Origin: Klebsormidium nitens
Lineage: Eukaryota > Plantae > Klebsormidiophyceae
Direction of reading: 5' to 3'
Assembly (NCBI GenBank): GCA_000708835.1
Contig: DF237135.1
Location: forward strand, 1-64,000
DNA length: 64,000 nt
Part shown: positions 1 to 64,000 of the stretch, one piece after another
Position numbering within the stretch: position 1 is the stretch's first letter
Layout: every line of letters starts with the position of its first letter
The notes under the pieces: model-generated
What the model was told of the DNA's origin: nothing
Seen by the model: the letters and a program-made list of their open reading frames with translations, nothing else
Database searches by the model: none
Position numbers and translations under genes: made by a program

Positions 1-50
1 AGGAATCTTCTCTCTGCGGAAGAGAGCAGAGGTTCTGTTTGCGCAGCATG

Positions 51-73
51 TCAAGTTCAAGTTCAAGTTCAAG
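51..73 (+). repeat. Short tandem repeat (TCAAGT)x~4
   Basis: The sequence reads tcaagt tcaagt tcaagt tcaag, about 180 bp upstream of the ATG at 251. Confidence 0.85.
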
Positions 74-250
74 GCCAGGGCACCTTGCCTGAGGGCGCCT
101 ACCTATAGCGGCACTGGTGTGGGTACGTACAGCCTCAGGTGTGGTTGACGATCACTTTTAGGCGCATCACTTCAATTCTATCTTAGCATTGGCAATTGCC
201 CCGTGGGAAATTATACTTGTGACATCTCAAGTGTAAATTTGCGCCGAGCA

Positions 251-1764
251 ATGGCGACAGCATACGCTGGTTTGGCTAGCGCCAGCCTCTCACGGCTTGT
301 CTCCCCGCCAAGCAGAGCGGACACATGTATCAGGAGCACTGATGCCTCTGCTGCCTCTGCCCCTATCTGCAGTGGATTGTCTGGTGTGTGCACTCTGTCA
401 ACTTGTCTGACACGATTGGGCCTCCAGTACGTGCACAGAAGCAGAGGGGCAGAGACCTATCGATGTGTTGCTACAACACGCATAAGGCCCCGTCCACTGG
501 CTGCCAGGCCAGCGAGGCTCTATGTCAATCCCCCACGCATCTATCCGGCAGTTCCACTTTTGGGCTTTCTTGCAAAGGAACCAGTGCCAGAGCAGTCGTC
601 TGGGCCAAGGGATGGGGAGGAGAAGATGGCTGGGGCTTTGCACCAGATTGGGTGGGCTGCGTTTGCATCTCTACTGTATGCGGCCCCTGCGCAGGCTGCC
701 AAGTACGTTCCACCACCATTGGGAACCAGCGACCCTGTCCCAGTACCTGATGATTTTACTGTAGAGGACCTCGGGGGCCTTGCAATGCTGGGGTGAGTCA
801 CAGGACTGCAGGCATGACTTGCCTTGAAGCCCCATGCCCTCTTTCTCTGACAGGTTCAATGGTTTTGACGGGTTTACAGGTAAAACAAATCTGCAAAGCT
901 TTTCTCGCTTGTAAACGTATATGACGCATCTGATTCTGGCTGGTTGCTGCATCGCATATCGCATTGCCACAAGGTAAACGACCAGTTTTTGGACCTCCCG
1001 CATCTGTTGGATTTCTGCTTACCAGCAAGAATGTTGGGATTTTAACAAAAAAAAGGGTCTGCCACAACTTTCTTTTTCCAATTTCTTGCAGGATAATCCT
1101 CCTTTTGGTATTCTTGATTGGAAACATTGTGCTGCCGAGCTTGATGTTTTCCGATGTGGACACGGCAACTTCTTACAAACGAGACGAGGAGGGCGACTTC
1201 TACCATGATCCAAGCTTCACCAAGGACTTTTTCCGAGAATCTCGGGAGACTAGTGATGATATTGATGAAGTGCCTTGGTCGAAAGCACCTTTCAGCAAAC
1301 TTGCCCATGAGTTTAGCAAAATATTGCCGCCTCCAAACTCGGTCGCTGCACCGCCAGAGGTCAGTAAGAAAGCAAAGAAAGGGTCGGAGCAGTTGGAAGG
1401 CCCGATTGGGGCCGGCGTAAAACTCTCAGGTATAGTTGCGGTGCCGGGGTATGGTGTAAGTGTACAAAAAGATGGCCTGGCTGCGAATGGGCAAGCAACG
1501 AGCATCAGTTACGTCACCTCAGTTGCCTCGGCATCTGATCCTGATTCAGACTTGTCAAAGGGTTTGGGGGATGCTACTAGTGTGGAAGGTGACGCAAGTG
1601 CTCAGGGATCGGTTGGAGCCGTCAGGGAGGCACGGGACGTGCAAAACCTGAAGTTGTATAAGCTAGACACGATGGCAGCAAGGAGGAAAAGGCCAGACCG
1701 GATGCATGAGAGGGCCAGAGGATCTGTACGACATCGGATTGGTGGGCGTCATTTGAATGATTGA
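251..1764 (+). CDS. Hypothetical chloroplast (possibly thylakoid) single-pass membrane protein, 2 exons (251-792, 1092-1764)
   Basis: The ATG at 251 opens an Ala/Ser-rich, transit-peptide-like N-terminus (MATAYAGLASASLSRLVSPP). An AQA motif (YAAPAQAAKY) follows. The donor GG|gtgagt at 793 and acceptor ttcttgcag| at 1091 join in phase 2 and give a continuous hydrophobic helix, LGGLAMLGIILLLVFLIGNIVLPSLMF. I do not recognise the family. Confidence 0.55.
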
Positions 1765-3002
1765 TAAGGGAATGAGTTGGGGGGAACATTGACTACCTCT
1801 AGCTTATGTTTATTAACGCGCTTTGACACTGACATCTACTTGAAGGCAGCTTGAGGCTGGTGGTCAGTCAACGTTAGAAAGGTATGATGCAGGCCTTTTG
1901 AACCGCACACGAATGTTATAAAATAACTCCGAACCGGTGATTGGATTCACCACACTTGCGGCTGCTTGTTGTACTAATGATGGCCGTGTGTGCCTGCCAT
2001 AGGTATGTGCACTTCAATCAAACATTTTTTGCAAGGTTTGAACGCAATCTATAAAAATTGCGCTTTAACACGATGTATAAGAATCGACAGTACGACTCGC
2101 TAGAGCTATCAAGTCTGAGTATATCCAATGTTAAGTCCAATATGCCATTGCGTGCAACCCACAGTAGCAAGGGGGTCGTACCACAGGATCTAGGCCCGGC
2201 CATGCATGAGTGCACTTCGTGCATCTTTGAGACAAGTATACCTTGCAATAGTACGTACTCTTTGTTTATATATCTAGCCGACCATGGTGTCGAGAATGCG
2301 CCACGGTTTTTGTGCGCTGGCAGCGAAGATGCTCACAGGCCTACTTGCGCGCACACGCAGCTCGATCCACCGTCACTGCCAGACAGTCAACATGCACAAC
2401 GGGCTTCAATGCTTCAAGAGAATCATTACAGTATAGGCCAGGGCCCGCGGCCCTAGCCTGTCCGTATCTATGAGCTGCCGGCTAGCCTGAGTTGTGCATA
2501 CGTCGAGGCATCTTCGACTTGTGAAACAAATCTTCGCTCAGGTATGCATCCAACTACCGATGCGTCCTACAAAACGATCGGAAACTTGAAAATTGTGGCG
2601 AGCTGCAAGGCAGTAAAGCTTGTGGGGGCCTTATTGAGTACGGAAACTCTATCATTTAAACATGCCATGCAAGATCTGAACGGGGGGGAACATGTTGACC
2701 GCCATGGCTCCCCACGCCACCTGCATATGAGTTTGTTGGACATCTACACGCTGCTAGTCCCACAATGACAAATGTACACGCTAAGTTTCGCCAAGGGCCT
2801 TGTAAATGGAAGTTGGTCACCTCACATATCCGATTGTGACTGGTCATCTATTTCTACACTCACTGCTCAGCAGGTGGTCACCGTAAACGGGTCCCGAACG
2901 GACCCACCGCTTAGGTACTGCTTGCAACAACCATTCCAAGAACCACGCAGTATCCTAGAAGTGACCTCGCCGCCCCTTGTCCCCGGACTTGTTAGCACTC
3001 GT

Positions 3003-6000
3003 TTAGCTCACGCTTTCGTCAGCCCCGGTCTGATCCCGCCCCCGGTGCCCTTGCGTCTTGAGCATGTCCGCTTGAAACTGCCCTTTCGCTGCCGCAAACT
3101 CGCGGTTCAACGCTTGCAGCCGCTGCTCGACCAGGTTCATTTCTTCGCGCATGAATCGAAAGCGCTGCTCCCAGTAGCCCCGCAGCCACTCGTCCTCGCC
3201 ACCCATGTCGGCGAGATGACACGTGCCCTCCAAAAGACAGGGGTGGCCATACGAGGGCCCGCCAAGACCCCCTACGGAGGATGCCAAGCCGATCGGGTGT
3301 AAGGGCGACCGGGCCCATAGGAAGAAGTACGCCTGCAAAAGAGAACGCGTGAGAGTTGGACTTTGCTTACACTATCGCCCAAAAAAACACAGAGTCTAAG
3401 AGCAGCTCTCAAACATACAGTAACTGCCTATCCATTCAGTGCAGTCGTTTAGTGCAGCCAATCCAAGCGAAATTACTTGTAATACGAACAGATGCTGAAA
3501 TCATAAACCGGACCACCACATGAGTTTGCGTGAGACCTTGTGACCAGTCGCAGGCTGCCAGCTGTCTCACCTGTAGTAGCAAGAGGATCGCCAGCACCAG
3601 CACCACGACCCCCGCCTTGAGCTGCGAAGCCGCCTTCTCCGACTCCACCAGCCGGCCAGTGATCGCCTTCAGGCCCTGCCCCAACCAGGCCCCCGGCAGG
3701 CTCACCCGAGCGACTGTCTCTCCGCCCAACTCACCCCCGGTGCCGGCCTTAGTCAGCAACGGCGTGGTCGGGCCCGACCGCGCCCCCTGCCCGGGGTTGG
3801 GCACCGGGTGGGTGCTGAGGCGCGGGGAGTGCCCCACGGAGGGCCCGCGCGAGGCGTCGTCCAGCTTGAGCATGCGCCGGATCTCGTCCTCGTACTCCAC
3901 CGGGATCTTGCCCTCTGTACACAAAAACGCCGAGGGGGCAATCTTCAACTTGGGGATCGTTTGCTGACAGGTAACACCAGTTCCTCTTCTGACGCTAGAC
4001 AGAAGCCCGCTCTTTCTAGCGGAGCCAAACGCGGAAGAGGTATTGGCAAAATCCGCAGATCGTGCCATTACTGCACCTGATCAAGAAACCTCGCCTGCCA
4101 CTCAGCTGCACAGAACGTGTTCCGGCACCCTCGCCATGCAACCGCTACAATGGACCCACCCTGAGACCTGTCAGCGAACGTCCTTTCAAAGTAGGCAACG
4201 GTAGATTCCGCAAAGACTGGTGGGTGCGCACCTAGGTGACTCAGCACGTCGTCATTGGTGACGGGGGGGCTGCCAAGGGACACGGAGCTCTGGCGGTGCG
4301 GCGTGACCACGCGCGATGCCGGCGCACTCTCCCGCAAGTCGCCCCGTGCTTCTAAGATGGCCGCCTGCGCCTGCACAATGCCGACGAGATTGCGTCACCG
4401 CTCCAACCGCCCTGCGACCTGTCCCAACCGTCACATGAAGTTCGGCCGTTCTTTTGGATCTGGCACAGGTGTGGGCGGACGGCAAAGACACGGTCGTTCA
4501 CAAGACAGTCCCTTCGGTACTTGGATTCGGTCAAGCGAGCAGCTCGGTGCGGCTCGCTTTGTGCTGGCACAAACAGCCATACAGGTGCGGCCCTACCTCG
4601 TGCACCCAGGCCTGGTACGTCTCGCGGCTCTCGTCCAGCGTGCCCTGCTCGATCTTGCCTGCACGCCGAGAAAAGAGACTGTCAATGGGCAGCTTTCAGA
4701 TCTAAAGAGGGGCGCCCCACACAATTGGCCGGCACAGCCAGAGGGGCTCAGCCCTGATACGAGATGCATGAGGAAAAATAAAAGCGCGCAAATAGAGTCA
4801 GGCATGGTTTGAAAGCCTGCTACTTACGTTCCACGGTTGGAAGAGGTCACCCACGCAAGGCGGTTGGAGGAGAAGGCTTGACCGCTTAACCCAGCATTCG
4901 ACCCCTCACATCTAAAATTCATCTACCTTTTGCCATAGGCGCTTTCAAACAGTCTTCCTGAATGGCCAATCTTCGCAGACGGTCTCGTTCTCCCGACTCC
5001 AACCCTTGCTTTCTGCAGTCACCAGCCTTGCCGCACGACGGCGGCACGCACCTTTCCAGACGGTCTTCTTGGCGAAGGGCACGTCGAGGCTGATGCGCAG
5101 GTTGCAGCAGTCGGGCCCGCGGCCCTGCAAGTCCTCCACGTCCCAGCGCACCTCCACCGAGAAGTAGTCGCCGTACGGAATGTCCTGCATCGTCTGGCTC
5201 GTGTAGATCACCACGTGGCTGCACGTAATGGGCGGAGAGAACGGGTGAGCGACCTCAAAGGATTGGCGAAGTGCCGGTGATTGTTACGCGTGCGGAGAGT
5301 GAGCGAATTCGTGTGAAAAGACGACCGTCCGTGAATCAGGCATCCAAACTATCGTGTCCTGGATACAGCTTCGAAAGCAGCATGTCCTGGATACAGGACA
5401 GGCTACTACAAGCGAGGGCGGGCTCCAAGAATAATCAGGATAATTCCAACCAAGGACAAGTCCGCCAGCGGACATGGGCTAGAGCTTTACAGGATAATCC
5501 ACGTGAAGCACATGAAAAGGAGTAGGACTAGACTCGTAGGGCAACGACCCGTCGTAAAGAGTAAACGAGGCTCACTTGCGTCGACAAATCCTGTAACTTT
5601 GCGTCTGCCGGCAAAAGGTGGACTTGGGCCCTGCGGTAAAGCAAAGAAGGCGTCAATATGCTGCGGGGTGAGAGCATAGCAAAGCTGACGCCACGCATTT
5701 CCGCAACACAAAGTGACACTGACAGTGGGAGAACGAGAAATGGTTGCAATCAGGACTGTGCTCTGGCGGCTAAGTGTAATCCCCCGCAAAGCCATCGGCC
5801 CAAAGTGGTGCAACCCAAGGTCGTGCACTTTATGGTTTGTTCTCAGCAGAGCGAACACCTCGACCATAATTTGAAAACGCCTAGATCAGCGGGCAATCCA
5901 AGGAAGCCCCACGGGAAGCACAGCTGTTTGAGCCCGAAATGTGCGGACGCACCAAAGTAGAAGTTGATGGGGTGGCGGAAGGAGAGCTCCCGCACGTGGC

Positions 6001-9000
6001 CGTACTGCGAGTCCGCCTTCCACGGGCTGCACCGGAACTCTGCAAAAGAAAATGGTCGAGCATCGCATCCTGTGCTATTTGCACACGGAGGGGAAATCTT
6101 TCTCTCGAAACTTCTAGGTGCGGAGGGAAGCTAAATAGAGCTGGTAACTAAAAGCTCGAGTGGAGTCGGGCCTTTGGGGGTGGGCAGAGACGGCCAAACT
6201 TGGCGGGTGAGAAACACGCTGACGAAGTGCAAATGTGCCCTGAGAGGGGGCCTGACCTTGGTCGCCACGCGCGGTGTGGAAGTTGTACAGAAAGTCCGAG
6301 GCCTCGTCGGAGAAGAAGAATTGGAACATGTCCTTGGAGCTGACCTGTACGAATAAGCAGCCGAAAAGGTAAGCACCACAACGCAAAGGTGGGGAACAGC
6401 ACGAGCGCCGCTCAAGCCCCCATGTGAGCAAAGACACTTCTCGGGGTGACGGCCAGCCTGCTTTGAAGCGACGGCGAAGCTTTCGTCCAACTAGAAACTA
6501 GCAAGAGTTCATTCGTCTTGCAGTAGGCAGGGCCTAGGGACATTCAAGGCGTGCGGGAGTTTCGCAGGACTCGGCGGGCCAACTCTTGAGCCGCAGATCC
6601 GTTCCATAGACCGAGTATTCTCGCAGCTGTGCCCGAGCAAATTGTGTTTCGTGAGAGAGCGCTCACCGACAGCTCTGTGTCCATGATAGTCTTGAAGGTG
6701 TCCGGGACTGCACGGCGAAAAAGCGGTAGCCGGTCAGGGCTAGGCAGACAATTGCAGGTTCTGCTAGCAAGGTGTCCGCGTCTGCTTCTGATGCGAGTTC
6801 AAGCACCAGCGGATGCCAAGTACATCGCAAGTTCGATTTACTTTCTCCAAACACGTCTCTTTGTATGCTTGGGACACAAAGCAAGTCTTCACGCAAACGC
6901 TCCCTTCGCACCCTTTCCTGGCCACCACGCTCAACCCCCCCGTTTACGTCCCCAGCTTCTTCCTGCTCACCTTCCGGGGGGTCGATGTCCTCCACCTCCC
7001 ATGCCCGGCCCGGGACGGCGCGGCTCGGGGACTGCAGCTCGCGCACCATGGCCTTGGGTACGGGCGGCTCCTCGGAGGAGTCCTTGGACATTTCCTGGTC
7101 GAAGGGGGCCTCCACCAGAACGTCGTCCTTGGCGCCGCCCACCGGCCCAACGGCGCTCTCCAGGCTGGGCGGGCCGGCGGCCTCGGGGCTCTCCCCCTCC
7201 CTGCGGAAACGGAGTGGCGGTTACTGCCGTGGCTCGCGCTGGACATCCAGAGTTGCGCGTCACAGATAACGCTAACCCACCACTCTTGCACTTTGAAGAA
7301 GAAGCTCACAAGTTTGAGCTCGTTTTGAGGTCGTTTCTGAAACCGTTTCAAAGGGAGGCCAAAGAACGGCCAGCTTCCGCTTCAACTGTTTGAGCTTCTG
7401 CAGAAGCGCAATATATGCGAGGCTTGGCCTCCTCACCCGACTAGTGGAACGAGGGCGAGGGCTTCGGCGGCGGTCTCGGCGAACGTGAGGGTCTCCCCAT
7501 CCTCGTCGTCGTCGCTCTCGCGGCGGGTCGACGCGTCGCTGCGTGTGCTGAGCAGCCCGTTCGCCTCCGCATTCAGGCGGTTCTGTGAAGATGGGGCAGT
7601 TCTGAGTGTTGGGCCCTTGACCTTATTTGATTTGGAAGTTCATTTGACGAAGCTTGACTTCTTTCTCTGTGTACGTTGGACGTCTTCTGGTTCGACGAGC
7701 GCGTGCAACTGTGCATACATGCTCTGTCAAGCTCACGGGTTCGAGCAGAATTCTAAGGTGCTCTCACATGAGTTTGAACAACATCGTGAAGTAAGCATTC
7801 GCTTCCGCAAACTTCTTGGCAGGAGAACAGCTAAAGAGACCCTCTTAGAGTTCGCTTTCATCTCGACCTCACATGAACATCCAAGATGCGCAGAACTCCC
7901 AAAAGCAGTGGACCAACTCTGCAGATGCTTACCCCAAGAAACAGCTTGGCATAGCCGCTGTGCTGGGACCAGTTGAGGATGATGAGCCGGTATGCCTCAT
8001 CCCGCGACAGGAAAGAAGCAAAGAAGTGCCGCTTGCCCCACGCCACGATCTCAATGGCATTCGGAAAGACGGCTGCGGTCTTGGCCTTACGCACCACCGT
8101 GACGTCCTTCAGAGGGAGCACTTTCTGCGAGGAGGTGAGGGCAGCAGAGTGGGTGCAAAGGATGCCATTAGGTGCTGGGGCGAAAGAGCAAACCGACCCA
8201 GTTGCTCTTGAAGTTACTTCGCCAGGGAGGATGCCTGGAGAGCTGACTTGGAGACAGGCAGGCAAACGATTGCGTATCATGCAACCCCTGCCGCAAATCA
8301 AGAAATCGACTTGACTTGTTGAGGAAGCTCGAAAGCTCGAGGTTTCAAAAATAGACGACCGGGACCTGTGGTTGGCATGCCAAAATGTTCATGCTGGCCA
8401 CAGACTGCCTGTAGCGTAGGTCTATGACGCTCGCCAATTGGTATGCGGGTCTTTCGAGAAGGAGGGAGCATCGACCATTTGTGACTATGTCTTGATATGA
8501 CGTCTGATTTCACGCCTTCTTGAAAGACTTGAGTTGCCTTCTTTGGCGATCACATTTTGTCTTTTGTTGAGTTGTGCAGACATTTCGCGTACGGCTTCGC
8601 ACTCTTTCCGGATCAACTATGGCATTGACTTTGGGCACCCCACTTGTGCGGCCGGAATTGAAAGCGAGCTCCGAGACCTTACCTTCTTTTCAAAGCCGAA
8701 GATGTTCGAGTAGAAGCATACGTATCGATCGAACAGGTACATGTGGCCCTGCAGCAGGATCTTCTTTTGCAGCGCGCAGTTGAAGTCCTCAATCAGGTTC
8801 TGCAATACGTCGGGGGAGGATAAGATCAAACCTTCAAGGCACCAGCCTTCCCGACCGGCCAAAGAGGATGTGAACCTTTTGATCGGCCCTACAGGGGGCA
8901 CGTGACCTAAAACAACCAGCATACAATCCTTGCAAAAGCTCAGAATTAAGAGAAGCGCCGAGGACTTGCTTGAAGCACGGCTCAGCTGACATCATCTGTG

Positions 9001-10249
9001 GCGCAGGTGCCTTGGAGCGGTCACTCACCTCCTCAGGGGGGAGGTGAAAGAAGCTTCGGTACTCCTCGCACTTGGTGGGGCGCGGCAGAAGCTGCAGCAG
9101 GACAACAGAACGCACTATTGACAACAAGGCAATGCTCAAGCTCGAATTGGGCACTACTCATGGCTCTCGACCCGACTGGAATTGAGCCTCCTCACACAAG
9201 GCCCCTGTTTTGTTTGCAAATGTCTCCAAAAGCAGGATTGCAAAGTTCAGGGGTGAAACTTCTTGCAAGGTAGTTGGGGGAAGCCATTTTGACACACAGT
9301 AGAGGCCCCAAGCGCTGAGCCAGGCTGTGCCTATCTCTGCTTTGCAAGACAGGTGGGGCTCAGTGGTTACCATCACTATCGATCCTGAGCAACTGCGCAC
9401 AGGAGTATTTCAAGTGGGGCATGAATGGAAGTCCTTTGCACATGTTTCTGGCACTGAGAATGGGCACTCTTTCAATCCAATTGCCCCTCTGAACAAAAGC
9501 AGTGAGCGGACCTCGCAACACCACAGCGCCCCATTTGCCAACTGTTCCTCTCGCCAGTTGATATTGTTCCCTCTAAGAAAGGAAGTTACTAGAGCCAGGG
9601 CAACAATCAAACCAATCTAAACATTGGTTTTCTGAGTCCCTAACTTGAAACCACAAATGACCCTGTCAGGCGCCCTCCTTTTGCGCCCAATGTCACACAA
9701 GTTCCACCAACTTCACATGAGATTATGGTCCCGCATCTGCCACTAAGTGCATCAGGGGACCTTGCCAAGCCTCGTCAGACAGCGTACCTGCTCCTTTGAC
9801 AAGGTTGTCTTCTTGAAACTGACGCGCCGAGAGACAGAGCCCTGCTTCTCCCTGTCCTCGTCTGACCCAATGGCCTCAGTGCTGGGGGTGAAGCCTGATC
9901 CCCCCTCGGCGCCCTGCATCCCTGCACTGTCGCTAGTCTGCTGCTTGGGGGTGCCAGGCAGTCCCTCTAAACCCTCAGCATTGTCTGGGGGGGTGATGAT
10001 GGGCGACAAGAGGCCTTTGCTTGCCCTCACAGTGCTCGACCCCTCTATGCTCTCTTTGGCAGGTGACTGACTCGCCACCGCTGCACTGCCGTTGCCCCCC
10101 GTCCAAATGTCGGAGTTTGCGATCTTTTGGGTCAGAGAGTTGTTGCTGATCTGTGAGAAGGTCTTGTACAGCGTCTCCATCTTTGCATTCAAAGCGGCCC
10201 GCTTCTCTCCGCTCATCGAGACCCGCAGTCCTGTCGTCCCGGCATGCAA
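3003..10249 (-). CDS. VAD1: VAD1-like GRAM + VASt domain membrane-anchored lipid-transfer protein (multi-exon; 5' end uncertain)
   Basis: GRAM exons: LQKKILLQGHMYLFDRYVCFYSNIFGFEKK (~8.7-8.8 kb) and VLPLKDVTVVRKAKTAAVFPNAIEI...FFASFLSRDEAYRLI (~8.0 kb). VASt exon: VIYTSQTMQDIPYGDYFSVEVRWDV (~5.1-5.2 kb). TM helix: AGVVVLVLAILLLL (~3.6 kb). Terminal coiled coil: YWEQRFRFMREEMNLVEQRLQALNREF, with the stop at 3003-3005. This domain order matches plant VAD1. Confidence 0.85.
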
Positions 10250-11044
10250 TCAAGTGCCCCCTGCACGGTCTCCCATTGCGAAAGCCGAGTTACTCACATG
10301 ACCATAGCAAAACCTTCCACAAGGCGTGTGAGAAACCCTGACTGCAGGTTGGATGGGACGCAAGATCAGATGCACGTGTCCTTCCCCGCTTGGACAGACC
10401 CGTTGCTGGACAAACTGCCTGCTGCCCTTGTCCCTGCTGCTTCGGGAATCCTACATCCGCAATGCTGTGCTGGAAAGTGCGGCCGGCTTTTCCTTGCGAC
10501 GGTGCACTTGCTTCATGCACCTTCTTGAGAGGTCTACAGTTTACACTGTCACAAAATCTAGAGCCTTTCAAAATGTACCAGTTTGCCCGGACTTGCGTAC
10601 ATTAGTACAGTAGCTATGTACCTAGCGACCATCTTCGGCGAAAATCCGGCACTACCTTCGAGGAACTTCTAGGGTTCCGGCAGCCCTCCGGCAGATTTGC
10701 CAGCGGAGAATCTAGGTACATGCGTCGCGCCACCTGGCAATGGCGGCGGCCAGCTTCAACTCCATCTGCGCCTCATCCTTGCTACTACTAGCCTAGCTCT
10801 GACTCTCAGTCTGATTCTAGTCCTAGGTCCAATCCTAGATTGCCAATGCAGGCTTGCATGCTGAACTTGGAAGCCCTCTGCAAATCTTCTGCACCAGTAC
10901 TAGTACCGCATTGCTGAGTGCCACTGTCTTCTTGGAGCCTTTGATTCACCCGTCGTTGTGGTTCTTGAGAAGCTGGAGTGCGCAAGAGATGTCAGCTGGC
11001 ACCCTACAGGCAGCATTGGAGCTGCCATTGAAACGTAGAGTTTT

Positions 11045-12946
11045 ATGGCTGCTTTTCCAGTGGTGGTGGTCACTCAATGGATCCACGACGAGGCGATCGC
11101 AGCATTGGCGGCATTTGCGACTCCTATCCTAAACCAAACGAAGGAGACTCTAAGTCAAGCGGAAGTCAAGCGGCGGTGTCGGGATGCTGACGCAATGGTG
11201 GCGTTCATGTCTGACTGGGTGGACCGAGAGGTCCTGGACAGCTGTCCTAAACTAAGAATTGTAGCAGCAGCGCTGAAGGGTTTCGACAACTTCGACGTGA
11301 AGGCGTGCGAGGAGGCAAGTAAGAAACACCTCAACAAATGACATCCGCCGCCTGAGACTTAGTCATTGAGCAGGGTGACACTTGACATGGCGCTGAGAAG
11401 ACCCAATTGCTCTTCCATAAATCATAAGAGCAGCCGTAATCTGTGTCACTTGGTGGGCGGCCGAGGTCGCAAAGTTAGGAGCACCAATTATATCGAGCAC
11501 TGGCCCATGCGTTTGAGCAGATGACTCACTTCCTCTTTCTCCAAGCGCAGGCTGGCGTCTTGCTGACCATCGTTCCAGACCTGCTGACTGAGCCCACAGC
11601 AGAGCTGGTGATTGCCCTCACGCTTGGGCTGATGAGGAATATCCTAGCGGGAGACGCGTACGTGAGGAGCGGTGCATTCCAAGGGTGGCGGCCCATCCTG
11701 TATGGAGCAGGCCTGAATGACAAGGCAAGCAGTGGCCTTGGCAGTCCTCGGGATTCCGTACCTGTTGTGGTAGTCACTGGTGTGGAACTCCGAGGAGAGA
11801 AGAGCATATGACGAGATTCGGAAAAATTGTGCGGTTTGTCGCTGCTGTTTCCTCAGTGCGGCACTGAACACAATCTTACCAGTGAGGCCAACACTGTGCA
11901 AATGAGCAGAGGCGCAACTTATTGCCATGTATCTGCCACTTCCTGGACATTTGACAACCTTAAACAGGCAAAGTGAGAAGAAGTTATCGAATTGCGACTA
12001 TGCAAATGATGATACTATTATGGCTGGTTTTATTATCCAATCATTTGAAGTAAAGCCTGCCCATCGAATCTCCAAAAAGTTACGCAGAGCAACTCGAGTT
12101 TTCTTCTCCGCAGGTGATTGGTGTCATCGGCATGGGCGCCGTTGGAAAGGCTGTTGTTCGGCGGTTGGTGGCGTTTGGCGTTCGAAAGCCGATCTTGTTC
12201 CTGGACCCCAACCAAGAAGCAGCCACGTCTGCTCTACCCATTGCCCCAGCGTCAAGTCTCGCAGATTTGCTAAGTGCAAGCAACGTGGTCATCCCTCTTG
12301 TGCCCCTGACTGCGGACACCACACACCTATTCGATGCACAAGCCCTGCGCATGATGAAATCAGGCGCCTTCCTGGTGAACTGCGGGCGAGGGTGAGGCAC
12401 TCACTGTTTGCTTTGGCATTCGTCCTTAGAGTGCAACAAACTTGGGGAATGGTTTCACAAAAACAGGCGTCCGGCGGCCTGGTGTTAATTGCTCTAGGAC
12501 TATCACATCCTGAAGATTTTGATCTTTCTTAAGTTGCCAATGACAGTGTGGGTTTACATTGGGTTATAGTGCTGAGGGGCCACTGGCAGAAGGTAACTGC
12601 TACCTCAGGATCTTTGTCATACGTTTTCTCGTGAATCTTAGCTGAGATGTAACAGCTTTTGTGATGCAGGTCAGTAGTCGATGAAGACGCCGTCGCAGAA
12701 GCCCTAGAGACAGGGGAGCTGGGAGGGTATGCAGCCGATGTGTTCGAGTTCGAGGACTGGGCACGGCCTTCGAGACCGCGGCAGATTCCTGAGCGCCTGT
12801 TAAAGATGAAAGATCGGACCCTTTTCACGCCGCACTTAGGCTCTGCGGTGGACGAAGTTCGAAGAGATATTGCCCTCTTTGCAATCGAGCAGATTAGACA
12901 GCTTCTCGTTGACAGAAAGCGGCCCACACATTGTGTGCCTTGTTAA
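11045..12946 (+). CDS. ptxD: Phosphite dehydrogenase (phosphite:NAD+ oxidoreductase, PtxD family of D-2-hydroxyacid dehydrogenases), 4 exons: 11045-11314, 11551-11724, 12114-12391, 12670-12946; 332 aa
   Basis: The spliced ORF is 999 nt with no frameshift. PtxD signature blocks appear in order: [106 protein letters not shown]. Equivalents of P. stutzeri PtxD M53, K76, W134, Y139, R237, E266, H292, S295 and R301 are present as M55, K78, W136, Y141, R240, E269, H296, S299 and R305 (reference recalled, not searched). An in-frame TAG at 11036 precedes the ATG. Confidence 0.92.
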
Positions 12947-13790
12947 GACGAGCCGACGCGGATGAGAATCAGCTGCCAAGTCATCCATGCACGTCACTAC
13001 AAAGAAGCCTCTTGTCTACAAGCAACACGGCAAACTGCAAGATTTGCCAAGGTTTATACGACTGTCCAAATCATAGCTGGCAAGACCTTCAAAGTCCAAG
13101 ATTCAGACCTTCAAAGTAACTCGAGCAGATTGTTGAGCTAGCCCAAATCTACTAAATCATCGCGCCTAGTGCATGCAGCCGCATCACGTGTGACCCGCCC
13201 ATGAAATTGGTTTAAACAATGTAGTATGGCGCGGGCCGACAAGGCGGGGCCACCAGTGGCAGCTAGGCATGTGCCCCGCAATTGGTTTGAGGTGTATGGT
13301 GCCCGAACATGATATCATCAAGTATATACTTCATGATCGGACATGAACGGTGAGTACCATGTGCATTGAGTCTTGCTCAAGATCCAAATCCGGATGCTAG
13401 CATGGCATACTGCATGCAACTGGCATGATGTGCAGTATATGTTGGCGGCTCGATGTAAACCGTCTGATCGATTGCGTGCCTGCGCATCCACGTCATGCCA
13501 CGGAAGGAAACACTGGTTAGAGGGCGGCCGACATCATTAACACGACCTAGCGCGGACAGTTCGCTGCCGCGCCATCATATATACAAGATTGTGAACAGAG
13601 ATTAACTCGGATGCACAAGTCACTATGCTCTTATTGCATAGTAGTACTGCCACGTGTACGGACCCCCAACTCTGAACAAGGTTCTGGGGATTGCATCCAT
13701 GACATGTCATACCGTATAACACCGTCGAGGTTCAGCGCGCACCAGTCATACGAGCGCCGTCAGCTTACATCAAACTTTACATAAACATTC

Positions 13791-16700
13791 TCAAGCTGTC
13801 CTTGGCACATCTTCCGTCCGCCCGGGTGCTTCTTCTGACGCAATTTTACCAACTCGTAGTAGCAAGGAATTCGTTACGACTGCAACTGAACTAAAAGCCA
13901 TCATGGCGCCAGCAACTGAGGGGGTTAACGAAATGTCATAGGCCGGTAGCAGAGCCCCCGCTGCTAGCGGTATGCCCACTGCGTTGTACGCGAGGGCCCA
14001 AAACAAGTTCTGCTTGATCTTGTTGAACGTGGCCCGACCGAGGGCCACCGCCTCCCCAACCTGCACGACGTTGGAGATTGTATTGGTCGTCTCAACAGCG
14101 CAAGAGTGCACTAAATCCGTAGCACAGAAAAGCCTGGCAGACGAGATCGTGTAACCGAGCGACACTACCCTGAAGGAGACCGTCCATTTTTCAAAGCAGG
14201 CATCAGGATGGGACGTCTGCTGAAAGGGACTTCGAGAAGGACTGGCTCCTTTAAAAACTTTGAACGGGGCTCACCTGGCCCAGCCTGTTCCCCATCAGGA
14301 TGACCGACGCAGCTTCCTCCGCTGCGTCCGTCCCACCCCGCAACGCAATGCCCACGTCAGCGGCTGCCAGGGCAGGCGCGTCATTCACGCCGTCACCCAC
14401 CTGAGGACCGCAGGGAGCAGGTGAGGCGAAAGCAGGAAAACGCACGACTTGAAAATGTATGCAACTCAAGTCAACGGAAACTGTTTCAAGTTACAACGCA
14501 TACACGTTTACCAAGTTCTCCGGCCAACTTCAGTATGCGCGTTCAAGATTCACAAAGCCGAAACGAAGAGGCTTCAGCCTAAGCACAGGTGTCCAGGTCG
14601 TCACGTTTCAAAAAACCACGACACCGCCAGCATTGAAGTACAGCGAGCCACCAACAGGAAGTGAGGAAATCAGGAGACGCTCGTACCATAGCCACGACCG
14701 CCTTTTCGTCCCTGAGTGCGCCCACGAGCCGCTGCTTGTCTTCTGGCCGCAGCTCCGCATAGACGTCAGCCTCCGCAATCCCGATCCGCTGCGCCACAGA
14801 GCGGACGCTCTCCCGCCTGTCACCGGACATGATCAGGGTCCGCACCCCCAGCTCTTGCAATCTGCACAGGGACAGCTGAAGAAAGTGTTAGAATAGAGAA
14901 CTTTGCCGCAGCCCGACGGACAGACGATCCAGGACCCATCTTTTCACAACCAAGGACGAGTGTGGGCCCCTATGAAATCAAACTCGCCTTTATGAGTCGA
15001 TGCAAGCCTCTGGCTTACGGGACAAGACTTCGGCGCCACTCACGAAAGCGCAACCTTTGTCCGTTTCACCTATGATAAGAGCATCGCAACGATACGTGCC
15101 ATACTGTGCGTCAGCCGCCCTGACTCCGTCCCCTTTCTCGGTCGCCTGTAGGCTTTTTGGTGCAGTTGTTCCCAGAGTATGAAGTGGTCTCCTTCGCATC
15201 TAGCATAACACAGCTACCATGAAGAAGGCACGAGACGCCAGACCGCACGAGAGCCCTCACCGTCGGACAGTCGCCGCAGCATCTTTCCGGACGGCGTCCA
15301 CGACCCCAACTGCTCCCACCACGCCGCGCCCCTCGACGCCCACGAAGACCACCGTGCGACTGCCGGCCGCGTCCTCGATCCCCTTCTCCGCCCGATCCCG
15401 CAACTCGTGCTCCACTCCCCGGGGCACTCCCTCCGAGCCCACTACCTCCGCGACCCAGTCAAACGCCCCGACCGCAACTCGTAGCCCGGAGACTAGCCCC
15501 GACGCCCCTTTGCCTGGCTCTGTGCGCGCGTCTTCGACCGCTGAGGCGGAGGTGGAGAGGCCCTCCGACTGCGCCCGGTTGACGATCGCCGTGGCGACCG
15601 GATGGCGGGTTGTGGACTCGACGGCAGCTGCAAGGCGGAGGAGCTCTGCCCGGGGGATGTCGCCCCGGGTGGCGACGGAGGCAACGCTGGTCTTGCCTTC
15701 CGTCAGAGTACCCGTCTGGAAGAGGGTTTGAACAAGAGAAGTTCGTGACGACGACTGATTTCAGTGGCGTAAGCGAGAACAAATCCTTGGGTTTACAGAA
15801 GACAGCCAGGAGATGACAACTCCCGAGAAGGTATGAGATCACTGGTCAATCACTGGTATCGCACTTACTCTTCTCCCTTCAGCACACCTTCCTAACGTAC
15901 GTTCGGAACAACTCAATCACTTCCTAACGGTCAGGCGAGGGAGTACCACTTGAGAAACGATCCAACTGTTTATTAAACAGTCAGTCTGGAGGCCAACTTA
16001 TGAAGGCGGCTCGACCGTGTCCCTCACCTTATCAAACACGACGGTGTCTACTTTGGCGGTCGTTTCCAGGGCGTCCCCTCCCCGCAGCAGCAGCCCCCGC
16101 CGGGCGCCCAGCGACGTCCCCACCAGCACGGCAGTCGGAGTGGCCAGGCCCAAGGCGCACGGACACGCCACCACCTGAAAGAGCCATGAGCGCAAGCTCA
16201 AGGCGAGTGCTTGGGGACCGTAGGAGGAGCGGTCGAGACGCCTTTGGAACCAAACGAAGAACGTCAATTCTCCACGACCGGTGATAAAAAGCTTTGCTGT
16301 GGGAAGAAGTAAAGCGCACCAATTCAGTTGGCACTCGATCTTCTCATGGCTGTACCTGGCCGACTAGCAATTCCGCGGCTGCAATGGATCGAAGGGTTTT
16401 CGTCCCTTTGCTACAGTCAACTTCCGCAGAAACTGCCCTCTTTTGTAACTCCAAAGAGTTGCATCTTAGGCTTTCAACTATAAAAGGTTGAGACAGATGT
16501 GCTCAGAAGGGAATCACAAGAGGGGACACATCGTGCGCGCGGCCGCAGTGCGCGCTTGTGGGTGGCCTGCCCGTGGCTTACCAGTACGTCGATGGCCAGC
16601 TTGAGGCTCAGCAGGAGAGCGCTCCCGTCCGGGCCCGCAGCATCACTGTACAAAACTTCCGGAAACAGGCTGGTCCCCAGACCGTACCTGCGAAGCGAGC

Positions 16701-19700
16701 GTGGAAGCGCGTCAGCAAATGGTAAGAGGAGACGGAAGTGATTTGGTTGACACACTTGCTGCCACTCTTGAGCCAGCCTGCGACCAGTGCACGCCGGACA
16801 CTGGCTGGCGAATTGGCCGACCAGATGAGGGGCAATGGATTAGATGTTTGGCGAGTAGGACGCAAGAAACTCTGAGGTACTCCTGAAGCGCATCTGATGA
16901 GCGCCTTTCAATCCAGATTGAGTTCACAATCAGCGACCAGGGATACTAAGGACGAATGCGCTCAATCAACCCATCTCGGATCGTTCTTGCTCCACATCTC
17001 GACTATGCAACTAACCAAAGCCCAAACCAGTTCAACTGACAGCCCTTGATTCGTTGCCCGATCTACTAGACGACAGAGAATCTTTGACACTCCCCTGCAT
17101 GCTCACCAAAAGTAGGGCCGGAAGAAAGAAACGCTCAACGGCCATCTACGAACAAGCCCGGACCCTCCTAGCGCTCACCAGAATGCAAACGTGGCCGCCG
17201 AGAGGCCCATGACGCTGAACACGAACGGCCCCGAGATGCGGTCCGCCAGCCGCTGCACTGGCGCCTCGCGCGCCTGCGCCTCCTCAACGAGCCGTGTGAT
17301 GCCCGCCAACACGCTGTGCGCGCCCGTCGCCACAGCCTCAACCGTGAGGGGGCCCTCCTGCCACGTGGAAGACACGCGGGTGAGCTGGACGGCAAAGCAA
17401 CGTCGGCCGGGCCGGGGCGGAGTCCTGCTGCTTGCTTGGGCTGTCAGACTTGCAAAAGCTTGGGCTAAGAAAAGTTACTCGTTCATGTCCGAGGAAACAA
17501 CGAGTAATGACGGAGTGTCGTTACAGGCTACTGCGCGACATGTTCGAATTGGCACTCTCTAAGTGCACCCATAACGCTTGGGCCGATGGGACAGGCGTGA
17601 ACAACGTGAAACGGCTAGCTTACCCAGTTGATCGTCCCTGCGGACACCGCCGCTCCCTCCTCTTTCGGCACGGGCAGCGGCTCCCCTGTGAGCATGGACT
17701 CGTCCACCGCACTGCGTCCGCCGACCACTCGCCCCTGAAGTTACCAGATGCACGCTTTGGCACCGATGTTGAGCGTAGGTGCTTGTTCTGACAAGCTTGC
17801 TTCAAGCCTCTTAGTACAGGCTGGAATGTTATCTCGGCAAGACGGTAAGCGAACCGGTTCAAAACAATTGAAATCTACCTCCAATCAGTCAATTGGAGGG
17901 GTTTGCCTTGATGCGACTCTTATCAAAGCCCGGTGCATGCCCCAAACCGAGGAGGTCCTTCGTTGTTGTAAGCAGCGGAGAGGGGCGCAGACTCGACGGT
18001 TGACAGACAGGCACGTCTTTGCAAGAGGGTGCGGGCTCACATCTACAGGGAGCGACTCCCCTGGCAGCACGAGCACACGGTCCCCCGGGCGCACTTGCTG
18101 GGTGGGGACCTCTACACTAAACAGCGGCTCGGCACCCCCGTTCTCCTTCACTCGGTCGGCCGCGCTGTCCCCGAGCACCAGGCGAGCTTTTGCGGGCAGC
18201 AGGGACTGCACAACGATCCAGGGAGAGGAGGTGGGGACCGGGGTATGCAGGGATGCCCGCACTATCTGGAAGACTTCGAGTTCGAAAAAATAGAAAAGGA
18301 AAGCGTAGAGCCAGGTGCGAGCGGAGACAGAGTATGAGCAAAGATGGAGTTATCTAGGCACCTCCAGTCCTAAGTCAGAATTTCAACTCCAGTTTGCAAG
18401 CCTATCGGCAACTGGCTGGTTTAAAGGAGCCCCTATAAGCGATGTAGATCTGCTTAAGCCCTGGATTCAGTCGAATCAGCTAAGCATGACGACAGACAAG
18501 CGAATGTTGCGTACCGCCAGGGCCTGCACGTCGGTGGCCGCTTTGGCACGGGCGCGGGCTTCGAGCGTTCTTCCGAGCAACACGAAGCCGAGCAGCATCA
18601 CCTGCACAGATTCTCGAATGTGAGTGAACAGTAAAGTACCCTTTCTACAAGGGCTTTCGTTTGCGGAAAAGCAGAATCACCACTCGTTATGCAACACGAT
18701 CATATAAATCATCCATTCTACAAAATTAGACTATTCAGTTGCAGAAAAGCACCCCGTAGAATCCAGGCCATAACTCTGGTGAAACCAGGTGAATAGCCAA
18801 CCAAAGGCTTGTAAACGTGGTTTTCGTCTTCAGAGAGCAGCCATGGCTTCAGAACTCTCAAAGCAGGCTTCACATGAGGCGACATGGTGGCAGTAAAGGA
18901 GTTAGTGTCGCTCACTGGCTCCTCAAAGAAGGACGCTTCCCAACCAAGGTCAGGCAGGGCCAGGGATGCCTGCGCAGCAATTTAAACGAGGTGAGGCAAA
19001 TGATGACTGCAGGACTTATTTGCAGCAGGTACAATAGTTGCAGCAGGTACAATAGCTAGGAACGACGTCAGAGGTCCTGAGGGGCAAGTACAAGGCAGTC
19101 CGAGGGGCCTTCACAGTTGAGGTTAGGTAAGATTGTTAACCCCCTTGAAGGAATAAATCATCGACAAGCAATCGATGATACAAAATCGGGTGCTTCGAAA
19201 CTCACGGCACTGATGGCAAACGCGGACGCGGCCCCAATGCTGACCAGCGTGTTCATGTTGGGTGAGCCACGGAGCAGGGCTTTGGCGCCATCCACAACCA
19301 GGGCTGCATACGGGGCCCAAAGGAAGACGGTAAAACACCCACAAGGTGTTGCTATGACAGCTGACCACCCCACCAATCATGCTGATTGTATGAAGAGGCC
19401 GATGTGCACATATCAGCAGCAGATTAATAACCAGCGAGAAATGCTTGCAATAAGTCCTTTAAACCGTCCAGGCGTCACTCACGTCGGCCTGGTCCCACTA
19501 GCGCCGCAATGGCAATAGCGCACTGGACAGAAGGCACCCCCAAGAAGGAGAGGAAGGAACCTGCAACAAGAATGAGATAGGGGGAAAAGGTGAGGATGAG
19601 AGTAGCTAGAGGCAGGGGAAGAATAGGGAGACAGTGATGTTTTAAGGGCTTTTCTTCTGGGGGCACAATTGAGAAATGCAAACGCTGCGCTTTTAGAGTA

Positions 19701-20658
19701 CTATAATAAGGGCCGGCGGAGACTACATGGTCAACGCTAACTAGGAACAGCACAGGGGGCAACTGGGGAGTATGACAGCGGTTCAAGTTACCCCTCAAAA
19801 GAACCCTTTCAAAGAAACCCTTCGTTCACTCATTCTATACCCCCTGGACACCGCGGTAACTCATCTTTCCTTGTTCTCCTTAGTCAACTCTTCGATTCAA
19901 AGCCACAAGAAAGGGAGTGAAGACTTGTTAAAAGTCCCACCATGTGCAAACTGGTGGAACCCCAGCCCATGCAGCAGGTGCCCTGTGTGGTGTGCCAGGC
20001 AGACTGCCACCAGGCCCCACGCCACCCCCAGCTGCACCGTGGTGTCACGCAGACTCTCCTCACGCTGCCTGGCCAGGGCTTCCCGCTGGTTGGTCGCGGC
20101 AAGTGCGTCGCCAAACTGCCGGACGGACGTGGAGAAGCCACTCTTGGACAGCGCTTCCGCTAGGGCCTGGCCTGTTTCTAAAGCGAGCCCGGGACGCAAC
20201 TGCACTGCCGCTGTGTGTGTCAGCAGGTTCACAGCCGCAGAGGCGACCCTCGTGTCGCTGGCCAGTGTGCGCCGAACCGACGCTGCGCAGCCGCCGCACA
20301 TCATGCCTGTCACGTCCAGCAATACACTTTCCCCCTTGGTCGCTGTCTCAGCTGGTGAGGCCGCCAGCTCAGTTGCAACCGCAAGCTGCGCGTAAGTCGC
20401 TCGCTTTATGCCCCCCAAATGTGGCAAATCCTGGCGTGGGATTTTTGAGAAACGCTGCTGGCGGCGCAGACATTGCAGTGCGTCCCCTGTGGTGCTCAGC
20501 TGCTTTGCAGAAACGAGGTGCCTTGGGGACACTATGCAACTTTCAGTAGAACATCCAATCGGTGCGGGCAGACAACTCCTCATAAGAGTAGCTGGAGCTT
20601 TCGGAAGCTTGGCGAGCAGCTGAAAGCATTGCTCTGTCATTCGGAGCGACTGCGCCAT
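13791..20658 (-). CDS. HMA8: Chloroplast P1B-1 copper-transporting ATPase, PAA2/HMA8-like (multi-exon)
   Basis: A transit-like N-terminus starts at ATG 20658. HMA domain: [14 protein letters not shown]. His-rich first TM region: [21 protein letters not shown], which resembles PAA2 more than PAA1. Other motifs: [43 protein letters not shown]|[18 protein letters not shown], and YNAVGIP plus MAFSS in the last exon. Confidence 0.9.
19020..19055. repeat. 18-bp tandem duplication in an HMA8 intron
   Basis: ttgcagcaggtacaatag occurs twice in tandem. Confidence 0.8.
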
Positions 20659-21736
20659 TGTGACAAGACTCGAGGAACTCAACACTGCTTAAGAGCTGGA
20701 TATTTGTCTCCTACATACTCAACTCCTTGCGCGAAGCAATGCCAGCATCCTTTGCTTCCCCTCCCAAGCGTATTACATACCTGCAAACTACCTTTTGACA
20801 ACCTGCAAAAAGTTCTAGCTGAACAGACAGTGCCAGTGAAGGGCGCTAGTTATGTCAGGGCGGCACTGCAGGACGCCATTAGCAGGGGCTTTTCACACCA
20901 TGACGTAATAAGCTTACAAACTCGACGTCACGGTAGTTTGTCGGCGCCGCGGCCGCCGGCGGGCCGGCCGTGGCTGCCCGACTGGATAACCAGGATAACC
21001 AGTTAACTTGAAGTTACTAACACGTGTACACTGTACACTTACAAAGTTCCACCGGGCACCTGCGCAATTTTCGGCGGGAAAGTTAAACGTAACATTTTCA
21101 AGAACATGTAATGTTGGCGATGCTTGTTGTCAAGTCTGACACATGTGATAGGTATGGTATACAGCGGGCTACAGGTCCAGGACTCCAGGCTCGCTGTAAA
21201 CAGCCGCGTGCTCTTGCAACTGGTGTGATTCGACTAGGTAGGTACCTAGTACTGGGTTCGAGTCTAGGGGCGTCGCCACAAATAAGACCAAGCGTTCTAT
21301 AAATCCCCCTCCACCGAGCGGGGTCGGTAGACACCCTCTGAGGATGAGCAACTTGTGGCCAGCAGTCAACTTCCTGCCGGAAAGTCAACTCAACACGAGT
21401 CACGAGGATTGCGAAAAGGGCATCTTTTTGAACGTCAGAAGCAAGCTTCTGCAACAAAGAAGGCCGCACAGCATCCGGGCCAGCATGCAGGAGGAGGAGG
21501 AGGGCGCTTGCACTAAACAGTAACTTTAGTATCTTCGCTGTCCTGTTGAAACGAGACGTTGATACTACCTGAGGCGGGACACTTGTGAAGCCTGTTCTGT
21601 CCGACAGCACAGGGCTCCTGCATGGGGCACGGTCGATTGTGGGGATGAAACTCTTTGGTACTTTGGAATTGTCCATTGATGATTGAGCGAGTTCTGCTGT
21701 AGCACAGGGCTAATCTGTAACTGTTGGAAAAGACTC

Positions 21737-24700
21737 ATGATGGAGCGGGTCTTCTCAGTTGACGACATCCTAGGGACTTTCTGGAAGTTGGACACGCAAG
21801 GGGATGGGACGCCAAAGGAGGACCACAGCAATGGGAAGCTGAGCAATGGTTTTCCATCCTCAGCCTCACTGCAGAACCTGCACGCCTTTCAGAAGATGAG
21901 CCGAAGTTCCTCGGAGTTCATGTTCCAAGAGTTTATGAAGGAGCACACAGCGGGGCTTAAGGCGGTGGATTCAGAGAGGAGCCTAGAAAAGTTTGGCTCC
22001 ATGAGAAGCCTTCCCTCCGTGGACAAGCTGGACGCATTCCTCAGTGTACCTTCAGAAAGTAAATTAGACAAATTGGAGGATGGTGGCGGGAGCAACCGAG
22101 GGGCCAAGAGCAGCCCGTTTGGCATGCCAGAGTCACCAACGGCCAGCGCTCTCAACCCTCTCTTCTCAGGACTCAAAAATGAAGCACCGCCCTCTTCAGA
22201 AGATCAGGGGTATGCAGACTACCTGCGCAATCGCCTTGTCATGGCATGCGCGGTCGCCTCAACAAGGGTAAGTATAGGGAATTGATGTCCAGGAATAGCA
22301 AATTCTGAAATTAGGCTGCCCTTGAGCTGAGGAGCTGGGTTTACTGGTGTTGCAACTTGCTATGAGCTTCTTACTGGGCTATGCCCCTTCTCATGGACAA
22401 CCTTAGCCTCTGTACTGTCTTGAGCGTTTATCCTGAACCGCGCTTTCAAATGCAAGTTCTATCAAATACCTTGCTTCTTAGCTCTGTTTTGCTCATGCGT
22501 GAGGTTGCTCATGCGTGAGGTGGCCTCCATTTCTGGTAATGGTTTCATGTCTTCACTTGCAAGCCTTTTCAAGCTTTTCTGTGTTATTTTGCATTAAGCT
22601 TCTGGCAGCTCAAGGACCCTGTCGTGTCCCTTCAGCTCACAATCTAACCCTGTTTGAGTTAGGGGCGAAATGTGCTCTTTTTGGTTTTTAAGAGCATCCT
22701 TATGAGCATTTTTAAGTCGTATGCATTTATCTTTTTCGAAAACATCGATTCATGGACAACGGCTGCAGAAGTTGGTTGTCGAGGCTTTTATGGCAGTTAT
22801 GATACCCCAAACTGGGATTGTGCCCCTTCAGCTCTTGGTTGAATCAACATTCAGTTAGGGTTTGGTGATTTTCATTGCATGACTATGCAAGCGTGTATGC
22901 AAACCAGGCGGGTATGCAAGCCAGGCATGGCCCCTGGCCCCCAGCTGAATCTACTATGACAAAGTTGGAGCACCACCAAGCTTCTTAAAATTGTAAATCG
23001 GCACTGCAAAGGCGGCGCTGCGAAAGCTCCAGGTAGCGATGTGTTTCTGGGCAAACAGCTCAAGCATGATCAATTATTGGACCCATGAAGCTAGGCACGT
23101 TTGAGTGTGCTTTTCTGTGTTTCCCGTCAGGGTTCATCTCTGAGAAATGGTGTTATCAAGCCTGACTGTTGTGCAACTAAATGATCAGCTCAATGATTGT
23201 CATCTTAGTGGGTTGGATGTTGATTATGCAGATGATCAGCAATCCGTCAAATGGAAGCGAGCAGTCTTTGCAGAATGGGACTGCAATGCCGGACTCGCCA
23301 CTTGGTAAGTGTTCAAACTGTCCTCAAGTGTAAGCTGCTGACAATTTCTTCATGCACTTGGTTCTGGAAAGTGCACAATATCTGGCCCAAAGTCTTTGCC
23401 TGTGTATGCATATGCATATCCTGCAAGCCAAGCAATCAGCCATGGAGGGCATTGCCAATCCGCAAGGGTTTGAGCTCGAGTTACAGGGCTTGTTCAACCT
23501 GCAGTGAGTCACTGGCTTATTGCAGCCTTATTGACGCGCGTTAGTGGTGCTGACCACATTTCTACTTTCTACAGGTTCTGCATCCATGTTCCCCCCCCTA
23601 CCTAACACCTCCTACCCTCCGATGTCCTTGCCCAAGCCCCCTGGTCCGCTTGGCATCCCTCACCTCCCTGCCAGGCCTATGGCCTTTGGCAAGAAGGACG
23701 CCTCGGGCCCCTCGTCGCGTGACGTCTCAGAGGCTGAGGATGACAAGGGGTGCAGGAGTGGCGATGGCAATGATTCTCAGGACGAGGACGGGAAGGATAT
23801 GGGGCCAGATGATGAGAGGAAGTACAAGAGGTGAGGACTCTTTTTGCATTTGCGTGGCGCTTGTACTTGGTTTGGCTGGTTCAAAACGCCAGCTACGTAA
23901 GCCTTGTACTAACGCCGGTGCTGATGGCCTTACTGGGTGCAGGCTTTGACGAGTTTCGCTCCTTGGCTGCCTGCAGGATGCTGTCAAACAGGGAGTCTGC
24001 GCGGCGATCGAGAAGAAGAAAACAGCAGCACCTTAGTGAGCTTGAATTGCAGGTGAGTTTTTGAGTGAGTTTTTGATTGCCCCCTTCTTCATCTCCTATG
24101 TTGGGTTTTCCATTCATTGTTGCATTGCTGCATTGTTCTCTGGTGAGGGCTTCCTATCTGGTGCCTGTCTCGTCTTGCTGGTTGGCGTGAGTCCCAACTG
24201 GTGCAGATATTTGTTCTGCTTGGGACCGCAGGTGGCGCAGTTACGGGTGGAGAACACGACTCTGATAAAGAGGTTGACAGAGATAGGGCAGAAGTACAAC
24301 GAGGCGGCAGTGGACAACAGGATACTCAAAGCAGACGTGGAGGCGCTGCGCGCCAAGGTGCGGATCATGATGCACATGACGGGGGTCCAGGACATCAACA
24401 ACCCTGATCTTGACAAAGAGAAGGTGATTGCGCTCATGAATTCCTGCTGGCAACCTGCTTGACTTCATTGAAGTATTTCGTTTCAGTTAAAAATGCACAT
24501 GCCTAAGCAGCAACTCGCCAACGATTCTTCCTTGTCAACCTGTCTTGTCATGGACAGTCTGGAGCAGCCCCTTTTTGCTGATCTAGGTGTTACCACGAGT
24601 TGCGCTGACAGCTTGGTAGCCCCTCCCGCAGGTGAAGCTGGCTGAGGAGATGGTAGCAGCTCAAGCCGCCAACCGGTTGAGCACGCGGGGTGGCCCGGCC

Positions 24701-25018
24701 TACTCGCACTCCCAGGGGTCCTCCTTCCCTCAGAACAGCAATGCTCCTAGTGAAGGGGGTCCCAACGGAAACGGCGCTGCACCCCAACATGACGGGCGGG
24801 AGGGCAGCGATACAGCCGACCACGCAGGGTCGCAGAAGGGGCTGCCGCAGCAGCAGCAGCAGCAGTTTGGGAACAAGATGGGGCGCACGCCGTCGATGCA
24901 GCGGGTGGCCTCTCTGGAGCACCTGCAAAAACGGGTGCGGAGCGGGCAGTCATGCGGGCCGTCATGGCAAACTTGGGAAGCGGATCAACAGTCCATGCGA
25001 GAGCAGACGGAGACGTGA
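21737..25018 (+). CDS. Group C bZIP transcription factor (bZIP63/Opaque2/RISBZ-like), multi-exon
   Basis: N-terminal [15 protein letters not shown] and [14 protein letters not shown]. Spliced basic/zipper region: KR|[25 protein letters not shown]|[42 protein letters not shown]|VKLAEEMV. C-terminal [22 protein letters not shown]. All are group C hallmarks. Confidence 0.92.
22489..22520. repeat. 16-bp tandem duplication in a bZIP intron
   Basis: ttgctcatgcgtgagg occurs twice in tandem. Confidence 0.8.
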
Positions 25019-25798
25019 CGCCGGGAGAGGACCGCACCAGTATAGAGGAGCCAAGAGACCAGGTAAAGTGGAGCCCTCATGTAAAAGGGCCGGCATGGTT
25101 TGCAGCTGAGCAGAGTGGATGATTAGCAATAGAGCAGCACATGTAGAGTACCGGGATGTATAGTGATCATGCAGGACAAGTGCTAGCTGAGAGCGAGGGG
25201 AGAGCGAAGGGCTTGAACGTTGAGGTTGGTGTCGATGCTAGTACACACTTGCTTGATGCATTCTTCCTCTGTAAATAGGCACATTCTTTGGAGCTGTTGG
25301 AGCTGTTGAAGTTGCCAGGGTTCAGAGAGTTTTGTACTTGGTTTTGAGTGAGGGTGAAAATGGATCCTCAGGGAATAGATCCAAATTGCAGAAACAAGAG
25401 CTGAGTAGCAACGACATTGACGAGTACAGACAGAACAGCTTATTCTTGTAGCATTGCGAGGACGCTTGAACGTTTCGCGTGTACCATGGTTATCAAACGA
25501 TTGCCGAAGGCGTTTCCTGTTGTTTCTGACATCCAGAGTCAATCGCCTTCCATTGAGTCGTAAGTATGCAAGCTTGCCTGGCGCCCCTTTGCCCTCTCAG
25601 CCAAGGCTCTTCCAATCTCCAGCAGCTTGTGGGCCGCTAAGACTTGCACATCTGAAGCATGAGCGCCACTCAATGCCATTGTTCCACTGAAGTTTTTCAT
25701 TAGATGCACTGCACATCATGCATGTGCATGTGTACGGTACTAGCTCATGTACAATGAGCTATACTGAGCCTGCTGCCTAAATAGTGGATTCGAGTTCC

Positions 25799-25814
25799 AA
25801 GGCCTTAAGGCCTT
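25799..25814. repeat. Perfect 16-bp palindrome in a convergent intergenic region
   Basis: aaggccttaaggcctt is its own reverse complement. Confidence 0.8.
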
Positions 25815-26225
25815 AACAATTGTTGCAAGTCATGTGCATCATGCATGATCGCTTATACGTGGTACCCGGCGCGTCTGAGCTTGCTTGCATGATTGATTTT
25901 TAAGATTGCTGGCACTCATATTTATACATGCCACGCGCTCTGGTTGTGGTCATAGAACTTTGAGGCATGGCATTCGAAGAATTCATTTATACCCAGGAAA
26001 ATCGTTGTGCGTGCAGTGAACGTTAGCCTTGCAACATGGCATCGGACGATGTTCTCTTTTCGATACGGAGTTGATCCATGAGACTTCGCACGTTTTGAAG
26101 AGTCGTTTGTGAGCAGTATGCTGGACGAATTGGCCTTCGGTCTGATGCAGTATAGCGTTTCACCGGTCAGTGAAAAGATCCATTTCCAGGTACGGCGTTC
26201 GTAACTAGAGCAGTGTCAGATACTG

Positions 26226-29200
26226 TCAACCTGGTTCTTGCTCAGAAGCGAACCCTGGCGGCCCTCTATCGACGTCAACATCCCCGTCCTCAGGCACACT
26301 ATTTAGATCGAATGCCCACTGCCTTTTGGCCGCACTGGCATTCAATGGAAAAGCTCCAGCCGCTGTGCCTGACTTGGTCGAGGCCTTTCCCGGCCTCTCT
26401 TCCTGGCTAGTGACTCTGGCTTCAGCTTTACCTCCACCACCAGATGTCCCGATCAAGTCCCCTGTGTTCCAAAGGTGTGCTGACGGGTCGCTCGCTGCTT
26501 GCGGTCTACCCCGCATCCGGGGGGCCTCGAGAGGACCCACCCCGCCCCCCTGATCTCGGTCGACGTGCTGCTTCCAGCCCTTCTTCTGCTTCTTGCTCGG
26601 CTTCGCTCGTCCCAGGCCCGCTTTGCCCTGCTGCTGATCTAGCCGCGCCAGTTGCGCTGCTGGAGGGGGGCCGCCGTTAGCCGACGGCTCTCGCAGACCC
26701 GGCAGGTCCGCAGGGGCCGGAAAGCCCCCTCCCCCCAACTGCGTCCCCATCGCCCCGCGGCCGAGCCTTGGTAACGTCGGGCCATTTGGAGGGGGACCCG
26801 CACCAGTATCGACTACCTGACCTCCTAAGCGCGCGTCTCCTGTCTGCAGTATGAAGTCGCCGGCAAGATGACTGGCCGGGAATCCAGGTGGGCCCCCAGC
26901 ACCGGACGCTGACCGCGGCAGCTGCCCGTTCGGGAACCCGGGCGCAAACGGCTGGCCACCATACGCACCAGGCTGTGCTAATCGGAAACAAGGGGGTGCG
27001 GGAGGCTGCGCAACGGCACCGCTCGGTTTACTATGTTTAAGGGCAACCTGGGGTCCAAAACCTCCGAACTGGGGCCTACTTTGGCCCGGGTTATCCTTCT
27101 CTGCCTGATGAGGGGTTCCGCTGCGACTGGCTACAACAGAATCTTGGCGGGGGACTCCTCCGCTGGCCCCCCGGAATCTGTCTACAGACGGCTGTGCAGC
27201 AGCGGCCCCTGTGCCTCTAAGTCGGACAGTGTGCGCGTGCAGTCCCTTCTCGACCGCATCCCACCGGACGCTGTCCAGCTGGCGCAGGTCCACCCCGAGG
27301 GCCGTCAGCGCCATGCGCGCTGCTTCCATTGACGAACGCTGCCCCGCCCCCTCCAGAGCGGGGGTCGGTTCCCTGCCTGACGCATCGGCTCTCTGGCCGT
27401 CCCTCGAAGCTTCTACCGTTGCCGGTCCATCTTTCGGGTCGCCCCCTGGCGTTGGAGAAGGCGGCCTGAACCTAAGCGCCAGGGAGGCTATTTCAGCATG
27501 TAGGTTAGCTTTCGGGGGCGCTGTACTAGGGGGCAGGTTCGGCAGCCCCGGGTTTGACGATTTGGGCACCGAGCGGCCCAACGCCGCTCTCCGAGGGTCC
27601 CGGGACGGAAGGCTCCGCCGTGCTTCCGCCCCCGGGGGAGCTCCGTCCCCTAGACTAGTAGGCATCCCCATTGTCCCGTTGACGTGGGCTTGTAAACCCC
27701 GCATCTGTGCCTCCGTCCTCCCGATGACCGACGCACCCCGCTCCGACTCGACCCTGCCGCTCTGCCCCGGAACGCCCTCTAATCCCCTTCCGCTGACGTC
27801 AGCAAGTTCCCCGCCTGCTTGCACAGTAAGCGGGGCTCCCTTGCCCTTAGGCGACAATGCTTTTTGACGCTTCCTTCCCGGTGGAAGCGCTGACATGCCC
27901 GGGGGTTCCGACGGGCCCTGTCCTGGAGGTCCTATCTGCTCGCTTACTTGGAGGGCCCTGATCTGGTCGAAGATGTGAGGCGGAAACAGGGCCTCGGGAT
28001 TTGAGGCGTCCACGTAGAAGCCCCGCTCCTTAGCATCCCGAATGAGGGCCTCCCAGTCGGGGTTGCGGCTAAGAGAAGAAGCATTGCCAAGGATCTGCAC
28101 AACGAAAAGAGGTGGTCATTATCAAATGATTCGTGGTCTTTTATTGGTTACTTCACCTGCACGACACAAATCAAACAGCTGAAGTTGTAGATGTCTGAAG
28201 TCAGGTCTTCAACTTTGGGCATAACCGGGGCCACTGGCCGGGAAGGAAGCAGGATCAGCTGCTGCCGCAGACTACCATAACAGCACACAAGGCATGAAAA
28301 ACCTATAGCCTTCCGGATGCAAGCCCCGGGACTACTGGTCATTGCGGGAGGCAAACGCAGCTAACAAACACTTCAAGTAAAGAACGGCCCAGCAAGGACT
28401 TCCTGCTCACCCAGAGTGCCCGGCGCGCCCGCGTAAGCGCCACGTTCATCCTGCGCACGTCGGCCACGAAGCCGACTCCCCCCTTGGGCGATGCGCGCAC
28501 GCAGCTCAGGATGACGATGTCGCGCTCCTGGCCCTGGTACGCGTCCACCGTGTTGATCGTAATCGACGCGCCCTCCTTGCTGATGTCAGCCACGATCGGG
28601 TCGAACGCGCGCTTGAGCGCGGCGGACTGCTGCTTGTAGGGAGTGATGGCGCCCACCTGGCGAAAGATTAAATGTATTTTAGCAATAGACAATTGTAGAA
28701 ACCGTTTCAAAGTCCTCTTTCCTACGGCGAATATGCGGAGAAGGACTGTCTTCGACCAGATGCAGACTTGTCATTCTTTGGATCTTTCGCACCTGTCAAG
28801 GTCCTGGCGTTACGAGTTTTAGTCGTTGAGACTGCTTGGTTCGAATCAATCGACGCCTCAATTGTCTTTTGCCTCTACCTTCTGCAGAGCAGCTGACAGA
28901 CTGACCATTCAACAACAAAAAACACAAAGAACACGAGTTAAGGAACTGAGTCACGCTACTAGTCTCACCGACAGCCGTGGGAGCGCTCCCGGCGGCAGGC
29001 TTGCCCGAAAGTGACTGTACAGCAGCACCGCGAAGTCTGCCTCGAGCTTGTTCTGCAGCGACATGCTCCGCCCGCCCTGCCTCTCCTGTCCCTTCGACAC
29101 GTCGAAGAAGATGTACCTGCACCGGAGATGATGCGATTGGATAGTGAGCATTACACGGGACGAATACTACGATATGCATGAGAAAAATAAGTGTTTGGAA

Positions 29201-32200
29201 GCTCCTGTCTTGATTGACGAAGCCCTTTCAGCAGAAAATTACAGGTGTACTGACAAGTTGGAAAGAGCTGCCGTGTCGGAATCCGCTCCCACCAACCGGT
29301 CGAAGCGGCCTGGCAATCTCGCAGTTCAGCGCACGAACAAAGGGGGAAACAACATGCTCGCAGCCCCTTGATCTCACACAACCTCTACTGTAGAACCCAT
29401 ATAGTGTCCACATAAAGAGGCATGAAACGAACCGTAGCGGAATTGACTTGGGATCTGTCGTTCCCCTACAGTAAAACGTCTTGAGAGTTCAGATACTTAC
29501 GGCCGCAGCAGGTGGTCTCGGTGGTACGGCTCCTCCGGCCGCCCCATGACCGACTCGTCGTCTGTGAGGCGTCCCTCGTAGAAGAAGCGGCTCGGAAACT
29601 CACGGATGACGGGATGCATCCGATACTGCAACGACGACAGTCTCCGCTTCAGCAGCCACATGAGGTTCAAACCGGCAGCACGAGATATTACACTTTAGAC
29701 GTGTTACTTCGACGACCTTTGAATGGTTCGAGGTCCAGTCCTTCTTCCGGATGGACTGAAGAGCGTCATGCATGACGATGCAAGTGACAGAACTCGACTG
29801 CGATCACGGGCAGCAGACCAGACTCCTCGTTACAACTTGCTTCTGCGCGAAGCCTTCCCTACTCATGAAGTCATCCGGATAGTAAGCAGCGCACCTGCTG
29901 CGTAAGCATGAGAGCGGGGCAGCCGGCGAGCTGGAAGCGCTCGAAGAGGCTGCGGCTGAAGAGCATGGTCTGCGCCTCCTGGCTGATCACCGTGGCCGGC
30001 AGCTGCTGCGGGTCGCCCACCAGAATACACCGGTTGCACCCCAGCCGCAGCGGCGGCAGGATCGCCATCTCGGACGCCTGCAGATTCGAGCGTCCGCAAT
30101 CAGTCCCGACGTCCGAATCGAAAGTGTGCGCTGATGGTGCCTAGCCTCCAGACCCTTCCCCACCGGTTCTCGCCTCTCCCTCTCACCAAGCGGAGCCGGC
30201 ATCTGTTGAAAAGGATGTTAGGGGTGCACGCCGCAGAGCCAGATGCAGCAATCGGTGTGAAATTGCCTGTGACTTTTCGAGATTACCCGGGGACTTACCA
30301 ATGGGGGCGGTGGGCTCTGGCAGAGGACGCAACCGTCGTGACCAAGTCCCGGGGAGGCAGTCCCGCCAACCCCCCGCCGCTGTGAGCCTGAGTGCCAGGC
30401 TTGACCGCCTGCTCCAAGCAGGCAGCGGGCTCAGAAGCGCGCGGGCCCCTTGGTGCAAGATCGTGAAATTCCTTTGATTTCAAATCTCGTTTCCGAAACC
30501 AAACTTGCAACTTGTCACAACATGCCTAAACGCAACGGGAAGGGCTAGAACGAGGGGCCAAAGAAGGTTGAAAGGGCGCCAGACTTGCCTGCTTGTCCTG
30601 GCGACGCAAAGTAAGTGGACTTTATGGAAAGCTGGGTCTACGAGTCTGCAGATTGCACTTTGGGAGCCAACTTCAACGCTTCTCGGTCGCTTGCATACCG
30701 AGCGCCGCGCTCACCTGCGCCGCCTCGTCAATGACGACGGTGTCAAACCCGTGGCCGAGCCGCTCAAAGATCTCGCGCCCACTGCTGGAGAGCGTGGTGA
30801 ACACAATCTCCGCCTCGCGCGCAAACGACGTCTCCAGCTGCCGCCGCAGCTGGCCCTCCGTGCGCTGGTAGCCCCCCCCCGGCCGATACTTCTCGCCCAC
30901 GATCAACAGCCGCTCCAATTCCACCAACAACTGTGCACACCCAAAGAACGAAATCTTGAGTCTAGTTGTCTATCGACAGGCAATGAGTTCAGATACTCAC
31001 ACAAGATCGAACCCGGTTTATCCTGACAATTTCTGACTCAAAACGAGGAAGGCAATCATTGTGCACGACGGTCGTCGCAACATCATAGACCAGAAAAGAC
31101 TCAGATCGAGCTGCTAGAAAGACAAAGGCGCTCGTATCCCAAAGTATCCCGTTTCCGTCGTGTACACAAAAGAATCCGCCCAGACGCGCCACACCTTGTC
31201 GTGCTGTTCCCGCAGCGCCGCCAGCTCTTGCAGCTTGGCGTCCCTCTCCTTGTCCATGTTCGCTAGCTGCTCCGGGTCCACTCCAATGGCCCCCCCTCGG
31301 CTGCTGGCAGCGCGCGCGGCCAGCTCCTTCTGCACGATGGACAGGCGGTACCGCAGCGCCTGCTCGTCGCGCTGCAGCTGCTGCACCCACTTGTGCACAT
31401 CCTCTGCCTTCATCGACAGCAGCTGGAACAACGAGACACGGGAGGATTTCAGTATCTACGGCCCTTGTGTTGAGTTCAGTGGACGACAAGGACAGACCTT
31501 GAAGCGGAGTTGATCGGCATTGCAAAAGACGTCTGATCAGACCTCAAAAAAGGGGGAACGCTAGGGAATTTCTGATGGCGATCTGCAAGAAGTTCGCAGG
31601 TTTGCCTCCAAACGGAAGTCGCGCAAGGCAGATTTTGCGGCGGGATCCAGCAGAATGACGTCGACCTAGCATCAGGCAGCTTCGTGAGATAGGCGTTGCC
31701 AGCGAGCACCAAGGCCCATCGGGCAGTTTGGACTTCGATCTGATTGGCTCCGCAAACGTATCGAGAAAATCAGACGAACCAGCCTGTACATCTCAAGGTT
31801 CCGCCAAACTTATAAAGCCGAGCTTACCTGGTTGGCCCGCCTCTCCACACTGACCGCCTGCGCCGCCGGCGACCCGAAGTCGAGTCCCACTCTCGCCACG
31901 TTCGGCTTGTAGCTGCGCAGCTCCCCGTCGATGAACCCGCGGTCCAAAACCCTGGCGAGGAGCTCGTCCGTGGCGGCGTTAGACGGCGCGCAGACAAGCA
32001 GGCGCGGCTTGGGCGACAGCTGCGGGAGGATGCGCTTCAGGCTGGCGTCCATGCTGCTGAGGATGGAGTCGAGGCTGCCGTCGGAGGGGGAAGGCGGCCG
32101 CGACTTGGGCTTCTCGGAGGGGTCCTCCTCGGAGGCGACAGCGGAGGGGGCTAGCTTCTGGAGGAGCGACGCAAAGTAGCGCTGGTACTGGACCTGCGGG

Positions 32201-35200
32201 CGAAGCGTGCCAGGGGGATCGGAAAGTGGCCCTGACATGCCTTTCTTACTGATAATAGGGACGAGTTGGAGGGTAAAACGGCCCAGATCAAGTTCGTGAC
32301 ATCGACCAAAAAAGATGAAGATGGACCGAGGAAGCCGTAGGAAACTACGGAGTATCCGAAACAACTTCGAGGAACGGGTTGAGCTCGTCCAATATCTTTC
32401 TAGCCTTGGTTGGAGCAACGGACATTCCTTTTGCCTTGCAACATAGTTGCAACATGAACGGTCCAATAAAGCGAGTCCGGATGGGGAGATGCACAAACGC
32501 CACCATGCGCAAGCGCTTGTATGTCGTCCAGATCTGTGGAAAACGTGCTCGGCGTCGATACCACGGTCGATCCGGATTCTGGATGCATCATTTACTCACG
32601 AGGTGGACGACGTTCAGGATGCCCCACACGGTGTGCGTCTTCCCCGTCCCTGGGGGCCCCTGAATGAGCGTGAACGGCCAGACTTCCTCCCCTCCCGAAG
32701 CAGCCTGCGAACTTTTGCCTCGAGCGCTCGCCGCGACGTGAGCCGCTGACCACTTGATGGAAGCCAGCTGAGGGGGGTTGAAAGAGCGCTGCAAGGGAAT
32801 ACAAGCGCAAATTCAGCCTTTTTGAACTGCGAAACGCGAATTGAGAACGAAGGACATTGCCATCGACAATCCTATCCAAGCGCAAACGTTTCCTTCTCTG
32901 CTCCGAAGAGAAGCCCTGGGTCGCATGTATGACTCTGCCCCATAACTCCCACTCCAGATCTACCGTCTGAAACACCCACGTAGAGTCCAACAGAGTTGCT
33001 CTGCCGACAGAAACTTCCTGAAAAGCACCGGCCAGTCCATACCTGCAGATGCTCGGAGAAAGCGGCGGTGAGCCATCCGGCCAGCGGGGGCGCCTCCTGC
33101 TCGGTGTACTTGGGGAACAGCTCCTGCTTCGGCTTCAGGATGGCGGCCTTCATGAGCCCCTGGAAGTGGCGGATGCTGTGCAGGCCCTCGTACTCGCGCT
33201 GGTTCGTCACCAGGTTGCTCAGGGGGGTGAACCACCACGTGGCACTCTCCTTCTTCAGCAGATCCAGCACCGCGTCCGGGCCAGTCCCCGTACCGGCGTC
33301 TTTGCTGTTCCTGCAAATCAGATGCCAGGGGCGTCAGCAGAGAAGAGGTTTGCGGAGACCTTTAACCACCGCTAAGAACTGCAGGTCGCAATTATCGAGC
33401 TTGCAATCCTTTTCGCCAACTTTATACTGTGCGGGAACTCCGACTTGACTATATCGAACAACTAATGCTTCATGCCAATTGACGTACACATGGAACCACT
33501 GAACCTCTAACACCGTCAACTCAACCAAAGCACCAACTCTCAAGACCGCTGCCACTCACCCCGTTCGGCCCTTGTCTGCGTACACTCTGACGACCACCCA
33601 GTCTGCGTCCCCTCTCAGCTCCCCCTGCACATATTTTGTCACCACCCCGGCAACCCGCAACTGGTTGCTTTCTGGCTCCTCCTTCTCCTGGTCAGACCTC
33701 TGCATGCCTCTGCGCCGGTCTATCAGGTCCGGCTTGGCTGGTGTGAGCACCGCCACAGCGCCCTCCCTGAACTGCAGGTTGCTGGCGTCCTTCTTCATGC
33801 CCAGCCGGATGGTGGGGTTGCGCAGCGTCAGCCGCACGTCATGCCCGCCTGCAGGAGGATATGCTTCTTGTTTTCTTAAGTCTCTCAAGTGTGACTGCCA
33901 AGCTGGGTGGGGTGTGAAACCTGTGAGTAGTCACCTAAAGTACAATCTGACTTGGCATCCCTCAAGATGTCACTCCTTGTCACACCACTTGTTGAGACAA
34001 GAAAGGTACAGTGGACGTGACGTTTCCGGTTCTGCACATGTTGCCGGCACTTGCCCTGGAATCTAGACCTTTTGTCCACAAAACTCCTCCTGCCAGAAGT
34101 CAACACCGTATGTTGGTACGGGGCAATCAGTCAATGCTTTGCTCTGGTTTCCCATACAACCCAGTCCTCAACCCCTGCAAGATTGAATGCAATCGGGCAA
34201 ACAATCCATAAGAGACTGGTTGCATATTTAAGCAAGCCCTGCGCAGGATCTGACTTGAAATAAACGCATTAAAATCTGAAGGCCTCACCAGTTTCGTACG
34301 TCTCCACGCCAGTAACAATGACCTCGTAGTGGTTCTTGCTTCCATCACACACCTCCTGCCACTCTTGTCTCAACTCGGCCCGGCACTCCGCAAATACAAA
34401 CGGCTCGAATGCAGCAATATAGGCGTCCACCGAAGAGAAGTCTTCAGGCACCGGCTTCAACTCGCCTTCCTCTACAAAAGCAGGAAGGCATACTGGTCAA
34501 AAACCCTTTTCCGATGCAAAGTGTTTCAAGCTGCCAGGAAAGCAAACCTCAAATATTCACTATCACGCAATCACAAAGTTAGACGAGAACATCTTCAGGC
34601 TGCCCTGCTCAAAGCAAGATCCACTTCTGCCACGTGTTTGTAGCCCCCCTCACCTGGGGGGTCCCAAAGCTTCTGGCAGGTTGCTTCCTTCTGCAACCTT
34701 TCAAGCATTGGCGATGCCTTTGGGGCAGCGCTGGCCCGCTTCCCCGGATGCTGCCAAACATGAGGTTTCTGCACGAACTCCTGCCGAACTCCTGGGTAAC
34801 TAGGACCGGCTTCCTTTCCGGGTCTCTGGCTCCCTAAGCCCTGCAATGGTGGTTTCAGCTGTGGGCGAGGAGCGCTTTCCCTGTTGTTTGACCTGCTGGA
34901 GCCTTCACCACTCTGGAAGGCCCCTCCTGCAGGAGAGTTAACTTGAGGAGCGTTTTGCACGACTCTCTGATTGGCTTGGGAGGGCAGCCAGCCAGGGTGC
35001 GGCAAGTTGCCAAAGGGAGGCCGGGGTTGAGCTCCAGGGGGAGCAAACTGAGGGCGGGCCAGAGGCCGCTGGAGGCCAGGCTGTCCCCCTACCGGCCTCA
35101 CGGCTCCGGCCACCAGCGGCTGAGTAGTTCTGGAGGACGGCACGCCTGAAGAAGGCTCCTGGCTTAAGGTGGAAATGTCTGGCGGAGCTGCGGTGGACGC

Positions 35201-35368
35201 GGCCTGGGAGCTCCTGCCCAAATCATCCTGGTCAGCGGCAGCTTTAGGGCCCCGCTCTGCAAAATCGCTCGGTGCTTGGCTGACAGATGGCCCGCTTGGC
35301 TTGGCTCGCTTCGGCTGGAGGTCTTCATGGTCAATCAGGATGATCTTGCGGGACTTTTTTGCTGCCAT
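26226..35368 (-). CDS. SEN1/UPF1-like superfamily 1 helicase (plant At4g30100/At2g19120-type) with a long low-complexity C-terminal tail, multi-exon
   Basis: Motifs seen: PEDFSSVDAYIAAFEPFVFAECRAEL; Walker A WPFTLIQGPPGTGKTHTVWGILNVVHLV; LLVCAPSNAATDELL; FDTVVIDEAAQ; ILVGDPQQLPATV; SLFERF; QYRMHPVIREFPSRFFYEGRL; VGAITPYKQQ; NTVDAYQGQERD; RMNVALTRARRALW|ILGNA. The final exon is ~620 aa and Pro/Gly/Ala-rich. Confidence 0.9.
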
Positions 35369-35986
35369 GACTAAGCGTTTTTAGCTTGTACCACTACCAC
35401 ATGTGCTCACAGCCATCTCCGGGGGTGCAGAAGTGCTGAAATGAAGCTGCAGGCATGCACTCTGGTCCTATTACCATATCAGATTTCTAAAGTCACTGTC
35501 TGCGGACTCTTCTCAAAAGTACAGATGCCAAGAATCAAACATCAAGGAGGACAACCTTTGAAGCAGAAGATCCTGGATTCACCATCAAACCTTCCTGCAA
35601 AGATGGCGTTACGTCTTGCCTTCGTATGGTATCATTACGAAAGGAAGGATGATGCTTATCTCCAGTCAGCTGTGGGGTGAGAAGCAAAATTGCCTGGAGA
35701 AGAGAGCCATATGCCAATGGCATGGGGTACTTTTGAAATCAGGAAAAAACAGAGTGCAGCCATTCTCCTTGTTTCCGCCAGTGCGCTCTGCGAGCACATC
35801 ATGCAGCCAGCTGGGTACCACATGGCAACTTGGAGAAAGAAGGCATTTACCTTCTCTGACCGGTCACGTGCACGATCTACCGGGGAAGCTACACAAGCTA
35901 TCTCCAGCGAACGCTTTCTCGGTGCAAGGCTACCGGCCGTGCACATGTTGGGAGCTCAGCCTCTAGCTCCACAAATTGGTTCTTCC

Positions 35987-36016
35987 AACTTCAAGTTCAA
36001 CTTCAACTTCAAGTTC
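35987..36016 (+). repeat. Short tandem repeat (AA[C/G]TTC)x5 upstream of lpxB
   Basis: aacttc aagttc aacttc aacttc aagttc lies ~85 bp before ATG 36102, in the divergent helicase/lpxB spacer. Confidence 0.8.
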
Positions 36017-36101
36017 AGACGTTCTGCTTGCTGGCTGTGGTGCCTTTTGCCAGGAGCTTTTTAGTTCGACTTCTTAAGCAAGAAAGGACCACCATGATGA
36101 G

Positions 36102-39100
36102 ATGTTTCGTGTGCTGAGGTGCACCCCACAGCCGGCCACAGGCGATCAACGCTCACCAGAACTGGGTGCTTTTGAAGCGACTTTGCTCCACCAGCGCTCT
36201 TTCTCTCTATGTGCCTCCAAATCCAGGGGAGAATTTTGGCGGATCAATCAACCACCAACGGGGCACCCACAACCGAGCACCACCCTGCTTAATCATCCCT
36301 TGTGGTCTGGTGTTCCCCCGGTAGCAGCGTTTGAATCAGCCTACTACTTCGCTCGCCGGGGAAGTTTTGAGACATGGCGCCCGCACCTTGGCGCAGTTTC
36401 GACGAACACTGCAAACCTGGGCTTGAGAAGTCTTGTGGAGGGAGCTGCACCACCCTCATACTGCATCCAGCACCAGCTGTTGAGGCATTGCCCCCGGAGC
36501 ACTGCGGGGAACGGATCTCGCCTTCCATCACGCACGGAGTTTGTGATTGCTATAATCAAGCAGAGTGGCCATTCCAGGCTTTTGCGTTCAGTTGGACTAC
36601 AAGAGAAAGACCAGTTCTGGAACACTTTAAGAATCTTCATAATTGCTGGAGAACCATCAGGGGACAGCATTGGGGGCTCTCTGATGGTGGCAATGCGAAA
36701 GGTAGCCCATAGGCACACTGTGGAGTTCAAGGGCGTTGGGGGGTAAGTCTGTCAATACCACAGTGGTACACATTTCTGAAATGGCCAATGGGTGTAGTTG
36801 CAAACCATGGTGGCAATTGAAGAAACATCATTAAAAGACTTATTTGGTTTGATGAATGTAAAGCTGTTGATTGATTACTTGCCTGAAGGATCTACTTTCT
36901 GGTCTCTTTTCTGCCCTGCAAGGGCAGCCCCGATCTCTACCTGACCATCTTCTTTAATGATCTGCTCGGTGTGACCTTTTGGAATTATCAGCAAGACGGA
37001 TCCTTGAGTCATCCCAGCCCTTTCTCTTATGTAGCCCCAAGATGCAGCAAGCAGGGCTGACGTCACTTTTTCCAATGGATGACCTGGCTGTCATGGGAAT
37101 CGCAGAGGTCATCTCCTCTATCTTCCGCATCAAGGTAAGTGTTACACCTTGAAGCGATAGGCAGCGTAATTGCTTGGACATTGTCAGAGCAGAAGATTGT
37201 GATTCTGAGTCGCTGTTCCATCAGCCTGCGTCCTTGGTTGCTTTCTCGATGCCTTAATGTGCAAAGTAAACCACAATGGGTAGAGCTGGTGTGACATGTA
37301 ACAGAAGAGATTTACACCCTTCTAGGAAGGCAGTGCCCATATTGCGATCTGGCTCTCTCAACTGCTTGATCTTCTCTCACCTGCACCATCCTGAAACAGC
37401 GCAGGATCTCAGAGACGGTTGCAGCCCTGCTTGATTTCCACCCCCACATCGTCGTCACCATTGACTCCAAGGGCTTCTGTCACCGCGTGCTGACCAGCGC
37501 ACGAGGCAAGTGCTCTCGTACTAGCTTTCTTAAAGAGCCGTATCTACCATCGTATCCCTGCCTCTCCTGACATGGGGTCCTTGCACCTTGAGTCCCGGAA
37601 ACTTGCTGTCAATTTCTGCAGAAACTGTCAGAGCCTTGAGTTTCTTTGGCAGCAGTTACTTTGCTTTTGTGTCCATCCTCATCCACACGTCCCGTCTGCA
37701 GAAGAATTTGTGACGGCTGCGGTCGCCCCCCCTGCCTGCATACAGTATGTCGCCCCCTCTATCTGGGCCTACAAGGACGGCGGTCCTCAGCAGCTGGCAG
37801 CTAAATGGGGCCCAGTCATCGACCACATGCTGTGCATCCTCCCCTTCGAGCCTCCCCTCTGCCGAGCCGCCAGCATACCCGCAACTTTTGTGGGGCACCC
37901 TGTTCTAGAGGACGCTTGGGAGTGTCAATCGTCCAGTGTTGGTCACCCCTGGGAAATCCATGGCGACGGAGCAGCTTTTCGATTGCAGCACGGGCTTGGA
38001 CACGGTGCGCCTGCTGTCACCTGGCCAGAGTATGCTAGAGATTGCTCTAGCCCGTCTATAATACCTTCAGAGTGGCTGACCGAGTCCATCTTGTCTGTCA
38101 GCCACTCGAGATCAGACATTGAGACTCCCAAATGTCTAATCGAGCCCTGGCTGCTTGCACAGTTTGCTCCGGCCTAGCAACTTGGATAGAAGTTTCGTGA
38201 GGGCGCAACTGGACATCATAATTTGACTTGATTGATGCGTCAGATGTGATTCAGATGCTTCCAAAAAACATTGTTTAACTGAAAGCCCCCCCCCTTCTTT
38301 GCAGAAGCTCGGCCCATGGTTTGCTTTCTGCCAGGGAGTCGCCGCCAAGAGATCCAGCGTCTGCTACCCACATTCAGGAGAACGTTCATGCTCCTCCGCG
38401 AAGGGCGGCCAAAACTGACCGCTGTGGTGGTCACGATTCCTGGCCCCGTCGGAGACCAAGTCACTGCCGACGTGGCAGCTTGGAGTATCAGTCACGCAGT
38501 CACATGCACACCCGCTACGGAGCAGGAGAGATACAACGCCTTTGCGGTGAGCCTGCCTTGCTGTTTGCCCGATTCGAGTACGTTCTATCCCAGCTTGTAG
38601 AGCCAAGCAAAATCATCCGACTCCGACTCCTCGAAACGGAAACATTGTGGCTTCATTATTCGAGAGGGGATTGGCTGCTCATCTGGCTCCCTTCTCACGG
38701 CTGCCTGATCGTTGAACGGCGGCCTATGACACTTCTCTGCTACAGCTGCAGAAGACAGTTGCGTTCCGAACTTCGCTTGCCGTTGGGGTCTTCGCCCAGC
38801 CAGCCCGGAGCACAGAACAAGTCCATCCTTCCTGCGCATCTCTTCGATGTACTAGACAAAAAATGTACTCGTAGAACATGGTCTGCTAGTACCGCCTTCG
38901 TACTGGCAGGACTTAAACTGCCCCTCCGCAGGCCTGCGACGTTGCCATAGCCGCCTCCGGCACGGCCGTCATGCAGCTGCTGCTCGCGCGCATCCCCACG
39001 GTGGTGGCGTACCAGGCCCACTGGCTGACCGAGTGGGTGGCCCGGCGGCTCGCGGCGGTGCGCCACCTGGCGCTGCCCAACATCCTGGCGGGGCGCGAGG

Positions 39101-39737
39101 TCGTGCCTGAGGCCATCTTCGCGGATTGCACTCCGGAGCGGCTCGCTCAGCATGCCAGGTGGGGCGGCCAGAGAGTTCGTGAGAAGCTGGCAAAGGTTTT
39201 TGAGAATCTACTTCTGGCTTGGGTTTCGGACGGTTTGTGATAAAGCGCTCTTGGCTGGTGCAGCCAATTGGGGTTCGAAGGACAGATCGTCCTTCTGTTT
39301 GAGTAAGAATCCAGCCGTCAAGATAGCATCAGTTCTTTGGAGCTTGCGACAACCTTGGCAAGCGTCTTAGCTGAATCGGCACAGGCCAACTCAAATAGCG
39401 AGCTATGATTCGCAGTCTGGTCACCAACCGCATTTTTTTGCCCTGCAGCTCCTTACTGAAGAGCCGCTTCGAAAGGACCTTGCAAGCTGAGAACGCAGAG
39501 CGGATTCTGTCTTTCCTTGGTCCTCCGGCGAGCCGCAGCCCGGGGCCTTGCAAGCAGAAGAGGATCCAACGATCTGGTGCTGCCGACAGCTCGCGTGATA
39601 TGTTGACGGAGGAGGACAAAGTCATCGAAACGGGTGTTGCAGAATGTCCTATAACGTTGTATGAAAGGCCAAGCATGGTGGCAGCCAGGGCTATCCTCCA
39701 TTGTTTTGAACAGAAACATTATGCAGAGGTACTCTGA
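36102..39737 (+). CDS. lpxB: Lipid-A-disaccharide synthase (LpxB, GT19), probably organelle-targeted, multi-exon; start uncertain
   Basis: Motifs seen: LRIFIIAGEPSGDSIG, FKGVGG, SMDDLAVMGIAEV, PHIVVTIDSKGF, IQYVAPSIWAY, LCILPFEP, TFVGHP, FLPGSRRQEI, AASGTAVMQL, LALPNILAGREVVPE, and C-terminal RPSMVAARAIL. Confidence 0.9.
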
Positions 39738-40100
39738 CTTCCCTCAAATGATTGGCATAGACATAAAACTTAATTGCCATAGAATCAACGTTGACCGACG
39801 ATTGAATGTATTTTGGATTGGCTTTCACGCGTTGATTGGTGTAGAGCCGACATGTTTAATTCTGTCGCAGCACCATGGCACGAGTCGAACCATCTTGTAA
39901 GCATCTAGATCGCTTGGATCGATTGAAGATGTTGCCAATGGGAGCGACATACGAAGGTGCATGAGCGACCAGTGGGGATGGCAGATGCACTCTAGGGTGA
40001 TCCGATGATCTGACCAGCCTAGCTAGCTAGCTGCTAGCCTGGCTTTTAAAAATATTGTCACGTGTACTGTCCGACTTTGTGATCGAGAACGTACATTGTG

Positions 40101-40161
40101 TTGCATTAAAACTCAATGCAATGAGTGGAAATTGCATTGAAACTCATTCAATGAATGGAAA
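40101..40161. repeat. Two imperfect ~31-bp tandem units with internal inverted symmetry
   Basis: ttgcattaaaactcaatgcaatgagtggaaa is followed by ttgcattgaaactcattcaatgaatggaaa. Confidence 0.7.
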
Positions 40162-40921
40162 TTACCTAGTCAACGTTCTCTCCGGGCTCGGTTCTCTCAC
40201 CGGCCTTATGCAGTCCTTTCATATGTGATTCATATTGTTGTAACCTAATGACTCGGAATCTTAAAACAATTGTTCATGCATGCCATGTCAGCGCTTGGAG
40301 CTGCACCGCCATTCAATCTCATTTGCAATCGGCCTGCGCACGAGGATCGTGCTGTGCATGCCTTGACTGCGCGCCAACGCACGGATTCAAGGCCGTGCCG
40401 CCGCGCGACCATCCACTTCTGTGTCGAACGAGTTTCGAAAGCTGCCATGCCATATGCTCAACTTCGGCCCCCTGTTTGCGGACGCGTGTGAGCTCAACTG
40501 CGGACATGCGGAGGTATATGAGTATCGGCGGAGTTCAATCCAGGTGCATACTTGATTGTGGAGTCTGCGCTTGTTGGATCGGTCTTCTTCAGCAATTGGA
40601 ACACACTGACCATCTCCAACTTTCAACATCTCATCGAGCTGCATTGTATCCGCATCACACAGTCATTTCCCAAAGGAGCTGGTGTTCAAAGGTGACTCTT
40701 CAGAGATTGATGCTTCGAAGGCTCCATCGCTCGGTTTGCCCCCCATCTTGGGACCAAGTCCGGCCTTCGAAGTGAGCACCAATCATACGGGCCTCCCTTT
40801 GGTTAAATCTGCTACCTGAGACCGTCACAAGATTGAAGAACGCACCTGTGATGTCCAAAAGGGCGCTGCAATTCATTTGAGCTTTGAAGGAAAGAACGGT
40901 GAAGTGGACTGAACAGAAAGC

Positions 40922-43069
40922 ATGGACACGGCTTGCCACCTTTTCGTTCTATGCCTTGTCACAGTAAGTTCTTCAGCCATTCCTTCCTGTCTCTCTTTTC
41001 GCTACAGCATTGGTGAGCTTGAGCTCAAATGGTTCCTAGGCACCTGCAGTATCTTGATTGTTCTACTGACATTCCTATTTGCTCCCTTGCTCGAGGCGTG
41101 TTTGACATCACCTCCTTCATTACCTTTGCACGAGGTCTTCCTCTGAGTACAGGTAGCAGTTCCTCTAATCAGTACATAAGCACGTCTGGAAGCGAAACAT
41201 CAGGATGTCGCTGTTTACTTACATTCAGGTGATACTTGCATGCGCTGCCTCCGAGTCCTATCCTCCCAGAAGCGTAGAGCGAGATGATCTATCAGAAGTA
41301 GCTGCTCTTCATGCAGGTAAGATATCAATCTGTTCGTGTCCTCTACTCAAACGTCAAGCTGCTTGCGCTGTCTTAAGATAGCCAGGTATATTCTGTTTTG
41401 TCTGGTGCTTGGTGCTTAATTGGCCAAACCTTCCAATCCGACTTCCTGATGTCTCTGCTTGTTTATCCCTCAACCAACGGATGCATCTTGTTCGCGAGAG
41501 CAACAGCTCTTGATTGTGTATCATCCAGATGCAAACCTTTACACTGAGTTTCTTGTAAATTAGGTGCTACGATTGTGAGTATTTGCATCCTGTTACCTTA
41601 CAGAGTTCATCTCCACGAAGAGTTTTCGTACCGTATCAGTCAGCACATACCCTCTGTCAGAACCATGCCGCGTCTACTGCAAGTTCCAAATATTCTCCTT
41701 CAACAACGGCACTAAGACCGAGCTGCGGCAATCTGTGAGCATTGGAAAAGGCGTTACTGTGCCGCTGCTCGGATTGGAGCAAGGGGAAAGGTACCAAGTG
41801 GCTTGCCGCTGCTCTGATCCGCGAGGCTCGTGCTTTTCAGGTGAATTTGCAAGTGTTGTTCTTTGGCTTTTTCATCGAGCCGAGTTAGTGTAAATGGCTT
41901 ACCCGGTGCGCCCTCACGCTGAAGCATAGAGTGTCCCTTTTTGTGTCATTGTCAAGTCACCTTAAAAGAGCAACTTTTGGTCATGAGTAGCTATAACCTG
42001 AAACTGTAACCAAACAACTTGAATTTGAATTCGCTGGTGCTCCGGCAACATCGAAGCGTCTGGACGCAGATCCCGGTTCGCTGGACTTCTCCACAGAAGA
42101 AGACGACTTCGAAGCTGGTAAAGTTGGCTACGACCTCGCCTCAAGGGTCCATGTCGGATCGTTTCATCTTAGAACGCATATTTTCGAGAACATAACCGAG
42201 ACATCTACAGAATCCAACGAGATAGAGGCGCCGTTGGAAGAACAACCAGTGAAAGATCCGGGACAGATCTGGGAAAAGTTGAGCAGGAAGGCGCCGATAT
42301 TGATTGGGATTGCCTTGGCTGAGGTCATTGGTATGATGACACTCAATAAAGTGTTCGCTTGAGATGTAAGTCGGCCTATTTCTTTTGTATGGTCACCTCC
42401 ATGCTCACTCTTCAAGACATTCTGATGTGGCCTCAGACAACAATACAAAGTCACGTGGGCCTTTCACTCTGTTGTAAAGTACCGCGCCTTGGATTGTGGA
42501 GCGGATTGCTCTGCGAGATGGAAGCCTTCTGGGGAGAAGGGTATGTAAGATGAGCTCATTCGCTATGTGGAAGTGTCATATCACCATTGGTTTCGACTAA
42601 GGATAATATTGATCATCATGAACACAATCACTTACAAAGAGGTAGCTCATCGGACAAAAGGCTCTCCAATTCTTATTACGATTGAAGAACTCTTCAAGAC
42701 CGATTGGTATCAGAGGTAAAACTCAACCCAAGATGGAGCACCTCCATTGGGCGTCTGCTTCAACTATCGATAATATGGATTCAAGCAAGTAGCTGCCGTC
42801 AACTCTATCTTGAAGTGAACCACCCGTGATTATATAGAACAGAGTGCAAACATAACTCTGATAATATTATGCGGTGGTGGCCAGAAACGGTAGGAGCGCG
42901 CACCAAGATTCCAACAAATATGTTGCGAAAAGATGCGAGGTTTCCAAAATGTTCTCAAGTTGCAGCTCAATTTCGTCTTTTCGTAAACAGATCTATTTAT
43001 GAAACAGTAAAGTTTCGACTGCAGGAAGGGATGAACACTTTCTTTCAATTGATTAGACCATGGACATGA
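40922..43069 (+). other. Possible spliced gene or gene remnant of unknown function
   Basis: Several open frames are flanked by splice-like signals. One is ~41604-41840 (EFISTKSF...LLGLEQGERYQVACRCSDPRG); another is an acidic frame at ~42000-42360 ending in a hydrophobic stretch. I could not assemble them into one consistent ORF. Confidence 0.25.
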
Positions 43070-45298
43070 TGCTAGAAAATTATGTCTATCGACTCTTGTC
43101 TGCTTTTGTATATGTTCAATAGTCAGAATCTCGAATCAAGGCGGAACTCCGAGCCTTTTCAAGTCCAGTCCCCGTCCAGTCTAATGGCATTGCTTTGATA
43201 CAACACTGCAATAAGGTTGTCTCGATAGGTGCTTACCACCTGGCCATGCTTAGATGCTTGTAAAGTAGTAATGAATGCAAACGTTTTAAAACTCCATGCA
43301 GCGTACGCGACATCGAAGTTTGATTGCTTTGTCAAACTCGGACTGCATGCATCAGGGCCTGCGAGAATTGGGAATCCATGAGATCATATGTGCGAGATGG
43401 GCACCGGCTCGCACTTGCTGCAAGTAATCAACTATGATAGTTGTTTCAGTGATGCAGGCCAGTGCAGCTACTTCCTTCCTAAAAACAAGTAGGGATTGCC
43501 AGCTACTTTCCTCCGTACACATCAACGTCTCACTCATGTCGTCTGCCGCCTGTAGCTGCAAACAGACCCTGAGCTTTGCAGTGTGTCCCCCGAGTCAGCT
43601 AGGTTGATTGTGGCGCGATCGAGGCCCGCCGCTGTGCATGGCATGAGACTTGAGTCATGATGAATCCGGCGCCGCTAGCTAGCTGCATCATGCATCTCTC
43701 AAGCCCGACAACGGAAAACGGCGGCCTTTGATCGAGGAAGCTGAACGGACGCAGAGCAAGCGTAACGTCGACACGGCGCGCGCTAACATTCAACGCGCGT
43801 CGACTTCATCGCACGGTCGATTGTAGCCAAGCTAGAAATTCGTCGACTCCGATCAGCAAGTAAAAAGTGCGCGGAGGAATTTGGTGAGTTGCGTTACATT
43901 CCGCGAGCACCTCAGTAATAAGAGCACCTTGCTACGGTATATTGTGGCCTTGCTCGTAACCTACTGAGGACCATGGCACTCTTTGCCACAGTCACAGACA
44001 CTGCATGGGCAGCACTGAGCAGTGCCACCCCTACTGCCGCAGCAGCTTCTACGAGTCCTGGCGCGTTTCCAGCAGTTCTGCAATGTCCTGGGCATATGAC
44101 TCCCAGCAACTACAGCCGAAAACCCATTTGCTCGGCCTTGTCCGACATCCTTGAAGTTCCCAACGTTGTGTAACGCTCCTGTCAGAACAGTTCCACACTG
44201 GTCAATGACAATTCAACACTGTCGGCAGAAGACGACAATGCGTCTCAGTTCTACGATGTTAGTGAGCGGGAATATTGTGATACGTCCCCGAGTTTGCTGC
44301 TCTGTCAGACCCTGGTGCAGGAATACGGCCTTTCAGAACCTGCGCTGCCTGCGGGGTCGGACTGCCAACATCCTAGGTCTGCTGTACTTGGGTGACTCCC
44401 GGCACAAATCGCCATTGCTGTCGACGCTTTGCCTCAACGTCTTGGTTGCTTGTAGGGCGAAGAGCATCCAGATGTGGGCGAAAGGTCGATCAGCAAGTGC
44501 TCAGTGGGACACATGAGAAGGACCTATAGCTTCAGCACGAGCAGGGGACGAAACGAAGCGCTCAATCACGGGTTTCCTCCGGATTTTGTCGGCGGACCGA
44601 ACCTCGAATGAGTGCTGCGTCCACTTCTTGGTGGGCTCCGTGCGATCTCCAGTGCGCTTTTGACCGAGCCACATTAAGTGGCTTCCACCGGGTTGCTCCT
44701 AATGTCCAACGTTCAGGTTTGCGACCTTGCATCCGAGTAGTTTTGAGATAGCAGAGACACGCCCTGCGGTTCCACCATGTTCAGTCAAAACCAGGGGACA
44801 GGAACTGAGGTGGAGACGCGGGGGTCGGTGCGGGACATTCTTGCGGCAGCCAAACAGGCAGGGCCGCCAACTCGCTCGCCCACGTTCGACCTCAGCACCA
44901 AAAACCCCTTTTGATCTTTTCTCATGACAATAGTCATGTCAAGGTACCTTGCAGACTGGGTGGAAGATTGGTTCGCCCTTTGGAAAGCGTTCTCCTTACT
45001 CGTTTTCCTTTGTTTCCTTTGTCAAGAGAGCACACATATCTTATGCCAATCTTGCACCATCAACTATACCCATTCCGTTGCTATCCAGATCCAGATTCTA
45101 GTCTCCAAACCTCTAACTGTCTGCAAATTTGTCGATTAGAAGAGAGCAAGACTTCATCCGAGCCGGGAAACCGGCGGGTTCTCCAAGCTACTTGGCTTCT
45201 GCACCCTCGTTGCACCTTCCGAAACTCTTAGGGTCAGCTTAATCACCTAAAAAGTTGACATAACCTGGCCGGCGTCGCTTCATCTCCAGGACCCCAGG

Positions 45299-48200
45299 AT
45301 GGCTCAGGCCATTGCGCGAAGCGGCTTTGGCTCCCCCCGTGAGGCCAGCAGGATCCCAAACGAGACTACAGACGAGGAGTTCACAGAAGACTTGGCACCT
45401 GGGTCCCCGTGAGTTGACAAAGCTTGCTTTTCGAGCCTGGACTGGTGTCCGGAAATCAGTTGGCATACTTCCGTTTTTTCCTGGCTATTCATACATACGA
45501 AACGGATGCTTCGTTCCGTTCGGAAGGAGGACGTTAAGAGGTAGCTCGTAAAGGGCTTCATGGGACGAATACAGTGACTCCAAAGAAGGGACCCCGAAGC
45601 TCTTGCCTCGCATCGCGTCATTCAAGGTGCACTCCTGATTCTCGTCAGAGAGGACGCATGATGGGAGGGAGGACGGCTGCAATGCGGCCGGTCCAAGTTT
45701 ACTGAGGATCCTGGAGTCGAGGCCGGATGCAGCCCAATACAAGACGATATGTTTGAGGAGAAGCTCCCCAGCTGAAGGGTCGAGACAAATGCTGAACCGC
45801 TGGGCTAGCAAGCAAAGGTCAAGCATCTCTCGGTCCGGTACTCAATCGAACGAGACACTATGCCTGATTCAAATCTTCCTTGGCCCGCATCTAAAGTCAA
45901 GGGACCCGAAAGCGCCCAGAGCCTTGAACCCTTCCAACTGGGGTTTCTCCATGTCTTGTCTTGCCCTTGAAAAGTGTCGCTTTGGGCGCTCAACGGCCCG
46001 GCCTTTCGAAAGGCGACACCCACTTACCTCACTTCGTTTCGGCCGTTTCAAAGGCGACAACTACCAATCGGACTACTGTTTGGAGCCCCGCTAATGCGAC
46101 TTTGTCGCCCTCGTTCACAAAGCTCGCGCGCCTTTCTTTACAGCGTGGGCCGCAGCTCGTCCGGTGGCTTCGTGGCGCCCTCCGCTCCGTCCGCGAGCGT
46201 CATCAAGCTCAGCCCGTCCGGGTCCATCATCTTCGGACGTCCGTCCGCGAGCGGCTCCGCGTCGTTGGCCCTCGGAGCGCTGACGTTCGAGTCGTACGCG
46301 CGCGTGCACTTTGCGCCCCGGTTCAAAGGCACCTCGTGCCTCGACCGGGTGGAGATCCCGGTCGCCGAAGTGGTCCAGTTTACCAAGGTATGAGTGGTCG
46401 GGGCCTGACCCCGGTAAATGCAACGGTGTGCACGCTTTGAGCTGCTTCTGCCTGCTCTAAGGTGATCCAGACCGCACTTCGCGGGGGGTTTCCTTTTAGC
46501 CTTGAAAGACTGTAAGGACATGACCCAGATAACTGTATAGGAGAGTGTCTAATGAAACGCGTGAAGGATTGCTTCGCCGTAGACTCGCAGGGCGAGCAGC
46601 TCGTCCTGGCAGAACGCGGCAGATGCGGGGTTTCTGTGATTCACTACAGCCTAAATCCGCTTTTTCACCTCGCACCGACAACGTCCTTGTGTGCTTCGTT
46701 GCGAGATCCTGCGGAAGCAGCTGGCTCCGCATCTTCGACCCCCAAAGTATTCCAACCCTCGCCTCCCGGAGCTTTGGACCTTGGACAGCGACACCCGTGA
46801 TCCGTTGCCCTGCGCAGGTGCCCCTGACGGAGCCGCTGCTCGCGCGCATCCTGGCGTCGCACACGCGCGAGCGCGCGGTGAGCATGTTCCGGCACCTGAT
46901 GTCGTACATGGGCGAGCTGACGACCAAGCACAGCGGCGTGCACCACGTGCAGGCCATCCTGGGGATGGGCATCAAAGACGTGGACCTGCGCGACGAGATC
47001 TACTGCCACATCGCCAAGCAAACCAGCGACAACCCCAGCAGGTGCGCCTGGGGCGGGCCGGGTGGCTGTCTTCCGCGCCGACTGACGTGTCGTCAAACTG
47101 ACAGAGTTGCTTTCTTTTGGGCGACTGACGTCTTACCGCCATCAAAGTGCACAAATTGGTCCCGAACATCTTCGTGATTCGCCCGCTTCGACTTCGCACA
47201 CAGTGCCCCGTTCGCTCTTCAATGTTCCGACGTTCCTTCCTGTCTTCGACCACTTTCGTAATCACGTTCACAGCTTTGCTAAAACAGCCCGCACCTTCCA
47301 CGATGGGAATCGTTCTTCAGTGTGTCCCCCAAAGTTTTTTCTTCGTATCCCTCCGTTAATTCTTCCACAGTCGTTCACAATCAGAATCCTCGTCCCAAGC
47401 TTTCCTTTTCGTCTCCCTACGTTACCGCTTCCTAAGAGTCCTGACACTAAGAGTGTTCGTCTCTTCCGCTCCAGGATGAGCACGGTGCGGGGGTGGCAGG
47501 CCCTGGCGCTGTGCCTGGGCACGTTCCCCCCCAGCGCGGGGCTGCAGCCGTACCTGGAGTGCCACATCGAGTCCGTCATGCACGGGGCCGCGGCCGGGGG
47601 AGCCTTGCCGCGCTTCCGGGGCAGGTGACGTCAGGATTTGAGATGCTTCTGTTCCTTGACTGGTGGAGGATTTACATTTCTCGGCATCACCTGTCTTGCC
47701 AAAAACTTGCGCTACATTAATAAGCGTAGACAAATGCATCACGAGAAATGGGAGACTAAAGATGGGTAGCAAGCAGTTTGACTCCCCAGACATGTACATG
47801 GATTGTGGCCAGACATGCGGTATGAGTTAGCAAGTCCCCTCTCAAGTCGAACAAGTCTAGGCCGGTCCAAATCATTTTGAAGCCGCCAGCCATAAAATGC
47901 CACGAAGCAACTCCTTGTGTTTTCTGAAACCGCGTGCGCTTCCTTTCTTTTTGCAGCAGCACCACCGGCGGCGCGACCGCGACGCCGATCACGCCTGCGG
48001 CCGCCGCGCCGTTCTGCCTGGCGCGCATGCGCAAGCTGATGCGCACGGGCGCGCGGAAACACGTGCCGCTGCTCGCGGAGATCTCCGCCGTGGAGAGCAT
48101 GGAGCCCGTCAAGATCCAGCTGCTGCTCCCGGACGACACCACGCAGGTGCGCGCGCGCGCGAGACTTGGTTTGCGCAAATTTCCGGCTCGTTCGACGCGT

Positions 48201-51200
48201 TTTGCTTGTCTCGAGCCTTCCTGAGAAACTCGGTTATGAGGACGATGATGCTTGTATGTGGTCCTTTCTTGGACACAGGAACTCTTGGATATCAATTCGA
48301 CACCACTCGTTATCATCAAAACCACAACCCAGCCACACTGATTTGAGCGGCCCCGCTGAATATCACAATCACTAGGCATCAAGAATCTGCGTCGTATACC
48401 AAACGGTCCCCGATTCACAGGATTGCTGAACGGCCCACCTTTAACCACCACGGTTCCGCTATTCTGAGCAATAACGTTCTCCTGAAACAACCACAGAAGA
48501 TGTGACCACCGTTACCATTTTTTCAGGAGCTCGCGCTGGATGCGACCGTCACTGCCGCGGAGGCCGCTCACGAGATGGCCGCGCAGCTGGGTCTGGGCAC
48601 CGGGCACAACTACGGCGTCTTCGAAGTGGCCGACGGATGTGAGGCGCCAGCTGCCCTGGCCCTCTTGTGACTCAATACTTGCTCCTTTGTATTCTGTTTT
48701 ATTTTGCCAATACAGCATCTGACGTGTTGTTTTATAGGAGTCTTCGACAATCTATCGCCTGCTCGAAAACCGCGCCAGCGCCGCTGCGTCAAGTCACGAT
48801 CTCTCTCGCCCTGCGTGACTCTACTGAGCCGCTGGCCGCAAAGCTTGGACGAGAACAGCGTCGGCAGTGCACATTGCTTGCGGCTCTCCCGCTCCTGCTA
48901 ACGGTCGATGTTCACCTTTAACGCTCTGCCCCGACCGTCTAAGACAACATTCCTTTTACCATTCTCAACGAATAAGACGTAACCATATCTCTCACCGCTG
49001 TTTCTCCCTCCTGCTAGTGGAGAAGCTGCTCCCGGGCACCCGCTTCCTGCTCGACGTCCAGGCGGGCTGGGCCGCGGCCGCGGCCGCGACGCGCGAGGCG
49101 CGGCAGCGCAAGCGCACGTTCAGCCTGCCCTTCTCCCGGCACAACTCCCGGGGCTCCACCGGTTCCAGCGCGAGCAGCTCCAGCCACGAAGAGAGTATGA
49201 GCGCGCGTAGCAGCACCAATTCTCAGACCTCCGACCGCAGCTCGGGGGCGAGGAGCCTGCCCGGGGAGGACGAACCGGGCAAGCAGGCGGTGCTCATGTT
49301 CAAGCGGAAGATCTTCCTGGGGGACGACCTGGAGGGCCCCGGGGGCGATGCCCCGGGCACGTCGGAGGGGGACGCGGTGCGCATGGAGGCGCGCGCGTTT
49401 GAGTACACGCAGGTAGGGCGACTTTGGTTTCCATCACTACTCGAAGAGGGGCATCTAGAAGGGGCGTTTTGACTCCACAACTTTGAAGGTAACGGCGGGA
49501 AAAGGGCCCGATAGTTTCTTGGTCCAGATGCGGATTATGAGGCGGGAAGCGAGCAATTGCTTAAAGTTTGCGGACTGAGCTCGGCCAAGCAATGAATAAT
49601 GGACCCGTCGATCAACGTTCCCGACCTGCATACCGCCTTCTTGTGCAATTTCTTCCGAACAAAGTCCGATTGAACACCTGACATCTCGCACTTTGCACGT
49701 CGTAGTAACCCAGTCTACGTTTTGTTCTTCGAACCGAACCCCTTGAGAGCGCAATCCCTTGATCCGTACAAGTAAGCACTGCTATGATTCTCGTCCCTGC
49801 CCCGGAGGTGGTGCACGACGTGCTGGCCGTTGTGCGCTAAATCTCGGAGCCTCAAAACCAGACCTTTGACGTAACCACAAACCCCCGGAACTTCCGATTG
49901 CCCCCGCCCCGCAGGCGGTGCACGACGTGATGGCCGGCGTGTACCCGGTGTCGGAGCAGGACGCGGTGCTGCTGGCCGCACTGCAGCTGCGCGCGGACCT
50001 GGGCGACAGCATCACCCTGCACGCCCTCGAGTGAGCGCGCGCGGGACACAACGCGGCCCACTTCGAATTTGGGGGGTTCAGTCCCCACGTTAAATTTCCA
50101 TGTCACTGTTTGTCTTTGCGGTCTGCGTTGTGTCATGTTTCGAGGGCCGCCCTAGGGTAGATACCACATAACCTGCTTTAGGTGCTCCTCCGCCGAATTG
50201 GTGTAGAGGTTTTCTGCTGATCTTTTCCGCCGTGTGCTTGAAAGCGCTGATTCTCCATCAGAAGGAGAAAAATCCACTAGAGGGAGAAGAAGAGAATAAA
50301 TAGACAACGAATCCTAAGGAAGTCCCAAAAAGGTACCGTTTTTCCCTCTCCTTTATGTTCCCTATCCGACCGCCTAGTAATGAGGCAAGGTTCTTGACCT
50401 CTAACGTACCGCCATTACGCGCAGGGACATTCCGCTGCAGGCCTTCATTCCGCTGGCCTACTGCGAGCGGCACACGGTGGCGGAGTGGCGCGCGGAGTGC
50501 CTGGCCCACATCGCATCGCTACCCGCGGAGGGCGACCCTGAGAAGCGGCGCGAGGACTACATCGCCTTCCTCAAAAGCAGGACCGTGCTCTACGGCTCCA
50601 CGTGGTTCTTTGCAGAGGTAACGTACATGCTTTCAAAGTCTTGAGAGTTAAAGGAAGAGCTTGCCATTGCTTCGACGCAGCAAATATTCTTTCACGTTCC
50701 CTGCTTCCAAACAGGAATTTTCTTCGTTAGAAGGCTCGGAAGCCCAACCTTCAGACTCGAGCGTTGTTGCAGAAACGTTGCGCAAGCCTGTTACCGTCAT
50801 CATTCATTTGGAACCCCAAAAAACAGCCTAATATGTCCCGGTCTCTTTCTCATCAACCGATCCCGTTTGCCGGCCCCTGTTTGCAGCAAAAGGCCAACCC
50901 GCGGTTTCCCGCGGAGCTGCTGGTGACGATCAACCGGGACGGCATCTTCTTCATCCACACGGTTACGCGCGAGCCGCTGCTGCACGTCACTTTCACCGAG
51001 GTCTGCAGCTGGGGCCACTCCAGCTCTTCCTTCAGCCTCGTCACCGGCAACATGTGAGCACACAAACTTGCTCAAATGGATGTTCGGGGCGGACGATACT
51101 GAAACGAACAAGAATGTGAAAAGCCGGGTCGAAGAAAACAACACGTTCTTTAACGTTCTGAGCAGAATGCGTATCTCTTTCGCGTCGTTCACTGAGCAGA

Positions 51201-51888
51201 ATGCGAGCGGGGCAGATGCCACATTCATTGCCAAGAGGAGAAAATAGTAGAATCGTAGACGATTATTCGTTGATTTGAAGAGACATGTTTTAGTCAACGT
51301 CGGTCCAGGCAAAAGGAAGTTTCTGGAACCTGTGTGACTGATGCTAGATCGCGCTTGCCTAAAGAACTTGACTGGCGGATGTCTTGTCCGAGCGTGCTTA
51401 CAGCGTGGCTGAAGAAGTATGCGAGCTCACGAGCTGAATTGCATTCGAGAAGAGCGACTCAAACGATCTGCGAACTGCTCCATACCGCAATCATCGAAAT
51501 CCGCAAGACGTCGCGTTCTCAGCGGCTACAAAAGATCGGATTGGAGCAAGGGCGTCTCACTCGAATTCACTCTTCTGATTTGCAGGACGTATAACCAAGA
51601 CCATCGGCTAGTGACCCAGCAGGTGAGACAACGCAGTCTCCGGTGCATTCTGTAGTGCGACAACTGCTCTGCTGTATCTTTTGGGCTGATACGTTGCAAT
51701 TTCAGGCTTAACGTCCCTCGTGGCTCGGTTCTCCCAGCCGCGAGCAGGTTACCGGATCTCTGTCGCCTTCCATTCCGCTCTGCCAACTTCAACAAATGCG
51801 CTCACGCTCGTTGCATTGTCCTGTTGATATGCAGGGCGAGGAGATCGGTGTCGTTATACAGCACTACATCAACCAGATTAAGTTCTGA
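45299..51888 (+). CDS. MyTH4-FERM domain protein without a motor domain, multi-exon; 5' end uncertain
   Basis: MyTH4: FTK|VPLTEPLL...FRHLMSYMG...LRDEIYCHIAKQTSDNPS, GWQALALCLGTFPPS, RARKHVP. FERM: IQLLLPDDTTQ|ELALDATVT, LMFKRKIF, YTQ|AVHDVMAGVYPVSEQDAVLLAALQL, YIAFLKSRTVLYGSTWFF, LLVTINRDGIFFI, EVCSWG, VTQQ|GEEIGVVIQHYIN, then TGA at 51886-51888. Confidence 0.85.
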
Positions 51889-53893
51889 ACGTAGCTTGCG
51901 AATTATCGCTCGTGCAGGGGCTCTTGACAGTAGCAAAATTGCAAACGCAATAAAACTTTGAGAATGGTCATGAATTGGCCGGATAGATGCTTGAGTAATT
52001 CGCTACTTCTCAAGATGGAAAGCCATCATTGGAGTCCCTTGTTGGGGAGAAGAAACGCCACCCACGCATTTTTTCCGCTTTCAGTTGTAAAGACTGGGTC
52101 CGATTTACCGTTCTTTGCATACGCAAGCAGAATGCATGGAGAACAAAATGAAGGTGACGTAAGTCACAGAACGTCTTCATGACGTCCCTGCTGCCAGTTC
52201 GGACTTTCAATCCGTTACTGAGCCAGCCCCTAGGCGCGCAATTCAATCTTGTAGGAGCTTGCATATGCACTTGCCAGACGTATGCCATCGATTCCGCCAG
52301 CTATGCAGAGCTGCATCTCGGGCTAGATCAAGCCACCACGGTTCTCATTAACAATCAGTAGTGCATGTCAGCGCAAGGCGGAGACACACCCTTAACATAT
52401 CCTGGAAAAGCCATTGCCGATCACTGTCTCACGAAACGTACTTGCTTACAGTGATTGTGCTTCCAAAAAAATGGTACTGCCTGTGCCCCGGCGCTGGCAG
52501 CGCGCGGCACGCTGGCCAGAAGTGCACGACGAAAGAGACCTGGCATGGGTAAGTTTATTCATCAGGATCGATTCTGACTGTTAGCTAGTAGCACGCCCTC
52601 AGTGCCGGATGCAAGCCGGTTCGTGCTTTGATCGCATTCGAGTTGCGATGGCGCACGCGCAAGCGCATACGACTGTACGTCAATGTTTGAGACTTACATA
52701 CCGTCCCGGGGAGGCAAAGTGTGCTGGCATGGTTCAATACTTTCTGCCAAATTGCAATATGATGCTTCAATAAAAGACTAGTAATGGGACCAACATGCAT
52801 ATGCCAGGGGCCAGGGCGGTACATGGACATGATCGAAATTGTGTTCCAAGCATATGGTGCATCCGCTGCATGGGATATCAAGCTAGGGCGGCCGCAGCCA
52901 CGCAAATCCAATAGTTGGGGATCCATATATGCATTTACTGCATGGGCCCGGGCCACATGGCCGGTATAACATGCGTTCAGTTACAGAATTGAAGGGCTCG
53001 CACATGTGAGCTAGAGCCTAGCTAAGTGCACTGCAAAGATCCCAAGAAAGTGCCGCCTGGCACAAATTCTGCCAAGTTTGACTGGAATATGCAGTGTCAT
53101 TGTTGCTTGCACCGTCACTGCAATTATTTCGCACCTTATAGATCACTATATACCTCTAAATCTGGATCATATCGAGCAACCAAGAATGCATGCCCAGGAA
53201 GAACACGTTGGATTAGGTTAGGCTCTACTCGGTGCAACTTTAGCAAAGTCAGTGGCCGCGGGCTGGCTTATGTTGGCCATCAGCGGATGGATAAGAGGAT
53301 CAAACAAGTCCACGCGCGACCCTTTTAAAGCTATCCTACCAAGGACCATCTGTGTTTGCCCCTCCCTTGGTGATTTGACTGCAACGAGGTCGCCATTGCA
53401 CGCTATGGCACGTCTTGCCACTATATAGCTAGCACTCGACAGACCTTTCGTTTCTCCATCAAGCCTAGGCGATTAAATACACCCAGCACTAGATTCTACT
53501 ACGGTAGTCCTCGTATCACTGGTGTTGATTCACTGTCAAAGCCATCAATTTCTTCAATAAGTGTATTGCTGATGCAACTTTATTCGAACAGGCAAGGATC
53601 TAATAACACCCTTCGGACTTGCTAGGGGCCGTCTTCCTTTAGTCTTTACTGTTGATCCTAATAAGGACAGCTAATACGACTTGCTTACAGACATCGTCAT
53701 AGATGAGCTGAGACACGGCTGCCCACCTTGAGTTTTTCAACTATACCTCAGACGGGTTACTAATACAAGACCAACTAAATGCTAACATGCAACACAACAG
53801 GCAAACCTCTGCTCTCCCGACACAGCGGAAACCGCCTCCTGATCTCTTTCATTCCTCCTAATCTGCATACTTTTACCTGTCAGGCCCTTCCCC

Positions 53894-56800
53894 CTAGACT
53901 TTCAGCTCCGAGTCCCCTTGCCCAAAGTCTTTCAAGCTGGCGTCATCCAAGGCCTCCCGCTCTGCCTTCGGGCTCTCCGACTCCCCGTCTAACGAGAACG
54001 GCTGGAAGTCCTTGTTCAAGACCTGGTCGCTTTGCAGCCGGTCCTCCCCGCTCCCCGTCGCATCCGGGACGTCGGAACGTGACGCTAGCTCCGGCTCCAG
54101 GGGCTCCACCACAAATTGCTCATTCAGCATCCCGAACTCGCTGCTCGGGGGTTCACCTGCTAGCAGCTTCTCCCCGGGCTTCTCCTCGGGCTGGACCGGA
54201 GTTCCCGAGGCCGTCCGCCGTAGGGCCTGTGGCAGGGGTGCGACGCGGTAAGAGAGGGCAGGACAAGCAGACAGAGGCACTTCGCGGCCGGGACCACCCT
54301 CCGGTCGTCCTTTTCAGGCTAGGTCTTTTGGCAGCCCTCTCTCCAGAGGATGTGAACGTTCAGACTGGAACGCACCGTGACTGATTTGAACCGACAAGAA
54401 CCTTTGTCGAGGACGTGAACATTCCTTTTGTCAATCTCTCCAGCAGAAAGGAAAATGACTGTGGACATCACCCAGTTTGACAGGAAAGATCAACGCGAGT
54501 CATTCACCAACAAGGAGCACTTCGCTCCTCGCGTTTCTCTGTTGCTTCCACAAAGTTGGCACGATGCCAGCCCGCTTCTCCCAAAGTGACTTCTCAGTCG
54601 GTTCACCTCTCCTAGCGGGCCGCCCACGTCGTTTTCCCAGCTCCCTAGCCCCGTCGATACTGCCAGCCACGGCTTCTCCGGGTCGTCGCTCTGCAGGCTG
54701 GGTTGTCGGCTGAGCATGGACCGCTGGCCGTGCCGGTTGGCCAGGCTGCCCCCCTTGACGAGCGAGTGGGTGCGCACCAGGCCCCGCTCCTCGTCGATCG
54801 GTTGCATGTTGTTGCTGGCGTTGTTGTTCTGGGCCAGGAACGCGAGATGAGGGGGGAGTCCTTCTGCAGAATAGAGGGAGTGGTGATCAGGAACTACCGA
54901 AGAACAACTACTGAAGAACACTGCCTTGCCTGGCCTAAGGACGTGAAACACGCCCCGCCCCTCGCAAAAGAAGCCCGTACGGTCACTTGCGTCAGCTTGC
55001 GCAGCGCTAAGACTTGGTCTGGAAGGCAGCAACTTCAAGATTAGAACCCGTTGAAGACCCAGCTTCCCATCAAGAGCACGCCATGCGAGCAACGTTACTT
55101 TCGGTTAAACGGCTATTTGACCCTTTGCTTGTATACCGTCTATAGCCAGAGGTCGGAGTAAACTGCTCAATCTGTCGACAGAGAGAAGACTATCACAATT
55201 GGCTTGATGTTTGTAGGAGCGACCCCATCCACGGATCAGCACAAATGTCAGCACGTCGGGCCTCGTCCAAAACCGTTATGTTCATCCGACAGCTCACAGG
55301 TAGAGTGACGACAAGGGTCGGAGCAGCATTCAACTACATGCTTCGACCCTTCAGGTACTTACCAGGGGAGCTATCTCCCGAGCGTTTCATTCCATTCCCG
55401 GCCAGCGTCAGCGGGTCCGACAGTTGGCGCTGCAGGGAGAGCCTAGCCAGCGGTTCCGACCCCTGCCGCTGCAGTGAGCCATTCTTGGGCGACATGCCCC
55501 CTGCCATCCCCGCCTGGTGTTGCATGCCGGAGCCTACCGCATCCCGAGAGAAGGACCGAGCCAGCCGGCCGGCTCCATGCAAGTCGCGCTCCAGCGCTGA
55601 CGTGGCCAGCTGCCATTGGCTGGGCGAGGACGGGGAGACCTGGGGCTGCATCCAGCCGTGAGTGGGATGGGGGCCCGAGCCGGGCCGGTATGCATCGAAG
55701 GGCACCGAGGAGCGGAAGTCCTGGAATGGAGGCATCCCTCGGTAGTCCTCGAACTGGAGCCGTATCGAGTGGTCCTGCGCAGCCGAAGTGACAGGCAGAC
55801 AGGTAAGCAAGGGCACGCATTGAATAAAAAGGAAAACGCCTCTAGCAATCCTAGGGCATGGGACGAGCATTTGCGAATCGGAATCGATGATAATAAAGCC
55901 AATCAGTCCTCGAAACCTCATCACGAGCGGCATTCGGGACAGAATCTCCGCTCAATGACGCGGTCAGTAAAAATGCAGCCAGTCTATGATAGTGCTGTAT
56001 CTACCGGGCAAAGTCTCAGACGGGAGCATCCTTGAAGCATATGCATCATGCTTCTCAAGAAGGGGTCCACTTCCTGGAAAACTTGGACAGAACTAACAAA
56101 GGAAGTCACGAACAAACGGATCCGTCTAGGCTCGAACGCACCCTTGGGTCCATGTAATTCGAAGGCACCCCTCGGTAGCCAAGCCCTGCGGCGATGGCCT
56201 CCCGATCGAGCTTGGCCCTCTCTTCGCGGAGCAGCATCGCCATTGCCATCTCAGCGTTGGTGTCGGGAACCATGGTGCCATCCCTGTTGATGCGCGTGCT
56301 TGCAAACGCGGCCGCATGCCCGTTTGAAAAGACTTGGCTCGACAAGGAAGGGATGCCCACGTTGTCATAATCTGCAGAGAAAGGCGATGAGTGAGGCGTC
56401 AGAGGCAGTGAGTGAGTGGTAAAAATCCAAGAGCGCGGCAAAAAGAAATCGTGAAGCCTCAAGTGAGACACTGAAGAATGTCAAGAAGACTAGCTCGAAT
56501 GTTTCAGTCACCCTAGGCATCGAAGCCCATACTCATCCTCACAATGTGCAATCCCTTTGACCCAGGAAAGCAAAGTCTAGACAAACAGGGGACATGGGAA
56601 GGCCTAGCCAGGGAAGCAAGAAGGTTGCAAGGTGTTGAAATATGCTGAAGCCAGTATGTACGCTCCAGGCTTTGCAGCAGCCGCTGGACAACATACCTGG
56701 CTTCCCAAGACTTCTTTCGAGCAGGTCCTGTATCCGCTCGTTGTCCGCAGGGCCGAGGTTGGCAAAGGGATACATGAGATTCGAGGCTGGGGCTGGGGCT

Positions 56801-58804
56801 CGGGGGCCTGCTTGCAGAAACGGTTGTCATCAGCTAGCTACCACACTTTCCCAAGGTGTTAATTCACAAGCCAGTTCCCGGCAGCGAACCAGGGAGTAGA
56901 GCGAAGCATGGTGGAAAGATACAGAAAACCTCCTCACCTGGAAGGTTGTAATATGGTGCCGAGTACAGCTCCCGGAATCCAGCTTGCCCAACTGGCGCAC
57001 TTGTCATGGGAAGTGCAGGATTCGGGTAGCGAGCACTCAGTTCCGACAACGACTGGGGTAATGCTGGGGACCTGGAAGGAAGGGAGTTCTCAGGCTCCCC
57101 AACATACAAGATAGGGCTCATACCAGGCAAAGCACGGATTAACGATACATGCGTAGCGGTTGTAACAAGGTATAGAAACAGGGAGACCCTATACTGTCTT
57201 GCTGCACAATTACGAAGGGAGTGCCGGGAGTGATGCTGAGAGGTGGCAATATTAACAGCCAGGCTTGAGGACCCATCACGTCCACTTCAATCTTTGTACC
57301 CTCAGAATTGTCAGAATCCCATGCCCCAATGGTGGTTAGCTTTCTAATCGACAAATTTTCCATGCTTTGCAACCAACACTACATGGCGTTGGTAATTGAT
57401 CACAGCGGCCGCAGCCAACTTTCCAACCAGAGATGCATACCTTGTCTGTTGAGGGAGAGCCGCTTTGTCCCGCTGTTGGCCGCCGGGCCTTGCTTTAGAG
57501 TTGACACTTGTCCTCTTTTCCAGCTTTGTTCTCTTCGCTGGCCCCTCTTCTGACCCCGCCTGATGCTGCTGAGAGTCTGTCCCCTTACTTCTGTCCTGTG
57601 AGCAGAACAAGCGGAAATTGTCACAACCCCCGCGGCGTCATTCCAAACTGGGGTGTCAATCTTAAGTGCAGAATGCCAGAGTGCAGCAAAGCAGGCTCTC
57701 AATTAGCATGCGCATCAGTGAAGTCCCAGCCTTCACATCTGGCACAACGGTGGGCAATGATAGCTCCTGACATGAAGATCTGCGGGCTGGGCAGGATCTC
57801 TTGCTTGAAGAGCTCATGACACAGTAGCTAATTAAGCAATGCTTGCAACAATCTTGAGTCCCCTCCCACATGAAAATACCCTCAAAACTCTGCTATGGAG
57901 CAGTGGTCTTTCGATCTGCAGAAAGGACAGCTGGCATGGGCACATGTCCTAGTTACGTTCCAAGAAGCTAAAAAGCAGCACATGAATTCAGAGCCAAGAA
58001 TCTCTTACCTGTGATGATGGGGAGTCCGATCGAGAATCCCCCGATGCATCTTTCTGTTGGTTGGAGGCCGGCTGGATTCCTTCCACCTTCTTGTTAAGAG
58101 CCCGGTGCCTGCCCCGATGCATGTGCTTCTCACAGTATTTCTGGCCCCGAACCACAGCCTTCTTGCACTGCCACTTCTTCCCATCAGTACGAAGGCATCG
58201 GGCGTGCTGCGGAGCAGGGGTGCTGCCGTTCCCACTGCTTGCCATCATGTCTCGAACTGCAACAAGGCATTCATAGATGCTTTCTTATCTCGCATGCTCA
58301 GCCAAAGCCCGCATCAGCGATTCTAAAGGAGCAAGCAAACAACTAAGTGCCTCACCCAAGGGGCGTCCGATGCACACATTAATGTGGGTGCACGTTTGCA
58401 CCAAAAGTGATGCTCTTGAAAGTGGGACACTGTTGAGAGACAGCCAATCTGCTCTGTTTGACGCTGAAGACGGCAGAGGATCAGAAGAGTTAGCTCCTGC
58501 CAACAAATATCAGGCAAGCAAGAAGATGCGACCGTCATTGTCAGCACTTACTGCTCAACGGATTGTGGAAGGTTGACTTGGTTGCAAAGTGGTCGTTTGG
58601 CACCCCATGAGTGCCCAAAGGCTGTAACAGCTCGCTTGGAATTTGCACATTGGCGACCAGATACTTGGTAAGCAAGACCTGGTGCTCCAATTCTGCCCTC
58701 TGCTTGGGGGTGAATGCCATGGTCAGCTGTGCCAGCGGTGATGGAATGCGGCTCGCCAACAGGGGCTTTGGAGAGCTCGGCAGCGGGCGCAAATCTGCAC
58801 GCAT
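53894..58804 (-). CDS. GRF: Growth-regulating factor (GRF) family transcription factor, multi-exon; further 5' exons up to ~60.4 kb possible
   Basis: QLQ domain: [33 protein letters not shown] (~58.6-58.7 kb). WRC domain: [33 protein letters not shown] (~58.1-58.2 kb). C-terminal GGPLGE motif at 54607-54624. Confidence 0.88.
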
Positions 58805-61800
58805 AGGCACAGAAGATCCTCAGCAACAGAGTGATGCTGCACAGTAGGTCCTCATTGTGGCCTGGCTGTGACTGCCCCGTAATTTCCCTGGTATACCATG
58901 AATGCTATTCCCTGATTGCTGCATTTATTGCCAGCATGAACCAATCACCACCAGCGAACCAGCTTTCAAAGCCTATGACAAGGCCTGGTTCCCCAAAATG
59001 CTGATTTGCAACCACTCAGCAGTCAAGTAGGTGAGCGTAATGGGGGTACCAGGGCGCCTAATGGATCTACAGCGACAAATAAGACTTGAAAAGTCCATTC
59101 TTACTTACGATGGCACCAATGCACCTTTCCTTTGTCTGCAGTTTGCCAGAGTAGAAGCATCTTGAGCCTCTTCAACAGCAGCTTTGACAAGATAGATTGC
59201 TTTGCAAGAGCGCACTAGGTGTTTAGTTACCATAGATCAGTGGCCTATTGCACGTTGACATGCCTATGGGGCACGATCAAGGTCCCTCTATTTCCTGGAG
59301 AGAGACCACTAGAGGCAGGCAAACTGCTCAATCACCAAAAGCGCATACAGATGACTTACCAGGTAGCCCCGTCGGAGGAAGTGGATCAATTCCAAATCTT
59401 GTCACTCTCATGGACACACCATTCTCGACTAGGACAGTGGATCCTGGCGGGTAATTGAGCTTCTGTCTTGCCGGTATCATTCTTGTGAATGAGCAAGTGC
59501 ATTATTGCATCCTGCACCAGCTGTCTGTCCTCTCTTCATGTAGGCAAGCATCTGATGGAGGGATAGGTTAATCAGCAGATGCTGCAATGAACAATGTCAC
59601 TCATAAAGTCAAATACAAATCTTTGGAAGTAACGCTGCAGTATGCAAAGAACCAGCTTATGTAGCAGAGATCCACAAAGCACGGCCATAGAGCGAAGAGG
59701 AAAATGCATAAAAGAGGAGCAATAATAGAGTGTAACAATGACTGAAGACACATCCGACCATTCCTTACCTGCAGAGACCATAGCCGCAGGAGGAGTACAG
59801 CAGGTGGGAAGTTCTAGAGGAGAATAGCAGGTGACTTTATTCAATTCTGGTGCAATGCCCTATGACTGCTCCCGGACCCAAGGTTGTCTGCGACACTGTG
59901 TTTGAGCTGAGCTGGACTAAGATCATGGAGCTCTTCAAAATTTGCAAGAGGGCTGTACTGTCCAACTATTGTGTTTCTCGAGCTTCATTCAAGATGGCAG
60001 ATAGATCAGGCCCACGAAATTTACGCTCTGCAAGCATACAAGATTGGTTTACGTACTGTCCACCGCCCCATCCATATCAAAGCTGTCACGCTCAAAGCAG
60101 CTTTCAGCACTATGTACCTCTGCGTATCCACCACGCCTCTACCTCATCCACCACAAGAATTGCAACATGTCCACCATAAGGGTTGTCAAAAGAAGGCAGC
60201 CATTGACCCGTCTCCAGAGGGAACCTATTGCAGATTGCAACGTCAGGCGGCCAGAATCCGCATTAGAAGGTAGCCATTCTTCTTTGCTTGTATTTGCAGC
60301 GCGCTTTACCTTGAGGCTTGCATCATCATCGAGCCTGGACTCATCGGCCCGCGCTCTGATGGCGGCAGTAGTGATCCGCCCGCGACCTCGATAGGATAAC
60401 AGATTCCCTTCCTTCGCAGAACTCGAAATTTCTGTCAGAGTGGTACCGTAGCTTTCAAACTTGGATGTCCGGACTCCAGAAGCTGTCAGGTTTTGCCCGT
60501 GCGCATATCACTGATTGCTCCTTTCAAGATAAGTCACCGTACAGTGTTAATGCCCCCCCTGGCTTGCGCAATGCGGAATGTTGTCGATCCACTGAATTAT
60601 TACACCCGGGAGTGAGTCCCGGTAATCACAATAGCTAGCCTGGTTTCAGTATGCGGCCAGGGCAGAGTCCCGGGCCGCCGCACGGTCCAGGAATAGTGAT
60701 GGTGCATGACAAAATTCAAGCAATTAATTCAGCCCAGCTATTCTGTTTGCAAATGAATGGTCACGATTGCATTCCGCAGACAGGGACAATTTTCACATTA
60801 TGGCATGCGCCGATACCGACAAACAAGCTGGATAGAGGGCCGGTAAAGAAGTACCGGTAGGTACGATACACAGCAAGCTTCTGATGTGTACTGGTTAATT
60901 GTAAATCGGATTATCGTGCTGGTATCTAGTTTGGGCACCTTCAATCACTCGACGCCGAGAAGTTGACCCTGAAACGTTTGATCCTCAGGCACACCCAGGG
61001 CTACTTGTCGTAATGTCCAGTGTCGCTGCTTCAAGATTATTGACAAGTTCTAAGGGCGATTTATCAATCGCGAAAAATGGCAATGCAGTCGCGAATGCCT
61101 GTTTGTTGGTGTTTGTTCGATCTAGTTCATAGCGCGTACCCAGATCCGGCCCGATCCGACCCAGCTGGCCGGCGCAACGTTACCGATCATACGCGGCGGT
61201 CGAGCCGAGGCTACCCGTGGGCTCAACCGGGCACTGTTTGTTGCGGGGAGGCTGTACTATTAGTGGCCGGGGCCGATGAGAGTCTGAACAACTTGGAGAA
61301 CTTCATTGTGAACTCGGATTGGTCCGAACTTTGAACTTCTGGCACTATCGAGTCATATATGAACTTCTCCGGAACAACTCTCGTTGATTTCGGCAACGGT
61401 CTGTGGAGGCGGAAACGGGAGAGGACGTACAGGTGTAATACAAGGCAATGCCACGTCTGACGGCGTTTGATGGCATTGCCAAAAATTTTCCAGCAACAAA
61501 ACCCCATAACAATATAGGTACCACAATCATACTCGGCCGAAAATAAGCAGTACACTGTACGGTACCTGCCGGTATCCTGGTCGGATTTTATCCTGGGTAC
61601 TTGCTTTTCTCCCCATGCAACTCTGGAGATTTGTAATAGGGCCCCACAGCCGGCTGACCTCGGACCCAATTGTACCCATTCATACAGTGAAGGGCAGACT
61701 CCAGAGCTCTCTAGACTCTGAGGCGACCGCCGGTCGTCGACGTCAGTACCGAGTACCGGTCTACCTACAGCTGAGGCTACAGGTACCTAGGCCTGCAGGC

Positions 61801-62017
61801 CTGTGTATTACGACTCACGACATAGGTACCTATACCTACCTACTACCTAGGCTCTGCCGACGAGCGGTACCTGATGCAAGCTTCGCGGCAAAGGCAACCT
61901 TAGGCTTCCGCTCTCCAGCCTTCGCAGCAGCCTGTGCAGCAGCATCATCTGACACTGTTGGCAGGGATCGGAAGAAGCGGCGTACATCTGCATAGAACAG
62001 GAGGGGCTCGAAGCAAG

Positions 62018-64000
62018 ATGTCTTTGCCAAAGAAAGATGGCGGCAGTGAGCTCAGCAAAGAACAGGTAGGGTGACCGCAGCCCCGTGGTATTTTTAATGA
62101 AGGTCGTTGATGGCATGCGACTGCAAAGTAAGTTGCCCATGCGAAGGGTGGCTGTGGGTGCTGCCTGATAATGGTGGATCAACGATGATAATGGTTGTCA
62201 ACTCACGAGTAAATGACGCAGCATTGTAATCGACAAAGGGTGACCACTTTACTGATTCAATGTCAATTAAGAGGTAAAGGTGCGACCACCTATGCCATCA
62301 GCATGGCGCCAAATGTCTTGAGAGCGTGTGTGGTCATTGTAGTTCGAAATATGTGCCATTTCAATGTGTTCAACGGCCTGTATGGAGGTTTCTCCGAAAG
62401 CCCTGAAATCTTGGATGTCGTCTGGTTTACAGAGGAATTCTTCCTTTAGCAGTCTTATTGCAATCATATGCGGCAGCAGGGTTCGGATCATTATTTCTGT
62501 TTGCTGCTCAATTGCAGGTCACCAAGGCAGTCACCGCCCTTTTGAAGTGGGTGGACAGTCGAAAGAAGCAGCAGAAACCGCAGCTTCTGGATGACGATGA
62601 CATGTTCCATCTCGTCATTTCGCTTAAGAAAACTCCGGATAGAGAAAAGACAAACCCCTACAGAATGTAAGTAGGTCGTAACCACGAGGCGACTTTTCGA
62701 CTTTTTCGCTGTGTTTTGGCTATCTGAGCATTGCAATGGAGCTTGGTTGGGGTTTGTAGAGGTGGAGTTACCTCTCATAGTGGTACTGGCTGAACACAGC
62801 ACGCTTTCTGGAAGTAGGAAGACTGTTGGGCCACGTCTTTGTGTGTCCTGGGAAGGGCCATCATAGAAAGGTGTGCGGTGGATGAATGTGGTGGTCATGA
62901 CGCTCACCGTGCTGCAGACGATGATTGTGGTGGTCGTGATGCTCACCTTAAGCTGTCTCACTTGCAGATCAATTCCTCATTCCCTCTACCCGCTGGATGC
63001 AGCTCGCGAGGTTTGCTTGCTGGTGAAGGATGTCTCTGGTAAGGAAGCTAAAGCCGGCTACATTTACCGTACCAACACGCCGGTTGGGCAGATTCTTGCC
63101 CAAAAATCAATTACGTATGTTTTGAAATTTGGGCAACTCATTTTGGAATTCTTGAGAATTTGGAATTTGTGGAATATACGCTCAAGAATCCTTTTTTAAC
63201 CAGCCAAAATATATCAAAAGATCTCATATTAGAATTGTAATTCATTTGAAAATTTGGGCAGAATGAAAAAACGAATATCAATAGTATTGAAAATTTTGGG
63301 CAAAATCAAAACAATTAATTGATGCCCAACCGGCGTGTTGGTGCGGTATGTTTGTTTCTGTTCACACCGCGCAATACTTGCACTGTCTCATTTAATGTTG
63401 GGCTCCTTTCGCTTCATCTGCAAGGGGGCAAAAGTGTCTTTGTATCTTCTCAGCGGCCCGCTCTTGCTGCCCTGTTAGTGTATTGTGGCACCTGTCATTA
63501 TGCCGTTACATGTAGCAGTGGGCACCTTGTTGATTGTCTCCTGAATCCAGTCTTCTCGTTTGTAGGGGAGGGGCAGAAAGAAGCCAAACACCAGATAGCA
63601 GTAGAAGCTGGCACTGGAGTCAGTAAGGTGAGGGCACTTCAGCAGCTTCACATTGTTGGTGGTGCTCACTTGGTGCGATGAACTTAATTACTAGTTCGAG
63701 AGGTTATAATCTGCCTATTCCCCGTAGCATTATTGCTAGGGTGTGATTGAAGCACGAGGTCAAAAGAGCCCGGCAATCGAGGAAGGGATCCAATGTGCTC
63801 GACACGTATTCCAAACGTGTTCGCATTATGCAGGTGATAGGGGTGTCAAAGCTGAAAACCAAGTACAAGCCCTATGAAGCGAAGCGAAGGTTATGTGGCT
63901 CGTGAGTGACTTACGAGCCTTTCTCAACTCCGTCCGTTTGCCGTTCAGTATGTCACCTCGTGAAGTCGTACGGGCTTCATCTGCCATGTCAGCATCTCGT
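62018..64000 (+). CDS. RSL1D1: Ribosomal L1 domain-containing protein (RSL1D1/UTP30-like), partial; exons 62018-62065, 62518-62666, 62968-63038, 63566-63627, 63834-63901, continuing beyond the window
   Basis: In-phase splicing gives MSLPKKDGGSELSKEQ|VTKAVTALLKW...DDDDMFHLVISLKKTP...NPYRI|SIPHSLY...EVCLLVKD...|VIGVSKLKTKYKPYEAKRRLCG, which is typical of the family. Confidence 0.85.

Follow-up and report, generated by a model that had tools for sequence, protein, structure and literature searches.

In the streptophyte alga Klebsormidium nitens, the ptxD gene described here lies on the 156-kb scaffold DF237135.1, flanked by a GRAM/VASt gene on one side and a gene for an HMA P-type ATPase on the other. 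All positions refer to the window, i.e. the whole stretch of 64,000 nucleotides that was analysed (positions 1 to 64,000 of the scaffold). Residues of the algal protein are given with their counterparts in PtxD from P. stutzeri.

3003-10216, minus strand: multi-intron gene with GRAM and VASt domains (VAD1-like), 829 aa, upstream of ptxD in head-to-head orientation
10698-11044, plus strand: 5' UTR of ptxD, without splicing, from RNA contig pieces with contig starts at 10698, 10752, 10893 and 10907
11045-11314, plus strand: coding part of exon 1, aa 1-90, N-terminal substrate domain; M55, L77 and K78 (M53, L75 and K76 in P. stutzeri)
11315-11550, plus strand: intron 1, 236 nt, phase 0, GC-AG (GCAAGT), spliced in RNA contigs
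11551-11724, plus strand: exon 2, aa 91-148; VPDLLT with L102 (L100) and GWRPILYG with W136/Y141 (W134/Y139)
11725-12113, plus strand: intron 2, 389 nt, phase 0, GC-AG (GCAAGC), spliced in RNA contigs
12114-12391, plus strand: exon 3, aa 149-241 (final codon split), NAD-binding Rossmann part with GMGAVG; Asp-Pro at the equivalent of 175/176 and catalytic Arg R240 (R237)
12392-12669, plus strand: intron 3, 278 nt, phase 2, GT-AG (GTGAGG), spliced in RNA contigs
12670-12946, plus strand: coding part of exon 4, aa 241-332 and stop; E269 (E266), H296 (H292), S299 (S295) and R305 (R301)
12947-13156, plus strand: 3' UTR of ptxD from RNA contigs, which end at 13094-13156
13791-20658, minus strand: multi-intron gene with HMA and E1-E2 P-type ATPase domains (HMA8/PAA2-like), 922 aa, downstream of ptxD in tail-to-tail orientation

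The four coding exons of ptxD yield a coding sequence of 999 nt for 332 amino acids. Exon bounds, phases and product length were re-derived and agree with the original prediction of four exons joined in phase. The predicted splicing was found in RNA contigs from runs X1, X8, X11 and X14, which represent four independent studies: all three exon joints are present, the introns are removed exactly and the contigs are 100% identical to the window. Joint 1 leads from 11312 to 11549 (236 nt skipped, four ambiguous bases) and corresponds to the intron at 11315-11550, joint 2 leads from 11722 to 12112 (389 nt skipped, three ambiguous bases) and corresponds to that at 11725-12113, and joint 3 leads from 12390 to 12669 (278 nt skipped, GT..AG, cut shifted by 1) and corresponds to that at 12392-12669. 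Two of the three introns, introns 1 and 2, are of the GC-AG type, with the donors GCAAGT and GCAAGC instead of GT, a point that was absent from the original prediction. Nearby GT dinucleotides cannot splice in frame at these two sites. The spliced translation is identical in every residue to database protein P0152 of K. nitens, whose public annotation reads only 'D-isomer-specific 2-hydroxy acid dehydrogenase superfamily'.

The contig depth of ptxD RNA is of the same order as that of the neighbour genes. A scan of the 5' UTR revealed up to five upstream ATGs, and an upstream open reading frame of 47 codons, which starts at 10989 and is out of frame, runs across the main ptxD ATG. In one run an alternative GT donor of intron 1 is used, which overlaps the regular one, lies 4 nt downstream and shifts the frame. 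In all four runs, a minority of the contigs still contain intron 2; translation of this form would end after 176 aa. Both variants result in truncated frames and could reduce the yield of productive protein. The phosphate-starvation element P1BS (GNATATNC) has no site in the short ptxD promoter region, and the two sites found nearby correspond to the chance density across the window. An Rfam scan of positions 10000-14000 gave no match. Hence, no known RNA is hosted in the ptxD introns.

Both flanking genes are bona fide eukaryotic genes, as had been predicted (VAD1, HMA8): they are of plant type, contain multiple introns and carry GRAM and VASt or HMA and E1-E2 ATPase domains, respectively. 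Their transcripts begin within 150-550 bp of ptxD on both sides. The GRAM/VASt transcript extends to about 10467-10542, which leaves ~150-250 bp to the ptxD transcript starts. GC3 is 0.61 for ptxD and 0.63-0.69 for flanking host exon pieces, compared with 0.82-0.95 for those actinobacterial genes that stand closest in the tree. A search for relics of a donor flank, in which 8175 bacterial flank ORFs were compared with positions 9000-15500, yielded only six matches of 24-34 aa, which is the chance level. The ptxABCDE operon layout, with the ptxABC transporter and the LysR regulator ptxE adjoining ptxD, is absent from the algal locus. Since the neighbours here are of plant type and the bacterial comparator loci do carry the ptx operon, the alga owns the enzyme and not the ptxABCDE system.

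The original prediction had assigned the protein to phosphite dehydrogenase (PtxD) and not to the glyoxylate/hydroxypyruvate reductases. This assignment is supported by phmmer searches of the PDB, Foldseek, the residue signature and the tree. For each exon the best phmmer match is a PtxD, either from Ralstonia sp. 4506 or from P. stutzeri (1e-15 to 1e-26). The best non-PtxD chain reaches ~1e-8 to 1e-9 with exons 1, 2 and 4, for which PtxD leads the other 2-hydroxyacid dehydrogenases by more than nine orders of magnitude, and 1e-11 with the Rossmann exon 3, where the margin is smaller. The AF2 model has a pLDDT of 83 and TM values of 0.69-0.75 versus PtxD crystal structures. In the Foldseek search of the PDB, PtxD accounts for each of the best 28 chains (49-52% identity); reductases come next (27-32%). 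Pfam matches were obtained on exons 1, 3 and 4, and both PF00389 and PF02826 are precomputed for the whole protein. The ESM Atlas has the protein in a mostly bacterial 'phosphonate dehydrogenase' cluster, the taxon range of which is not readable from this resource. NCBIfam, applied to single exons, gave no PtxD-specific model; since the best named models (glyoxylate reductase, VanH and PGDH) are generic and all scored far below their cut-offs, NCBIfam could not settle the family.

PtxD forms a small clade within or beside the GHRB enzymes, and its specific residues are Arg301 (conserved in PtxD only), Ser295, Tyr139, Trp134 and the pocket residues Met53, Leu75 and Leu100 (PMC6303947). Each motif listed in the original prediction was recovered: in P. 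stutzeri numbering, the alga retains M53, K76, W134, Y139, S295 and R301, as predicted, and additionally L75 and L100. The entry 'Trp314' printed in the residue list is presumably Trp134, known from the mutants of Hung et al. 2012; the W134 column is conserved here. The predicted catalytic Arg/Glu/His triad is complete (R237, E266, H292), and the acidic residue expected in the Rossmann part (FLDP) was located as D175/P176 at the end of Rossmann β2. The columns of R240, E269, H296 and K78 are invariant in an alignment of 18 sequences. All 13 diagnostic sites match the commonest bacterial pattern; the signature M-L-K-L-W-Y-D-P-R-E-H-S-R is the modal one, shared by 153 of 308 family members. Across 302 bacterial PtxDs, 78 columns show a conservation of 95% or more; the algal protein keeps 77 of them, which equals the bacterial median. 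By its sequence, the K. nitens protein is a true member of the PtxD family.

In a quick tree, a branch with 99% SH-aLRT parts two non-PtxD outgroups from the 100 PtxD rows, one of which is K. nitens, and a careful rebuild left the rooting unchanged, with K. nitens on the PtxD side. The position within the PtxD clade thus agrees with the original prediction, relative to an outgroup of these two sequences only, eukaryotic reductases being left out. In the careful free tree, K. nitens pairs with the soil-type metagenome protein P0269 (99/89) beside Actinomycetota, and its terminal branch is long (0.81). The cyanobacterial PtxDs form a separate, well-supported clade away from K. nitens. Forcing K. 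nitens and cyanobacteria into one clade costs 33 log-likelihood units (AU test, p = 0.06), and one clade of all sampled bacteria without K. nitens gives p = 0.43. Since neither placement, as cyanobacterial sister or outside all sampled bacteria, is rejected, several donor positions are compatible with the data.

The best identity to any other protein is at most 58%, and the best bacteria reach 55-58%. No other eukaryote is found among the best 120 of 4103 matches in a search of 5.8 billion proteins including EukProt and NCBI, from which algal transcriptomes are possibly absent. The homologues are thousands of bacterial proteins and, as far as the matches listed go, one eukaryotic protein. A metagenome search yielded no exon-split copy and none above 58% identity, and a search of representative proteins with exon 1 did not recover the alga's own protein. 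Two seemingly exon-split eukaryotic models among the exon 1 matches (P0001 and P0002, 55-63%) turned out to be bacterial: both come from short metagenome contigs that are probably chimeric, and in one case a transporter permease gene adjoins. P0165 (589 aa, on a 400-kb NCBI contig), considered as a eukaryotic fusion, is bacterial and belongs to a ptxA-ptxB-(fusion)-LysR operon with transposases on either side. The AlphaFold DB cluster search returned multidomain representatives without organism names and says nothing on the eukaryotic range. At the DNA level, a run under another organism label contains 44% of the words from the 5-kb ptxD stretch, and the runs with full coverage of the locus may be the source sample itself. 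The literature search gave no paper joining Klebsormidium with phosphite, none on Klebsormidium together with hydroxyacid dehydrogenase and horizontal gene transfer, and none on a native eukaryotic ptxD.

We interpret the locus as a gene in the nucleus of a streptophyte alga that is transcribed, is spliced correctly and encodes a true PtxD, for which a bacterial origin and a role in phosphite oxidation are proposed, and we assign this reading a probability of about 0.8. Horizontal acquisition from bacteria appears to be the best and most economical reading, since thousands of bacterial homologues stand against one eukaryotic. The original prediction had described a bacterial gene that was gained horizontally and domesticated with introns. 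The spliced introns, the host-like GC3 and the plant-type flanks speak for it, whereas nesting within the bacteria is unsecured (AU p = 0.43).

A gene of bacterial type, with no eukaryotic relatives found and with full-coverage DNA runs that may be the source sample, could have been set among algal genes by contamination or by chimeric assembly. This reading is effectively refuted, because the RNA of four independent studies shows the three spliceosomal introns cut exactly at 100% identity, remnants of a bacterial flank are absent, GC3 is host-like, the transcripts of the plant-type neighbours begin within 150-550 bp to either side, and 44% of the 5-kb words recur under the other organism label. 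The generic public annotation, and the lack of a PtxD model in NCBIfam with all scores below cut-off, would also suit an ordinary eukaryotic glyoxylate/hydroxypyruvate reductase of the GHRB type that only resembles PtxD. At the sequence level this is refuted by the full-length identity of 49-52% to solved PtxDs versus 27-32% to reductases (27% to human GRHPR), by the complete set of PtxD-specific residues, of which M53, K76, W134 and Y139 are missing in two outgroup homologues, and by the 99% SH-aLRT branch between the outgroups and the PtxD clade with K. nitens.

The origin could also be older, if ptxD came with the cyanobacterial ancestor of the plastid by endosymbiotic gene transfer, or was present in an early archaeplastid, and was lost nearly everywhere else. 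Cyanobacteria do have ptxD (loci in Trichodesmium, Nostoc, Okeania and Dapis), their union with K. nitens is not quite rejected (p = 0.06), and an identity of at most 58% to every sampled bacterium fits an old event. Nevertheless, such an origin is highly improbable: the free tree places K. nitens away from the cyanobacterial clade, with the above cost for a forced grouping, the cyanobacterial copies (47-50% identity) fall below the best other bacteria (55-58%), and very many independent losses would be needed, since no other eukaryote is among the matches listed. A different question is whether a real PtxD-family gene now has a role other than assimilation of phosphite phosphorus, be it on another small anionic substrate, as a minor hydroxypyruvate reductase or NADH source, or with too little protein made. 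PtxD from P. stutzeri weakly reduces hydroxypyruvate, and other GHRB-type substrates were never tried (PMC6303947). Furthermore, protein output could be held low by the upstream reading frames, by intron retention and by the alternative donor, which is unproductive; the phosphate-starvation promoter element was not found, and the terminal branch of K. nitens is long. However, the retention of 77 of 78 near-invariant columns, among them those of the residues that form the tight pocket for phosphite (R301, S295, W134, Y139, M53, L75 and L100), is the pattern expected if selection for the ancestral activity continued, and the contig depth is of the same order as for the neighbour genes. We therefore regard a shifted role as unlikely.

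Returning to horizontal transfer from a bacterium, ptxD most likely arrived alone, as a single ORF not accompanied by ptxABC or ptxE. The insertion would have taken place beside the divergent promoter region of the GRAM/VASt gene, from which a promoter may have been captured, and ptxD would later have acquired three spliceosomal introns and a host-like codon composition. Phosphite uptake would proceed via the ordinary phosphate transporters of the alga; phosphite entry by this route is established for plants and algae, and so is the sufficiency of ptxD alone in transgenic ones (PMC12009805, PMC6943410). PtxD is predicted to oxidise phosphite to phosphate in the cytosol with NAD+. The cytosolic location is proposed because the algal protein has no N-terminal or targeting extension relative to bacterial PtxD, and the use of NAD+ because Asp-Pro at 175/176 also occurs in the Ralstonia enzyme, which prefers NAD. 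The reaction would provide phosphorus and at the same time clear a compound that jams phosphate-starvation signalling.

That K. nitens natively oxidises phosphite and grows on it as a phosphorus source has, in our judgement of the gene, slightly better than even odds. If true, an assimilatory phosphite dehydrogenase would for the first time be known as endogenous to a eukaryote, the engineered ptxD trait would have a precedent in nature, and the phosphorus redox cycle of soils and biological crusts would gain an entry point through a eukaryote. It would also contradict the premise that weeds and contaminant algae are all unable to use phosphite. Phosphite fertiliser and ptxD transgenes are promoted together, as a system for fertilisation, weed control and contamination control, and also as a selectable marker. 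The conversion of phosphite to phosphate is commonly denied to plants and algae; for algae this is stated in published work that includes a recent review (PMC12009805), Klebsormidium not being among the named species. An intact, expressed ptxD in a wild streptophyte alga challenges this premise and suggests that terrestrial algae may share in the oxidation of reduced phosphorus. The algal gene would represent a plant-adapted version of the enzyme, with host-like codon usage, introns and predicted cytosolic expression. As a putative single-gene metabolic innovation by bacteria-to-alga transfer, in a lineage close to land plants, it offers a clean and easily testable case. A known enzyme family is thereby encountered in an unexpected host, a land-dwelling green alga.

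Among solved structures, exons 1, 2 and 3 and also the whole model (52% identity) find their closest match in PtxD from Ralstonia sp. 4506 (PDB 6IH2-6IH8). Both proteins agree in length class, in catalytic and pocket residues and in Asp-Pro at 175/176, the positions mutated in 6IH4 and 6IH6 to alter cofactor use. In contrast to the alga, with its lone gene and three introns, Ralstonia has an intronless ptxD in a ptxABCD operon. The algal protein further differs by a two-residue insertion after the Rossmann β2 region and by a divergent C-terminal tail that ends in CVPC. PtxD from P. (Stutzerimonas) stutzeri WM88 (PDB 4E5K and others), the source of the transgenes, is 49-50% identical to the algal protein and collinear with it apart from the small indels described for the Ralstonia comparison. 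Both share R237, E266, H292, K76, M53, L75, L100, W134, Y139, S295 and R301, but P. stutzeri has Glu-Ala instead of Asp-Pro at 175/176, and its clade is not the nearest in the tree. Cyanobacterial PtxDs (Trichodesmium erythraeum IMS101, Nostoc, Okeania) come from phototrophs that assimilate phosphite by means of PtxD, and share family and signature with the algal protein; they differ by K76R in the Trichodesmium group, by being prokaryotic operon genes and by their identity to the alga of 47-50%. The GHRB enzymes (plant HPR, human GRHPR, Pyrococcus GR) have the fold, both Pfam domains and the Arg-Glu-His triad in common with the algal protein, but are only 27-32% identical and lack the PtxD-specific pocket residues. 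Engineered hosts of ptxD include Arabidopsis, tobacco, rice, cotton, Chlamydomonas and Picochlorum. In engineered plants and algae, one ptxD gene is present and their own phosphate transporters bring in phosphite (PMC12009805, PMC6943410). Whereas these hosts received the P. stutzeri transgene on purpose, K. nitens is a wild alga with a natural, diverged and intron-bearing gene, which by analogy would do what engineered ptxD does.

The reading frame annotated at 11045–12946 of scaffold DF237135.1 (GCA_000708835.1) is most likely a functional phosphite dehydrogenase (PtxD) gene that K. nitens obtained by horizontal transfer, a reading of the sequence to which we assign a probability of roughly 0.8. 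The window corresponds to the first 64 kb of this scaffold. Between window positions 10700 and 13300, four exons join into a frame of 999 nt (332 codons plus stop):

11045–11314, plus strand, exon 1 (coding part)
11315–11320, donor of intron 1, AG/GCAAGT (GC-AG)
11551–11724, plus strand, exon 2
11725–11730, donor of intron 2, AG/GCAAGC (GC-AG)
12114–12391, plus strand, exon 3
Donor of intron 3, GG/GTGAGG (GT type)
12670–12946, plus strand, exon 4 (coding part)

The spliced translation is identical to P0152, a database protein of 332 aa that was recovered with a profile from bacterial homologues and the four exon translations and bears the name 'D-isomer-specific 2-hydroxy acid dehydrogenase superfamily [Klebsormidium nitens]'. 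GC donors are needed for in-frame junctions at introns 1 and 2. Each of the three acceptors is rich in pyrimidines, with CAG at its end. For intron 1, a nearby GT combined with an alternative acceptor was also considered; it was rejected because it adds three residues and loses the collinearity with homologues. GC-AG boundaries account for roughly 1% of plant introns, and their presence in two of three ptxD introns lies far above this share.

The stretch is contained in about 20 runs of RNA type, which carry two organism labels, and contigs of four runs from four different studies were aligned to window positions 10000–14000. The material consists of Logan contigs rather than raw reads and the run type was only guessed to be RNA, but the spliced joints show that the source material was RNA. 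Contigs in all four runs skip exactly 236, 389 and 278 nt. After allowing for a few ambiguous bases per joint, these joints are identical to the introns of the gene model, and no mismatch to the window was found in the aligned contigs. The four in-phase exons of the original prediction are confirmed, and the removal of all three introns is borne out by RNA. The ptxD transcript starts at ~10700–10900 and ends at ~13100–13156. It is flanked by separate transcripts, of which the upstream one ends at ~10470–10540 and the downstream one starts at ~13693.

Unproductive forms were also observed. Run X1 alone uses a GT donor 4 nt 3' of the GC donor (joint 11318>11551), which shifts the frame and would lead to a stop after 104 aa; in this run its word depth exceeds that of the productive GC form. 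The GT form may be a regulated, unproductive splice product or an artefact of the assembler. Minor contigs of all four runs (window 11696–12141) keep intron 2 at ~15–35% of the exon word depth, which would result in a stop after 176 aa, and no Rfam family matched inside the intron. The 5' UTR (window 10720–11044) is long, with up to five upstream ATGs. An out-of-frame upstream ORF of 47 codons starts at 10989 and runs across the main start codon, a hint of translational control. Transcripts with the later starts at 10893 and 10907 would bypass every upstream ORF except this last one.

A glyoxylate/hydroxypyruvate reductase would also be a 2-hydroxyacid dehydrogenase, and both Pfam domains of this superfamily are present in P0152. 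The NCBIfam scan matched generic models, all far under threshold and none of them for PtxD. The best matches of every exon among all PDB sequences are the phosphite dehydrogenases of Ralstonia sp. 4506 and P. stutzeri, with E-values of 4e-26, 1e-19, 6e-15 and 3e-22 for exons 1 to 4 versus 3e-9, 4e-8, 1e-11 and 4e-8 for the next family. An AlphaFold2 model from an 18-sequence alignment has a mean pLDDT of 83 and is weak at residues 121–142 and 268–273, probably due to the shallow alignment; the ESM Atlas model of the same protein reaches a pLDDT of 0.90. In a Foldseek search against the PDB, the first 28 chains are PtxD (49–52% identity over ~330 columns), followed by glyoxylate/hydroxypyruvate reductases at 27–32%.

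Diagnostic residues agree with this assignment. Thirteen sites (M53, L75, K76, L100, W134, Y139, 175, 176, R237, E266, H292, S295 and R301, numbered by P0170, a P. stutzeri-type PtxD from P. aeruginosa) were compared in an alignment of 308 sequences. The pattern of the alga, M-L-K-L-W-Y-D-P-R-E-H-S-R, is the single commonest (153 of 308), and thus includes all PtxD residues and the catalytic triad originally predicted. Non-PtxD outgroup homologues differ at M53, K76, W134 and Y139. R301 is conserved in PtxD only, and S295 and Y139 are PtxD-specific (PMC6303947). The alga retains 77 of the 78 columns that are conserved to at least 95% across 302 bacterial family members; this equals the bacterial median, and F61V is its sole change. 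Such a pattern is that of a protein on which the functional constraint of the PtxD family still acts. The C-terminal tail (window 12920–12946, residues 322–332) differs from the bacterial consensus: it lacks G-x-x-P-x-G-A-V/I-N, and its last residues form a Cys-x-x-Cys-like motif absent from the aligned bacterial proteins.

Two trees were calculated, a quick one with 102 rows and a careful one with 82 rows (LG+C20+F+G4 PMSF), both rooted with two non-PtxD sequences. In the quick tree the alga lies inside the PtxD clade, which is separated from the outgroup by a branch with 99% SH-aLRT. The PDB search, Foldseek, diagnostic residues and tree therefore all favor PtxD over a glyoxylate/hydroxypyruvate reductase, as had been proposed. 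The terminal branch of the alga is long (0.81). It pairs with the metagenome protein P0269 (99/89 in the careful tree), and the pair adjoins an Actinomycetota group in the quick tree. The cyanobacteria group together in a separate clade (99/97); forcing the alga to join them costs 33 lnL units (AU test, p = 0.06), and uniting all bacteria as one clade without the alga costs only 3.9 (p = 0.43), so that neither arrangement was rejected. Thus, membership in the PtxD family is solid, and the donor and a formal nesting within bacteria are not.

The direction from bacterium to alga is indicated by thousands of bacterial copies versus one eukaryotic copy detected. Against 5.8 billion proteins P0152 gave 4103 matches at E ≤ 1e-20, the best of which, except P0152 itself, are 57–58% identical. 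The best 120 of the 4103 matches include no other eukaryote and appear to come from bacteria or metagenomes; a large number carry the name phosphonate dehydrogenase. In metagenome DNA, a scan based on six alga-specific peptides yielded 252 relatives, all matching without interruption at no more than 58% identity and none split into exons. With exon 1 as query, 1.84 billion cluster representatives were searched exhaustively, which gave only 88 matches at E ≤ 1e-10, with at most 62% identity. One of these hits, the 1614-aa protein P0011, matches residues 11–50 of exon 1 ten times over, in separate stretches, and appears to be a repeat protein made of a PtxD N-terminal-domain fragment or an assembly artefact. 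The 80 named bacterial loci belong to Pseudomonadota, Actinomycetota, Cyanobacteriota, Nitrospirota, Thermodesulfobacteriota, Acidobacteriota, Verrucomicrobiota and others.

That ptxD evidently moves between bacteria supports the same direction. Herbaspirillum, Cupriavidus, Limnohabitans and a Chloroflexota bin (loci L018, L021, L022, L023) share identical PtxD proteins, as do Stutzerimonas and Klebsiella grimontii (L053, L054, L055), which points to very recent spread on mobile DNA or to bin contamination. IS240, Tn3 and IS66 transposase genes flank the ptx operon of bacterial locus L083 (6228–10633). Its PtxD homologue has 589 aa and is followed by a LysR gene; as a separate permease gene was not called, the additional part is presumably an upstream portion that has been fused to it. 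The horizontal acquisition from bacteria originally predicted is the most probable reading.

Three introns, host-like GC3 and missing donor-flank relics are signs of long host residence. GC3 of ptxD is 0.61 versus 0.63–0.69 in flanking host exon pieces; actinobacterial genes near the alga in the tree have 0.82–0.95. No relics of donor flanking genes were found when 9000–15500 was scanned against bacterial flank ORFs. Same-organism DNA runs contain 95–100% of the sampled words across 9500–14500, both intergenic regions included. DNA run X29 (2023), which carries a different organism label (G), contains 44% of the sampled 31-mers, which suggests a close relative at ~97% identity, possibly also carrying the locus. 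The annotated neighbors of ptxD are:

GRAM+VASt gene, minus strand, 7.2 kb, 829 aa
HMA + E1-E2 ATPase gene, minus strand, 6.9 kb, 922 aa
bZIP gene

GRAM, E1-E2 ATPase and HMA domains were found directly on ORF pieces of the window, and the VAD1 and HMA8 labels proposed for the flanks fit these domain sets. The GRAM/VASt gene and ptxD are arranged head-to-head, with divergent transcripts whose ends lie ~150–250 bp apart (window 10470–10700). This region resembles a shared bidirectional promoter and may have caused expression of the acquired ORF; given this layout, capture of an existing divergent promoter is a plausible route. No P1BS element was found in the short ptxD promoter region.

In the alignment the N-terminus of P0152 falls on bacterial residue 3. 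Upstream of the ATG the frame is not open, and a transit-peptide-like extension relative to bacterial PtxD is missing. We therefore infer a cytosolic location. A preference for NAD+ is suggested by Asp-Pro at 175/176, the commonest state of the alignment, since position 176 is mutated in Ralstonia cofactor-switch variants (PDB titles). In plants and algae, phosphate transporters carry phosphite into the cell, where it cannot be oxidized, and a single ptxD transgene is sufficient for their growth on phosphite (PMC12009805, PMC6943410). In K. nitens, phosphite would enter via the alga's own transporters. The cytosolic enzyme would transfer a hydride from phosphite to NAD+ by the His292/Arg237/Glu266 machinery, in which Lys76 and Arg301 hold the anion in position, and release phosphate and NADH. 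The alga could thereby gain a soluble phosphorus source in soils and crusts and suffer less phosphite interference with its phosphate-starvation responses. That K. nitens grows on phosphite has, in our estimate, slightly better than even odds.

GenBank, UniProt and EukProt already list the gene model with a generic name, and this kind of enzyme is well known. As far as we found, both its recognition as PtxD and its presence as a native, spliced and expressed nuclear gene of a streptophyte alga are new; no searchable paper linked Klebsormidium with phosphite or ptxD, most subscription journals being beyond this coverage. In the applied literature, eukaryotes including algae are held to be unable to use phosphite (PMC12009805, PMC6943410). 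Compared with this view, K. nitens would be a surprising and practically relevant exception, by a mechanism that is itself not new.
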